Shown here: in pieces, positions 1 through 64,000 of the stretch | Layout: each line of letters starts with the position of its first letter | Numbering within the stretch: position 1 is the stretch's first letter | Assembly (NCBI GenBank): GCA_902602695.1 | Contig: CACKRO010000001.1 | Span: 30,672 to 94,671, forward strand | DNA: 64,000 bases | Reading direction: 5' to 3' | Source: an uncultured Alphaproteobacteria bacterium | Lineage (GTDB): Bacteria > Pseudomonadota > Alphaproteobacteria > HIMB59 > GCA-002718135 | Made by a program: the position numbers and the translations under genes | The notes under the pieces: generated by a model | What the model was told of the DNA's origin: nothing | The model's input: the letters and a program-made list of their open reading frames with translations, nothing else | Database searches by the model: none

Positions 1-492
1 ATCAGCATTTTTAGCAAAATCATTTTTTTGTTTAATTGCTAAGTCTAAATTTTCATTTGAAATATCTGGACTTCCTTCGGGATGCCCAGCTACACCTACA
101 GATTGATAATTATATTTTGAAAGAAAATCTGTTTTTAGAACATCAATTGAAGAAGAAATTTCACCTGCCTGATTTCCACCGCCACCAATAATTAATATTT
201 TTGAACAACCAGATTCATTTGCAAGTTCACCAATATATTTTTCTAAGTCATTTTTATTGATAATAGTTCTCGCAGGTAAATGAGGTATTACATCAAAACC
301 TTCTAATTTTAGTTTTTTTGCTGTTCTAATTACATTTTTTGAATTTTCATCTGGTAAATAAGTTATATAAACGCCATGATTTTTATCAAGAAATTCAGAA
401 AAGCCTCCATATTTATCGTAAACATTTGGAGTTGTTTCTATAGAATAACTATTGATAAACTTTTTAACAATATTAATGGTTTCTTTAGACAT
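1..492 (-). CDS. metF: methylenetetrahydrofolate reductase family protein, N-terminal part (runs off window)
   Basis: Manual translation from ATG at 492: MSKETINIVKKFINSYSIETTP...VYITYLP...PHLPAR...LIIGG...VGVAGHPEGSPDI; frame open to position 1. Confidence 0.8.
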   Translation of the reverse strand, partial: MSKETINIVKKFINSYSIETTPNVYDKYGGFSEFLDKNHGVYITYLPDENSKNVIRTAKKLKLEGFDVIPHLPARTIINKNDLEKYIGELANESGCSKILIIGGGGNQAGEISSSIDVLKTDFLSKYNYQSVGVAGHPEGSPDISNENLDLAIKQKNDFAKNAD

Positions 493-525
493 AAATTTTT
501 AAAGTTTTTTATATTAATTAGATAA

Positions 526-1461
526 ATGAACAACAAGTACTTTACTATAATTACTTTTTATCAATTCAAAATAATTAAAGATAAAAATGATATTATTACT
601 AAACTTGAAGATTTTTGTAAATTTAATAAAATAAAAGGTACAATATTGATTGCTGATGAAGGTATTAATGGAACAATAGCCGGCTTAGAGAAAAATATAA
701 ATTCATTTATTTTATTTCTTGAAAATTTTCACTTTAAGAAACTTAATCTTAAACGATCAAAATACAAATATATGCCTTTTCAAAAATTTAAAATTAGAAA
801 TAAAAATGAAATAGTCACATTAAGAACCAAATTTGCCGATCCTACAAAAATATCTGGGAAAAAAGTTAAATACAATGAATGGAATAAACTAATTAAAGAC
901 AAAGACACTATTGTGATTGATGTAAGAAATGAATTTGAGGTTAAAATAGGATCTTTTGAAGGAGCAATTAGTCCAAAAACTAAAAGTTTCACTGACTTTA
1001 AATCTTTTGTCCAAAAAAAACTAAATAAATCAAAAGATAAAAAAATTGCTATGTTTTGCACTGGAGGTATCAGGTGTGAAAAGGCTTCATCTTATATGAT
1101 GATGAAGGGTTTTAAAAATGTTGCGCAGTTAGATGGAGGTATACTAAAGTATTTAGAAAAAACTCCAAAAAAGGATTCAATGTGGAACGGTGAATGTTTC
1201 GTATTTGATGGAAGAGTATCTTTGAAAAATGAATTAAAAGATGGAACTTACAAACTTTGTCATGCTTGTTGGCTACCGATTAGTGATAAAGATACCTATT
1301 CTAAATATTATAACCCAGGTGTATCTTGTCATAATTGTTTTGATAATACATCTGATGAAAAGAAAAAAAACTTACTTGAAAGAAATAAACAAATTAAACT
1401 TGATAAAAAAAGAGGAAATTTTAACCGTTTTATTAAGCAGTCAATTTCTGATTATGAATAA
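526..1461 (+). CDS. trhO: rhodanese-domain tRNA uridine(34) hydroxylase (UPF0176/YceA)
   Basis: Motifs GTILIADEGINGT, DVRNEFE, FCTGGIRCEK, GGILKYLE, GECFVFD. Confidence 0.9.
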   Translation: MNNKYFTIITFYQFKIIKDKNDIITKLEDFCKFNKIKGTILIADEGINGTIAGLEKNINSFILFLENFHFKKLNLKRSKYKYMPFQKFKIRNKNEIVTLRTKFADPTKISGKKVKYNEWNKLIKDKDTIVIDVRNEFEVKIGSFEGAISPKTKSFTDFKSFVQKKLNKSKDKKIAMFCTGGIRCEKASSYMMMKGFKNVAQLDGGILKYLEKTPKKDSMWNGECFVFDGRVSLKNELKDGTYKLCHACWLPISDKDTYSKYYNPGVSCHNCFDNTSDEKKKNLLERNKQIKLDKKRGNFNRFIKQSISDYE

Positions 1462-1502
1462 ATAATACTTTATTTCATATAATTATTCTGTATAGACACT
1501 TC

Positions 1503-1697
1503 ATGGCAAAAAAAACTTCATTCGCTCTAAAACAATTAGTTCCTGAAGAAAATCCCAAAACAGGAACCAAGTATATTGTAAGAAAACCAACAAAAGGATT
1601 GAAAGTTGCTGAAAAGCTTCGAATGAAAAAATACGATCCTGTGTTAAAAAAACACGTTTGGTTTGTTGAGAAAAAAATGCCTCCTCATAGTAAATAA
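1503..1697 (+). CDS. rpmG: 50S ribosomal protein L33 (cysteine-free)
   Basis: KLRMKKYDPVLKKHVWFVEKK C-terminal signature. Confidence 0.9.
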   Translation: MAKKTSFALKQLVPEENPKTGTKYIVRKPTKGLKVAEKLRMKKYDPVLKKHVWFVEKKMPPHSK

Positions 1698-1743
1698 TAG
1701 ATTTACCTCTTTAATTTATTCTATTTTAACATAATTTAAATTT

Positions 1744-3165
1744 ATGACAGTCACTTATGGTGTACATTGGTTTAGACAAGATTTACGATTACAAGAAAAT
1801 CCATCTATATTGTCACTTTCAAAAAAAGTTGATCAAATAATTCCAATTTATATTTTTGATTTAAATCAAAGAATTGGATCAACATCCAAATGGTGGTTAG
1901 AAAAATCTTTAATTAGTTTATGTGATTCAATACAAAAGCATAAAGGCAAACTAAATATATTTTCTGGTGATCCAGAGAAAATTATATCTTCAATATTAAA
2001 GAATTCAAATGTTAAATGTGTATCTTGGAATAGACTATATGATCCATACTCAATTAAAAGAGATACTAAAATTAAATCCTTAATTACCTCATCTAAAATA
2101 GAGTGTGACTCACATAATGGATATCTTTTAAATGAACCCTGGAATATTCAAAATAAAAGTGGAACCTTTTTTAAAGTATTTACTCCTTACTGGCGACACT
2201 GTGATGAAGTACTAAAACAAAAAGAAAATAAATTTAAAAAAATAAAAATAAATTACGCCAATTCAAAATTTAAAAATGAAATAACTATACTAGATTTAAA
2301 TCTAACAAATAAAAAAGATCAATGGATAAAAAAAATTGAAAGATATTGGATACCTGGTGAGAGTCATGCAAAATCGCAATTAAAAAAATATATTTCACAA
2401 AAAGCAAATCACTATTCTGTTGGAAGAGATAGACCCGATAAAGATTTAACTTCAAAATTATCACCTTATCTTCATTTTGGAGAAATATCTGCTTTGGAAG
2501 TTTATGATACAGTTAATAAAGAAAAAAAAATTGATCATGAAAATAAAAAAAAATTTCTTGCCGAACTTGGCTGGAGAGATTTTTCTTATAATCTCTTATT
2601 TCACTATCCAGATATGATCCAAAAACCTATACAAACTAAATTTAATAAATTTCCATGGATAAAAAATGCTAAAAATTTATCATTATGGCATAATGGTAAA
2701 ACTGGTATTCCAATTGTTGATGCTGGAATGAGACAACTATATAAAACTGGCTGGATGCATAATAGAGTAAGAATGATTGTAGGTTCATTTTTAACAAAAA
2801 ATTTATTGTTACATTGGAAAAATGGAGAAGAGTGGTTTTTTGATACTTTAGTAGATGCTGATGTTGGTTCTAATTCTGCAGGTTGGCAATGGATTTCTGG
2901 TTGTGGTGCTGATGCAAGTCCATATTTTAGAATTTTTAACCCAATTTTGCAGGGACAAAAATTTGATCCAGATGGTGATTATGTAAAAGAATTTGTTCCT
3001 GAGTTGAATAATGTCCCAAAAAAATATATTCATAACCCTTGGGAGATGTCTAAGGAAGATCAAAAAAAATATAATTTTAAGATTGGCAATTCATACCCAA
3101 CACCAATAGTAGATTTAAAAGAAACAAGAAATAGAGCATTATCAGCATTTAAAACTATTAGTTGA
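1744..3165 (+). CDS. phrB: deoxyribodipyrimidine (CPD) photolyase
   Basis: WFRQDLRL, SKLSPYLHFGEIS, WRDF, TGWMHNRVRM, APYFRIFNP-like motif. Confidence 0.93.
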   Translation: MTVTYGVHWFRQDLRLQENPSILSLSKKVDQIIPIYIFDLNQRIGSTSKWWLEKSLISLCDSIQKHKGKLNIFSGDPEKIISSILKNSNVKCVSWNRLYDPYSIKRDTKIKSLITSSKIECDSHNGYLLNEPWNIQNKSGTFFKVFTPYWRHCDEVLKQKENKFKKIKINYANSKFKNEITILDLNLTNKKDQWIKKIERYWIPGESHAKSQLKKYISQKANHYSVGRDRPDKDLTSKLSPYLHFGEISALEVYDTVNKEKKIDHENKKKFLAELGWRDFSYNLLFHYPDMIQKPIQTKFNKFPWIKNAKNLSLWHNGKTGIPIVDAGMRQLYKTGWMHNRVRMIVGSFLTKNLLLHWKNGEEWFFDTLVDADVGSNSAGWQWISGCGADASPYFRIFNPILQGQKFDPDGDYVKEFVPELNNVPKKYIHNPWEMSKEDQKKYNFKIGNSYPTPIVDLKETRNRALSAFKTIS

Positions 3166-3166
3166 T

Positions 3167-4459
3167 GTGAGAGAAAAAATAGCAATTATTGGTTCCGGTA
3201 TTTCAGGAATAAGTGCAGCATACTTATTGTCTTCTAAATATGATGTTTTTTTATTTGAAAAAAATAATAGATTAGGTGGACATACAAGAACTATTTATGT
3301 TGAAGAATTAACAAATACAATTCCAGTCGATACAGGATTTATTGTATTCAATGAAAATAATTATCCAGATTTAACTAATTTTTTTAAATTACTTGATGTG
3401 AAATGCAAAAATTCAGATATGTCTTTTGCCGTCTCAAATCAAGATCCTACAATTGAATATAGTGGTAAAAATATCTTTTCTCTTTTTGCTAATTTCAGAA
3501 ATATGTTTTCTTTAAATTTTTTTAAAATGTTATTTGAAATAAGAAAACTTTATTTACTGTGTAACAGCTTGAATGTAAGTGATTTAGAACAAACTAAAAC
3601 GTTAAATGATTTTTTAAAAACTAATAATTTTTCAAGATATTTAATAAATTATCATATATTACCTATGATATCATCTATATGGTCAAGCAATATAAGTGAT
3701 GTAAAAAATTTTCCTCTCATAACATTCATTAATTTTTTTAAAAATCATGCTTTGTTTAATTTAAAAAAAAGACCTCAATGGAAATACGTAGAAGGTGGAA
3801 GTAATGAGTATGTAAAAAAAATTATTAATAAAAATGTTTTTAAGTATGAAACAAATTTCAAAATTAAAAAAATTATTAGAGAAAATAATAAAATTAAAAT
3901 AGAGAATAATAATAATATATTAGAATTTCATAAGGTAATATTCGCAACTCATGCTAATCAAGTATTGGATATTTTGGAGAAACCGACACAAGAAGAAGTA
4001 AAAATATTTTCACAATTTAAATATTCAACTAACTCGGCGATACTTCACTCCGATCAATCTTTAATGCCTAAATCAAAAATTGCTTGGTCAAGTTGGAATT
4101 TTTTAAATAAATCATCATCTTCTAAATTTACTTTAACTTATTGGATGAATCTCTTGCAAAAATTACCAACTAAACAAAATTATTTTGTAACTGTTAACCC
4201 TTATAAAAAACCTAAAAATATAATTAACGAAACAACATTTGATCATCCAATATATTCTACAGATACTATTTTAGCTCAAAAAAACGTTATGGAAATTCAA
4301 GGAAAGAATAATACTTTTTTCTGCGGTGCCTACCTTGGATATGGTTTTCATGAAGACGGCATTCAATCATCTTCTTATATTTGTAAATTATTACATTGTG
4401 ATTTACCTTGGAAGAGAGAGAAAAATTTTTATAATAGATTGCAAATTAATTTTGAATGA
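3167..4459 (+). CDS. FAD-dependent oxidoreductase (amine oxidase superfamily; UfaD/RSP1091-like)
   Basis: GTG start; GxGxxG, GGHTRT, VDTGFIVFN, WSSWN, GYGFHEDG; upstream of DUF1365 and cfa. Confidence 0.85.
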   Translation: MREKIAIIGSGISGISAAYLLSSKYDVFLFEKNNRLGGHTRTIYVEELTNTIPVDTGFIVFNENNYPDLTNFFKLLDVKCKNSDMSFAVSNQDPTIEYSGKNIFSLFANFRNMFSLNFFKMLFEIRKLYLLCNSLNVSDLEQTKTLNDFLKTNNFSRYLINYHILPMISSIWSSNISDVKNFPLITFINFFKNHALFNLKKRPQWKYVEGGSNEYVKKIINKNVFKYETNFKIKKIIRENNKIKIENNNNILEFHKVIFATHANQVLDILEKPTQEEVKIFSQFKYSTNSAILHSDQSLMPKSKIAWSSWNFLNKSSSSKFTLTYWMNLLQKLPTKQNYFVTVNPYKKPKNIINETTFDHPIYSTDTILAQKNVMEIQGKNNTFFCGAYLGYGFHEDGIQSSSYICKLLHCDLPWKREKNFYNRLQINFE

Positions 4460-5229
4460 TTTCTCAAATATTATTATCCAGTATTGTACATAAAAGATTT
4501 ATTCCATTTAAACACACATTGAAATATGAGGTGCCAAGTCTTTTTATTAATTTAGATAATCTCGATCAATTAAGTAAAAATTATAAATTTTTTTCATTAA
4601 ACTCATTTAATCTTTTTTCTATATATGAAAATGATCATGGATATAGAGACAAAAGGTCAATAAAGACATTCGTTAAAGATTCCCTCTCTAAATATAATAT
4701 TAAATATAAACATCTTAATATAATGATATTATGTTTTCCAAGAATTTTTGGATACGTTTTTGATCCTTTATCAATTATCTATTGTTATGATGATAAAAAA
4801 TTAATATCTATTTTCTATGAAGTCAAAAATACGACTAATGAACAACACACTTATATTTTTAAAGGAAATGTAAATTTTGAAGATTTTAAATTATCTCATG
4901 AATGTGCTAAACAGTTTTATGTATCTCCATTCATAGAAATGAAGGCAAATTATAAATTTTTTAATCGAATGCAAAAAGATAAAATAAATATTAATATTGA
5001 TCTTTATGATAAAAATAATAAAAAAGTTTTAACAGCTTCTCAGCATGGCAAATTTATAGATTTTAACTCAAAAAATATGTTTAAATTTTTATATTATAAC
5101 CCACTCTTTGGTTTTAAGGTAATGGCTGGAATTCTTTATGAGGCTTTAAAAATAATTTACAAAGGTGGTAAATATTATGCACGAAAAAAGAAACCAAATG
5201 ATACAGTAAGTTTTGAAGGTAATTTTTAA
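4456..5229 (+). CDS. DUF1365 family protein (UfaO/RSP1090-like)
   Basis: HKRF, PRIFGYVFDPLS, YEVKNT, KQFYVSPF motifs; synteny. Confidence 0.85.
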   Translation: MISQILLSSIVHKRFIPFKHTLKYEVPSLFINLDNLDQLSKNYKFFSLNSFNLFSIYENDHGYRDKRSIKTFVKDSLSKYNIKYKHLNIMILCFPRIFGYVFDPLSIIYCYDDKKLISIFYEVKNTTNEQHTYIFKGNVNFEDFKLSHECAKQFYVSPFIEMKANYKFFNRMQKDKININIDLYDKNNKKVLTASQHGKFIDFNSKNMFKFLYYNPLFGFKVMAGILYEALKIIYKGGKYYARKKKPNDTVSFEGNF

Positions 5230-6423
5230 ATGAACTTTTTTAAAACAAATTTTGATAAAACTGTCGAAAAATTATTAGTAAATTTTTTATCTAAAATTCG
5301 ATATGGAAAATTATCAGTTCAATTTCCAACTGGTGAAGAGAGAGTTTTTGTTGGTAAAGAGAAGGATATATCTGCAAATATAAAAATTTATAATTATAAT
5401 TTTCTAAATTTAATTTTTAAAAAAGGTTCTGTAGGTTTTGCAGAAGCTTATATGAATGGTTACTTTACAAGCACAGATTTAACTAACTTATTACTACTTT
5501 CTCACAAAAATGAGAGTTATTTTTTGCAAAGTATAAATACTAACCTTTTTTTTGCAACCTTTGCCAAATTAAAACATTTTTTAAAAAACAATTCAAAATC
5601 GCAAAGTAAAAAAAATATTAAATATCATTATGATTTAGGAAATAATTTTTACGAAAAGTGGTTAGATAAGACCATGACTTATTCTTCAGCTATTTTTGAT
5701 AATAAGAATACCAATTTATCAGATGCACAATTTAACAAATACAGAAAAATTGCTGAATCTTTATCATTAGACTCAAATTCTAAAACTTTAGAAATTGGAT
5801 GTGGATGGGGTGGTTTTTCTTCATTTATTGCTAAAAATTACAATTGTTCAGTTGATGCTATAACTATTTCCAAGGAACAATATGAATATGCTTCTGAAAA
5901 AATTCAAAATGAAGGATTGTCTGAAAAAGTATCAGTTATATTTACAGATTATAGAGATATCAAAAAAAAATATTCTAATATTGTTTCAATTGAAATGTTT
6001 GAAGCAGTTGGAAAAAAATACTGGCATAATTATTTTGATACAATTCGCAATTCTCTCAACGATGGTGGTATGTGTGCACTACAAGTCATAACCATTGATG
6101 AAAAAAAGGCTAAAGATTATCAAAATAGACCAGATTTTATTCAACAATATATATTTCCAGGTGGAATGCTACCAACTAAAAAACAATTTGAATATTCAGC
6201 AAAAAACGTTGGGTTAAAATGTATTGAAAATTTAAGCTTTGGAGGTTCTTACGCAAAAACGCTAAAAATGTGGAACACGCAATTTCAAAAATCTTGGAAT
6301 GATTTATCAAATTTTGGCTTTGATATTAAATTTAAAAGAATGTGGGAATTTTATTTGTCTTATTGTGAAACAGGTTTTTCTAATAGCTCAACTGATGTTT
6401 CTCATTTTTTAATTCAAAAATAG
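5230..6423 (+). CDS. cfa: cyclopropane-fatty-acyl-phospholipid synthase family SAM methyltransferase (UfaM-like)
   Basis: HYDLGNNFY, MTYSSA, LEIGCGWG, SIEMFEAVG, YIFPGG, WEFYLSYCE. Confidence 0.9.
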   Translation: MNFFKTNFDKTVEKLLVNFLSKIRYGKLSVQFPTGEERVFVGKEKDISANIKIYNYNFLNLIFKKGSVGFAEAYMNGYFTSTDLTNLLLLSHKNESYFLQSINTNLFFATFAKLKHFLKNNSKSQSKKNIKYHYDLGNNFYEKWLDKTMTYSSAIFDNKNTNLSDAQFNKYRKIAESLSLDSNSKTLEIGCGWGGFSSFIAKNYNCSVDAITISKEQYEYASEKIQNEGLSEKVSVIFTDYRDIKKKYSNIVSIEMFEAVGKKYWHNYFDTIRNSLNDGGMCALQVITIDEKKAKDYQNRPDFIQQYIFPGGMLPTKKQFEYSAKNVGLKCIENLSFGGSYAKTLKMWNTQFQKSWNDLSNFGFDIKFKRMWEFYLSYCETGFSNSSTDVSHFLIQK

Positions 6424-6425
6424 AA

Positions 6426-6938
6426 ATGCAAAAAACAAAAATATTTTTAGTCTTAACAGGCTATCAAATGACTTGGTTAGCTTGCGTATTTGGCGAAACA
6501 AAATTTTCTTATCCTATGATAGGTTTTTTGGTTGGAATTATTTTCTTATTAACTTATTTTTATTTTAATCAGAATAAACAAAAATTTATTAAGATTTCAC
6601 TTTTGATTTCAGTTCCAGGTTATATTTTTGATACTTTATTGGTTTATTTCCAAATATATGATTTTGAAACTATTGCTAAACTTGGCACCTTGCCAATATG
6701 GATGATCGTTTTGTGGTTAAGTTTCAGCACTCTTTTTGATGAAATTCTTACTTTTTTTAAAGGTTATAAAATTTTAGGAATAATTTTAAGTGGAGTTTTA
6801 GGACCTTTAACCTACTATCTTGGCGAACCCATTGGGGTTATAAAAATATATAATTTTCAGGCTTTCATTATTTCAATGATATTATTTTGGATGATCTTGA
6901 TGATTTATTATCTAAACTATGTTGTAAAAACTGATTAG
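6426..6938 (+). CDS. DUF2878 family membrane protein
   Basis: YQMTWLACV, PIWMIVLW, GPLTYY; hydrophobic; follows cfa. Confidence 0.75.
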   Translation: MQKTKIFLVLTGYQMTWLACVFGETKFSYPMIGFLVGIIFLLTYFYFNQNKQKFIKISLLISVPGYIFDTLLVYFQIYDFETIAKLGTLPIWMIVLWLSFSTLFDEILTFFKGYKILGIILSGVLGPLTYYLGEPIGVIKIYNFQAFIISMILFWMILMIYYLNYVVKTD

Positions 6939-7477
6939 CTATCTTTATCTACTTTTTTTATCCTAGTTCTATTTAAAGTTCTTTCGAGATCTTTATAAGT
7001 ACATAAACCTACGTCCATTGGACTCTTTGCTTCAAGCACTGCTTCTCTGTATGTTCCATTTCTTATGGCTTCTACAGTATTTTTTGTTGAACTTGTAAGT
7101 TTTGCGATTTGAGAACTAGTCAATTCAGTTGGATATCTTTTAATAAGCCACAGTATAGCGTATGGCTTTTCTTGCCTCAATGAAAGAGGTGTATATTTTG
7201 CATCTTTTTTTCTAGGAGGCAAATCTTCAATTATTTCAGATTTAATGAGATTTAAACGAGCGTTATTATTCTTTTCACATCTCTCAATTTCCTCTTTTGT
7301 TAATTGATTATTGTCAATTGGATCATAACCTCGCATACCAACAGCAACTTCCCCATCAGCTATTCCCTGAACTTCAAGTTCATGTAAACCACAAAATTCA
7401 GCAATTTGATCGAATGTCAAGGCGGTATTTTCTACTAACCATATTGCTGTTGCTTTAGGCATTAAAGGATATTTCAT
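6935..7477 (-). CDS. trcR: DUF1013 family transcription regulator TrcR
   Basis: PLMPKATAIWLVENTALTFDQIAEFCGLHELEVQGIADGEVA; ATG at 7477 preferred over TTG at 7501. Confidence 0.88.
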   Translation of the reverse strand: MKYPLMPKATAIWLVENTALTFDQIAEFCGLHELEVQGIADGEVAVGMRGYDPIDNNQLTKEEIERCEKNNNARLNLIKSEIIEDLPPRKKDAKYTPLSLRQEKPYAILWLIKRYPTELTSSQIAKLTSSTKNTVEAIRNGTYREAVLEAKSPMDVGLCTYKDLERTLNRTRIKKVDKDS

Positions 7478-7527
7478 AATTGGCTCATATAATATAATCA
7501 AAAAATAATATATAATAAAATATAGCT

Positions 7528-7710
7528 ATGAAAGATTTTTTTGAAGTTGATGAAAAGCAAAAGACAGTTAAAATATTAAATTTGGATGATTTCAGTGTTG
7601 AGGATTTACACCTCTATATTTATGAACTTCAAACTGAAATAAAAAGAGTCAAAGATGAGATAAGGAAGAAGGAAAATTTAAAAATTAATGCTGAAAAGTT
7701 TTTTAAATAA
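7528..7710 (+). CDS. DUF1192 family small protein
   Basis: LDDFSVEDL...I..L..EI.R...AEKFFK pattern; usual position between trcR and rpmE. Confidence 0.75.
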   Translation: MKDFFEVDEKQKTVKILNLDDFSVEDLHLYIYELQTEIKRVKDEIRKKENLKINAEKFFK

Positions 7711-7938
7711 TTATTTATTTATTTTTAGACCTTTAAATCTCTTTTGGAATCTAGCTACTTGTCCTTCAGATTCATTAAGCCCAGCTTTACCACCGGTCCA
7801 AGCAGGATGAGATTTAGAATCAATTTCTAGTTTGAGAGTGTCACCTTCTTTACCCCAAGTAGATCTAGTTTTAAAAGTTGATCCATCAGTCATAACAACG
7901 TTTATTTCGTGGTACTTAGGATGTATGTCTTTTTTCAT
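7711..7938 (-). CDS. rpmE: 50S ribosomal protein L31
   Basis: [10 protein letters not shown]...SHPAWTGG. Confidence 0.95.
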
Positions 7939-7962
7939 GCAGTTCTTATATTTATATGAAAA

Positions 7963-8739
7963 TTAAAGTAAAGTAAGTTTTTCAATTAAATCATTATGGA
8001 TTTTATTGTTAGATGCAACTAAATCACGACAATTTGTTTCCCAAGCATTTCCATCAATTTTGGAAACTTTACCTCCCGCTTCTTTAACTAAGAGAATACC
8101 AGAGGAAATATCCCATAAATTGATACCTTTTTCCCAAAAACCATCTAATTTGCCGGATGCAACATAAGCTAAATCCAGACCTGCTGATCCAAGTCTTCTT
8201 ATTCCCGCTGAAGATTTTAGAATTTCATCTATTTCATTTAAATAATTTTTATAAATTCTTTCTCCAAATGGGAGTCCAGTTCCTATCAAACAATCAGAAA
8301 AAATACTTCTATTTGATACTCGAAGTCTAGTATTATTACACCAAGACCCCTTACCTTTTGAGCTCCAAAAAAATTCATTTAAAATTGGATTGTAAATAAC
8401 GCCATCGGTGATTTCATTATTTGTCATTTTGGCAACAACTATTCCAACATGCGGTATTCCATGAATAAAATTAGATGTTCCGTCTATGGGATCAATAATT
8501 ATGGTATTTTCATTACCTTTTATATCACCAGTTTCTTCAGTTATGTAAGTATAGTCTGGATAGTAATATTTTAAAGTCTCTAAAAGTGTTTTCTCTACTT
8601 TTAAATCCGCATTTGTTACAAAATCTCCAACTGATTTAGATTTTATTTGTAAATTTTCTAATTCTCCAAAATCTCTTAATAATATTTTACCAGCTTTTTT
8701 TACAGCTTTTTCAAAAATATTAATTACAGCAGGTTGCAT
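7963..8739 (-). CDS. suhB: inositol monophosphatase family protein
   Basis: IDPIDGTSNF, RRLGSAGLD, WDISSG. Confidence 0.9.
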   Translation of the reverse strand: MQPAVINIFEKAVKKAGKILLRDFGELENLQIKSKSVGDFVTNADLKVEKTLLETLKYYYPDYTYITEETGDIKGNENTIIIDPIDGTSNFIHGIPHVGIVVAKMTNNEITDGVIYNPILNEFFWSSKGKGSWCNNTRLRVSNRSIFSDCLIGTGLPFGERIYKNYLNEIDEILKSSAGIRRLGSAGLDLAYVASGKLDGFWEKGINLWDISSGILLVKEAGGKVSKIDGNAWETNCRDLVASNNKIHNDLIEKLTLL

Positions 8740-9308
8740 TAATTTTTAGATTTTTCAATATAACTACTATCAATTGTACTGATTACTATTTTATCATCAA
8801 CTGCAATAAATTGAGGCACAGATGTTTTAATATTCTTTTCTAAAGTTGCTGGTTTATACGAAGATGCAGCTGTCTGACCTTTTACGACCCCTTCAGTTTC
8901 CACAACAGTTAATACGATACTATCAGGTAAATCAATACCGACTGGTTTTTCATTATAGAAGTTAATAAGGACATCACTATTCTCAATTAAAAATTTTGAT
9001 TGATCTTTAGTTAATATGTCGGAACCAAGCTCTATTTGCTCATAGGTTTGTTTATCCATAAATATAAAGTTGTTATTATCCTCATAAAGATACTGGTATT
9101 CTTTTTCATCAAGAATAGCTCTTTCAACTGTTTCTGATGATCTAAACCTATTATTCATTTTAGTACCGTCCCTTATTTCTTTAAGTTCAGCCTGTAAGTA
9201 TGCCCCTCCTTTACCTGGTTGAGTATGCTGCGTTTTCAAAACCTTCCAGAGTTTATTATTAATCTCTAAAATATTTCCCACTTTAATTTCATTGCCATCT
9301 ATTTTCAT
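8739..9308 (-). CDS. efp: elongation factor P
   Basis: QPGKGGAY, GQTAASSYKPA, VPQFI. Confidence 0.95.
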   Translation of the reverse strand: MKIDGNEIKVGNILEINNKLWKVLKTQHTQPGKGGAYLQAELKEIRDGTKMNNRFRSSETVERAILDEKEYQYLYEDNNNFIFMDKQTYEQIELGSDILTKDQSKFLIENSDVLINFYNEKPVGIDLPDSIVLTVVETEGVVKGQTAASSYKPATLEKNIKTSVPQFIAVDDKIVISTIDSSYIEKSKN

Positions 9309-9703
9309 AATTTTATCATTAATTTTTTTTCTATATTTTTAATTTTTGTAAGATCTACTACATCAAAAGTAGGATTTAATAAAATGTTATTTTTTTTAGC
9401 AATTTGATTAATTTTATTTAAGATAATTTTATTATTTTTTAATTTTATATAATCAATATTTTCATGAGTTAATAAAATACTTAGACCTTGATCATAGCCT
9501 GAGTCAACAAAAAATTTGGTATTATGTGTCTTATATTTTTTATTAATATAGTTTATTAATGACCTTAACCACTCTACTCCAAAACCTTTAATCAAGAAAT
9601 ATTTTATTAATATAACTGAAGTCTTAAATTTTGATTTTCTAAATTGTATTAAACTTTCAATTTGTGTTAGTGTGGATACTGCAAAACAAATTTTTTTAGG
9701 CAC
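9305..9703 (-). CDS. hypothetical protein
   Basis: 132-aa ORF overlapping gap and efp ends; GTG start. Confidence 0.6.
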   Translation of the reverse strand: MPKKICFAVSTLTQIESLIQFRKSKFKTSVILIKYFLIKGFGVEWLRSLINYINKKYKTHNTKFFVDSGYDQGLSILLTHENIDYIKLKNNKIILNKINQIAKKNNILLNPTFDVVDLTKIKNIEKKLMIKL

Positions 9704-10707
9704 TAAACAAATTTTTTAAGATCAACCATAGTATCTATCATTCTATTAGAAAATCCCCATTCATTATCATACCACGCTAAAACTCTACAGAATTTGTCCT
9801 TTACAACTTGAGTTTGGCTCATATCAAATACAGAACTACTTGAGTTATGATTAAAATCAATTGAAACTAAAGGCAATGAGTTTGTTGTAAGAATTCCATT
9901 TAATTTTTTAGTTGTTGAAGCTTGATGAACTAGAGAGTTAATTTTTTCTGGATTTGTTTTTTTCTTACTTACAAATGTAAGATCTATAAGAGAAACATTA
10001 GGAGTAGGTACTCGAATAGCTGTTCCATCTAGTTTACCTTTTAGTTTAGGTAACACTAGACTCAACGCCTTTGCAGCTCCTGTAGAAGTAGGAATCATTG
10101 ACTCAGCTGCAGCTCTTGCTCTTCTTAAATCTGAATGAGCTTGATCAACTGTTTTTTGATCTCCAGTATAACTATGAATTGTTGTCATGAAACCGCTTTC
10201 TATTCCTAATTTTTCATCAAGAACCATTGCTAAAGGTGCAAGACAATTAGTTGTACAAGATCCATTAGAAATTACATTATGCTTTTTTGAAATAGTATTG
10301 TTGTTTACTCCTTGAACTATTGTTGCATCTACATTTGATGCTGGCGCAGAAATAATAACTTTCTTAGCTCCTGCATTTAAATGAGAAATTGCTTTTTCTT
10401 TAGAAGTAAATACACCACTACATTCAAGAACAACATCTACCTTCAGATTTTTCCAAGGAAGATTATTTGGATCTCTCTCAGAATAAAAATTTATTTTGTG
10501 TTTGCCAATTTTTAATCCATTTTTAATTGAACTAATCTCATCTTTAAGAATACCATGAACACTATCAAATTTAAGTAAATGTGCACTGCTCTCAAGACTT
10601 CCTAATTCATTAATAGCAACAATATTAATATCTTTAGGATCTTTTTCTAATAAAGCTCTAAAAACAAGTTTTCCAATTCTCCCAAATCCATTTATTGCAA
10701 CTTTCAT
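9703..10707 (-). CDS. gap: type I glyceraldehyde-3-phosphate dehydrogenase
   Basis: INGFGRIG, SCTTNC, PTSTGAAK, WYDNEWGFS. Confidence 0.95.
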   Translation of the reverse strand: MKVAINGFGRIGKLVFRALLEKDPKDINIVAINELGSLESSAHLLKFDSVHGILKDEISSIKNGLKIGKHKINFYSERDPNNLPWKNLKVDVVLECSGVFTSKEKAISHLNAGAKKVIISAPASNVDATIVQGVNNNTISKKHNVISNGSCTTNCLAPLAMVLDEKLGIESGFMTTIHSYTGDQKTVDQAHSDLRRARAAAESMIPTSTGAAKALSLVLPKLKGKLDGTAIRVPTPNVSLIDLTFVSKKKTNPEKINSLVHQASTTKKLNGILTTNSLPLVSIDFNHNSSSSVFDMSQTQVVKDKFCRVLAWYDNEWGFSNRMIDTMVDLKKFV

Positions 10708-10718
10708 ATTTCTCCTTT

Positions 10719-12695
10719 TTATAAAGTTTTAATTATTTTTTCAATTAAGTAATCGTCTGTTATTTTAAAGTGCTTATATAAATCTTTGTAAGGACCGCTT
10801 TCACCAAAACTAGACATACCTACAAAATTTTCATCTTTAATATATTTTTCCCAACCATTTATAACGCCAGCCTCAATACCAAAAATAGGTTTATTGCCTA
10901 AAATTTCTTTTTTATAGTCATCATCATTTTTCTCAAACAATTCAAATGAAGGCATGCTTACAACTCTTACCTTTAAATTATTATTTTCAAAAAGTTTATT
11001 TGATACTGAGTAGGCAATCTCAACCTCAGAACCAGATGATAAAATTGTTGCATCATATTCTTTGAATTCTTTGATTTTGTAAGCACCTTTATTAACAAGA
11101 TTTTCTTTTCTATTATCCATTTGTAGCATTGGTAAATTTTGTCTTGTTAAAACTAAGATTGAAGGCCCGGTGTTATTTAAAGCACATTCCCATGCTTCTA
11201 TGGTTTCAATGATATCACATGGTCTTATGACAGTTAAATTAGGTATTGCTCTTAATGATGCAAGATGTTCAACAGGTTGATGTGTTGGCCCGTCTTCTCC
11301 CAATCCTATTGAATCATGTGTCATCACATAAATAACTGGTATATTCATTATAGCTGATAATCTAATTGAAGGTCTGCAATAATCGGTGAATACTAAAAAA
11401 GTTCCTCCATATGGAATTAAACCTTTATGCAAAGCTATACCATTCATTACTCCAGCCATTCCGTGTTCTCTGATGCCATAATGAATATAATTCCCATTGA
11501 AATTATCAGATTTAATTATATTCATATCTTTAGCTTTAGTGTTATTTGATCCAGTAAGATCAGCAGATCCACCAATAAGATTTTTTTGATATTTTGAAAT
11601 TAAGTTTAAAGTTAGTTCACTAGATTTTCTTGATGCACAATTTGTTTTATCATTAAGATGTTCAAATTTTAATTCTTTAAGTTTTTCTGAAAGTTTTGAA
11701 TCAATTTTTTGATAATAACTATCTTTAAAAATTTCACTTTCAATTAACTTTTTATTTTTTGATAACCATGAATTTCTTGATCCATCATTTCTTTTGTAGA
11801 AATTTCTCCACTCATGTAATAAATCATCTGGAATTTCGAATGGTGAATAATTCCATTCTAATTTTTTTCTCGTTAAACTAATTTCCTCTTCACCAAGAGG
11901 CGAACCGTGCGATGAAGCAGAGCCCTCTTTGTTTGGAGAGCCAAAACCAATTTTAGTTTTACAAGAAATAATTGTTGGAGCATTACTTTCTTTTGCTTGA
12001 ATTATAGCTTGATCAATTTCTTCATAGTTATGACCATCTATTTCTATTATATTCCAATTATAAGCTTCAAATCTTTTATTCACATTGTCTGAAACTGAAA
12101 GTTCAGTTGAGCCATCTATAGAAATAGAATTATTATCAAAAAACATAATAAGCTTATTTAATTTTAAATGTCCTGCTAAACTACATGCTTCATGGCTTAA
12201 ACCTTCCATTAGGCATCCATCTCCTGCAAAAACATAGGTGTGATGATCAATTAATTCTTTTCCATAATTATTTGATAGTTTTTTTTCTGCTAACGCCATT
12301 CCAACTGCGTTTGCTAAACCTTGAGATAAAGGACCGGTAGTTGTTTCTATTCCTTCAGCACTTCCGTATTCTGGGTGACCTGCAGTTTTATTATGTAATT
12401 GTCTAAAATTTTTAATTTGATTTATGTCGATGTCTTTATAACCTGTTAGATATAAACAAGAATATAAAAGCATAGAGCCGTGTCCATTTGAGATAATTAA
12501 TCTGTCTCTATCAATCCAATTTGGGTCATTTGGATCAAACTTTAAATGATTTTTATAAAGAACTGTTGCGATATCAGCCATACCCATAGGCATACCAGGA
12601 TGACCAGACTTTGCTTTTTCAACTGCATCCATTGATAAAAATCTAATACAATTTGATAATTGCCTTAGATTTTTGATATTATTTAAATTATTCAA
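10719..12695 (-). CDS. tkt: transketolase
   Basis: SGHPGMPMG, GDGCLMEG, THDSIGLGEDGPTHQP; TTG start. Confidence 0.95.
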   Translation of the reverse strand: MNNLNNIKNLRQLSNCIRFLSMDAVEKAKSGHPGMPMGMADIATVLYKNHLKFDPNDPNWIDRDRLIISNGHGSMLLYSCLYLTGYKDIDINQIKNFRQLHNKTAGHPEYGSAEGIETTTGPLSQGLANAVGMALAEKKLSNNYGKELIDHHTYVFAGDGCLMEGLSHEACSLAGHLKLNKLIMFFDNNSISIDGSTELSVSDNVNKRFEAYNWNIIEIDGHNYEEIDQAIIQAKESNAPTIISCKTKIGFGSPNKEGSASSHGSPLGEEEISLTRKKLEWNYSPFEIPDDLLHEWRNFYKRNDGSRNSWLSKNKKLIESEIFKDSYYQKIDSKLSEKLKELKFEHLNDKTNCASRKSSELTLNLISKYQKNLIGGSADLTGSNNTKAKDMNIIKSDNFNGNYIHYGIREHGMAGVMNGIALHKGLIPYGGTFLVFTDYCRPSIRLSAIMNIPVIYVMTHDSIGLGEDGPTHQPVEHLASLRAIPNLTVIRPCDIIETIEAWECALNNTGPSILVLTRQNLPMLQMDNRKENLVNKGAYKIKEFKEYDATILSSGSEVEIAYSVSNKLFENNNLKVRVVSMPSFELFEKNDDDYKKEILGNKPIFGIEAGVINGWEKYIKDENFVGMSSFGESGPYKDLYKHFKITDDYLIEKIIKTL

Positions 12696-12750
12696 ATACT
12701 TACCTTTATGATTAATGTAAAATTATTTAATATGGGTTCATTACCGTGAC

Positions 12751-12778
12751 AACTATAAAATTACAAACTATAAAATTA
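12751..12778. repeat. 13-bp direct repeat AACTATAAAATTA x2 (12751-12763, 12766-12778)
   Basis: Read directly; immediately upstream of ATG 12781 in the divergent tkt/zap intergenic region. Confidence 0.7.
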
Positions 12779-12780
12779 TA

Positions 12781-12969
12781 ATGGAAATACAAAAAAAAAT
12801 TACAGTTCTAAGCGAAAACTTAAATAATCTAAGATCATCTTTAGAAGATTTTAGGGATCATCATAATTCCAAGAATCAAAAAATTAAAAATCTTGAAAAT
12901 GAAATTAAAAATTTACGAAAACAAATGTTAGAGTATATTGATGAATTGGAACTTCTAATTAAAAAATAA
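12781..12969 (+). CDS. small coiled-coil protein (ZapB/DUF4164-like position)
   Basis: Heptad-rich 62 aa; divergent from tkt and upstream of zapA. Confidence 0.6.
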   Translation: MEIQKKITVLSENLNNLRSSLEDFRDHHNSKNQKIKNLENEIKNLRKQMLEYIDELELLIKK

Positions 12970-12971
12970 CT

Positions 12972-13391
12972 ATGCCTTTTTATAAGACTAAAATTTTAAA
13001 TAGAGAAATTTCATTAGAATATGAAAAAAAAGATGAAAAAAATATCATAGATTCAATTAATTTAATTAATGAAAAAATTGATAATAAACTACAAAATCCA
13101 AAATATTCTAATGGAAAAATAAGTGATACTATATTGTTATCACTTCTCTCCATTGAGCTTCAAGCAGAGCTTTCAGAAAAATTAAATATACAAAAAAATT
13201 CAGAAATAAATGATACCAAAAATGAAGAATATCTTAAGAATAATTTAGAACTTAAAGATAAAATATTAAAACTACAAAATGAAAAAAAAATTTTAGAAGA
13301 TGAAAAATTAAAATTAGATCAAGAATTTGATGAAATAAATAAAAAAGTAGAAGGTTTAATTGATATGATTAAGAATTCTTACTATGAATAA
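12972..13391 (+). CDS. zapA: cell division protein ZapA-like
   Basis: N-terminal ILNREISL beta segment, LLSLLSIEL, C-terminal coiled coil; conserved position before ygfA. Confidence 0.65.
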   Translation: MPFYKTKILNREISLEYEKKDEKNIIDSINLINEKIDNKLQNPKYSNGKISDTILLSLLSIELQAELSEKLNIQKNSEINDTKNEEYLKNNLELKDKILKLQNEKKILEDEKLKLDQEFDEINKKVEGLIDMIKNSYYE

Positions 13392-13965
13392 TATTAAAGA
13401 TGAAAAATTAATTATCAGAAAAAAACAAAAAATTATCAGAGATATGATTTTTAATAATAAGCCATCTCATTTTACTTTATCTTTGTTCAATAAACTTTTT
13501 GAAAAAATTAACTTTAAAGAAATTAATACAGTATCTAGTTTTATTTCTATAAACTCTGAAATAAATACAAAAGAGCTTAATAATCTTATCTTTATTAAAA
13601 ATAAAATTTTATGTCTTCCAGTAATTGAAAAAAAAAATAGTCATTTAATCTTTAAGCAATTTAAGAATGAAGAGAATTTCGTAAAAGGGTATATGAATAT
13701 ATCAGAACCTCAAAATAAAAATAAAATTTTAAATCCAGAACTAATTTTTGTACCTTGTTTAGCTTTTGATCATAAGGGAAATAGATTAGGTTATGGGGGA
13801 GGATATTATGACAGGACTTTTGCTTATTTAAATAAAATTAATCATAGTTTCATATCAGTAGCATATGCATATGAAGAACAAAAGCTAGAATACATACCTG
13901 TAGACAAATTTGATTTTAAAGTGGATTATGTTATTACTGAAAAAAATTTATATAGTTTTAAATGA
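13384..13965 (+). CDS. ygfA: 5-formyltetrahydrofolate cyclo-ligase
   Basis: VPCLAFD..GNRLGYGGGYYDRT. Confidence 0.92.
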   Translation: MNNIKDEKLIIRKKQKIIRDMIFNNKPSHFTLSLFNKLFEKINFKEINTVSSFISINSEINTKELNNLIFIKNKILCLPVIEKKNSHLIFKQFKNEENFVKGYMNISEPQNKNKILNPELIFVPCLAFDHKGNRLGYGGGYYDRTFAYLNKINHSFISVAYAYEEQKLEYIPVDKFDFKVDYVITEKNLYSFK

Positions 13966-14753
13966 AAATTCTTTTTATAGGTGATATTGTTGGCAAGGCT
14001 TCACGAAAAAAAATTAAAGAAATTATCCCAACTCTTAAATCTAAATATAATACAGACTTAATTATTGCGAATGGTGAAAATGCTACTTCTGGATATGGAC
14101 TTTCAAAAAAGGATGCAGAAGAATTATTTTCTAGCGGATTGGATCTACTTACACTTGGAAATCATGCATGGGATCAAAGAGATATGTTATCTTATATTGA
14201 AGAAAATCCAAAAATAATAAGAGCGTTGAATTACCCTGAAGGTGTTCCTGGAAAAGGTTTTTATAAGATTGAACTTTTAAATGGAAAAAAAATTATCGTA
14301 GTACAAGTAATGCTTAGATTATTTATGAATATGTCATTAGATGATCCTTTTAAAAGTATAATTGAATTTCTTCAAAAAGAAAAGTTAGGTGGTACTTGTG
14401 ATGGAATAATAATTGATATGCATGGTGAAGCAACCTCTGAAAAAAAAGCTTTTGGATATTACGTTGATGGAAAAGTTTCAGCAGTTTTAGGTACACATAC
14501 TCATGTACCAACAGGAGACAGCGTTATTTTACCTAGAGGTACAGCCTATCAAACAGATGTTGGAATGTCAGGTGATTATAATTCAATAATTGGTTTCGAT
14601 ATAAATAATCCAATCCACGGATTTGTTAAGGGGTATAGGGCTGAAGGTAGATTTACGCCGGCTACTGAAAACATAACTATATGTGGAGCTTTAATAGACA
14701 TCGATATTAATACTGGTTTAGCTAAAAAAATCACCCCAATTCAAGAGACATAA
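13962..14753 (+). CDS. ymdB: TIGR00282/YmdB family metallophosphoesterase
   Basis: GDIVG, NGEN, GNHAWD, DMHGEATSEK, GTHTHV. Confidence 0.9.
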   Translation: MKILFIGDIVGKASRKKIKEIIPTLKSKYNTDLIIANGENATSGYGLSKKDAEELFSSGLDLLTLGNHAWDQRDMLSYIEENPKIIRALNYPEGVPGKGFYKIELLNGKKIIVVQVMLRLFMNMSLDDPFKSIIEFLQKEKLGGTCDGIIIDMHGEATSEKKAFGYYVDGKVSAVLGTHTHVPTGDSVILPRGTAYQTDVGMSGDYNSIIGFDINNPIHGFVKGYRAEGRFTPATENITICGALIDIDINTGLAKKITPIQET

Positions 14754-14760
14754 TTTACAT

Positions 14761-14784
14761 ATATTAGACACATTTATCTAATAT
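14761..14784. promoter_or_regulatory. inverted repeat ATATTAGA-N8-TCTAATAT upstream of yebC
   Basis: Perfect 8-bp arms read directly; function unknown; AT-rich background. Confidence 0.35.
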
Positions 14785-14832
14785 TTTATATCTTTACTAA
14801 CATCGGATTAAATATTTATAAATCTACTCTTA

Positions 14833-15582
14833 ATGGCAGGTCACTCAAAATTTAAAAATATTATGCATCGTAAAGGTGCGCAAGATAAAAAAAGAGCAAA
14901 AGTTTTCTCAAGACTTGGAAGAGAAATTTCTGTCGCTGTTAAAGTAGGAGGTGAAGATATTGAAAGTAATATCAGATTAAGATCTGCAATTGCTTCAGCC
15001 AAGTCTCTAAATATGCCAAAAGATAATATTGAGAGGGCAATTAAAAAAGGTCAAGGAAATGATCCTGATAGTAATTATGAAGAAGTAAGATATGAAGGTT
15101 ATGGCCCTGAAGGTATTGCAATAATAGTTGAGGCACTTACAAATAATAAAAATAGAACAGCTGCTGAGATTAGGTCCTCTTTTAGTAAACATGGAGGTAA
15201 TTTGGGTGAAACAGGAAGTGTTAGTTTTGGTTTTGATAGATTTGGAAATATTACTCTTGATAAAAGTTTAGTAAAAGAAGATCAGCTTCTAGAATTTCTT
15301 ATAGAAAATAATACAGAAGATTATGAAATTAATGATACAGAATATTCAATATACTGTGATCAAAATGATTTGCATGAACTTAATGATAAAATAATTAAAA
15401 AGTACGGTCAGACTAGCTCTGCAAATTTAATTTGGAAAAGTAAAAATAATATAAATATTGGAAAAGATACAGCAGATAAACTATTTAAATTACTTGAAGT
15501 TTTAGAAGACAATGACGACGTTCAAGTTGTATCATCAAATTTTGAAGTTGAAGATAATGTTCTATCTTCACTCACAGCCTAA
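14833..15582 (+). CDS. yebC: YebC/PmpR family protein
   Basis: MAGHSKFKNI, YEGYGP, LEDNDDVQ. Confidence 0.95.
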   Translation: MAGHSKFKNIMHRKGAQDKKRAKVFSRLGREISVAVKVGGEDIESNIRLRSAIASAKSLNMPKDNIERAIKKGQGNDPDSNYEEVRYEGYGPEGIAIIVEALTNNKNRTAAEIRSSFSKHGGNLGETGSVSFGFDRFGNITLDKSLVKEDQLLEFLIENNTEDYEINDTEYSIYCDQNDLHELNDKIIKKYGQTSSANLIWKSKNNINIGKDTADKLFKLLEVLEDNDDVQVVSSNFEVEDNVLSSLTA

Positions 15583-15596
15583 TGAAAGGAACATAA

Positions 15597-15890
15597 ATGC
15601 CGGATAAAGCCTGGAAAAAAAGAGAGAGAGATGTTGCAAGTTATTTCAACGGGACAAGGACACCTTTGAGCGGAGGTAATGGTAAAGTAACAAGAGCTGA
15701 TGTAATTCATGAAGACTTATTTATAGAATGTAAATTAAGAGCAAAGCATACAGCAATTAGTTTATGGGATGATACAGCAAAGCTGGCCAAAGAGGAGGGT
15801 AAGACACCAGTGATAGCATTATGTGAAAAAAATAGACCAGGTTTTTGGGTTATGGTTCATAGTAGTGATCTTGAAAAAATTAAAAAATAA
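15597..15890 (+). CDS. Hjc-like PD-(D/E)XK nuclease, putative Holliday junction resolvase
   Basis: E10-R...R21..S25-G...D35...E44-C-K46 matches the archaeal/phage Hjc catalytic pattern; strong SD (GAAAGGA) upstream; sits at the ruvCAB position. Confidence 0.72.
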   Translation: MPDKAWKKRERDVASYFNGTRTPLSGGNGKVTRADVIHEDLFIECKLRAKHTAISLWDDTAKLAKEEGKTPVIALCEKNRPGFWVMVHSSDLEKIKK

Positions 15891-15895
15891 TTAAT

Positions 15896-16609
15896 ATGGC
15901 AGATATAAATAGTGCTAATTTATCGACAGAAGCTCCAGATTTTTCAATGCTTGCTTTATTTATGCAAGCTGACCTTGTAGTTAAATCTGTAATTATAATT
16001 TTAATCTTAGCCTCTCTTTATTCCTGGAATGTAATAATTTCAAAAATTTTAAGAATTAGACAATTAAAAAAACTTGAAAAAGAATTTGAAGATATTTTTT
16101 GGTCTGGAAATTCTTTTGAAGATTTATATGAAACTTTAAACTTTAATCAGAACGATCCAAAATCAAAATTATTTTGTGCTGCAATTTTAGAGTGGAAAAA
16201 AAGTAAACATCAATATGAAAATGATAATTCAGATATAAATTCTTTAAAGGATAGAATGATGAGATCAATGACAGTTGTGTTTAATAAGGAAAGTGAAAAT
16301 GTTGAGAGAAATTTAACTTTTCTTGCAACTGCTGGATCAACTGCACCGTTTATAGGATTATTTGGAACAGTTTGGGGCATAATGAATAGTTTTAAATCTA
16401 TCGCAATTGCACAAAATACCAATTTAGCAGTAGTTGCACCAGGTATTGCAGAGGCGCTATTTGCAACAGCTTTAGGGCTTTTTGTAGCTATACCAGCTGT
16501 GGTTGCGTACAATAAAATTTCAAACGACCTATCAAAATACTTTATATCCTTAGAAACATTTATGGATGAATTCTCAACAATTTTTTTTAGACAATTAGAG
16601 AAAAAATAA
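15896..16609 (+). CDS. tolQ: TolQ
   Basis: GSTAPFIGLFGTVWGIM, PGIAEAL. Confidence 0.95.
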   Translation: MADINSANLSTEAPDFSMLALFMQADLVVKSVIIILILASLYSWNVIISKILRIRQLKKLEKEFEDIFWSGNSFEDLYETLNFNQNDPKSKLFCAAILEWKKSKHQYENDNSDINSLKDRMMRSMTVVFNKESENVERNLTFLATAGSTAPFIGLFGTVWGIMNSFKSIAIAQNTNLAVVAPGIAEALFATALGLFVAIPAVVAYNKISNDLSKYFISLETFMDEFSTIFFRQLEKK

Positions 16610-16610
16610 A

Positions 16611-17039
16611 TTGATTACTTCAAATAATTTAAACAAACGTAAGAAGCGTAGGTACACTCAAATGAGTGAAATTAATGTTACACCTTTTGTAGATGTTATG
16701 CTTGTTTTACTAATTGTTTTTATGGTTACTGCACCTCTTCTAACAGTTGGAATAAAAGTCGATTTGCCAAAGGTTAAAGCTACTGCATTAACAGATATAA
16801 AAGATCCAATTGAGATAACCGTTAAGTTAGACGGAGAAGTCTACATTGGAGAATCAAAGGTTGAAGTAGAAAATTTGATTCCCCGACTAAACGCTATTAC
16901 TGAACAAAACACTGAAGCAAGGATCTATATAAGAGGTGATAGAGTAGTAGCTTATGGGAGGATTATGGAAATAATGTCTATAATAAATTCTGCAGGATAT
17001 ATTAAAGTTGCTTTAATTACTCAAAATCTTGAGCAATAG
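16611..17039 (+). CDS. tolR: TolR
   Basis: SEINVTPFVDVMLVLLIVFMVTAP. Confidence 0.93.
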   Translation: MITSNNLNKRKKRRYTQMSEINVTPFVDVMLVLLIVFMVTAPLLTVGIKVDLPKVKATALTDIKDPIEITVKLDGEVYIGESKVEVENLIPRLNAITEQNTEARIYIRGDRVVAYGRIMEIMSIINSAGYIKVALITQNLEQ

Positions 17040-18110
17040 ATGGACCGTATAAGCTATAATAGTTTAAAAATAATAAATTTTTTTGAAAACTTAAATCCTA
17101 AAATATCTGGAGTTATTTTTTCAACACTAATACATTTAATTATCCTTTTATTTTTGGTTGGCTTGCCAAATTTTTTTTCTCCAAAAGAAATCTATGTTCC
17201 AAATTTAATACCTATAGAAATACTTAATATTGATGAAAATACCAATTTGAAAAAATCTAATACTGAAAAACCAGAAAATAAAAATAAGGAAACAATTACT
17301 AAGCAAAAAAAATTTAATTCATCAGATCAATTAGAAGTAAAAAAAAACGTTGAAATAAATAAAACTGAAATTGAAGAAAAAACTAATCCTCATCAACCAA
17401 TTTTGGAAATGAAACAATCTCCAAATTTAGAAGTTAAGGAAACAAAAAAAATAGTTATCAAAGAAAAGGAAAGTTTAGAGGTTAAAAAAAAAGTAGAGAC
17501 AATTAAAACTCAAATAATTAAACCAAAACTCAAGCCAAAGCCAAAAATTATAAATAATGAAAATATTAAATCAGATTTAGATGTTGAAACAAACATAAAG
17601 GATAAACCAAAGTTAGAAACTGATAAGACCATATCTAAACCAAAGCCAAAACCCGAAAAAGATTTTAGTATAGCATCAATGCTCAAAGATTTAAGAAATG
17701 AAAAAACAAATATGGTTCAAAATGAAGTTAAAGAAGAAATCGAAGAAGTTGATAACAAAAGTACAGATGACACTGATGATAATGTTATGCTATCAATATC
17801 TGAAATAGATATGTTAAGGCAGCAATTATCTTCTTGTTGGAATGCTCCGGCAGGAGCAGTGATAGAAAGAGGAATGCAGGTAACGATTTCAGCTAAAGTA
17901 TTACAAAATATGAAGGTTTCATCAAATAGTGTTCGTATTGTTGACACAAATATAGCTAAAACTAACCCATTTTATGGACCAATTACAGATAGTGCTATGA
18001 GAACTCTCTTAAACCCAGAATGCACACCATTAAAACTTCCAAAAGATAAATATAATCTATGGAAAAATCTTACAATTACTTTTGATTATAGTATTATGAA
18101 AGGATATTGA
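17040..18110 (+). CDS. tolA: TolA-like cell envelope protein
   Basis: N-terminal TM, K/E/P-rich linker, C-terminal CWNAP...C domain; synteny. Confidence 0.8.
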   Translation: MDRISYNSLKIINFFENLNPKISGVIFSTLIHLIILLFLVGLPNFFSPKEIYVPNLIPIEILNIDENTNLKKSNTEKPENKNKETITKQKKFNSSDQLEVKKNVEINKTEIEEKTNPHQPILEMKQSPNLEVKETKKIVIKEKESLEVKKKVETIKTQIIKPKLKPKPKIINNENIKSDLDVETNIKDKPKLETDKTISKPKPKPEKDFSIASMLKDLRNEKTNMVQNEVKEEIEEVDNKSTDDTDDNVMLSISEIDMLRQQLSSCWNAPAGAVIERGMQVTISAKVLQNMKVSSNSVRIVDTNIAKTNPFYGPITDSAMRTLLNPECTPLKLPKDKYNLWKNLTITFDYSIMKGY

Positions 18111-19426
18111 TGAAAAAAGTTTTTTTAATAACCCTTTTTTTGTTTTATAGTTTTAATGTCTATTCATTAGAAGTGACCCTAACACAAGGTAGTGTGAAGC
18201 CAACTCCAATTGCTGTTACAGAGCTATATTCAAAAAATTCACAATTAACAAAAGTAGGTAAAAATATTTCAACTGTAATTTCTGATAATTTAGAAAGATC
18301 TGGTCTTTTTTTACCAATTGATCAAAGATCATTTATACAAGATAATGTATCATTGGCAAACAAGCCAAGATTTGAAGATTGGAAACTAATAAAGGCTCAA
18401 CATCTAGTTTCTGGAAAAATTTCAACAAACAGTGGAAAAATATCTGTAGAATTTAGATTGTTTGATGTCTTTCAACAAAAACAAATAGTGGGAAAAAAAT
18501 ACGAGACTAGTGAAAAAAATTGGAGAAGAGTTGCTCATATTATTTCAGATTCCATTTTCAAAAATATAACTGGCGAAGGTGGTTACTTTGATACAAGAAT
18601 AGTTTATGTTGCTGAGACAGGTCCAAAAGAAAATAAACAAAAAAGATTAGCAATCATGGATCAAGATCAATCAAACCATCGCTTTTTAACAGATGGTTCC
18701 TATCTAGTTTTAACTCCAAGGTTCTCACCAAATTCTCAAAAAATTACTTATATGTCTTACGCAAATAGAAATAATCCGCGAGTTTATATTTTTGACATTG
18801 AAACAGGTAAGCAAGAAATTGTAGGTGAGTTTCCTGGAATGACATTTGCCCCACGTTTTTCTCCTGACGGTAATCAAATCGTTATGTCTTATACTGATCC
18901 AGAAATTGGTAATTCTGAAATTTATATTCTTGATCTAAAAACAAGAATTTCAAAAAGAGTTACTAATAATTCCGCAATAGATGTTTCTGCAAGTTTTTCA
19001 CCTGATGGAAAAAAAATAGTTTTTAATTCAGATAGAAGTGGACGAAGGCATATATATGTAAGTGATGATAATGGAAAAAATATTAAAAGAATTAGCAGGG
19101 AAGCAGGAAGTTACTACACACCAGTCTGGTCTCCAAGGGGTGATATGATTGCATTCACTAAACAAGAAGGAGGGCAATTTTATATAGGTGTTATGGAGGT
19201 TGATGGCTCAAATGAAAGAATGATTGCAAAATCATTCCATGTAGAGGGCCCAACATGGGCACCAAATGGAAGATTTTTAATGTATTTTAAAGAAGAGAGA
19301 ACTGCTGAAGATGGATCTGGAGGTAAATCCAGTCTATATTCTATTGATTTAACTGGTTTTAATGAAAGAAAAGTAATAACTCCATTAGGAGGGTCTGACC
19401 CAGCTTGGTCTCCTTTAATGCATTAA
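18110..19426 (+). CDS. tolB: TolB
   Basis: Signal peptide, PD40 repeats (PRFSPDG, PVWSPRG), C-terminal SDPAWSP. Confidence 0.95.
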   Translation: MKKVFLITLFLFYSFNVYSLEVTLTQGSVKPTPIAVTELYSKNSQLTKVGKNISTVISDNLERSGLFLPIDQRSFIQDNVSLANKPRFEDWKLIKAQHLVSGKISTNSGKISVEFRLFDVFQQKQIVGKKYETSEKNWRRVAHIISDSIFKNITGEGGYFDTRIVYVAETGPKENKQKRLAIMDQDQSNHRFLTDGSYLVLTPRFSPNSQKITYMSYANRNNPRVYIFDIETGKQEIVGEFPGMTFAPRFSPDGNQIVMSYTDPEIGNSEIYILDLKTRISKRVTNNSAIDVSASFSPDGKKIVFNSDRSGRRHIYVSDDNGKNIKRISREAGSYYTPVWSPRGDMIAFTKQEGGQFYIGVMEVDGSNERMIAKSFHVEGPTWAPNGRFLMYFKEERTAEDGSGGKSSLYSIDLTGFNERKVITPLGGSDPAWSPLMH

Positions 19427-19527
19427 TTCAATATAATACAAAAAAGTATACGAAATTCTAAAAAAAATGTTAAGGAATTCCAATTAATTTAGTATATCTA
19501 CTTAAAGTATTAAGGGAGCAATTATTT

Positions 19528-20049
19528 ATGTTTTACAAGTTTTTTATCTCTATATTTATGGTTATTTTTGTTGCTGCCTGCGCAACGACACCAAAAGACT
19601 CAGCTGACTCTTCGGGCTCAGGGTCCGGCAGTTCTGGAAGTGATGTATCTTCCGAAGGAAGTATTACTGAAACAGCAGGAAGTGGAATAGTTTCTGGATC
19701 ACAAGAAGATTTAATAGTTAATGTTGGTGATAGAGTATTTTTTGGATATGATAGTTCAGATTTAGACTCAGACGCTTTGGAGTTACTACAAGATCAAGTT
19801 GCATGGCTTAAGCAGAATAGTGATGTTTCTGTTTCAATTGAAGGACACTGTGATGAAAGAGGAACTAGAGAATACAACTTAGCTCTTGGTGAAAAAAGAG
19901 CTCAAGCTGTTAAAAATTATCTAATTGGATTAGGAATCAACCCAGATAGAGTTTCAACCATTAGTTATGGCAAGGAAAGACCAGCTGTTGTTGGATCTAA
20001 CGATGGAGCATGGGCTCAAAATAGACGATCAGTAACTATAGTTAACTAG
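19528..20049 (+). CDS. pal: peptidoglycan-associated lipoprotein Pal
   Basis: Lipobox VAAC, GHCDERGTREYNLALG, SYGKERP. Confidence 0.96.
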   Translation: MFYKFFISIFMVIFVAACATTPKDSADSSGSGSGSSGSDVSSEGSITETAGSGIVSGSQEDLIVNVGDRVFFGYDSSDLDSDALELLQDQVAWLKQNSDVSVSIEGHCDERGTREYNLALGEKRAQAVKNYLIGLGINPDRVSTISYGKERPAVVGSNDGAWAQNRRSVTIVN

Positions 20050-20067
20050 TCTACTATCCTTAATACT

Positions 20068-20096
20068 TGGCGCTATAAATATAGCGCCACATTTTT
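20068..20096 (+). terminator. intrinsic terminator after pal
   Basis: TGGCGCTAT-AAAT-ATAGCGCCA stem followed by CATTTTT. Confidence 0.7.
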
Positions 20097-20123
20097 ATCT
20101 CAATTAGAAATTAAAATCGGATA

Positions 20124-21041
20124 ATGTTTAAGTACATACTCACAGTTTTAATTCTATTTTTTTCGAGCTATACTTTTTCTAATGAAAGTGATCTTACTAT
20201 TTCCCAACAAATAGAAAGATTACAAAGAGAAGTCTCAGACCTTTCGAAAGAAGTATTTTCAAACTCACCAAATCAATCAAATGGAACAAATAATGATTTT
20301 GTTAAAAATCTTTCTGCTATCGATTTGCGAATATATGATATTGAAAACGATATAAAAAATTTAACCTCTAATTTAGAGGAATTGTATTTTCAATTAGACG
20401 ATATTTTTAATAAGTTAGAAAATTTAGAAGTAGTTATTAACAATTTTCAATCAGCTGATTTAAATAATGTTGCAGTAAATATTGATAAAATTCCAGAAGA
20501 TAGTTCTGAGGTAGAAAGTAATACTTTAAGTGAAGCAGAAACTGAAAATACACTTGGAACACTAAATATCTCAAAAAATACAAATGATACAAATGAACAA
20601 CTTTTATCTGATGATCAGCAAGCAAATTCTAACGAAGAAGAGCAGATGTTGTCACCAGAAGATCAGTTCCAATTAGCGTTTGATAATATTAGAGATAAAA
20701 AATGGCAGGATGCCAAAAATTCATTTGAACAGTTTATTTCAGATAATCCTGAAAATCAACTATCAGGTTCAGCACATTATTGGCTTGGAGAATTGTATAT
20801 TCTAGAAAAAAACTATAGAGAAGCAGCACTGATATTTGCAGAAGGTTTCCAAAAATTTCCAGATAGTATTAAAGCGGCAGAAATGCTTTTCAAACTTTCT
20901 CAGTCATTATACCAAGTTGAAAAAACAACTGAGGCTTGTAAAACTATGGAAAAATTAATTATTGATTTTCCAAAAAACAAAATAATTCCTCTAACCAAAA
21001 AACAAATTGTTGAGTATAATTGCTTAGAAAATAATGAATGA
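20124..21041 (+). CDS. cpoB: cell division coordinator CpoB (YbgF)
   Basis: Signal peptide, coiled coil, TPR with AHYWLGE; follows pal. Confidence 0.88.
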   Translation: MFKYILTVLILFFSSYTFSNESDLTISQQIERLQREVSDLSKEVFSNSPNQSNGTNNDFVKNLSAIDLRIYDIENDIKNLTSNLEELYFQLDDIFNKLENLEVVINNFQSADLNNVAVNIDKIPEDSSEVESNTLSEAETENTLGTLNISKNTNDTNEQLLSDDQQANSNEEEQMLSPEDQFQLAFDNIRDKKWQDAKNSFEQFISDNPENQLSGSAHYWLGELYILEKNYREAALIFAEGFQKFPDSIKAAEMLFKLSQSLYQVEKTTEACKTMEKLIIDFPKNKIIPLTKKQIVEYNCLENNE

Positions 21042-22009
21042 AGCTCACAAATAAAGAATTTATAAAAAACATAGAAAAAAAATATACTTTTGAAAAAAAA
21101 CCCTCAGTCGCTGTAGCAGTTTCTGGTGGTCCAGATAGTATGTCATTATTATTCCTTGTAAATGCTTTTATAAAATACAAAAAAGGAAACTTGATAGCTT
21201 TAATCGTAGATCATCGTATTAGAAAAAATTCTAAAGAAGAAGCAAAATATATTTCTACTTACTTGCATAAAAACAACATTACCTCTCAAATTTTAAGTGT
21301 AAATAAAGATAATGTGAGTAAGAAAAGTATGAATGAGGCTAGAAATAATCGTTATAATTTACTTACAGATTTTTGTATTAAAAATAATATTTTGCATTTA
21401 TTTATTGCTCATCACAAAGATGATAATTTAGAAACTTTTTTGAATAGAAAGATCGCTGGCAGTGACTTTTATGGTCTAAAATCAATGTCTGAACTGTCAC
21501 TTTACAACAAAGTCTTAATGATAAGACCACTTTTAAATTTATCTAAAGATAAATTGATAGACTACAATAAGAAAAATAAAATAGAATATATTAATGATCC
21601 ATCAAATTTTAATTTAGATTATACTCGTCCTTCAATAAGAAATTTTCTTAAAAAGTCTGACCAAAAAATAATTAAAGAAATAAATAAAGATTTTGAGAAT
21701 ATACTTTTTTATTCACCATATTTCATTCAAATGATACTTGAGATACTTCTTAAAAATATGGTTTATGTTGACAGTAACAAAATTTTAGTCGGCCTTGATA
21801 ATATAAAAAATTTCAATGAAATTATTTCTGAAAATATTATACGAAGAATACATCAATTTTTATTTTATGAATCTAACTCTCCCCGATCAAAAAAAACTAG
21901 AATCTTAATAAGAGAAATGGAGAAATTAAATTTTAATAATTTTAATCTTAAAGGTATGATTGTTAAAAAAAATGATGATTTTCTTACCTTTTCAAGAAAA
22001 TCTGTTTAA
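21038..22009 (+). CDS. tilS: tRNA(Ile)-lysidine synthase
   Basis: AVSGGPDS, DH, ARNNRY, AHHKDD, RPLL, DPSN. Confidence 0.92.
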   Translation: MKLTNKEFIKNIEKKYTFEKKPSVAVAVSGGPDSMSLLFLVNAFIKYKKGNLIALIVDHRIRKNSKEEAKYISTYLHKNNITSQILSVNKDNVSKKSMNEARNNRYNLLTDFCIKNNILHLFIAHHKDDNLETFLNRKIAGSDFYGLKSMSELSLYNKVLMIRPLLNLSKDKLIDYNKKNKIEYINDPSNFNLDYTRPSIRNFLKKSDQKIIKEINKDFENILFYSPYFIQMILEILLKNMVYVDSNKILVGLDNIKNFNEIISENIIRRIHQFLFYESNSPRSKKTRILIREMEKLNFNNFNLKGMIVKKNDDFLTFSRKSV

Positions 22010-22060
22010 TTTTCTACAAAACTATTGTGTTTTTATAATAAATTCCTATGTAATGTAATA

Positions 22061-23968
22061 ATGAAAAACATAAGTAAAAATGTTGTTCTATGGATAATTA
22101 TTGGACTTCTTTTAATTGTATTGTTTAATCTATTTCAAGGAAGTTCAAATAATAGAAATACATCAAAGATCTCATTTTCTGACTTCATAGCTGCTACTGA
22201 AAATGGTAACGTTTCTGAAGTTAACATAAGTGGTAATATGGTTACAGGATTTTTAGATGATGGAAGATCATTTAATACTTATGCACCAAACTATCCTAAC
22301 TTAGTTGACAAACTTAATGAAAATGGAGTTAAAATAACTGCAGAGCCCTCTGAACGTTCAATGCATCCATTGTTAAGTGTTTTATTATCATGGTTTCCTA
22401 TGTTATTGCTAATTGGTGTTTGGATATTCTTTATGCGTCAAATGCAAGGTGGTGGTGGAAAAGCCATGGGTTTTGGTAAGTCTAAAGCTAAATTATTAAA
22501 TGAAGCTGTTGGTAAAGTTACATTTGATGATGTAGCTGGTATAGATGAAGCTAAACAAGAGCTGGAAGAAGTTGTTGAATTTTTAAAAGACCCATCAAAG
22601 TTTTCTAGACTAGGTGGTAAGATACCAAGAGGAGCGCTTCTAGTAGGGCCTCCAGGCACAGGAAAAACATTGCTTGCAAGAGCAATTGCCGGTGAAGCAA
22701 ATGTTCCATTCTTTTCTATATCTGGTTCAGATTTTGTTGAAATGTTTGTTGGTGTAGGAGCAAGTAGAGTTAGGGATATGTTTGAGCAAGGTAAGAAAAA
22801 TGCACCTTGTATAATTTTTATTGATGAGATTGATGCAGTTGGTCGTCACAGAGGTGCCGGTCTTGGTGGTGGTAATGATGAAAGAGAACAGACACTTAAC
22901 CAGCTTCTCGTCGAAATGGACGGTTTTGAGGCTAATGCAGGTGTAATTATTGTTGCTGCAACCAATAGGCCTGATGTTTTAGATCCTGCTTTACTAAGGC
23001 CAGGTAGATTTGACAGGCAGGTAACTGTTTCAAATCCAGATATATTAGGCAGAGATAAGATTTTAAAAGTTCATATAAAAAAGATAAAGGTATCGCCTAA
23101 ATTTGATTCAAGGATAATAGCTAGAGGTACCCCTGGTTTTTCAGGCGCTGATTTAGCAAACTTAGTAAATGAGGCCGCTTTAATGGCGGCGAGAAAAAAT
23201 AAAAGAATGGTAACTCTTGAGGATTTTGAGTATGCCAAGGATAAAGTAATGCTAGGAGCTGAAAGAAGATCAATGGTAATGACACAACAAGATAAAGAGA
23301 TTACAGCATATCATGAAGCAGGTCATGCACTTGCTAATATTCACTCTAAAGAAGCCGAACCAATTTACAAAAGCTCCATCATCCCCACTGGAAGAGCTCT
23401 AGGATATGTTATGTCTCTTCCAGAAAAAGATAAAATTCATCAAAGAAAAGATGAGTTAGAAGCTAGATTAGTTACTATCGTCGCAGCTAGAATATCAGAG
23501 GAAATTATTTTTGGAGAAGATAAAGTCGCTACTGGTGCTGTTGGAGACATCCAACAGGCAACAGATCTAGCAAGAAAAATGATAACAGAATTTGGTTTTA
23601 GTAAAAAACTAGGTTTCATTAGATACTCAAATAATCAAGAGGAAGTCTTCTTAGGTCACTCTGTAGCACAATCTAAAAATGTCTCAGACGATACGGCAAA
23701 AATTATTGATGCAGAAGTTAAGAGACTTGTTGAAGAGGCCAAGTCAAAGGCGAGAAAAATTATTACAGATAATGTTGATCAATTACACATAATAGCTAAA
23801 GGTCTTCTTGAATATGAGACACTCACAGGTGCTGAAATTAATGATTTACTAAATGGTATAAAGCCCTCAAGAGATGAGTTTGGTAACGATATTGATAATA
23901 ATAAACCGCCTAAAACTTCACCTTCTGTTCCAAAAACTGGTGGTTCTGCTCCTGCTCCTGCTAACTAA
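22061..23968 (+). CDS. ftsH: ATP-dependent zinc metalloprotease FtsH
   Basis: Two TMs, [24 protein letters not shown]; ATG 22061 preferred. Confidence 0.96.
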
Positions 23969-24012
23969 TTTAATTACTTCACTTTATTTATATTTTTGAA
24001 TAAAAGACATAA

Positions 24013-25360
24013 ATGTCTAAAATATTTGGTACCGATGGTATACGGTGCTTAGTTAATGAGGAACCTCTTTCTGCTGAAACTTGTTTAAAAATTTCAAAAA
24101 CAGTAGCATTTCTTCTCAAAAAGAAAGATTCTAAAAATAGTAGGGTTGTCATCTGTAAAGATACAAGATTATCTGGTTATTTATACGAGCCTCTTGTTAC
24201 AGCTGGATTTATTTCTATGGGCATGGATGTAATTTTAGTTGGTCCACTTCCAACACCTGCTGTACCATTGATGATTAAAACTTTAAGAGCTGATATTGGT
24301 GTAATGATTACAGCTTCTCATAATACATATGAATATAATGGACTTAAATTTTTTGATAGAACTGGAACAAAATTAAGTTCATCAATAGAGCAAAAGGTTG
24401 AAAATATAGTTTTAAATAATAAAAAATATTCTAAAGTAACAAACAACACATTAGTATCTGGAAATGCAATAAGACTAGAAGATGCTTCAGGCAGGTATTC
24501 AGAATTTTTAAAGAGTACTTTAAATAAAACATCATCCAAGAAAAAATTAAAAATTGTTTTAGATTGTGCAAATGGAGCTACTTACAGTATAGCGCCAAAT
24601 TTATTTTGGGAATTAGGTCATAATGTAATAGCTATAAATAATAATCCTGATGGTTTGAATATTAATAAAAATTGTGGCGCAGTTGACGTTAAATCACTTT
24701 CAAAAAATGTCATAAAAGAAAAGGCAGATATTGGATTTGCATTTGATGGTGATGGAGATAGGTTAATAGTTGTAGATGAAGCAGGAAAAGAAGTTGATGG
24801 TGATAAGATTATAGGATTGCTATGTAAAAGTTATATAAAACCTAAAAAAAAATCCAATCAACATGATGTTATTATAACTGTCATGTCTAACATGGGATTA
24901 GAAAATTATCTTACAAATAAATTAAAATTAAATATTAAACGAACAGCTGTTGGAGATATAAACGTTATAAATCAAATGAAAAAATCCAAATCTATGATTG
25001 GTGGTGAACAATCAGGACATATAATCTTGTCAGAACACTCTAATACTGGCGATGGAATTTTAGCAGCTCTAAAAATTACTGAAATTTTGATATTAAATAA
25101 AAATAAGGCAAGTAAACTTTTTGATTTGTATAATGTTTTTCCTCAAGATAAAATTAACTTAAGGTATAAAACAAAGAATAACAAACTGTTAAAAATTCTT
25201 GATAAGTTAAAAAATGATAAACTATATAATAATAAAAAAATAAGATCTCTTGTTAGGTTATCTGGAACTGAACCATTAGTAAGAATACTAGTTGAAGGGC
25301 AAGAAATTACAGAGGTTAAAAAGAAGTCTTTAGAAATAAAAAGATTAGTAAGGCCCTATC

Positions 25361-25368
<8 letters not shown>
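24013..25368 (+). CDS. glmM: phosphoglucosamine mutase
   Basis: FGTDGIR, TASHN, DGDGDR, GGEQSGH, SGTEP. Confidence 0.93.
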
Positions 25369-28596
<3,228 letters not shown>

Positions 28597-28626
28597 AATA
28601 CGCCTATATCACAAATAAAATATAAT

Positions 28627-29598
28627 TTAATATTTAAGCAATAATTCAATTAAATTCTTAAAATCTTCAGGAATTTCAATATCAAAATCCATCCTTTTTT
28701 TTGATGTAGGATGATCAAAACCAAGATGATAAGCATGCAATGCTTGTCTTTCAAAATTTTTTAAAATCATGAATTTATTAAATGTATTTTTATCTTTTCC
28801 AAATTGATTAATTTTACTTTTTCCATAAATCTTATCACCAATTATAGGGGAATTTTTAGAAGTTAAATGAAGTCTAATTTGATGTGTTCTTCCAGTATGT
28901 AAATGGCAGTCAACTAAACTAGCTATACCAAAAGTTTTTTCTAATTTAATATCGGTTTTAGAATATTTTCCAAAACCTTTATTATTTAAACTCATTTTTT
29001 TTCTATTTTTTCTATTTCTCTCTATGTACCCTTCAATTGATTGATTATCAGGAGTTCCCCAAACTATTGCTTTATATCTACGAGATATCGTATGTTTTTT
29101 GAATTGTTCGGCTAAATTAATATGAACATTATTATTTTTTGCAACAACAAGAATTCCACTCGTATCCTTATCTAAACGATGGACTATGCCTGGTCTAGCA
29201 TTATCATCTAAATTACTTAGTTGATTATTAGTGTAATGCATAAGAGCATTCACGAGAGTGCCACTTTCATTTCCAGGAGCTGGATGCATTACCAAATTTG
29301 GGGGTTTATTTATAATGATTAAATCTTCATCCTCAAAAATAATGTTTAAGTCAATATTTTCAGCTGCATGTTTTGTTTGTTGTTTTAAGATAATATTTAT
29401 AGAGTAATTTTCATTTTCTTTAGTTATGTAAGATGGATCTTTAATTTCTTTTTCATCAAGACTCACATTACCATTTAATATTAAAGTTTTTATTTGTGTT
29501 CTTGAATATCCTTCCAATTTTGAAACGAGAACTTTATCTAATCTTTGTGAACTTAATTGTTTATTTATAGTTAGTTTAAGATTATAGAATTCACTCAT
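28627..29598 (-). CDS. rluD: RluA family 23S rRNA pseudouridine synthase
   Basis: S4 domain, HRLDKDTSG, GRTHQIR; upstream of rpoH. Confidence 0.9.
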   Translation of the reverse strand: MSEFYNLKLTINKQLSSQRLDKVLVSKLEGYSRTQIKTLILNGNVSLDEKEIKDPSYITKENENYSINIILKQQTKHAAENIDLNIIFEDEDLIIINKPPNLVMHPAPGNESGTLVNALMHYTNNQLSNLDDNARPGIVHRLDKDTSGILVVAKNNNVHINLAEQFKKHTISRRYKAIVWGTPDNQSIEGYIERNRKNRKKMSLNNKGFGKYSKTDIKLEKTFGIASLVDCHLHTGRTHQIRLHLTSKNSPIIGDKIYGKSKINQFGKDKNTFNKFMILKNFERQALHAYHLGFDHPTSKKRMDFDIEIPEDFKNLIELLLKY

Positions 29599-29890
29599 GT
29601 CTCAAAAAATTCTTAAATTTATTGTAATATTTTTAGGTATATTAATTATTATTTGTTTTTTTGCTCTTGTTTATGGTTTGTATATAAAAACAACAAAAAA
29701 ACAAAGTAATTTAGAAACAAATTTTATTGATTACAATTTAAATTTAGAAAAAGGGCATAAAATTACAGATATAGATATGATTGATAATAATAGGATTTTA
29801 TTTACAATAAAAAATAATGATAAAGTTTATGCTTTAATATATGATATAGAAACATCAAATATTGTAAAAATAGATACATCCAATGAGTAA
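29597..29890 (+). CDS. hypothetical single-TM protein
   Basis: N-terminal hydrophobic helix; stop overlaps xseB start. Confidence 0.65.
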   Translation: MSQKILKFIVIFLGILIIICFFALVYGLYIKTTKKQSNLETNFIDYNLNLEKGHKITDIDMIDNNRILFTIKNNDKVYALIYDIETSNIVKIDTSNE

Positions 29891-30101
29891 AGATAATAAT
29901 TTTGAAAATAATTTAAAAAAACTTGAGTCTATTGTAGAGAAATTAGAAAATGGTGAAGTTGATTTAGAAGAATCTGTAAAACTTTACGAAGAGGGAATGA
30001 ATTTAAAAAAAGCATGTGAGGAAAAGTTAAAAAGTATTGAAAGCCAAATTAAAAAAATTAAGCAAGAAAACAATAAAGTCACAAAAGAAGATTTTAAGTA
30101 A
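29883..30101 (+). CDS. xseB: exodeoxyribonuclease VII small subunit
   Basis: FE..L..LE.IV.KLE.G...LEES..LYEEG. Confidence 0.92.
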   Translation: MSKDNNFENNLKKLESIVEKLENGEVDLEESVKLYEEGMNLKKACEEKLKSIESQIKKIKQENNKVTKEDFK

Positions 30102-30110
30102 TTTTCAAAT

Positions 30111-30860
30111 TTGAGTAAAAATCTAAAAATAAGACTTGATCAGCTTTTAATTGATAGAAACTTAGCTGAAACAAAATCAAAAGCCCAGTCTATGATTATG
30201 GCTGGCCAAGTTTATGTTAATGATAAAATTATTACCAAAAGTGGTAACAGTTTTAATGAAAACTCAAAAATAAAAATTAAACAACTTCATCCTCCATGGG
30301 TATCAAGAGGTGCATTCAAATTACTCAAAGCGATTGATCATTTTAAGATTGATATTGAAAATAAAATTTGTCTAGATATCGGTTCATCAACTGGTGGATT
30401 CACAGAAGTTCTATTAAAAAAAAATGCTAAAAAAATATATTCTATTGATGTTGGTACAAATCAACTTCATGAAAAATTAAAAAAAGAAAAAAAAATAATT
30501 AGTATAGAAAATTTTAACGCTAAATATTTAGATAACTCAATAATTCATGAAAAAATTAATTTAGTAGTCTGCGATGTTAGTTTCATTAGTCTAACAAAGG
30601 TTATAGAACCTAGCCTGAAGCTTTTATCAAGTAAAGCTGAGATTATTTCACTAATTAAGCCGCAATTTGAGACTAATAAAATAAATTTGAAAAAAGGTAT
30701 TGTGAAAGATCCACTGATTCATGAACAAGTATGTAATGATATATCGAATTGGTTTAAAAAAACAATTAAGACTGAAGTTGTAGGTTTAGTCGAAAGTCCA
30801 ATAACTGGACCAAAAGGAAATAAAGAATTTTTGATTTATAGTATTTTAAAGAAATCTTAA
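30111..30860 (+). CDS. tlyA: TlyA family rRNA methyltransferase
   Basis: RLDQLL S4 domain, [29 protein letters not shown]. Confidence 0.92.
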
Positions 30861-31916
30861 ACAATGATCAGCTATAGTTGTGGCAACCATTGCTTCACCA
30901 ACAGGAACAGCTCTTATACCAACACATGGATCATGACGACCTTTAGTAGATATTGTTGTTTCTTTTAATTTTGTATTAATTGTTTTTTTTGTCGATAATA
31001 TTGAACTTGTCGGTTTTACTACAAATCTAGTAATTAATTCTTGGCCAGTTGTAATGCCCCCAAGAACTCCACCATTATTATTTGAAAGAAATAAAGGTTT
31101 TTTATTTTTAATTCTCATTTCATCAACATTAGAAATTCCAGTTTCATAAACACTGCTAAACCCATTTCCCATTTCTACTCCCTTAACAGCATTAATAGAC
31201 ATCAATGCCTTAGCTATATCAGAGTCTATTTTTTCATAAATAGGCTCTCCTAATCCAGCTGGCAAACCTTTTACTCTAATTTCTATAATGGCACCTAATG
31301 AGGAGCCAGATTTTCTTGCAGTTTGTATTTCGTTTTCCCATGTTTTAATAATTTCTTTATCTGGACTCCAAAAATTATTTTTTAAAATAAAATTATTATT
31401 CCAATTATCATAATTAATTTTATGATTACCTATTTGAATTAATGCACCTGTTATTGCAACTTGATTTTTAATTTTATTTTTTATGATTTTTCTTGCTATA
31501 GCACCGGCAGCCACTCTCATCGCAGTTTCTCTAGCACTAGATCTACCGCCACCCCTATAATCTCTTATGCCATATTTTTTCCAATATGTGTAATCTGCAT
31601 GACCTGGTCTAAATTTACTTTTGATATCACCATAATCTTTTGATCTCTGATCTTGATTATAAATAATTAGTGAAATAGGATGACCTGTTGTTTTTCCTTC
31701 AAAAGTTCCAGATAGTATTTCAACTTTGTCCTCTTCTTTTCTTTGAGTTGTAAATTTCGACTGACCGGGTTTTCTTTTATCTAAATAAGGCTGAATATCT
31801 TTTTCAGTTAAATTTATATTTGATGGAACTCCATCGACAACACAACCAATAGCTTTGCCATGGCTTTCTCCCCATGTAGTAAAATTAAAGATTTTTCCTA
31901 TTGAATTAGAAGTCAT
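30846..31916 (-). CDS. aroC: chorismate synthase
   Basis: [28 protein letters not shown]. Confidence 0.96.
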
Positions 31917-32740
31917 TTTTTAGAATTTGTAAATTCACCTAATAATTCCGAAACACTTTCACTCTCATCAACTGCAACCATTCCTACAGTATGATAGCCA
32001 CAATCGACATGTTGTATCTCACCAGTAACGGCACTCCCAAGATCACTTAATAGATACAAAGCAGAATTTCCAACATCTTGCTGATTTACATTTCTTTTAA
32101 GCGGAGCATTAAGCTCGTTCCATTTTAGAATAAATCTAAAATCACCTATTCCTGATGCTGCTAACGTTTTAATTGGGCCAGCACTAATGGCATTTACTCT
32201 TATATTTTTTTCTCCCAAATCAACTGCTAAATATCTAACACTTGCCTCTAAAGCTGCTTTTGCAACTCCCATAACATTATAATGAGGCATAACTTGTTCT
32301 GATCCATAATATGTTAAAGTTAAAATTGATCCACCATTATTCATTAAAGGTTCTGCAAGCCTACAAGCTTCTGTAAAAGAATAACATGATATATGCATAG
32401 TTTCTTTAAAATTATCAGAAGATGTATTGTAATATTTACCTCTTAATTCATCTTTGTTGGAAAAACCAATTCCATGAACAAGAAAATCTAATTCACCCCA
32501 TTTATTTTTAAGTGTCTCAAAAACATTATTCATACTTTGTGAGTCTGAAACATCACAAGGAATAATAGTGTTAGACCCTATTTCTTCTGCAAGTGGCTGA
32601 ACTCTTTTCTTAAGAGCTTCTCCTTGATAAGTAAGTGCAATTTTTGCTCCCTGTTCTGCTAATTTTTTCGCAATACCCCAAGCAATAGATCTATCATTTG
32701 CTACTCCCATAATAAGACCCTTTTTATTTTGCATCAACAT
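31913..32740 (-). CDS. fabI: enoyl-ACP reductase
   Basis: [33 protein letters not shown]; real start ATG 32740 (ORF track overextends). Confidence 0.95.
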
Positions 32741-32808
32741 ATTGTAAATCAGTGTTTTTTTATAAATATAGATATATATACTTATAAAAAAATATTCATA
32801 TCTATAAT

Positions 32809-33414
32809 ATGCAATCAAATCAAAAATTAATAAATTCTGATAAAAAACCAATTGAACTTTTTCAAGAATGGTTTGAAGAGGCAAAGAAAAGTGAAATCAA
32901 TGATCCAAATGCTATGAACCTTGCTACTATATCTGCAAACGGCAAACCCAGCTCACGAATTGTTTTACTTAAATCATATGATGATAAAGGTTTTGTTTTT
33001 TACACAAACTCAAATAGTAAAAAAGGTAGAGCAATTCAAGACAACGATAATGTAGCTTTAAACTTTCATTGGAAAACACTTCAAAGACAAATAAGAATAG
33101 AAGGTAATGTTTCACAAATTTCTAACGCTGAAGCTGATGAATATTATAATTCAAGACCACTAGGAAGTAGAATAGGAGCTTGGGCTTCATTACAGTCAGA
33201 AGAACTAGATGATAGATTGACATTAACTAAAAGAGTAGAAGAATTTGAAAAAAAATTTTCAAATAATGATGTTCCAAGACCTTCACATTGGAATGGTTAC
33301 TTAGTAACGCCTGTATTAATTGAATTTTGGCAAGATATGCCATTTAGATTGCATGACAGACTTGAATTCCGTATGGAAAATGATGGCTGGGTTACTAGAA
33401 AATTATATCCTTAG
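32809..33414 (+). CDS. pdxH: pyridoxamine 5'-phosphate oxidase
   Basis: RIVLLK, FYTN, RQIRIEG, EFWQ..RLHDR. Confidence 0.95.
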   Translation: MQSNQKLINSDKKPIELFQEWFEEAKKSEINDPNAMNLATISANGKPSSRIVLLKSYDDKGFVFYTNSNSKKGRAIQDNDNVALNFHWKTLQRQIRIEGNVSQISNAEADEYYNSRPLGSRIGAWASLQSEELDDRLTLTKRVEEFEKKFSNNDVPRPSHWNGYLVTPVLIEFWQDMPFRLHDRLEFRMENDGWVTRKLYP

Positions 33415-33845
33415 TTATCTTCTTTCCATTTTTGTAAAATCCATGAACTAGAGTTTGATTTATTGTCACCGCCTATACCCCAAAGCAACTCTATGTTATT
33501 TTTTTCACAGAATATAGATTCTGGTGTTGTACTATTATTTCTATCACCACCATTTGCAAATTTAATAATTGTTTCTGGATATTTATTTTTTACTTTATTT
33601 AGCCCATCGATGCATGTTTTATCATGATCATCAAATTCTATAACATCAATAACATTCTTTAATTCATTCATTATTATACTTCTTTCTATAAAAGGTAGAA
33701 ATTCCTTACCCTTCTTTTTTTGAAGCCATAAATCAGAGTTTAATAAAACTACAACTTCACCATGTTTGGCAGCATCTTTAATTAATTTAATATGACCACT
33801 ATGAATTGGATCAAAACCTCCACTGACGACAACTATTTCACGCAT
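33411..33845 (-). CDS. cytidylyltransferase-family (HxGH) nucleotidyltransferase
   Basis: SGGFDPIHSGH, FANGGDR, KSNSSS. Confidence 0.8.
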   Translation of the reverse strand: MREIVVVSGGFDPIHSGHIKLIKDAAKHGEVVVLLNSDLWLQKKKGKEFLPFIERSIIMNELKNVIDVIEFDDHDKTCIDGLNKVKNKYPETIIKFANGGDRNNSTTPESIFCEKNNIELLWGIGGDNKSNSSSWILQKWKEDN

Positions 33846-34473
33846 ACTTGTTTCTCCATTTTTCTGGGTCTTTTAAAAATTCTTTTAAGTTTGAAATCTC
33901 ACCCTCGGAATATATTTTTTCACTTTCAATATAATTTATTACGTCTTTCCAAGTACACAGTGAGTGCATATTTACATTCAATTCATATAATTTTGATTCT
34001 TTAAAATTAAAAATATCATAATAAAATATTACGAATATATCTTTAACTTTTAATCCAGCTTCACGCATTGCATTGATAAAAATTATTTTGCTACCTCCAT
34101 CAGTAGCAAGATCTTCAACTAAAATAGCTTTTTGATTATTTTCAAATTCACCCTCAATTTGTTTATTTTTTCCAAAACCTTTTGTTTTTTTTCTTATATA
34201 AACCATTTGCTTATCTAATTTTTGAGAAATAAAAGCTGCATAGGGAATCCCAGCAGTCTCTCCACCAGCAATAATTTCTACCTCGATATTATTTTTAGTT
34301 AAATAATCTATGGCTTTATCAATTATAAAATTTCTTTCTTTTGTAAAAGAAATAATTTTTCTACAATCAACATAAACAGGACTAGATAAACCCGATGTAA
34401 GAGTAAAATGCTTATTAAATGAAAAATTAATAGACTTTATATCTACTAATATTTTGGCTATCTCTTTTGACAT
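33838..34473 (-). CDS. pyrE: orotate phosphoribosyltransferase
   Basis: SPVYVDCR, GGETAGIP, LVEDLATDGGSK. Confidence 0.9.
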   Translation of the reverse strand: MSKEIAKILVDIKSINFSFNKHFTLTSGLSSPVYVDCRKIISFTKERNFIIDKAIDYLTKNNIEVEIIAGGETAGIPYAAFISQKLDKQMVYIRKKTKGFGKNKQIEGEFENNQKAILVEDLATDGGSKIIFINAMREAGLKVKDIFVIFYYDIFNFKESKLYELNVNMHSLCTWKDVINYIESEKIYSEGEISNLKEFLKDPEKWRNKYA

Positions 34474-34477
34474 TTGT

Positions 34478-34951
34478 TTAAGTTATTTGCGCGATGTGTT
34501 CAAAAGATAAATTTCCAGGCACAATCATTATTGGTATTCTCAGGGTTGTTATTTCATTACTCACTAGAGAAGTAATTATTGGACCAGGATTTTTACTATT
34601 TGGATCAGTATTGGCAGCTAAAACAAGAACATTAATATTTTTTTCCTCATCTAATAATTGTTTTAATTCAGATATAGTATCTCCTTCTCTTAAAGAGAGA
34701 GCAGGATAGTCACCTGTTCTTTCTTGGACAAATGAGGCAGCCTTTTTAAGAATTGTTTCTGCTTCTTCTCTAGCTTCCTCTTTCATAATGTCTGTAACAC
34801 CCTTGGTTGTTAGAACATCCAAAGGCTCTATGAATGTTGCAATTATAATTTTTCTTCCCGTTTTTTTTGATCTTGCGCAAGCATATTCAAGAGCTGTATT
34901 CATTTCTTCTGAATTATCTGCAACAACTAGAATATATCTATCATCACTCAT
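34478..34951 (-). CDS. universal stress protein
   Basis: ILVVAD, REGD, LVLAA, PGP, IPIMIVPG; follows TIGR02186 gene. Confidence 0.85.
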   Translation of the reverse strand: MSDDRYILVVADNSEEMNTALEYACARSKKTGRKIIIATFIEPLDVLTTKGVTDIMKEEAREEAETILKKAASFVQERTGDYPALSLREGDTISELKQLLDEEKNINVLVLAANTDPNSKNPGPIITSLVSNEITTLRIPIMIVPGNLSFEHIAQIT

Positions 34952-35712
34952 TTATTTCTCCTAAATAAAGCAGCAGCAATAAAACCTGAAAATATTGAAA
35001 AGATAATTACAAAAACTCCGTATGTTGCTGCATTTTCATTAGCAAAGTCAAATATTTGACTTCCTATACCAGTTTTTTTTATAACTATATTTTTTTGATC
35101 AGTACTCATAATTGTATTATTTCTTATATAGTAAATATCAACATTATAAATCCCTGGTATTGTATTTGTTGGAAAAAAAACGCTAGTTTGGAATAATTTA
35201 TCTTTAACCTTTTTCATTTCAAAACTTTTATAAAATGATTGTTCTTTTTTTATTCTAACAAAATTTTCATTCCAATTTTTTTGGTCATTTTTGAAAATAA
35301 AATTTTGATTAAAAGTTTTATTATTTAAAATTTTTTCAAAACTTAGATCCTCATTAATTAATATCGATTCAGGCAAGATTTTGTTAATTTCTTTTGATGA
35401 GGATAAAAAGAATAAAGATGGAATGTTACTATAAGTAACGTACTGATTATTTATCCATATTCCAAAATACCTTTCTTTTTTTTGTATTCTCATTTTTGAC
35501 GGTGGACCTTTTATTGTCAAAAGTGTCTCATGATCATTTTTTAGTAATCCAAAAATAATAATTTCTTTTCCATTAAAATCTGTTTTTAGTTCAATACTAT
35601 CCTCAGATAAGTCAAAGTAAATTTCTTCAGCATGAAGAAAGTTATAAAAAAAAATTATAGTCAATAAAATTATTAGATTAAAAGCAAACTTTATATATAA
35701 ATTTTTAATCAT
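34948..35712 (-). CDS. TIGR02186 family membrane protein
   Basis: F.G.EIIIFG, KKERYFGIWIN, LFQT.V.FP, C-terminal TM. Confidence 0.8.
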   Translation of the reverse strand: MIKNLYIKFAFNLIILLTIIFFYNFLHAEEIYFDLSEDSIELKTDFNGKEIIIFGLLKNDHETLLTIKGPPSKMRIQKKERYFGIWINNQYVTYSNIPSLFFLSSSKEINKILPESILINEDLSFEKILNNKTFNQNFIFKNDQKNWNENFVRIKKEQSFYKSFEMKKVKDKLFQTSVFFPTNTIPGIYNVDIYYIRNNTIMSTDQKNIVIKKTGIGSQIFDFANENAATYGVFVIIFSIFSGFIAAALFRRNK

Positions 35713-36112
35713 CTATTTTTGTCACTTCTAAAATATAAAATTCTAAATAAAATCCAATTAATGCAAAAAATGATACTAATAAAAAAGATACTTTCTCAAT
35801 CAATATATTAATCACTAATATATCTTTTTGCAAAAGCATATAAATTGGAATTACAGTAGATAAAATAATAATACTTAGTTTTGCAAATGAATCATTAAAT
35901 AATATGTCTTTAAATATTTTATTAAGATTTTTTTTAATAAATACTCTGAAATTTGACCAAATATATATTTTATTAAATGAATTTATAACAATTAGTACAA
36001 TTAAAAAATATTCAATATTCTTTAGATTAAAATCAATAGTTGTAAAAATAAAATATATGAAGAGACAAACTACGATCAATAAATTAATTGAAAAATTAAA
36101 TAATGATATCAT
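35705..36112 (-). CDS. hypothetical multi-TM membrane protein
   Basis: 135 aa, about 4 hydrophobic segments; overlaps both neighbours. Confidence 0.55.
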   Translation of the reverse strand: MISLFNFSINLLIVVCLFIYFIFTTIDFNLKNIEYFLIVLIVINSFNKIYIWSNFRVFIKKNLNKIFKDILFNDSFAKLSIIILSTVIPIYMLLQKDILVINILIEKVSFLLVSFFALIGFYLEFYILEVTKIDD

Positions 36113-37023
36113 ATCATTACCAATGAAAATAAATCATTTGGCCTTAAAACTAGATCTGTAAAAATTTTACCACAGACACTCAGTACTAATATAGCCAAAA
36201 TACCTCTCAAATATTCTGCTTTTAATTTAGATCCAAAAATTACACCAATTTGTGCACCAATTACTCCTCCAAATATCATAAGTGCAGACAGCACAATATC
36301 TACATTATAATTTATGTAGGATTGAAAGAATGTTGCATTAGCGGTAACAAAAATAATTTGAAATAAAGATGTCCCAACTACTATACTTGTTGGCATTCCA
36401 AGTATGTATACCATTGCAGGTATCATTATAAATCCTCCTCCAACTCCCATCATTGCGGACATTACTCCAACTGCGAACCCTATCAGTACAGGCGGTATCG
36501 CACTTATATAAAGTTTTGATCTATGAAAACGAACTCTGAATGGAAGTCCGTGAAACCAAGAATGTTGATGCAGTTTTGTTCTTTTAGTGTTTCTTGCTCT
36601 ATACTGTTTTATTGTTGTTCTTGCGCTTTCAAACGCCATACTAAAACCAATAAAACCTAAAAAGAAAAGAAATAATAACTGAATAACTAAATCTATTTGC
36701 CCAAAGTTTTTTAGATAACTGAAAATATTTACACCAACTGTGGACCCAATTAAACCTCCTATTAAAAGGAATATACCCATCTTTATATCAACATTTTTTT
36801 TTCTCCAGTGAGCAATAAAACCTGAAACTGAAGTTGCTAAAACATGCGGAGCTTCAGAACCAACAGCTACAACTGGAGGTATGCCTAAAAAAATTAATAG
36901 TGGTGTCATTAAAAATCCACCGCCAACACCAAAAATTCCTGAAAGTATTCCTATACTCATACCAATAAAGATAATGAGAAAAATATTGACGTTCATTTCA
37001 GCTATAGGAAGGTAAATTGACAT
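36109..37023 (-). CDS. sulfite exporter TauE/SafE family protein
   Basis: MSIYLPIAE, SGIFGVGGGFLMTP, GVGGGFIMIP, VVGTSL. Confidence 0.88.
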   Translation of the reverse strand: MSIYLPIAEMNVNIFLIIFIGMSIGILSGIFGVGGGFLMTPLLIFLGIPPVVAVGSEAPHVLATSVSGFIAHWRKKNVDIKMGIFLLIGGLIGSTVGVNIFSYLKNFGQIDLVIQLLFLFFLGFIGFSMAFESARTTIKQYRARNTKRTKLHQHSWFHGLPFRVRFHRSKLYISAIPPVLIGFAVGVMSAMMGVGGGFIMIPAMVYILGMPTSIVVGTSLFQIIFVTANATFFQSYINYNVDIVLSALMIFGGVIGAQIGVIFGSKLKAEYLRGILAILVLSVCGKIFTDLVLRPNDLFSLVMI

Positions 37024-37086
37024 GTTTTTTTATGAATTTTATATAATTATTACTTAATAAGTACAAATTATATTTATTTTAGAAAA

Positions 37087-38181
37087 TTATATAAAATTAT
37101 TTAGTGCTATGATTCCGATATAACTTACAATTCCAACACAACAAGCTGCAGAAAAACCAACATAAAATGGTCTTATGCCTAAGCTTTTTATAGAGACTAA
37201 ATTAGTACTTATGCCAACAGCTGCCATTGCTATTGCTAAAGAATACTCAGCGATAGATTTAATAATATTGATGATTAATTGCCAGTTATTATTAGTTAAT
37301 ATTTCAAAAGCTAAATTACTATTTTGAATTCCATAATCTCCAATTGATCTTATAAGACCCATAAGAATAAAACCAATTATGAAAATTGGAAACATAGATA
37401 TTAATGATGGTTTGCTATTATTTTCATCAATATTATTTTTTAGATACATATAGCTTATTGTAGGAATAACGATTATCATACTGACATTTCTTACTAATTT
37501 TGTAATCGTTGCTATATCCATAGTTTTTGGTGAATCGAATTGTTCTGCATATATCAATCCAGCACCAGCAACTTGAGCTGTTTCATGTATTGAAGTTCCA
37601 AGAAATAATCCTGATGCTAACTCATCTCCACTGAAAAGATAATATGCAATAAATGGATAGAGGAACATTGCAATTATTCCAAATATTGTAATATTTGCTA
37701 TGGCATAAGCAACTTCCTCTTTATCAGCATTTATTGCAGGACTAGTTGCTACAATTGCGGATGCTCCACAAATACTTGTTCCAACTGCAATTAATGACCC
37801 CATTTTTGAAGAAACATTTAATAACTTGCATAAATAATTTACAACCAAGATTGATATAATAATACAAGCAACAATTAGAGGTATTCCAACTATTCCAACT
37901 TTAAAAATATCTAAAAGTCCTAGTCTAATACCAAGACATATTATTCCTAATCTTAAAATAAATTTTAAAGAAAATTTAATTCCTTCTAATAAAAAATTAT
38001 TAATATGAAATATATTTCCTATCAAAAGACCAAATATTATTGATAGCATTATTGGTGATATTGGACTTTTTTTTAAATTTAAAATTTCTTTTCCGATAAA
38101 ATCACTTAGGTATATGCCTGAATAAGCAATTACAAAACAAAAGATAATTCCTGGGAATATTTTATATATTGAACTTACCAT
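37087..38181 (-). CDS. YeiH/PSE family putative sulfate/sulfur-compound transporter
   Basis: GTSICGASAI, GTSIHETAQV, KLVRN, AMAAVG. Confidence 0.85.
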   Translation of the reverse strand: MVSSIYKIFPGIIFCFVIAYSGIYLSDFIGKEILNLKKSPISPIMLSIIFGLLIGNIFHINNFLLEGIKFSLKFILRLGIICLGIRLGLLDIFKVGIVGIPLIVACIIISILVVNYLCKLLNVSSKMGSLIAVGTSICGASAIVATSPAINADKEEVAYAIANITIFGIIAMFLYPFIAYYLFSGDELASGLFLGTSIHETAQVAGAGLIYAEQFDSPKTMDIATITKLVRNVSMIIVIPTISYMYLKNNIDENNSKPSLISMFPIFIIGFILMGLIRSIGDYGIQNSNLAFEILTNNNWQLIINIIKSIAEYSLAIAMAAVGISTNLVSIKSLGIRPFYVGFSAACCVGIVSYIGIIALNNFI

Positions 38182-38232
38182 TTAAAATATTCTTTATACA
38201 AAAAAAATATTTTTTACATATTTATATTAAAC

Positions 38233-38835
38233 TTAAATATTTTTAGCAGTATTCCATTCTTCTTGAGTATTAACATTGAAAAAATTCTTTTCCTGGCTTT
38301 TGTCAAATTCAACAAATTTATATTTGTGTTTTTTAACCCAAAACATAATTTTACTATTTTTTAATTTTAACTCATTTTCTAAACTAGTTATTAACGATAT
38401 ATGCCACATTGCTATTACAGGATGATGTCTACTATTTGATCTTGCAATCAATATATTTATATTTTCATCATATGCTTCTAAAAACTTATCTAAAAGATTA
38501 TCGGGTAAAAATGGGGTATCACTTGGAACGGTAAAAACCCATTCTTTGTTTGTGTAATTTTCTTTAGCCCACAACATAGATGTGTGAATCCCTGCTAAGG
38601 GTCCCACAAAACCTTTGAATTTATCTTCAATTATTGGGTAATTAATTTTCTTAAAATTTCTTAAGTCATTAGCATTTATTATTATTTCATTATTATATTT
38701 TTTAAGCTTGTTTATTATTTTGTCTAAGATTGTAATTCCATTTATTTTAGCAAAAGTTTTAAATCCACCTCCAAATCTTTTTGACTGACCTCCAGCAAGT
38801 ATGGCAAACAAAATTTTTTTCTTATTTATGGTCAA
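38233..38835 (-). CDS. mobA: molybdenum cofactor guanylyltransferase
   Basis: ILAGGQSKRFGG, GPLAGI, PSDTPF, FFNVNT. Confidence 0.9.
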   Translation of the reverse strand: MTINKKKILFAILAGGQSKRFGGGFKTFAKINGITILDKIINKLKKYNNEIIINANDLRNFKKINYPIIEDKFKGFVGPLAGIHTSMLWAKENYTNKEWVFTVPSDTPFLPDNLLDKFLEAYDENINILIARSNSRHHPVIAMWHISLITSLENELKLKNSKIMFWVKKHKYKFVEFDKSQEKNFFNVNTQEEWNTAKNI

Positions 38836-39640
38836 TTCTATGTTCTCCAGATAGTGCTAAATATTTTTTTCCTTTTGCTCGTCCAATAAGTGTTAAATTT
38901 GAGCCTCTCGCCAGCTCTACACCCCATGCTGTAAATCCTGATCTAGAAATTAATATTGGAATACCCATTTTTATAGTTTTAATAATCATTTCACTAGTTA
39001 GTCTTCCTGTGGTGTAAAAAATTTTATTTGAAGAGCTAATTTTTTTTAAAAACATAAAACCAGCAATTTTATCTACAGCATTATGTCTCCCTACGTCTTC
39101 CATATAAATCAAAGGTTTATTATTATGAATAATGGCACAACCATGAATTGCTCCTGTTTCTAAATATAAGCTCGGTGTTAATGTAATTTTTTTTGAAATT
39201 TCATAAATCCATTTATGCTTAATCTTCTTTTTGGATTTTAACTTTGATTTTTTTATTTCTTCATAAATATCTCCAAATACCGTACCTATTGCACAACCAC
39301 TAGTTGTTATTTTCTTTCTTAATTTATTTTCATAATTTGTTTTACGTTTTGTTCGTACAACAACCACACCTAAATCTTTATCAATTTCAACTTTAGAAAT
39401 TATGTCATTTTTCTTAAGCATATTTTGATTTAATAAATACCCAACTGCAAGATATTTTGGATGATCACTAATAGACATTAGCGTTACTATCTCTTGATTA
39501 TTTAGAAAAATAGTAAGTGCTTTTTCATTAATAACTTTAGAAATTATTTTATTCCCTTTCTCATCAAAACCATTTAGTTTTGTAATTAAGGACTTATTAT
39601 TAATATCAGGTGAGACTAAATATTTCTCTTTTTTTGCCAT
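38822..39640 (-). CDS. fdhD: formate dehydrogenase accessory sulfurtransferase
   Basis: TSGCAIG, GAIHGC, EDVGRHNAVDK, TGRLTSEM. Confidence 0.92.
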   Translation of the reverse strand: MAKKEKYLVSPDINNKSLITKLNGFDEKGNKIISKVINEKALTIFLNNQEIVTLMSISDHPKYLAVGYLLNQNMLKKNDIISKVEIDKDLGVVVVRTKRKTNYENKLRKKITTSGCAIGTVFGDIYEEIKKSKLKSKKKIKHKWIYEISKKITLTPSLYLETGAIHGCAIIHNNKPLIYMEDVGRHNAVDKIAGFMFLKKISSSNKIFYTTGRLTSEMIIKTIKMGIPILISRSGFTAWGVELARGSNLTLIGRAKGKKYLALSGEHRIDHK

Positions 39641-39666
39641 ATGTTGTAATTAAACTAATAATTTAA

Positions 39667-40359
39667 ATGAACATATTAGAAATTTTCATAAATTCCATAC
39701 TATTAATTATTACTTTAGATAATGAACTATGGGACATTATACTTTTATCATTATTTGTAAGTTTTACCGCCCTAATTATTGCATCATTATTAGGATTTAT
39801 AGTAGGGTATTATTTTGCAATTTATAATTTTTATTTCAAAAAAATTATTTTAATATTTATAAATTCATTGATGGGAATTCCTCCAGTTGTAGTTGGTTTA
39901 ATTGTTTATTTTATTTTTGCATCAGGTGGACCTTTAGGTATCTTACAGCTTCTATACACACCTTCTGCGATGATTATTGCTCAAACTATAATAATTTTTC
40001 CAATAATTGCTTCATTATCTCATGAGATATTTTCTAAAAATTGGTTTGAATTTAAAGATCAGATAAGATCCTTAAATATTCCTTTTTGGGGTTCTGTAAA
40101 ACTTTTATTTAATCATAGTTATTTTTTACTAATAACAACATTATTATCTGCTTTTGGAAGAGCAATTTCAGAAGTTGGTGCAGTTATGATTGTGGGTGGT
40201 AATATTGATCATTATACACGAGTAATGACCACTGCTATATCGTTAGAAACTAGAATGGGAAATTTAGAATACGCTATGGCATTAGGTTTAGTTTTAATAT
40301 CAATTACAATAATTATTTACTCTCTTGTGTATTTATTAAATAATAGATCTATTAAATGA
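39667..40359 (+). CDS. tupB: tungstate ABC transporter permease (TupB-like)
   Basis: MGIPPVVVGL, GPLG, FGRAISEVGAVMIVGGNI..TRVMTTAI. Confidence 0.8.
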   Translation: MNILEIFINSILLIITLDNELWDIILLSLFVSFTALIIASLLGFIVGYYFAIYNFYFKKIILIFINSLMGIPPVVVGLIVYFIFASGGPLGILQLLYTPSAMIIAQTIIIFPIIASLSHEIFSKNWFEFKDQIRSLNIPFWGSVKLLFNHSYFLLITTLLSAFGRAISEVGAVMIVGGNIDHYTRVMTTAISLETRMGNLEYAMALGLVLISITIIIYSLVYLLNNRSIK

Positions 40360-40838
40360 AAATAGTAGGAATTGTTGGCTGGAAGGATTCAGGGAAAACG
40401 ACTATTGCAACTAAAATTATAAATAAACTTAGCTCTAAAAATTTTCGTGTTGCTTCAATTAAACATGCACATCACGAATTTGATATAGATCATGAGAATA
40501 CAGATAGCTTTAAGCATAGATTAGCAGGATCTTCTCAAGTAATAGTTAGTTCATCGAAGCGATGGGTTAAAATATCAGAGCTAAACAATTCAAAAGAAAA
40601 AACATTAGATGAGTTAATTAATCAACTTTCAGAAATTGATATTGTAATAGTGGAAGGGTTTAAAAATGAAAATCACTCAAAAATTGAAATAATTAAAAAT
40701 GATAATAATAATTACTTATTCAGCAAAATTAAAAATATAAAAGCTATTATTACAAATAATAAACTTGAAACTAACTTGAAAATTTTTAAGAACGACGAAA
40801 TTGATAATATAGTCGATTTTATTTTGAGAGAATTTTAA
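40356..40838 (+). CDS. mobB: molybdopterin-guanine dinucleotide biosynthesis protein B
   Basis: GWKDSGKTT, KHAHH.FDID, VEGFK. Confidence 0.92.
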   Translation: MKIVGIVGWKDSGKTTIATKIINKLSSKNFRVASIKHAHHEFDIDHENTDSFKHRLAGSSQVIVSSSKRWVKISELNNSKEKTLDELINQLSEIDIVIVEGFKNENHSKIEIIKNDNNNYLFSKIKNIKAIITNNKLETNLKIFKNDEIDNIVDFILREF

Positions 40839-42052
40839 TGAATAAATCACCTCTAACAAAAAAACAAATTATTAATTTATTTAAAAAACAAAAGATTGTA
40901 ATTTTTAATTCTGAAAAAATTAATTTAGAAAATTCAGAGTATAGATTTCTTTATGAAAATATAAAAAGTAAAATTAATTTACCTCCTTTTAATAATTCTG
41001 CTGTAGACGGTTATGCTATTTTAAAAGCAGATTTAAAAACAAAAAAAGTTTTTTTTTGTAACAGACGAATAGCTGCTGGTGATAAAAAAAATATAAAAGT
41101 AAAACCTGGTGAAGCAGTTAGAATTTTTACTGGTGCAAAAATGCCTTCGAATTCTTCAACTATAGTTATGCAGGAAAATACATACAAGAAAGGAAATAAA
41201 ATTCATTTAATTAAAATTCCAAAATTTGGAGATAATTATAGATTAAAGGGTGAAGATATAAAAAAAAACCAAAAAATTTTGGAAAAGGGGTCCAAATTAA
41301 ATCAGCAAAATATAAATTTAATTGCTGCTACTGGTATTAGAAAAATAAAAGTATTTAAAAAAATTAAAATTGGTTTCTTTACGAGTGGAAATGAATTACG
41401 AAAACCAACTAAAAATTTAAAAAACTCTGAAATTAATAATTCAAATTATTATAGTTTAAATAATTTACTTGATAAGAATTTTATAGAAAAAAAATATTGT
41501 GGAAATCTCAAAGATAATTTTAAATCTATTAAAAACGAAATTTTTAATACTTCAAAAAAATTTAATGTAATAATAACAGCTGGGGGTGCATCTGTTGGTG
41601 ATGAAGATCATTTAATTAAAGTTTTGTCTGAATTAGGTAGGGTATATTTTTGGAGAGCAGCAATAAAACCAGGGAGACCAATTGCAGTTGGAAAAATAAA
41701 TAAGTGCTTCATAATTTGCTTACCAGGTAATCCAGTTTCTGTTCAATTACTATATGCAATGTTAGTAAAGCCATTTATAGAAAAACTATCTGGTGGAAAT
41801 TTTAAGCTCCCATCTTCAAGTAAAATTACAGCAAATTTTTCTATGAAGAAAAAAACAAAAAGAATGGAGTGGTTACGCGTAAATAAAGAAACTATAAATA
41901 ATAAAAATATTGCAAATAAATTTCCTAAACAAGGTTCTGGTATGATTAGTTCTATATCCTATTCAGATGGTATAATTGAAATTGATGAAAATGTTTCTCA
42001 AGTAAACAAAGGAGATATTTTTGATTTTTATAATTATGAAAGTTTATTTTAA
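40838..42052 (+). CDS. moeA: molybdopterin molybdotransferase
   Basis: PPFNNSAVDGYA, IFTGA, SGNEL, GGASVG, KPGRP, LPGNP. Confidence 0.92.
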   Translation: MNKSPLTKKQIINLFKKQKIVIFNSEKINLENSEYRFLYENIKSKINLPPFNNSAVDGYAILKADLKTKKVFFCNRRIAAGDKKNIKVKPGEAVRIFTGAKMPSNSSTIVMQENTYKKGNKIHLIKIPKFGDNYRLKGEDIKKNQKILEKGSKLNQQNINLIAATGIRKIKVFKKIKIGFFTSGNELRKPTKNLKNSEINNSNYYSLNNLLDKNFIEKKYCGNLKDNFKSIKNEIFNTSKKFNVIITAGGASVGDEDHLIKVLSELGRVYFWRAAIKPGRPIAVGKINKCFIICLPGNPVSVQLLYAMLVKPFIEKLSGGNFKLPSSSKITANFSMKKKTKRMEWLRVNKETINNKNIANKFPKQGSGMISSISYSDGIIEIDENVSQVNKGDIFDFYNYESLF

Positions 42053-42300
42053 TTTTTAATTTTAAATCTATAACGAATTACAATTTTATCTTTAATTTTT
42101 TCACAACTTAAATATTCATAGTTGGACTGATCACAATAATGTTCAAAGTCTGCTTCAGCCAAAGGATCAGTTGCAATAATTTTAATAATTGTATCTTTGT
42201 TTAATTCTGAAGCAAGTTTCCTAGCCTTAAGCACTGGTATAGGACATTCTGTACCACTAGTATCAAGAACTAATTCTTCATTTTCAACTGAATCTTTCAT
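42049..42300 (-). CDS. tusA: TusA family sulfurtransferase
   Basis: LDTSGTECPIPVLK, ATDP. Confidence 0.85.
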   Translation of the reverse strand: MKDSVENEELVLDTSGTECPIPVLKARKLASELNKDTIIKIIATDPLAEADFEHYCDQSNYEYLSCEKIKDKIVIRYRFKIKN

Positions 42301-42340
42301 AGTTTTCTGATAGTTAATATATAGTATAATATCAATTGGA

Positions 42341-44044
42341 ATGGATAAATTTGTTTCTCAAACTGAAACTTCTTTAAAAAAGAAGAAAAGACGTTGGACT
42401 CCAAAAGGAAGACAAGTCGAAGATAAATATTTAGATGAAGTTTCTAAATTGTTTCCAGGATTAATATTTAAGCGAGATGAATTAATAGAATATTTGCATA
42501 TATTACAGGATAAATTTGGTGTTTTGTATGATAAGCATCTGGTAGCTTTATCAACTATTATTAACTTACCACTTTCTGAAATTTATGAAGTTGCAACTTT
42601 TTATGCTCACTTTAATATTGTCAAAGATAGTAAAGATTATAACCCAGTGAATGTTGTAAGGGTTTGTGAAAGTTTAACTTGTGAATTATTTGGAGCACAT
42701 AAATTACTTCAAGATATAAAAAAATTAGAAAATAAAAATATAAAAGTCGTACCTGGGCCATGTATGGGAAGATGCAATGTTGCTCCTACTGTTTGCGTAG
42801 GAAAAAATTATGTTGATGTGGCTAATTTTGATAAAGTTAAAAAAACAATCGATGAAAAGAATTTTGAACCCTTCATTTCAGATTATACAAATTTATCTTC
42901 TTATAAAAAAAATGGAGGTTATGAAATTGCGAAAAAAATAAAAAATGGTGTTATCTCAAAAAAACAAGTTTTGGATTCATTAAATGATAGCGGCTTGAAA
43001 GGTAAGGGTGGGGCTGGATTTCCTACAGGAAAAAAATGGGAAATTGTTTCAAACTACAATGGTAAAAAATATGTTGCTGTTAATGGTGATGAAGGTGAAC
43101 CAGGAACATTTAAAGATAGGTCATATTTAGAAAGTGATCCACATAGATTTTTAGAAGGAGCTTTAATTGCCTCCTATTTTATAAATGCTCAAAAAGTTTA
43201 CATATATATGAGAGATGAATACCCAACAGTCATAAAAATTTTAATTGATGAAATAAATAAAATGGAAGATGAAGAAATAATTCCCAAAGATTTTTTCATA
43301 GTAAGAAGAGGGGCTGGAGCGTATATTTGTGGAGAAGAGTCAGCAATGATTGAAAGTATTGAAGGCAAAAGAGGATTGCCAAGGCATAGACCGCCTTATG
43401 TGGCTGAAATTGGTTTATTTGGATGTCCTACTTTAACAAATAATTTAGAAACTCTTTTTTGGGTAAGAGATATAATTGAAAAAGGTGCAAAGTGGTTTGC
43501 TGAAAAGGGGTCCAATGGAAATAAAGGTTTTCATAGTTTTTCAGTATCTGGAAGAGTAAAGAACCCAGGAGTAAAAGTTGCCCCAGCAGGTATAACAATT
43601 CAACAATTAATTGATGAGTATTGTGATGGTATGGCAGATGGACATACTTTTAAAGGATATCTTCCGGGAGGTGCATCTGGAGGTATTCTTCCCGCTACCA
43701 TGAATAATATTCCACTTGATTATGGATCGAAAGAATTAATGGATGCCGGATGTTTTTTAGGTTCAGCGGCAGTAGTTGTATTATCGGATCATGATAATAT
43801 GAAAGATGTTGCACTTAATTTACTTAAATTTTTTGAAGAGGAAAGTTGTGGTCAATGTACACCTTGCCGTTCCGGTACGGAGAAAACTGTTAAATTAATG
43901 CAAGAAAAAAATTGGAACAAGGAAAAATTAAAAGATTTAAGTGAAGTTATGGCTCAAGCATCGATATGTGGTTTAGGACAAGCTGCAACAAACCCATTAA
44001 ATTCTGTTTTAAAATATTTTAGCAATGAAATAACCTATGACTAA
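42341..44044 (+). CDS. NAD-dependent formate dehydrogenase beta (diaphorase) subunit, NuoE-like + NuoF-like fusion
   Basis: VATFY and 2Fe-2S cysteines, GKGGAGFP, DEGEPGTFKD, GAYICGEESA, ESCGQCTPCR, SICGLG. Confidence 0.9.
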   Translation: MDKFVSQTETSLKKKKRRWTPKGRQVEDKYLDEVSKLFPGLIFKRDELIEYLHILQDKFGVLYDKHLVALSTIINLPLSEIYEVATFYAHFNIVKDSKDYNPVNVVRVCESLTCELFGAHKLLQDIKKLENKNIKVVPGPCMGRCNVAPTVCVGKNYVDVANFDKVKKTIDEKNFEPFISDYTNLSSYKKNGGYEIAKKIKNGVISKKQVLDSLNDSGLKGKGGAGFPTGKKWEIVSNYNGKKYVAVNGDEGEPGTFKDRSYLESDPHRFLEGALIASYFINAQKVYIYMRDEYPTVIKILIDEINKMEDEEIIPKDFFIVRRGAGAYICGEESAMIESIEGKRGLPRHRPPYVAEIGLFGCPTLTNNLETLFWVRDIIEKGAKWFAEKGSNGNKGFHSFSVSGRVKNPGVKVAPAGITIQQLIDEYCDGMADGHTFKGYLPGGASGGILPATMNNIPLDYGSKELMDAGCFLGSAAVVVLSDHDNMKDVALNLLKFFEEESCGQCTPCRSGTEKTVKLMQEKNWNKEKLKDLSEVMAQASICGLGQAATNPLNSVLKYFSNEITYD

Positions 44045-46790
44045 AGAGAAAACAAAATTTTATTTAGACGAAAAGTTAGTTGAAGCAAATGGTGATGAAA
44101 CTATTTGGCAAGTTGCAAATAGACTTGGAACAGAAATCCCACATTTATGTTATTCCGATAAACCTGGCTATAGAGCAGATGGAAATTGTAGAGCATGTAT
44201 GGTTGAAATTGAGGGAGAACATGTGTTGGCAGCATCTTGTATTAGAAAGCCAACCGATAGTATGAAAGTAAAAACTTCTTCAGAAAAGGCTAAAAAATCT
44301 AGAGAGTTAGTTTTTGAATTACTTCTAGCAGACCAGCCAGAAAAAGAAATTGCTCATGATAATAATTCTGATTTTTGGAAATGGATCGACAAAGTTGAAG
44401 TTAGAGAAAGTAGATTTCCAAAAAAAAATTCATGTCAAGCAGATGTTTCTCATCCAAGTATGGCTGTAAATTTAGATGCATGCATCCAATGTAATCTCTG
44501 TGTAAGAGCATGCAGAGAAGTCCAGGTAAACGATGTGATCGGAATGGCATATCGAGGAGAAAATTCTAAAATTGTATTTGATTTTGATGATCCAATGGGT
44601 GACAGCACATGTGTGGCATGTGGTGAATGTGTACAAGCTTGTCCAACTGGAGCATTAATGCCGGCATCCATCGTAGATAAGGATGGTGTTGGCCACACTA
44701 AGGTAGATAAAAAAATTGATAGCGTTTGTCCTTATTGTGGTGTTGGTTGTCAGATAGAATACAATGTAAAAGATAACAAAATTAAATACGTTAATGGTGT
44801 TGATGGTCCTGCCAACAAGAATAGATTATGCGTAAAAGGAAGATTTGGTTTTGATTATGTAAATAATCCAGAAAGACTTACAAAACCATTGATTAGAATT
44901 AAAAATAAACCAAAAGACTTACACCCAAGTATTAACTTTTCAAATATTCATGAATATTTTAAAGAAGTATCTTGGGATGAAGCTTTAGATTATGCAGCAC
45001 AAGGATTTTTAAAACTTAAAAAACAAAGAAATGGCAAAAGTAATCTTGCAGGTTTTGGATCAGCTAAATGTTCAAATGAAGAGGCATATTTATTTCAAAA
45101 ATTAATACGAACTGGTTTCAATACTAATAATGTTGATCATTGTACAAGACTTTGTCATGCGTCTTCTGTAGCTGCTCTATTGGAAACGATTGGTTCAGGA
45201 GCTGTTACTGCTCCATTCTATGAAGTTGAACATTCTGATGTGATAATAGTCATTGGTGCTAATCCGACTGAAAACCATCCAGTAGCAGCAACTTTTTTTA
45301 AAAACGCTGCAAAAAAAGGTTCCAAATTAATTGTGATGGATCCTAGAGGTCATTCCTTAAAAAAACATGCAACTCATATGTTACAATTTAAATCAGGATC
45401 TGATGTTGCTCTCTTAAACTCAATAATGAATGTTATTGTTGAAGAAAATTTATTTAATTCTCAATACATTAAAAAACAAACTGAAGGATTTGAAAAATTA
45501 AGAAAACATTTAATGAATTATTCACCTGATATAATGGAAAATGAAACAGGTATTGATCCAGAGCTAATAAGAGAAGTTGCACGCTTATATGCCAGTACAA
45601 ATAAGGGAATTATTTTCTGGGGGATGGGCATTTCTCAACATACACATGGTACCGACAATGCAAGATGTTTAATTTCTCTAGCTTTAATGACAGGAAATGT
45701 TGGAAAAAGAGGTTCTGGTTTGCATCCTTTGAGAGGACAAAATAATGTTCAAGGAGCATCTGATGCTGGTCTTATACCAATGATGTTCCCTGATTACCAA
45801 TTAGTTGATAAAGATAATAATAAAGATTTTTTTGAAAAACTTTGGAACACTCCTTTAGATGATAAAAAAGGTCTAACTGTTGTTGAAATTATGGACGCTA
45901 TTCATGAGAATACAATTAAAGGTATGTATATACTTGGTGAAAATCCAGCAATGTCAGACCCTGATCTTAATCATGCAAGAGAATCTTTGCAAATGTTAGA
46001 GCATTTAGTTGTTCAAGATATTTTTTTAACTGAAACAGCAACATATGCGGATGTTATTTTCCCAGCTTCAGCATGGCCTGAAAAAAATGGAACAGTTACT
46101 AATACTAATAGACAAGTACAAATGGGAAGAAAAGCTTTAGACTCGCCAGGTCAAGCAAAAGAAGATTGGTGGATAACAAACGAACTTGGAAAAAGAATGG
46201 GTTTAAATTGGAAATATAAACATCCCAAAGAAATTTATGAAGAAATGTCACTAACAATGCCTTCATTAAACAATATATCTTGGGAAAGATTAGAAAATGA
46301 AAACTCTGTAACTTATCCAAGTAAATCTCTAACTACACCAGGAGAAGAAATTGTTTTTGGTGATAAATTTCCAAATGAAAATGGTAAAGGTAAATTTGTT
46401 CCAGCTAGTGTGACAGCACCAGATGAAGTACCTGATAAAGAATTTTCGATGATACTAACTACAGGAAGGCAATTAGAGCATTGGCATACTGGAGCTATGA
46501 CTAGAAAAGCGACAAATTTAGATGCTATTGAACCAGAAGCTTCAGTTTCAATATCACCTCAAGATATAATTAAAAATAATATGAAAGCTGGTGATAAAAT
46601 AAAAGTTTCAACTAGAAGGGGTTCTATAGATATCAGAGTAAGGCAAGACAGGGCGGTTCCTGACGGGGTCATATTTATCCCATTTTGTTATAATGAGTCA
46701 GCCGCTAATCTTTTAACAAACCCAGCTTTAGATCCATATGGAAAAATTCCTGAATTTAAATATTGTGCAGCAAAAATTGAGAAGTTATAA
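44037..46790 (+). CDS. fdhF: NAD-dependent formate dehydrogenase alpha subunit (Mo/W-bisPGD, Cys ligand)
   Basis: N-terminal 2Fe-2S and 4Fe-4S motifs, CPYCGVGC, DHCTRLCH, PLRGQNNVQG, TTGR, PEFK. Confidence 0.93.
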   Translation: MTKEKTKFYLDEKLVEANGDETIWQVANRLGTEIPHLCYSDKPGYRADGNCRACMVEIEGEHVLAASCIRKPTDSMKVKTSSEKAKKSRELVFELLLADQPEKEIAHDNNSDFWKWIDKVEVRESRFPKKNSCQADVSHPSMAVNLDACIQCNLCVRACREVQVNDVIGMAYRGENSKIVFDFDDPMGDSTCVACGECVQACPTGALMPASIVDKDGVGHTKVDKKIDSVCPYCGVGCQIEYNVKDNKIKYVNGVDGPANKNRLCVKGRFGFDYVNNPERLTKPLIRIKNKPKDLHPSINFSNIHEYFKEVSWDEALDYAAQGFLKLKKQRNGKSNLAGFGSAKCSNEEAYLFQKLIRTGFNTNNVDHCTRLCHASSVAALLETIGSGAVTAPFYEVEHSDVIIVIGANPTENHPVAATFFKNAAKKGSKLIVMDPRGHSLKKHATHMLQFKSGSDVALLNSIMNVIVEENLFNSQYIKKQTEGFEKLRKHLMNYSPDIMENETGIDPELIREVARLYASTNKGIIFWGMGISQHTHGTDNARCLISLALMTGNVGKRGSGLHPLRGQNNVQGASDAGLIPMMFPDYQLVDKDNNKDFFEKLWNTPLDDKKGLTVVEIMDAIHENTIKGMYILGENPAMSDPDLNHARESLQMLEHLVVQDIFLTETATYADVIFPASAWPEKNGTVTNTNRQVQMGRKALDSPGQAKEDWWITNELGKRMGLNWKYKHPKEIYEEMSLTMPSLNNISWERLENENSVTYPSKSLTTPGEEIVFGDKFPNENGKGKFVPASVTAPDEVPDKEFSMILTTGRQLEHWHTGAMTRKATNLDAIEPEASVSISPQDIIKNNMKAGDKIKVSTRRGSIDIRVRQDRAVPDGVIFIPFCYNESAANLLTNPALDPYGKIPEFKYCAAKIEKL

Positions 46791-46797
46791 ATATTTT

Positions 46798-46920
46798 ATG
46801 ATTAAAAAAACTTTGATAATTTTATTTTTTGTATTTATTCCAATAACTGCTTGCTCTACCTTAAGTGAAATTAATGAAAGAGTAAAAGGTGATGGAGTTC
46901 CTTATATTCCTGGGATTTAA
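46798..46920 (+). CDS. small putative lipoprotein (40 aa)
   Basis: MIKKTLIILFFVFIPITACSTL...: KK, hydrophobic stretch and lipobox ITAC; ATG 8 nt after fdh stop. Confidence 0.6.
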   Translation: MIKKTLIILFFVFIPITACSTLSEINERVKGDGVPYIPGI

Positions 46921-46970
46921 CTTATAAAATTCTTGTCGAATTAATAATTTAATATAAATGCAAAATTAAT

Positions 46971-47046
<76 letters not shown>

Positions 47047-47058
47047 CCTTAATAAGAT

Positions 47059-47820
47059 TTAAGTTGAGTAAAACTGATATAAAGCAATCGATGTTGCATT
47101 AGAAACATTCAAACTATCAATTTCAAACTTTAAATTACTCTTAATATTTATTTGCATTATTTCATCACATTCCTTTTTTACTAATTCTCTAATACCTTTT
47201 CCTTCTGAACCAAAAACTAATACTGATTTTTGTGAAAAATTTAATTTTGAATTTTTATTTTTCAAACTGTCAAAACCATAAATCCAATAATTATTTTTTT
47301 TAAGAACAGAAATAGCTCTTCTTATATTTGTCACTCTAATATAATTTACAATTTCTGCAGCACCAGAAGCTGTTTTATAAAGTGATGAAGTCAATTCTGG
47401 TGAATTATCTTTGCCAACAATAATTCCTGCACAATCAAATAATGCACATGATCTCATTATTGAGCCAATATTTTGAGGGTCAGTTACTTGATCTAAAATT
47501 AATATTACTGATTTTGATTTCTTACTTTCTACTTTTATAAATTCTTCTAAACTGGGCCTAGTAAAATCTTTTGTTTTTAGAACTATTCCCTGTGTAGTGT
47601 TCTCATTTCCAAATCTTCTTGTAAATTCATTTTGCTGAAGAATTGTAATTTTTTCTATTTTAGATTCATATTTTTTGAGCAAATTAATATGATTTTTACT
47701 AATTATAAGCTCAATATGCTCTCTTTTATCATTTTGGATGGCTGCTTTAACAGAATGTTGACCAAAAATTGTATGAATTCCTTGATTTTTTTTAGATTGA
47801 TTATTTCTAAACTTACTCAT
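47059..47820 (-). CDS. rlmB: 23S rRNA (guanosine2251-2'-O)-methyltransferase
   Basis: LDQVTDPQNIGSIMR, GSEGKG, SLNVSNA; divergent from tRNA-Tyr. Confidence 0.9.
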   Translation of the reverse strand: MSKFRNNQSKKNQGIHTIFGQHSVKAAIQNDKREHIELIISKNHINLLKKYESKIEKITILQQNEFTRRFGNENTTQGIVLKTKDFTRPSLEEFIKVESKKSKSVILILDQVTDPQNIGSIMRSCALFDCAGIIVGKDNSPELTSSLYKTASGAAEIVNYIRVTNIRRAISVLKKNNYWIYGFDSLKNKNSKLNFSQKSVLVFGSEGKGIRELVKKECDEIMQINIKSNLKFEIDSLNVSNATSIALYQFYST

Positions 47821-47990
47821 GATATAATATCACAGATTTATCTAATTAATACAATCTAGATATGTACAAAATGTCATTTTTTGTCTAAAAGGCCGTTGCT
47901 TTTACGAGTATACGTATTTTGCAAGGGTGAAGTTGTTGTTTTAGATTGACATATATACTAATTTATTAGTATTGGCCAATTTCTTCAAAC

Positions 47991-48076
47991 GGAGGGGTGG
48001 TCGAGTGGTTAAAGGCAGCGGACTGTAAATCCGCCCGCGTGAGCGTACGTAGGTTCGAATCCTACCCCCTCCACCA
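47991..48076 (+). tRNA. tRNA-Tyr(GTA)
   Basis: GGAGGGG/CCCCTCC acceptor, CTGTAAA loop, long variable arm, CCA. Confidence 0.96.
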
Positions 48077-48134
48077 TTGTGGAGGTAACGGGATGAAAGC
48101 ATTAAAGTGAGTGTGTGAAGCAGTCAGTTTAGTT

Positions 48135-48208
48135 GCGGGTGTAGCTTAGTGGTAAAGCTCCAGCCTTCCAAGCTGGCTACGAGGGTTCGATTCCCTTCAC
48201 CCGCTCCA
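48135..48208 (+). tRNA. tRNA-Gly(TCC)
   Basis: GCGGGTG/CACCCGC acceptor, CTTCCAA loop, CCA. Confidence 0.96.
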
Positions 48209-48234
48209 TAACAAAATATTATTGGGGTAAAAAA

Positions 48235-49425
48235 ATGGCTAAAGCAAAATTCGAAAGAAACAAACCGCATTGTAACATAGGTACTGTTGGTCATGTTGAC
48301 CATGGTAAAACAACATTAACCGCTGCTATAACAAAAATATTAGCAGAGACAGGTGGAGCTGAATTTACAGATTATGCAAACATTGATAAAGCACCTGAGG
48401 AAAGAGAACGTGGTATCACAATATCTACCGCGCATGTTGAATATGAAACAGAGGCAAGACATTATGCTCACGTAGATTGTCCTGGACACGCAGATTATGT
48501 TAAAAACATGATCACTGGCGCTGCTCAAATGGATGGAGGTATCTTAGTTGTTAACGCAGCTGATGGACCAATGCCTCAAACAAGAGAACACATACTTTTA
48601 GCAAGACAGGTAGGTGTACCTGCACTTGTTGTATACATGAACAAAGTTGATCAAGTAGATGACAAAGAACTAATTGATCTAGTTGAAATGGAAATTAGAG
48701 AACTTTTAACATCTTATGAATTCCCTGGTGATACTATCCCAATCATTAAGGGTTCAGCTTTAGCAGCCTTAGAAGGTAGAGATGATGAAATTGGTAAAAA
48801 CTCAATTATGGAATTAATGAAAGCAGTTGACGAACATATACCACAACCTAGCCGACCTGTTGATCAGCCTTTCTTAATGCCTGTTGAGGATGTATTTTCA
48901 ATTTCTGGAAGAGGTACAGTTGTTACTGGAAGAATTGAACAAGGCCAAGTCAAAGTTGGAGAGGAGATTGAAATCTTAGGAATAAGAGAACCTCAAAAAA
49001 CTACTTGTACTGGAGTTGAAATGTTTAGAAAACTTTTAGACTCTGGTGAAGCTGGAGACAACGTTGGAGTTCTTCTTCGTGGCACAAAAAGAGAAGAAGT
49101 TGAGCGTGGTCAAGTATTAGCAAAACCTGGCTCAATAAAACCACATACGAAATTTAAAGCAGAAGCATATGTCTTAAAAAAAGAAGAAGGTGGAAGACAC
49201 ACTCCATTCTTTTCTAATTATAGACCTCAATTCTACTTTAGAACAACTGATGTAACTGGAACTATTAAATTACCAGAGGGTACTGAAATGGTTATGCCTG
49301 GTGATAATATTGCGATGGAAGTAACTCTTTTATCTCCAATAGCCATGGATAAAGGTTTAAAATTTGCAATAAGAGAAGGTGGTAGAACAGTTGGCGCTGG
49401 AGTTGTTGCTGAAATTATTGAATAG
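48235..49425 (+). CDS. tuf: elongation factor Tu
   Basis: [24 protein letters not shown]. Confidence 0.98.
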
Positions 49426-49466
49426 TTTTAGAGACCGCTTTATCAGTTAGCCAATACTTACATAAT

Positions 49467-49542
49467 AGGAGTGTAGCTCAACTGGTAGAGCACCGGTCTC
49501 CAAAACCGGGGGCTGCGGGTTCAAGTCCTGCCACTCCTGCCA
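49467..49542 (+). tRNA. tRNA-Trp(CCA)
   Basis: AGGAGTG/CACTCCT acceptor, CTCCAAA loop, CCA. Confidence 0.96.
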
Positions 49543-49556
49543 AATAAATTAAAGTT

Positions 49557-49772
49557 ATGAACATTGAAAAGAAAAAAACATCACCAGCTCTTTTTGTAAG
49601 ACAAGTAAGACAAGAATTACAAAAAATAACCTGGCCTCAAAGAAGAGATACCTTCATCTCTTCGGCTATAGTAATATTGTTAATAATTTTATTTTCTTTA
49701 TTTTTTCTTCTTACTGATCAAATTTGGTCATTCTCAATTAGGAAGATAATTGAAATAGGATCGGGTTTTTAA
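49557..49772 (+). CDS. secE: preprotein translocase SecE
   Basis: FVRQVRQELQKITWP + TM; between tRNA-Trp and nusG. Confidence 0.92.
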   Translation: MNIEKKKTSPALFVRQVRQELQKITWPQRRDTFISSAIVILLIILFSLFFLLTDQIWSFSIRKIIEIGSGF

Positions 49773-50305
49773 TGAATAAGGCAAGATGGTACGTTCTTCA
49801 TGCATACTCAGGGTATGAAAAAAAGGTTGCAGACAGTATTTTAGATCAAGCAACAAAACTTGGTGTCAATGAACATATTGAAGAAATATCAGTCCCTATT
49901 CAGAATATTGTCGAGGTTAAAAGAGGTGTAAGAGTTAATACTGAAAGAAAAATTTTTCCTGGATACATACTAATTAAGATGAGCTTAAATGATGATACTT
50001 GGCACATAATTAAAACAACACCTAAGCTTAGTGGTTTTTTAGGCAACAAAGGAAAACCTGTTCCTATTAGTAATGCTGAAGCAAAGAGAATTTCAGAACA
50101 AGTAGTTGATGGCGTTGAAAAATCTAGACCAGCTGTAATGTATGATGTTGGAGAACAAGTTAAAGTAATTGATGGGCCATTTGCTTCTTTTAATGGTGAA
50201 ATCGAACAGATTGATGAAGATAAAGCAAGACTTAGAGTTGCGGTATCAATTTTTGGAAGATCAACTCCTGTTGACTTAGAATATTCACAGGTAGAAAAGG
50301 TTTAA
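49772..50305 (+). CDS. nusG: transcription factor NusG
   Basis: WYVLHAYSGYE, FPGY, KOW DGPFASF, IFGRSTP. Confidence 0.97.
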   Translation: MNKARWYVLHAYSGYEKKVADSILDQATKLGVNEHIEEISVPIQNIVEVKRGVRVNTERKIFPGYILIKMSLNDDTWHIIKTTPKLSGFLGNKGKPVPISNAEAKRISEQVVDGVEKSRPAVMYDVGEQVKVIDGPFASFNGEIEQIDEDKARLRVAVSIFGRSTPVDLEYSQVEKV

Positions 50306-50308
50306 GTT

Positions 50309-50737
50309 ATGGCTAAAGAAATATTAGGATTAATTAAATTACAAATTCCAGCTGGAGGAGCAAATCCTTCTCCACCTGTTGGACCTGCACTTGGGCAAAG
50401 AGGTCTTAACATTATGGATTTTTGCAAAGCTTTCAATGATAAAACAAAAGATTTAGAAAAAGGCGCTCCAATTCCAGTTATTATAACTGCTTACAAAGAT
50501 AGAAGTTTTGATTTTACTACAAAATTACCTCCGGTAAGTTATTATTTAAAAAAAGCTGCCAAAATAAAAAAAGGTAATTCAACTCCAGGAAGAAGTCTTG
50601 TTGGTAAAGTCTCAATGCAAGATATTGAAAAAATTGCAAAAGAAAAAATGAATGATTTAAATGCTATAGATTTAAATGGTGCAATGAATATGGTTAAAGG
50701 ATCTGCCGTTTCAATGGGAATGGAGGTAGTAAGTTAA
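50309..50737 (+). CDS. rplK: 50S ribosomal protein L11
   Basis: [13 protein letters not shown]. Confidence 0.97.
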
Positions 50738-51426
50738 TGAAAATTACAAAAAATAGAAAAATTTTACTTAATAATTTTGATGCAGGTAAAGTTTATGAGC
50801 CACTAGAAGCTATAAAAATTTTAAAAGAGAAATCTTTTGTAAAGTTTAACGAGACAATAGACATCTCTATTAATTTAGGGATTGATACCAATAAAACAGA
50901 TCAAAATATTAAAGGTGTTATAAATCTTCCTAAAGGCTCAGGAAAAAAAGTTAAAGTGGCTGTCATTGCAAATCAAGATAAACTTGATGAAGCTAGAAGT
51001 AATGGTGCGGATATAGTGGGTAGTGAGGATTTAATTGAAACAATATCTAAATCTAAAATAGATTTTGATATACTGATTGCAACTCCTGATATGATGCCAA
51101 AACTTGGTAAAGTTGCAAAAATATTAGGTCCAAAAGGTTTAATGCCAAACCCTAAGCTTGGAACAGTGACAAATGAAATTTCTAAATCAGTAAAAGATGC
51201 AAAATCTGGTCAGGTAAAATTTAAGAATGACAAATCAGGTATTGTGCATGCTGGTGTTGGTAAAATAGATTTTAGTGAAGAAGATTTGTTAGAAAATATT
51301 AAAACATTTTATTCTTCAGTGGTTAAAAGTAAACCTGAAACCACTAAGGGTTCTTTTATAAAAAAGGTTACCATAGCTTCAACTATGGGAATTGGATTAA
51401 CTATTAATCAAGCTAGCTTGAGGTAA
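50737..51426 (+). CDS. rplA: 50S ribosomal protein L1
   Basis: LGPKGLMPNPK.GTV, STMG. Confidence 0.97.
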   Translation: MKITKNRKILLNNFDAGKVYEPLEAIKILKEKSFVKFNETIDISINLGIDTNKTDQNIKGVINLPKGSGKKVKVAVIANQDKLDEARSNGADIVGSEDLIETISKSKIDFDILIATPDMMPKLGKVAKILGPKGLMPNPKLGTVTNEISKSVKDAKSGQVKFKNDKSGIVHAGVGKIDFSEEDLLENIKTFYSSVVKSKPETTKGSFIKKVTIASTMGIGLTINQASLR

Positions 51427-51456
51427 TTAATCCTATAAGATGATCTATGATCATCA

Positions 51457-51534
51457 CCTGTCAAAGACTGCAGGAGCTTTTAGCTTAATTTCCTGCATAG
51501 ACTGAAGCGAGTCATTGATTTGCTTCTTGACAGG
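51457..51534 (+). promoter_or_regulatory. ribosomal protein L10 leader (cis-regulatory RNA)
   Basis: CCTGTCAA...TTGACAGG closing stem enclosing AAGAC-TGCAGG...TTAA...CCTGCA-TAGAC core upstream of rplJ. Confidence 0.8.
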
Positions 51535-51610
51535 CTTTAAGTTAGTTTGGTGGGCAAACTAATTTTAGCTAATATTGGATCTTTTGGATCCAATTAAAAC
51601 CGAGGTTGAC

Positions 51611-52132
51611 GTGAAACGTTCTGAAAAAAAAGATTTTGTAAGTAATCTCAAAGAAGATTTTTCAAATGCTACTTCTGTAATTGTAGCTGAATATTCTGGG
51701 CTAACAGTTAATGAAACAGAGCAACTAAGAAAAGAAATGAGAGATAATGGAGCAAAATTTAAAGTAACTAAGAACAGACTCACTAAACTTGCTATATCGG
51801 AAACTCAATTTAAAGATATTTCAGAGCTTTTTAAAGGTCCAACAGCAATTGCTTATTCTGATGATGCGGTAGCACCAGCAAAAGTAGCAGTTAGTTTTGA
51901 GAAAAAATTTGAAAAGTTTAGAATTATTGGTGGAGGTTATAATGGTGAGAAAATTGATAAAGAAAAAATTGATTTTCTTGCAAAATTACCTTCTTTAGAT
52001 GAATTAAGAGGAAAAATAATAGGATTAATTTCTGCACCTGCTCAAAAGATAGCTTCAATTACAGCTGAACCAGGGGCACAAATTGCAAGATTAATTAGTT
52101 CTAATAGTAGCAATAAACAAGAGTCGAACTAG
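51611..52132 (+). CDS. rplJ: 50S ribosomal protein L10
   Basis: GTG start 51611 after SD GAGGT; YSGLTV, KVTKNRL, LPS. Confidence 0.95.
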   Translation: MKRSEKKDFVSNLKEDFSNATSVIVAEYSGLTVNETEQLRKEMRDNGAKFKVTKNRLTKLAISETQFKDISELFKGPTAIAYSDDAVAPAKVAVSFEKKFEKFRIIGGGYNGEKIDKEKIDFLAKLPSLDELRGKIIGLISAPAQKIASITAEPGAQIARLISSNSSNKQESN

Positions 52133-52150
52133 GTAAATAAGGAGAAATAA

Positions 52151-52528
52151 ATGGCTGATTTAAATAAGATTGTTGAAGATCTCTCTTCACTAACTGTCCT
52201 TGAGGCTGCTGAATTAAGCAAATTGCTTGAGGAAAAATGGGGCGTATCTGCCGCTGCCCCAGTCGCAGTTGCTGCAGCACCTGCTGCAGGTGGTGGAGAA
52301 GCTGCTGCAGAAGAGAAGACAGAATTCGATGTTGAATTATCTGAAGCTGGATCAAACAAGATTGCAGTTATTAAAGAAGTTAGAACTATTACTGGTCTTG
52401 GCTTAAAAGAAGCAAAAGATCTAGTGGAAGGCGCACCTAAACCACTTAAACAAGGGGTTAAAAAAGAAGAAGCTGAGGAAATGAAAAAAACATTAGAAGC
52501 AGCTGGCGCTAAAGTTACACTTAAATAA
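52151..52528 (+). CDS. rplL: 50S ribosomal protein L7/L12
   Basis: [30 protein letters not shown]. Confidence 0.97.
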
Positions 52529-52557
52529 ATTGTAGGCCTTTAAAGGCCTATAATTTT
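52528..52557 (+). terminator. hairpin/attenuator between rplL and rpoB
   Basis: Perfect palindrome TAGGCCTTTAAAGGCCTA (52533-52550), extendable, followed by TTTT. Confidence 0.65.
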
Positions 52558-52586
52558 AATTGAGGAAAAAGAATAAAGGAGAAAAA

Positions 52587-55500
52587 GTGAGTCTAGACCA
52601 TATAAACAGTAAAAAGATAAGAAAATCATTTGGTAAAATCCCTCTAGTAGCTTCTTTGCCGAATTTAGTAGAAGTGCAAAAAAGGTCATTTGATAATTTT
52701 TTACAGCTTAGAACTGACCCTGATAATAGAGAAAATATTGGTCTTCATTCAATTTTTAAATCTGTATTTCCAATTCATGATTATACTGAAAGAGCTACCG
52801 TAGATTATGTAAGTTACAACCTTGGTGTTCCTAAATATGATGTTGATGAATGTGTACAAAGAGGAATGACATATGGCACTCCTCTTTTAGTAAATTTTCG
52901 GTTAATTATTTGGGATATTGATGAAATTGCTGGAACAAAATCTGTCAGAGATATAAAAGAGCAAGAAGTGTATATGGGTGACATTCCACTCATGACCAAA
53001 AATGCAACTTTTGTTATAAATGGAACTGAAAGAGTTGTAGTTAGTCAAATGCACCGTTCCCCAGGTGTATTCTTCGATCATGATTATGGAAAAACTCATA
53101 CTAGTGGAAAATATCTTTTCAATGCAAGAATTATTCCATATCGCGGTTCCTGGTTAGATTTTGAACATGATGCAAAAAATAATATTCATGCAAGAATTGA
53201 CAGAAAAAGAAAGTTTCCAGTAACAACTTTATTAAAGTGCCTGCTGAGTGATTTGTCTTTAAGTTATATTAAAGAATGTGAAATAAAGAAGATAGAACCT
53301 GATCCAAAAAGGATACTTGGGATGTCAGGTGAAGAAATTTTATCATTGTTTTATGAGAATACTGTTTATAAAAAAAATGAATTTGGCTGGTCTTTTAAAC
53401 AAGACTTATCTTTTTTTAAAGGAAAAATTTTAAATTATGACTTACTTGATTCTAAAACTGGCAAGATTATTTTTAACAAAGGTACAAAATTAAATCAAAA
53501 ATTAATTAATGACTTAAAAAAGAAAAATATTGTGAACATTACATTACCCGAAGAGTCTTTATTAGGTTTTTACTTATCTGCAGATATAATTGATGAAAAA
53601 ACAGGAAAAATTTTCTTTGAAGCTGGTTATGAAATTGATGAAGACTTCATTGAATTTATAAATGATAAAAGTATTAATAAAATAGATTTATTAAAAGTAG
53701 ATAATATTGAAATTGGTTCGTACATAAGAAATACTTTACAATTAGACAAAGCCAGATCAAGAGAAGAGGCTCTTTTTGAGGTTTTCAAAATTTTAAGACC
53801 TGGTGAGCCACCAACAATAGAAACCGCAGAAAATCTTTTTAATAACCTTTTTTTTAATTCAGACAGATATGATCTTTCATCTGTAGGTAGATTGAAAATA
53901 AATGCAAAATTTAAAAAAAATACATCAATTGAACAAAGAATACTTGATAAGAGCGATATTTTAGATGTTGTTAAACACATGCATAACTTAGTTGATGGTA
54001 AAGGTGAGATTGATGATATTGACCACTTGGCAAACAGAAGAGTAAGATCTGTAGGAGAGCTATTAGAAAATCAATATAGAATTGGTTTATTAAAAATGGA
54101 TAGAGCAATAAAGGAGAGATTAAGTTCTCTTGAAGTCGACAATATTATGCCTCAAGACATAGTAAACGCAAAGCCAGTTGTTGCATCAATAAAGGAATTC
54201 TTTGGCCTTAGTCAACTTAGTCAATTTATGGATCAAACTAACCCATTGAGTGAAATAACTCATAAAAGAAGGGTATCAGCTTTAGGGCCAGGTGGTCTAA
54301 ATAGAGAAAGAGCTGGCTTTGAAGTTAGAGACGTTCATCAAACTCACTACGGAAGAATATGCCCAATTGAAACACCAGAAGGTGCTAATATTGGTTTAAT
54401 TAACAGTTTGGCTTCATATTCTAGAATTAACAAATATGGTTTTATAGAAACTCCATATAGAATTGTAAATTCTGGCAAAGTAACTGATAAGGTAATTTAT
54501 CTTAGTGCTATTGATGAAGAAGATTTTGTCATTGCGCAAGCTAATGCGGAAGTTGACTCAAAAGGTAAATTTGCCAAAGAAATTGTAAGCTGTAGAAAAA
54601 ATGGTGAGTTTATTAATGTAGATAAAGATGTAATAGATTTGATGGATGTTTCACCTCAACAATTAGTTTCTGTCGCCTCTTCACTAATACCATTCTTAGA
54701 GAATGATGATGCTAACAGAGCTTTAATGGGTTCTAATATGATGAGACAGGCAGTTCCACTTATTAAACCAAAGGCTCCATTAGTTGGAACTGGTATGGAG
54801 TATACAGTTGCAAATGACAGCGGCTCAACAATTGTTGCAAAAAGAGAAGGGATAGTCGATCAACTTGACGCTAATAGAATTGTAATAAGAATAACAGATA
54901 AAAACGATAAAACACTCAACAAAATTGATATTTACAATTTGTCAAAATTTCAAAGATCAAACCAAAACACTTGTATTACGCAACGTCCTCTCGTCAATGT
55001 AGGTGATAAAATTAAAAAAAACCAAGTAATTGCTGATGGTCCTGCCACTGATCTTGGTGAACTCGCTTTAGGTAGAAATGTTTTAGCTGCATTTATGCCT
55101 TGGAACGGATATAATTTTGAAGACTCAATTCTAATTTCAGAGAAAGTTGTACAAGAGGATGTTTTCACATCAATACACGTTGAAGAATTTGAAGTAATGT
55201 CAAGAGATACAAAATTAGGCCCTGAAGAAATAACAAGAGATATTCCAAATGCTAGTGAAGAAATGTTGGTAAATTTGGACGAAACTGGTATCGTATACGT
55301 AGGAGCTGAAGTTAATTCTGGTGATATATTGGTTGGGAAAGTAACTCCAAAAGGTGAATCTCCAATGACACCTGAAGAAAAATTACTTAGAGCAATTTTT
55401 GGAGAAAAAGCAGCAGATGTTAAAGATACAAGTTTAAGGGTTCCGCCGGGCGTAAAAGGTACTATTGTTGAAATAAGAGTTTTTTCCAGGAGAGGTATAG

Positions 55501-56792
55501 AAAAAGACGAAAGAGCTGTAAGTATTGAAAACCATCAAATTGAAGTAATTGCTAGAGATAGAGATGATGAGCTCAAAATACTTGAAAAAAGTTTTGGTAA
55601 CCATCTTAGAGAACTTCTTAGCAATCAAACATTTATATCTGGTTTTGATAGTATTGAAAAAAACTCACAAATTAAATTTGAGCAAATCGAAAGCCTAAGT
55701 TTGAATGATTTACTAAAGATAAATATATCTGACGAAAAAAAGAATAACCAAATCGAAGCTTTAGTAAAAAACTATGAAAATCAACTTGGAAATATAAATC
55801 AGAAGTTTGAAAATAAAATTGACAAAATTCAAAGTGGTGATGAGTTGTTACCCGGGGTATTAAAACTTATTAAGGTCTTTATCTCGGTTAAACGAAAACT
55901 TCAACCTGGTGATAAAATGGCAGGAAGACATGGTAATAAAGGTGTTATATCTAAAATTTGTCCAGTTGAAGATATGCCGTATCTAGAAGATGGGACACCT
56001 GTTGACATAGTTTTAAATCCTTTAGGTGTGCCAAGTAGAATGAATATTGGTCAAATACTTGAGACTCATTTAGGTTGGGCTTCTGCTTCTTTGGGTAGAC
56101 AAGTCAATGATATGATCAAAAAAATCCAATCTGAAGGACAAACTAAAGATTTAAGAAATAAACTTCTAGAAATTTACGACCTGGATGAACATAAAGCATT
56201 AATAAAGAATATGAATGATGATGATATTCTAGAATTAGGTAATAATCTAAAAGACGGCATTCCATTTGCTACTCCAGTTTTTGATGGTGCTAAAGAAAAG
56301 GATATTACCAGTTTACTAGATCAATCAGGTGTATCGAGAACAGGTCAAGAGATTTTATATGATGGTATAACAGGTAATAAATTTGAAAGACCAGTAACTG
56401 TTGGTTATATGTATATGCTTAAACTCCATCATTTGGTTGACGAAAAAATACATGCCAGATCAATTGGTCCATATAGTTTGGTAACTCAACAACCTCTTGG
56501 CGGTAAAGCTCAGTTTGGAGGACAAAGGTTTGGTGAGATGGAAGTATGGGCATTAGAAGCTTATGGTGCTGCATACACCTTACAAGAAATTTTAACAATT
56601 AAATCAGATGACGTGGCAGGTAGAACAAAAGTTTATGAGTCAATTGTTAAAGGTGATAATAATTTTGAGTCTGGTACGCCTGAGTCTTTTAATGTAATGG
56701 TAAAAGAACTAAGGTCGCTAGGTCTTAACTTAGATTTTAAAGAAAATCTTAAAGATAATAACATAACAAACTTAATAGGATCTAATGAATAA
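52587..56792 (+). CDS. rpoB: RNA polymerase beta subunit
   Basis: GTG 52587 after SD AAGGAG; [29 protein letters not shown]. Confidence 0.98.
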
Positions 56793-59700
56793 AGAACTTA
56801 CAAATATTTTTAACCAGAATTTAGGTGTTCAAAACTTTAATAGTCTTAAAATATCAATTGCAAGTCCAGATGATATTAGATCATGGTCATTTGGTGAAAT
56901 TAAAAAGCCTGAAACAATAAACTATCGAACTTTTAAGCCTGAAAAAGATGGACTTTTTTGTTCTAGAATTTTTGGCCCAGTTAAAGATTACGAATGTTTA
57001 TGTGGCAAATATAAAAGAATGAAGTTCAGAGGAATTATTTGTGAAAAATGTGGGGTTGAAGTTACACTTTCAAAAGTAAGAAGAGATAGAATGGGTCATA
57101 TTGAGTTAGCAGCACCTGTATCACATATATGGTTCATGAAATCTTTGCCAAGTAGAATCGCAACACTCTTAGATATGACAATAAAAAATCTTGAAAAGGT
57201 TTTATACTTCGAACAATTTATTGTTGTAGAGCCTGGACTGACAGATTTAAAAAAAGGTGAAATTATATCTGAAGAACAATATATTGATTATCAAGATGAG
57301 TATGGAGAAGATTCATTTAGCGCAGCAATTGGTGCTGAAGCTATTGAGCAAATGTTAGTTAGTATAGATTTAGAAAGTGATTATAATCAGCTAAAAATTG
57401 ATTTGACTGAAACAAAATCTGAATTAAAGAAAACCAAAATTACTAAAAGACTTAAGTTAATTGAATCTTTTATTATTTCAAAAAATAAACCTGAATGGAT
57501 GATTTTAAAAGTTTTACCAGTGATACCTCCAGAACTAAGACCTTTAGTTCCACTTGATGGTGGTAGGTTTGCTACAAGTGACTTAAATGATCTTTATAGG
57601 AGAGTTATAAATAGAAATAATAGATTAAAAAGACTAATTGATCTTAGGGCTCCAGACATTATCATTAGAAATGAAAAAAGAATGCTTCAAGAATCAGTTG
57701 ATGCATTATTTGACAATGGAAGAAGAGGTAGAGTTATTACATCAACTAATAAAAGACCTCTAAAATCTCTTTCTGATATGCTAAAAGGTAAGCAAGGTAG
57801 ATTTAGACAAAATCTTCTTGGTAAAAGAGTGGATTATTCTGGAAGATCTGTAATTGTTGTTGGTCCAAATTTAAAACTTCATCAATGTGGTATTCCAAAA
57901 AAAATGGCACTTGAATTATTTAAACCTTTTATTTTTCATAAGCTTGATGTTTATGGTTGGGCAAATACTATTAAAGCCGCAAAAAAACTTGTTGAAAAAG
58001 AGGATCCAAGAGTTTGGGATATTTTAGAAGAGGTAATAAGGGAACATCCAATCCTTCTTAATAGAGCTCCAACTTTACATAGATTAGGTATTCAAGCATT
58101 TGAGCCAACATTAATTGAAGGTAAGTCAATCCAATTACATCCGCTAGTGTGTACAGCTTTTAATGCTGATTTTGATGGTGATCAAATGGCAGTTCATGTT
58201 CCTTTGAGTCTCGAAGCTCAGCTTGAAGCAAGAGTACTGATGATGAGTACAAACAACATTCTACATCCAGCAAGTGGCAAACCAATTATAGTTCCTTCTC
58301 AAGATATTATTTTGGGAATTTATTACTTATCAATTATCAGAGAAAAACAAATTGGAGAGGGACGAAGTTTTGTTGATTTAAATGAAATATTAAAAGCTTT
58401 AGAAAATAATGACATCTCACTTCATTCAAAAATTATAGCAAGAATAGAAACATATGAAGGAAACTTGCTAAAAATAGAAACCACTCCAGGAAGAATGATA
58501 TTAGGAAATATTTTACCAAAGAATAAAAATATAAATTATGAAATGATAAATAAAGTACTTACAAAAAAGGAAGTTAGTAACATAATCGACACAGTTTATA
58601 GATTTTGTGGCCAAAAAGAGACTGTCTTATTTGCTGATCATATTATGCAAATTGGATTTAAATATGCTGCAATAGCTGGAATTTCATTTGGAAAAGATGA
58701 TCTTATTATTCCGTCTGATAAAAATGATCTTTTAAATACTACACAGTTAAAAGTTCAAGAATATGAAGAACAATATCAAGATGGATTAATTACTCAAGGA
58801 GAAAAGTATAATAAAGTAGTTGACGCTTGGTCAGAGTGCACCAATAGAGTTGCTGACAAGATGTTAGATGTAATTTCAAATCCTTCTGATGATCAACCTA
58901 TTAACTCTGTTTATATGATGGCACACTCCGGAGCTCGAGGATCAGCTGCCCAACTAAAACAATTATCAGGAATGAGAGGCTTAATGGCAAAGCCATCTGG
59001 CGAAATTATTGAAAACCCTATCAAATCTAATTTTAAAGAAGGCTTATCAGTCCTTGAGTATTTCACGTCAACTCATGGAGCACGAAAAGGTCTTGCAGAT
59101 ACTGCTCTTAAAACAGCTAGTAGTGGATATTTAACTAGAAGATTAGTAGATGTTGCTCAAGATGCAGTCATTAGAGAACAAGATTGCAAAACTAATAAGG
59201 GTGTAATAGTAGAAGAAATAGTTGAATCAGGAAATATAACATCACCTTTAACAGAAAGAATATTGGGTAGAACACCAGTTGAAAACATTATTGATGAAAA
59301 TCAACACACTATTGTTAATGCAGGTGAAATTATTTCTGAAAAACACTTAGACCCTATATCAAAATTAGGAATTAGATCATTAAAAATTAGATCTGTACTA
59401 ACTTGTGAGACAGAAAATGGAATTTGCTCAATTTGCTATGGAAGAGATCTAGCTAGAGGGACACCTGTTAATGTAGGTGAAGCTGTAGGTATTATAGCCG
59501 CACAATCTATTGGAGAACCTGGTACTCAATTAACTATGAGAACCTTCCACATTGGTGGTGCTGCAAGTTCTTCTGTGGAACAATCTAATACTACTGCAGC
59601 AGTATCAGGAACTGTAAATTTAGAGAACATTAAAATTATTGAAGATAAATTTAAAAATAAAATTGTTTTAAGCAGAAATGCAAAAATAAAGATCGTAGAT

Positions 59701-60903
59701 GAAAATGATGAAAAATATTCAACCAATATCCCTTTTGGCTCGAAGATACTTGTTAATGATAATGATAAAGTTGAAAACAATCAATTATTAGCAGAATGGG
59801 ATCCATATACTCTACCTATAATTGCTGAAAGAAATGGATATGTAAAATATGTAGACTTAAAACAAGGAATCTCTTTTAGAGAATCAATTGATGATACTAC
59901 TGGAATTTCTAGCAAGATTGTTATTGATTGGAGCCAGAATCAAAAGAGTAAGAATTTTAAACCAGCTATTAATATCGTAGATAACTTAACAGATGAGAAC
60001 ATAGATGAAGCAAATTTATCAAATTATCCTATGTCGATTGATTCAATTTTAAGTGTCGAAGATGGACAAGAAGTTTCTGCTGGTCAAGTCATAGCAAGAA
60101 TTCCAAAAGAATCATCTAAAACAAAAGATATAACAGGTGGATTACCAAGAGTTGCAGAATTGTTTGAAGCAAGAAAACCAAAAGATCCTGCTATTATGTG
60201 TGAAATAGATGGTAAAATTTCATTTGGTAAAGATTATAAAAATAAAAGAAGAGTTATTATTACTTCTTTAGATGAAAAAGAAACTTTTGAAACCTTGATA
60301 CCTAGATCAAAATATTTAAATGTTCAGGAAGAAGATTTTGTAAAAAAAGGTGACATTCTTGTTGAAGGAACTCCAGTGCCTCACGATATTTTAAGAATCT
60401 TGGGTGTTGAAGAATTAGCTAGGTATCTAGTTAGAGAAGTACAATCTGTATATAAGTTACAAGGTGTTTACATCAATGATAAACATATTGAAACAATAGC
60501 AAGACAGATGTTGCAAAAAGTTCTAGTTAAAGAATCAGGTGATTCAAGTCTTATTGTCGGTGAACAAATTCAAAAAAGAGATGTTTTAAAGCTTAATAAA
60601 ATTTTGAATGACGAAGGAAAGAAACAAGTTGTATTTGAGCCAGTTTTATTAGGTATTACAAAAGCTAGCTTACAAACTAGTTCATTTATATCTGCTGCTT
60701 CATTTCAAGAAACAACTAAAGTACTTACGGATGCTGCTACTTTAGGTAAAGTAGATACTTTGAATGGACTTAAAGAGAATGTAATTGTTGGTAGACTTAT
60801 CCCTGCTGGGACAGGTAAAATGACAACAGATTATGAAAACATAGCATTTGAAAGAGATAGCGAATTAATCAATAAAAATAGTTCAGAAAATTCAGAAATT
60901 TAG
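56785..60903 (+). CDS. rpoC: RNA polymerase beta' subunit
   Basis: NADFDGD, Zn-finger [18 protein letters not shown]. Confidence 0.98.
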
Positions 60904-60922
60904 TAATTTTAGGCATATCTTC

Positions 60923-60951
60923 TTGACTTTTTTCAAATCAATTAATAAAGA
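60923..60951 (+). promoter_or_regulatory. putative sigma-70 promoter for rpsL operon
   Basis: TTGACT (60923-60928)-N17-TAAAGA (60946-60951); -10 lacks the -7 T, as is common in Alphaproteobacteria. Confidence 0.45.
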
Positions 60952-61009
60952 CCCCTACGATTTGTTAAAGGTCGTGGATTAAATTCCAAACACTTAACTA
61001 GAGGGGAAA

Positions 61010-61381
61010 ATGCCAACTATAAACCAACTTGTTAGAAAAGGTAGATCTGCTGTTAAAAAAAGGAACAAAGTTCCAGCGCTCGATAAAAGTCCTCAGAAGA
61101 GAGGTGTTTGCACAAGGGTTTATACAACAACTCCTAAAAAACCAAATTCAGCGTTAAGAAAAGTTGCCAGAGTTAAACTTACTAATGGACAAGAAGTTTC
61201 TGCTTATATTCCAGGTGAAGGCCACAACTTACAAGAGCACTCTGTTGTATTAATAAGAGGTGGGCGAGTTAAAGATTTACCTGGAGTTAGATACCATATC
61301 TTAAGAGGAACACTTGATACTCAAGGAGTTTCATCCAGAAAACAAAGAAGATCGCTTTATGGAGCAAAACGTCCAAAGTAA
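61010..61381 (+). CDS. rpsL: 30S ribosomal protein S12
   Basis: [28 protein letters not shown]. Confidence 0.98.
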
Positions 61382-61383
61382 AT

Positions 61384-61854
61384 ATGTCTAGAAGAAGAGC
61401 AGCAGAAAAAAGAACTATATTACCTGATCACAAGTATAAAGATCTAGTATTAGCTAAATTTATGAATAGAATTATGCTTGATGGAAAAAAATCATCTTCT
61501 GAAAGAATTGTATACGGAGCATTTGATATTGTATCAAAAAAAACAGATAAAACTCCTATTGAATTTTTTCACGAAGCTTTAAACAACGTAAAACCATCCT
61601 TAGAAGTTAGGTCTCGTAGAGTAGGGGGTGCTACTTATCAAGTTCCAATGGAAGTTAGACCAAAAAGAGCTCAAACTCTTGCTATGAAATGGATTGTAGA
61701 CTCAGCTACCAAAAGAAATGAAAAAACTATGAGAGAAAGAGTTGCAAACGAAATAATTGATGCTTTTAATAACAAAGGTAATGCAGTAAAAAAAAGAGAA
61801 GAAACTCACAAAATGGCTGATGCAAATAGAGCCTTTTCACACTTTAGATGGTAA
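61384..61854 (+). CDS. rpsG: 30S ribosomal protein S7
   Basis: [21 protein letters not shown]. Confidence 0.98.
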
Positions 61855-61860
61855 TAATTT

Positions 61861-63939
61861 ATGACTAGATCTCATCCTTTAGAAAAATATAGAAACATTG
61901 GCATCATGGCACATATAGATGCTGGTAAAACAACAACAACTGAACGAATTTTATATTACACTGGAAAATCTCATAAGATTGGTGAAGTTCACGATGGTGC
62001 TGCTACAATGGATTGGATGGAGCAAGAGCAAGAAAGAGGAATAACTATAACTTCTGCGGCTACAACATGTTTTTGGAATGATCACAGAATTAATATAATT
62101 GATACTCCCGGACATGTTGATTTTACTATTGAAGTTGAGAGATCACTAAAAGTATTGGATGGAGCTGTTGCTGTTTTTGATGGTGTTGCCGGAGTTGAAC
62201 CTCAGTCTGAAACTGTGTGGCGACAAGCTGATAAATATAAAGTTCCAAGAATGTGCTTTGTAAACAAATTAGATAGAACAGGTGCAAACTTCTTTATGTG
62301 TGTTGATATGATTTCAGAAAGATTAGGATCTTATCCTCTTGTAACCCAATTACCTATAGGTATTGAAAGTAATTTAAAAGGTGTAGTAGATCTTGTATCT
62401 AATAAAGCTATTATTTGGCAAGATGAAAGTTTAGGTGCTAAATTTGATATCGTTGATATACCTGAAGATATGAAGGAAGAAGTATCTAAATATAGAGAAA
62501 AATTAATTGAAAAAGCCATTGAAGAAGATGATTCAATAATGGAAAAATATTTGGAAGGTACTGAACCAAGCACGGAAGAAATAAAAAAATGTATAAGAAA
62601 AGGAACTTTACGTGGATCTTTTGTGCCAGTTCTCACAGGGTCTGCATTTAAAAATAAAGGCGTTCAACCTCTCTTAGATGCTGTCGTTGACTATATGCCT
62701 TCTCCCACCGATGTATCTAATGTTAAGGGTGTTGATGTAAATGATGATAGTTTAGAACTAAGCAGAAGTTGTGGAGATGATGAGCCATTTAGTGCATTAG
62801 CTTTTAAAATCATGACTGATCCATTTGTTGGAAGCTTAACTTTTGCAAGGATATACTCTGGTTCTATAAATACTAAAGATACTGTTCTAAACTCTAACTC
62901 AGGAAAAAAAGAAAATATTGGAAGAATGCTATTAATGCACGCAAATAACAGAGAAGAAATAAAAACTGCTAACGCAGGAGATATTGTGGCTTTGGTTGGA
63001 CTAAAAGATGTAACAACAGGAGAGACATTATGCGCTGTAGATAAACCAATTATTCTAGAAAAAATGGATTTTCCTGACCCCGTTATTGAGGTTGCTGTCG
63101 AACCAAAAACTAAAGTAGATCATGAAAAAATGGGACAAGCCCTTGGAAGACTTGCTCAAGAAGACCCTAGTTTTAGAGTCACAACAGATCATGAAAGTGG
63201 GCAGACCATAATTAAAGGTATGGGGGAACTTCATTTAGAAATTTTAGTTGATAGAATGAAAAGAGAATTCAAGGTAGAGGCAAATGTTGGAGCACCTCAA
63301 GTAGCTTATAGGGAGACTATATCTAATTCATTTGATGTTGACTATACTCATAAAAAACAATCAGGTGGAGCAGGTCAATTTGCTAGAGTTAAGATAAAAT
63401 TTGAACCAGGAGAACCAGGTAGTGGTTATGAATTTATTAATCAGATTAAAGGTGGAAACATACCTACAGAACATATACCTGGCGTTGAAAAAGGTTTAGT
63501 TGCTCAACAACAAACAGGTGTTATAGCCGGTTTTCCATGTATAGATTTTAAAGCAACATTATATGATGGAGCATATCATGATGTTGATTCAAGTGTTCTC
63601 GCCTTTGAAATAGCTGCAAGAGCCGCTTTTAGAGAAGGTATTTCCAAAGCTAAGCCTGTTTTATTAGAACCAATGATGAAGGTAGAAGTTGTAACTCCTG
63701 AAGAATACATGGGTGATGTCATTGGTGATCTAAATAGTAGAAGAGGTCAAGTTCAAGAAATGTCCACTAGAGGTAATGCAAATGTTGTTGATGCTATGGT
63801 GCCTCTTGCAAACATGTTCGGTTATGTAAACAACCTTAGATCATTATCTCAAGGTAGGGCAAATTATACAATGCAATTTGATCATTATGAAGAAGTACCT
63901 TCAAATGTTGCAGAAGAAGTAAAGGCTAAGCTGGCATAA
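61861..63939 (+). CDS. fusA: elongation factor G
   Basis: [25 protein letters not shown]. Confidence 0.98.
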
Positions 63940-64000
63940 TGGAAAATCAAAACATTAGAATAAGATTAAGAGGTTATGACAATTCACTACTAGATAACAG
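63939..64000 (+). CDS. rpsJ: 30S ribosomal protein S10, N-terminal part (runs off window)
   Basis: ATG overlapping fusA TAA; [20 protein letters not shown]. Confidence 0.85.
   Translation, partial: MENQNIRIRLRGYDNSLLDN

Follow-up and report, generated by a model that had tools for sequence, protein, structure and literature searches.

The 97-residue protein encoded at 15597..15890 on the + strand (ATG start) of the 64,000-nucleotide stretch of alphaproteobacterial DNA analysed here, hereafter the window, appears to be an Hjc-like, phage-type PD-(D/E)XK endonuclease, and we consider it probable that this putative Holliday junction resolvase is the enzyme with which its whole order resolves Holliday junctions and other branched DNA, in the role of RuvC. 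The protein would be a small, probably homodimeric, metal-dependent, structure-specific endonuclease. An in-situ replacement of RuvABC and ybgC by this one gene, as proposed in the initial annotation, is supported computationally, both by outgroup synteny and by the non-detection of RuvABC across the order.

Upstream of the gene lies yebC (14833..15582, + strand; TACO1/YebC family, Pfam PF01709 and PF20772), which precedes ruvC in outgroups, and before it a second synteny anchor, a ymdB-like metallophosphoesterase gene (13962..14753, + strand; PF13277, E 8.7e-94), the ymdB-yebC pair being found also in outgroup locus L033. Downstream come tolQ (15896..16609, + strand; PF01618, MotA_ExbB), which starts 5 nt past the stop of the ORF, and the remaining Tol-Pal cluster of tolR, an ORF in the tolA position, tolB and pal (16611..20049, + strand), recognized by Pfam ExbD, TolB_N/PD40 and OmpA; the 356-aa ORF in the tolA position (17040-18110) has no Pfam match. 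The placement first described, with gaps of 14 nt to yebC and 5 nt to tolQ, is exact by coordinates, and the Shine-Dalgarno sequence then claimed can be read directly in the 14-nt spacer as an SD-like AAAGGAA at 15585..15591 (+ strand), 5 nt ahead of the ATG. It was likewise correct that no phage or integrase gene adjoins the ORF, at least among the Pfam-checked neighbours. A scan of 14600-16700 found no terminator-like site, and a scan for promoter-like sites returned 11 against 10.8 expected, a result that is uninformative on operon structure. Marine metatranscriptome contigs from four runs (three studies) fill every bin of 14700-16700, and two such contigs span the junction from yebC to the 97-aa ORF; this is weak evidence of transcription, these being assembled contigs of RNA libraries, which can include DNA. 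The description of the ORF as GC-richer holds mildly against the window (36.1%, GC3 23.5%, versus 29.5%) but not against pal, which at 37.9% exceeds it, and a foreign origin argued from GC content was rejected as too weak a signal.

The ORF is a genuine gene, and purifying selection on it is strong. In 12 of 12 same-genus comparisons dN/dS lies between 0.018 and 0.049. Of 61 related genomes 52 carry the family, as do all 10 of those of high quality, with a single match per genome. Across the two families of the order the protein is 68-71% identical, as compared with 56% for YebC, 48-49% for TolQ and 47-50% for TolR. A recently acquired or decaying phage remnant (a moron) with no host function might be suspected, given a family that is largely phage-borne, phage copies that are 75-77% identical and a GC content slightly above the local mean. 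The conservation data contradict it: a single-copy gene fixed in position in 14 of 14 loci and in both families of the order, carried by 10 of 10 high-quality genomes at a dN/dS of 0.02-0.05, more conserved than its housekeeping neighbours and with no other phage gene nearby, is extremely improbable as a remnant.

In each of those 14 loci the gene order is yebC-ORF-tolQ-tolR. Two other Alphaproteobacteria read ymdB-yebC-ruvC-ruvA-ruvB-thioesterase-tolQ-tolR-?-tolB (L033) and secA-yebC-ruvC-ruvA-ruvB-thioesterase-tolQ-tolR-?-tolB (L031). Outgroup L028, which is without assignments, and L026 and L029, in which a simple choice of ORFs gave no assignment for ruvA/ruvB or for ruvC, were counted as uninformative, not as contrary. 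The comparison supports the view that a single ORF occupies the slot of ruvC-ruvA-ruvB-ybgC, four genes having been replaced, the last of them the thioesterase gene. Because ybgC holds the position directly upstream of tolQ in the outgroups, one may ask whether the ORF encodes instead an accessory protein of the Tol-Pal system that does the work of the thioesterase, a role with which the 5-nt gap to tolQ and the lack of a terminator-like site in the scanned region would agree. The protein shows no thioesterase similarity, however, and has an invariant nuclease motif and an Hjc-like predicted fold; its phage relatives, moreover, have no Tol-Pal genes nearby, and we regard such a role as very unlikely.

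RuvAB is, to our knowledge, close to universal in bacteria, and ruvA and ruvB are used as phylogenetic and completeness marker genes. RuvC itself has an RNase H-like fold, unrelated to that predicted for the ORF product, with which it shares a presumed task and the slot after yebC. The expectation that no ruvABC would be found elsewhere is borne out across the order: RuvC is undetected in 121 of 121 genomes, including 22 of high quality, one of them a single contig that is 99% complete; ruvA is likewise found in 0 of 121; and for ruvB none of the 121 exceeds the cut-off (best 35 bits vs 299). These absence claims rest on relatives, as the window's own assembly is 74% complete and is also without recA and recG. 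In a class-wide sample, RuvC occurs in 289 of 301 genomes and the ORF family in four, all four from this order. At least five other small-genome Alphaproteobacteria without RuvC and RuvB are also without the ORF family, so that RuvABC loss alone does not demand a replacement of this kind.

RecA is found in 39 of 41 genomes of the order and RecG in 103 of 121, and RusA, RecU and RadA/Sms are each undetected in the five genomes tested. Of the two branch-migration partners suggested at the outset, RecG thus stands and RadA does not: with RadA/Sms undetected in five of five genomes, RecG is the only candidate motor found. RuvX/YqgF is present in 5 of 5 genomes, and PMC10956419 reports junction-cleaving activity for this protein in some bacteria, so that the ORF need not encode the sole resolvase.

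The closest sequence family is PHROG 2002, annotated as "Holliday junction resolvase", which matches residues 3-94 of the protein on profile positions 16-112 of 130 (E 3.6e-10) and also matches the homologues in L037, L040, L046 and L048. The name of PHROG 2002 is an annotation, and for the subfamily of the ORF the function is a predicted one. A close homologue already bears the name "Holliday junction resolvase" in one public pipeline. In an alignment of 61 family members (40-74% identity), W6, E10, R21, S25, G26, D35, K46 and K69 are invariant, and K7, R11, A14, L24, E44, L56, A64, E67, P71 and G82 are kept in at least 90% of sequences. The residues singled out in the initial annotation (E10, R21, S25-G26, D35 and E44-x-K46) are therefore all in place, and all invariant except E44; the C-terminal pattern that it described is present as W57...A64...G68-K69-x-P71. 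As judged from the sequences, the pattern of named residues exceeds chance. The family carries the PD-(D/E)XK motif E...D...(D/E)xK, and motif conservation makes E10, D35, E44 and K46 the catalytic candidates; conserved K7, R11, R21 and K69 are candidates for basic, DNA-binding positions.

The consensus of the family, E-SD-ExK, agrees with the Hjc motif E-[S/P/V]D-EVK as given in PMC8805305. Aligning the family against 20 true Hjc sequences with hhalign gives 92 collinear columns at E 0.0033, with a probability of only 9.7%, and at that probability pairs E10-R11 of the ORF with E11-R12, R21 with R27, S25-G26 with S31-G32, D35 with D40 and E44xK46 with E53xK55. The essential residues of Pyrococcus furiosus Hjc are listed in PMC10956419 as E9, R10, R25, D33, E46, K48 and K81; six of these seven have aligned, conserved counterparts in the ORF (E10, R11, R21, D35, E44 and K46), and for K81 the invariant K69 is a candidate counterpart only.

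Pfam Hjc (PF01870) gives no match to the ORF at E<=10, the genomic matches of PF01870 at E<=1 do not include the ORF, and BLASTP comparison with a true Hjc yields a non-significant E of 6.1. Nor does the ORF match Pfam RuvC (PF02075), RusA (PF05866) or RecU (PF03838), any NCBIfam or PADLOC model, or PF24608 (PDDEXK_15, a phage putative PDDEXK endonuclease), which gives weak matches in 4 of 61 relatives (best E 2e-4). Neither the single protein nor the family profile found a match among PDB sequences. The sole Pfam match of the ORF, to Fip1, is sub-threshold and was read as chance.

The AF2 model (pLDDT 90.4, pTM 0.83) comprises a helix at 4-16, short strands at 19-20 and 35-36, a strand at 41-48, a helix at 53-66 and a strand at 70-77, which corresponds to the PD-(D/E)XK superfamily topology as defined in PMC8805305. 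In a Foldseek search of the PDB archaeal Hjc accounts for all of the top 10 matches (E 4e-3 to 2e-2, probability 0.97-1.0, TMq 0.48-0.60), with no match at E<=1e-3. VIA, which is independent of Foldseek, ranks Hjc 1gef first (Z 7.8, rmsd 3.4, 87 residues aligned) and Hjc 2wcw second (Z 7.3), with lower scores for Hje (6.6) and the Thermus phage resolvase Hjc_15-6 (7bgs, 6.1), all on a scale on which Z<8 can mean merely a common arrangement. An Hjc-type three-dimensional structure is thus predicted at moderate scores. The comparison of folds, which had been set as a test that could refute the idea, did not refute it, the predicted fold being closest to Hjc by both methods. The initial annotation needs correcting in that the Pfam Hjc threshold is missed and the similarity scores to Hjc are moderate.

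Prediction of a homodimer gave a score of 0.70 against 0.00 for the best control, a level attained by 20 of the 30 proteins solved as pairs and by 1 of the 23 solved as single chains; the runs agree on at least 95% of contacts, with partner pLDDT of 81-82. Resemblance to solved Hjc dimers may account for part of this score. The predicted interface is unusually large, at about 200 contacts per 97 residues, and may be partly artefactual.

The PD-(D/E)XK fold serves many functions. The VIA matches at Z>=5 are predominantly nucleases of this type, among them exonucleases, tRNA-splicing endonucleases and cap-snatching endonucleases at Z 5-6.6. The protein could have another job, for example the processing of flaps, forks, R-loops or damaged DNA, or it could be an addiction nuclease or one akin to restriction enzymes, with junctions handled by RuvX/YqgF or by a helicase with topoisomerase dissolution, or only rarely formed. 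The presence of RuvX in all five genomes, the unmatched Pfam Hjc profile and the existence of other RuvABC-less Alphaproteobacteria that live without the family are all compatible with that alternative. Yet the top sequence family and the top structures are all junction resolvases, six Hjc-essential positions align and are conserved, the locus is exactly the ruvCAB slot, and there is neither a PADLOC defence match nor an adjacent methylase or antitoxin partner. Relatives in phage recombination modules and just ahead of terminase also speak against another job, which we consider unlikely, if well short of negligible.

The kinship to viral proteins that had been suspected is borne out, the relatives being phage-borne (PHROG 2002, recombination and packaging neighbours, IMG/VR and BFVD). 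One relative (L034) adjoins a RecE-like exonuclease, a Bet/RecT annealing protein and SSB, another (L037) a Cas4-type exonuclease and a primase, and a third (L039) an exonuclease and a DNA polymerase. Homologues lie about 300 nt upstream of the large terminase gene in L046, L048 and L055 and about 60 nt upstream in L050. The position just ahead of terminase is the usual place of phage debranching enzymes. Relatives are encoded at no fewer than 26 IMG/VR loci and 8 genome loci, both counts being lower bounds and no census, as the locus scan used a 10-sequence alignment and one narrow peptide pattern. BFVD yields 20 matches at E<=1e-3 (TMq up to 0.77), and tblastn against a phage collection finds 2 records only. 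Low-GC marine phage contigs carry the copies that are 75-77% identical. In the family tree, which is midpoint-rooted with key forks at 88-94% support, the SAR11 label and the viral label are each spread over more than one clade (2 changes each), and the direction of transfer between host and phage is not settled by it.

Archaeal Hjc (P. furiosus 1GEF, A. fulgidus 2WCW; PF01870) is likewise a small PD-(D/E)XK protein and provides the closest solved structures; its E / D / ExK motif and R-R basic residues align, the ORF product is a predicted homodimer, and each would be the presumed main cellular resolvase of a lineage without RuvC. Archaeal Hjc, however, has about 120-130 residues with 13 between D and ExK, as against 97 and 9; the ORF host is bacterial, the closest kin of the ORF product are phage proteins, a PCNA-type partner is not known for it, and it misses the PF01870 threshold. 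For complementation in E. coli, PMC10956419 cites a precedent with Methanobacterium Hjc. The phage Hjc-like resolvases (PHROG 2002; Hjc_15-6 of Thermus phage Tth15-6, PDB 7BGS/7BNX, PMC8805305) resemble it in the profile match, the VIA score to 7bgs and the motif E-SD-EVK. Relatives of the ORF adjoin phage replication, recombination and packaging genes, whereas the ORF itself is a fixed chromosomal core gene amid housekeeping genes.

RusA, a prophage resolvase, can together with RecG substitute for RuvABC in E. coli (PMC3403352), which parallels the present case in that a small, dimeric, phage-derived resolvase would stand in for RuvABC with RecG, conserved in the order, as likely motor; RusA, though, has an unrelated fold and is undetected in five of five genomes of the order, and the E. 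coli case is a laboratory suppressor, where here it would be a natural, order-wide state. RecU of Firmicutes and Mollicutes is a PD-(D/E)XK-superfamily resolvase that replaces RuvC in bacteria (PMC3403352, PMC10956419), but it works with retained RuvAB; RuvAB is undetected in this order, and the ORF lacks a Pfam match to RecU.

We propose the following mechanism. A dimer of the ORF product would bind a four-way junction made by RecA; E10, D35 and E44 would hold a metal ion, with K46 completing the active site, and paired nicks would then free two duplexes. Branch migration or delivery of the junction would fall to RecG, because RuvAB is missing. As to history, a phage-type resolvase gene may have inserted at yebC-ruvCAB-ybgC-tolQ in the order's ancestor, with loss of ruvC, ruvA, ruvB and the thioesterase gene. 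Since then the resolvase gene would have been passed down vertically, as part of the core and in one copy per genome, and a closely similar copy appears also to circulate in low-GC marine phages.

Cells of this SAR11-like order count among the most numerous in the ocean. The literature found on SAR11/Pelagibacter includes no paper on RuvABC loss or on this gene; a table in PMC3686209 lists a core SAR11 "Putative Holliday junction resolvase", which may be the gene of this ORF or YqgF/RuvX. We lean, somewhat more cautiously than for the enzyme itself, toward the wider reading that a whole free-living SAR11-like order carries out RecA recombination without RuvA, RuvB, RuvC or RadA, and depends on an Hjc-type resolvase of 97 aa and of phage descent, with RecG as its probable partner; the resolvase gene would have been inserted precisely for ruvCAB-ybgC, and phages of the order would still be trading it with their hosts. 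The close phage copies suggest that this core gene of DNA repair moves between host and phage, and the 97-aa protein is an attractive minimal putative junction-resolving enzyme for biochemistry. If the wider reading is true, the order would be a bacterial lineage with an archaeal type of junction resolution, an ancient parallel in nature to what "rus" suppression of ruv mutants achieves in the laboratory. It would also go some way to explaining why completeness estimates from marker genes come out too low for these genomes. The bacterial resolvasome would then be replaceable wholesale by a minimal system, and there would be a testable account of how junctions are resolved in the highly recombining populations of SAR11.

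The 97-aa ORF at 15597-15890 (+ strand) lies in the exact place of ruvC-ruvA-ruvB-thioesterase, as these genes are arranged in two of eight outgroup regions collected around ruvC from other Alphaproteobacteria (110 ORFs picked, of which the 57 nearest ruvC were scanned with Pfam). This placement follows from comparing the window's order, ymdB-yebC-ORF-tolQ-tolR-?-tolB-pal (Pfam YmdB, YebC, TolQ, TolR, TolB and Pal), with ymdB-yebC-ruvC-ruvA-ruvB-thioesterase(4HBT)-tolQ-tolR-?-tolB in outgroup locus L033 and secA-yebC-ruvC-ruvA-ruvB-thioesterase-tolQ-tolR-?-tolB in L031, and it bears out the initial annotation, which had put the ORF in the ruvC-ruvA-ruvB (and ybgC) slot. Elsewhere the outgroups show yebC-ruvC-ruvA-ruvB followed by other genes (L027), yebC-methyltransferase-ruvC-ruvA-ruvB (L032), or ruvCAB with neither yebC nor tol genes (L030); L026, L028 and L029 contribute no gene order, owing to ORF picking. 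The local layout is also as first described, with yebC (14833-15582, +) ending 14 nt before the ORF, in a spacer that contains AAAGGAA, and tolQ (15896-16609, +) beginning 5 nt after it; downstream of tolQ come tolR, an ORF in the tolA position, tolB and pal. A Pfam scan of the neighbors revealed no mobile-element gene, in keeping with the earlier remark that no phage or integrase gene adjoins. The companion remark that the ORF is GC-richer holds only marginally against the window as a whole (36.1% vs 29.5%), and pal is richer still, so we give it no weight.

The yebC-ORF-tolQ-tolR order is kept in all 14 loci examined, 12 from the same genus and two from the other family of the order (one of these a single-contig genome, 99% complete); because both families have the arrangement in common, the replacement predates their split. 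At L024, a locus from that other family (genome G037), the match to yebC runs 4 nt into the match to the ORF (1835-1839), which suggests overlapping, translationally coupled genes there; in the window 14 nt separate the two. Pfam gives nothing at E<=1e-5 for the 356-aa ORF in the tolA position (17040-18110), whose repetitive, lysine/glutamate-rich product is probably a divergent TolA. Upstream, at 12781-13965, a 5-formyltetrahydrofolate cyclo-ligase gene comes after two short ORFs (62 and 139 aa) that look like coiled coils, a layout that we take to resemble the zapB/zapA-(6S RNA)-ygfA arrangement of other proteobacteria, the cyclo-ligase being the one element checked; here the ORFs adjoin directly, and a 6S RNA gene would not fit.

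The canonical RuvABC system is not detectable in this order. RuvC (PF02075) was found in 0 of 121 genomes (0 of 22 high-quality ones), and ruvA (TIGR00084) in 0 of 121 at E<=1e-6 and in none of five chosen genomes over the cut-off, while for ruvB (TIGR00635) nothing among the 121 passed the cut-off, the matches being weak AAA+ ones only (best 35.1 bits vs 299). RusA and RecU were each absent from all five genomes searched, as was RadA/Sms (TIGR00416) at E<=1e-50 (G000, the window's own genome, and G037, G061, G040 and G062). On the other side of the ledger, RecA is present in 39 of 41 genomes (21 of 21 high-quality), RecG in 103 of 121 at E<=1e-120 (20 of 22 high-quality), and RuvX/YqgF in five of five. 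Controls in named reference genomes gave the expected matches. With RuvAB lost and RadA/Sms missing from five genomes, RecG is the sole branch-migration helicase detected; of the two candidate partners, RecG or RadA, that the initial annotation had imagined, only the former was found. Even recA and recG, carried by nearly all relatives, are missing from the G000 assembly (35 contigs, 74% complete), so that its own negatives mean little and the claim that RuvABC is absent rests on the relatives. Loss of ruvA and ruvB, which serve as marker genes, may itself depress completeness estimates across the order.

Across a class-wide sample, RuvC was found in 289 of 301 genomes (a tally that includes G346 and G172, flagged as unpublished), and the ORF family in four, all of them members of this order. 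Eight further genomes, at least 92% complete, have no RuvC match and no member of the ORF family: G186, G333 (f47), G244, G372 (f105), G383 (f119), G234, G324 and G343. Since ruvB is likewise absent from all five of these that were tested (G186, G333, G244, G372 and G383), loss of RuvABC is not unique to the order; its replacement is.

The ORF is a genuine core gene under strong constraint. Searched for at the protein level in 61 related genomes, it has a single-copy homologue in 52, among them all 10 whose completeness is 90% or more; the nine without a match are assemblies 55–88% complete, and one of these (G052) has withheld bases. The ORF is 68–71% identical across the order's two families, versus 56% for yebC, 48–49% for tolQ and 47–50% for tolR, and dN/dS against 12 same-genus orthologues is 0.018–0.049 in 12 of 12 comparisons. 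Syntenic orthologues, 74–78% identical, occur in records titled Pelagibacteraceae bacterium and uncultured Alphaproteobacteria. Taken with the small genome (1.28 Mb), the 29.5% GC of the window and the marine source of the runs that contain this DNA, they suggest that the bacterium is a member of the SAR11 group (Pelagibacterales). That the ORF is a functionless phage remnant, whatever its phage relatives, is contradicted by this conservation and is scarcely credible. In four marine metatranscriptome runs (three studies), contigs were found for each of the 30 bins of 14700-16700, two of them running from yebC into the ORF; as these are assembled from RNA libraries that may contain DNA, they are weak evidence of expression.

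By sequence, the ORF protein belongs to phage family PHROG 2002, residues 3–94 matching phrog_2002 “Holliday junction resolvase” at E 3.6e-10, and it is a member of the PD-(D/E)XK superfamily. It does not fall within Pfam Hjc: Pfam yields a sub-threshold chance match only, and NCBIfam, PADLOC and PDB sequence searches return nothing. The family is large, as judged from the 887 cluster representatives recovered at E<=1e-3 by exhaustive HMMER search. In an alignment of 61 members (40–74% identity), W6, E10, R21, S25, G26, D35, K46 and K69 are invariant, and conservation is 90% or higher at K7, R11, A14, L24, E44, L56, A64, E67, P71 and G82; every residue singled out at the outset is present in the ORF.

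Among solved proteins, Hjc is the most like the ORF protein in fold and active site. The structure search proposed earlier, made with an AF2 model (pLDDT 90.4), came out accordingly, with moderate scores: the top ten Foldseek matches in the PDB are all archaeal Hjc chains (E 4e-3 to 2e-2, none at E<=1e-3; prob 0.97–1.0; TMq 0.48–0.60), and VIA, an independent search of 48,161 chains, ranks P. furiosus Hjc first (1gef; Z 7.8, rmsd 3.4, 87 aligned), A. fulgidus Hjc second (2wcw; Z 7.3), Hje fourth (1ob8; Z 6.6) and Thermus phage Hjc_15-6 sixth (7bgs; Z 6.1). Other PD-(D/E)XK nucleases reach Z 5–6.6, and a Z under 8 may reflect a common arrangement only. Predicted viral structures give 20 matches at E<=1e-3, the highest TMq being 0.77, and among the 50 listed seven carry the name Holliday junction resolvase. 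BLASTP finds no significant similarity between the ORF and one Hjc (E 6.1). A profile of 20 aligned Hjc sequences, collected as relatives of two PF01870-positive archaeal genes, pairs with the ORF family weakly but collinearly (92 columns, E 0.0033, probability 9.7%), placing E10-R11 opposite Hjc E11-R12, R21 opposite R27, S25-G26 opposite S31-G32, D35 opposite D40 and E44-x-K46 opposite E53-x-K55. Taking this pairing together with the residues listed as essential in P. furiosus Hjc in the review PMC10956419 (E9, D33, E46, R10, R25, K48 and K81), six of the seven have conserved counterparts in the ORF. A two-copy complex prediction scores 0.70, versus 0.00 for the best control, a mark that 20 of 30 proteins solved as pairs attain, against one of 23 solved as single chains; runs share at least 95% of contacts, with partner pLDDT 81–82. 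This predicted dimer may partly echo solved Hjc dimers, and its interface is suspiciously large.

Among species-representative genomes, a scan with one narrow peptide pattern turned up eight family loci, a lower bound: two are SAR11-type, with yebC and tolQ alongside, and six lie in Planctomycetales, Desulfamplus, Thermotogae, Bacteroidales, Methanosarcinales and Thermoplasmata MAGs. Five non-SAR11 loci were scanned with PHROGs. In L034 a RecE-like exonuclease, a Bet/RecT annealing protein, SSB and an endonuclease VII/HNH-like protein precede the homologue; L037 has a Cas4-type exonuclease and a primase-polymerase before it and a tail-completion protein after; L039 has an exonuclease before and a DNA polymerase after; L040 has a DNA methyltransferase nearby, and L038 a sigma-factor match only. 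The same kind of scan found at least 26 viral loci with a family member. The large terminase gene follows the homologue at a distance of ~300 nt in L046, L048 and L055 and ~60 nt in L050; phage debranching or resolving enzymes are typically encoded in such a position. L046 also has a Mom-like DNA-modification gene directly upstream. Neither yebC nor tolQ was seen in any of the 23 viral loci checked; that the ORF is a Tol-Pal accessory protein, for all its adjacency to tolQ, is very improbable.

Four low-GC (31–35%) IMG/VR contigs (L046, L047, L048 and L050) encode proteins 75–77% identical to the ORF and probably come from phages of this group of bacteria; such close copies suggest recent exchange of the gene between host and phage. 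In a maximum-likelihood tree (33 starting sequences, 26 distinct; L041, L051, L068 and L069 left out as partial or weak), the SAR11 sequences group with these phage sequences in a single clade (99/94 support) within a family that is mostly viral, with the phage group nested among SAR11 sequences at 94/91. The phylogeny envisaged by the initial annotation places the ORF among phage homologues but, being midpoint-rooted and with neither the SAR11 nor the viral label forming a single clade, gives no direction of transfer. The simplest reading of these sequences would be a phage origin of the family, with later host-phage exchange.

We consider it probable that the ORF encodes a homodimeric Hjc-like resolvase that would cut RecA-made four-way junctions, with RecG, the only branch-migration motor detected, working alongside. 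Such a system would be a natural analogue of the RusA-plus-RecG suppression of ruv mutants in E. coli. A rather unlikely, though still appreciable, alternative is that the ORF is a nuclease in another role and that junctions are handled by RuvX, which is present in the genomes searched, or by dissolution. For the putative Hjc-like resolvase, the kind of enzyme is already known, since the PHROG family and one JGI/IMG member of the cluster of P0018 (representative 88% identical to the ORF) bear the name Holliday junction resolvase; public annotation of the homologues is almost always “hypothetical protein”. The literature searched contains no report of this gene or of a lack of RuvABC in SAR11. 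What seems to be new is that, throughout an order of abundant, free-living bacteria, the entire RuvABC resolvasome would have been replaced in situ, together with the close copies of the replacing gene in phages.
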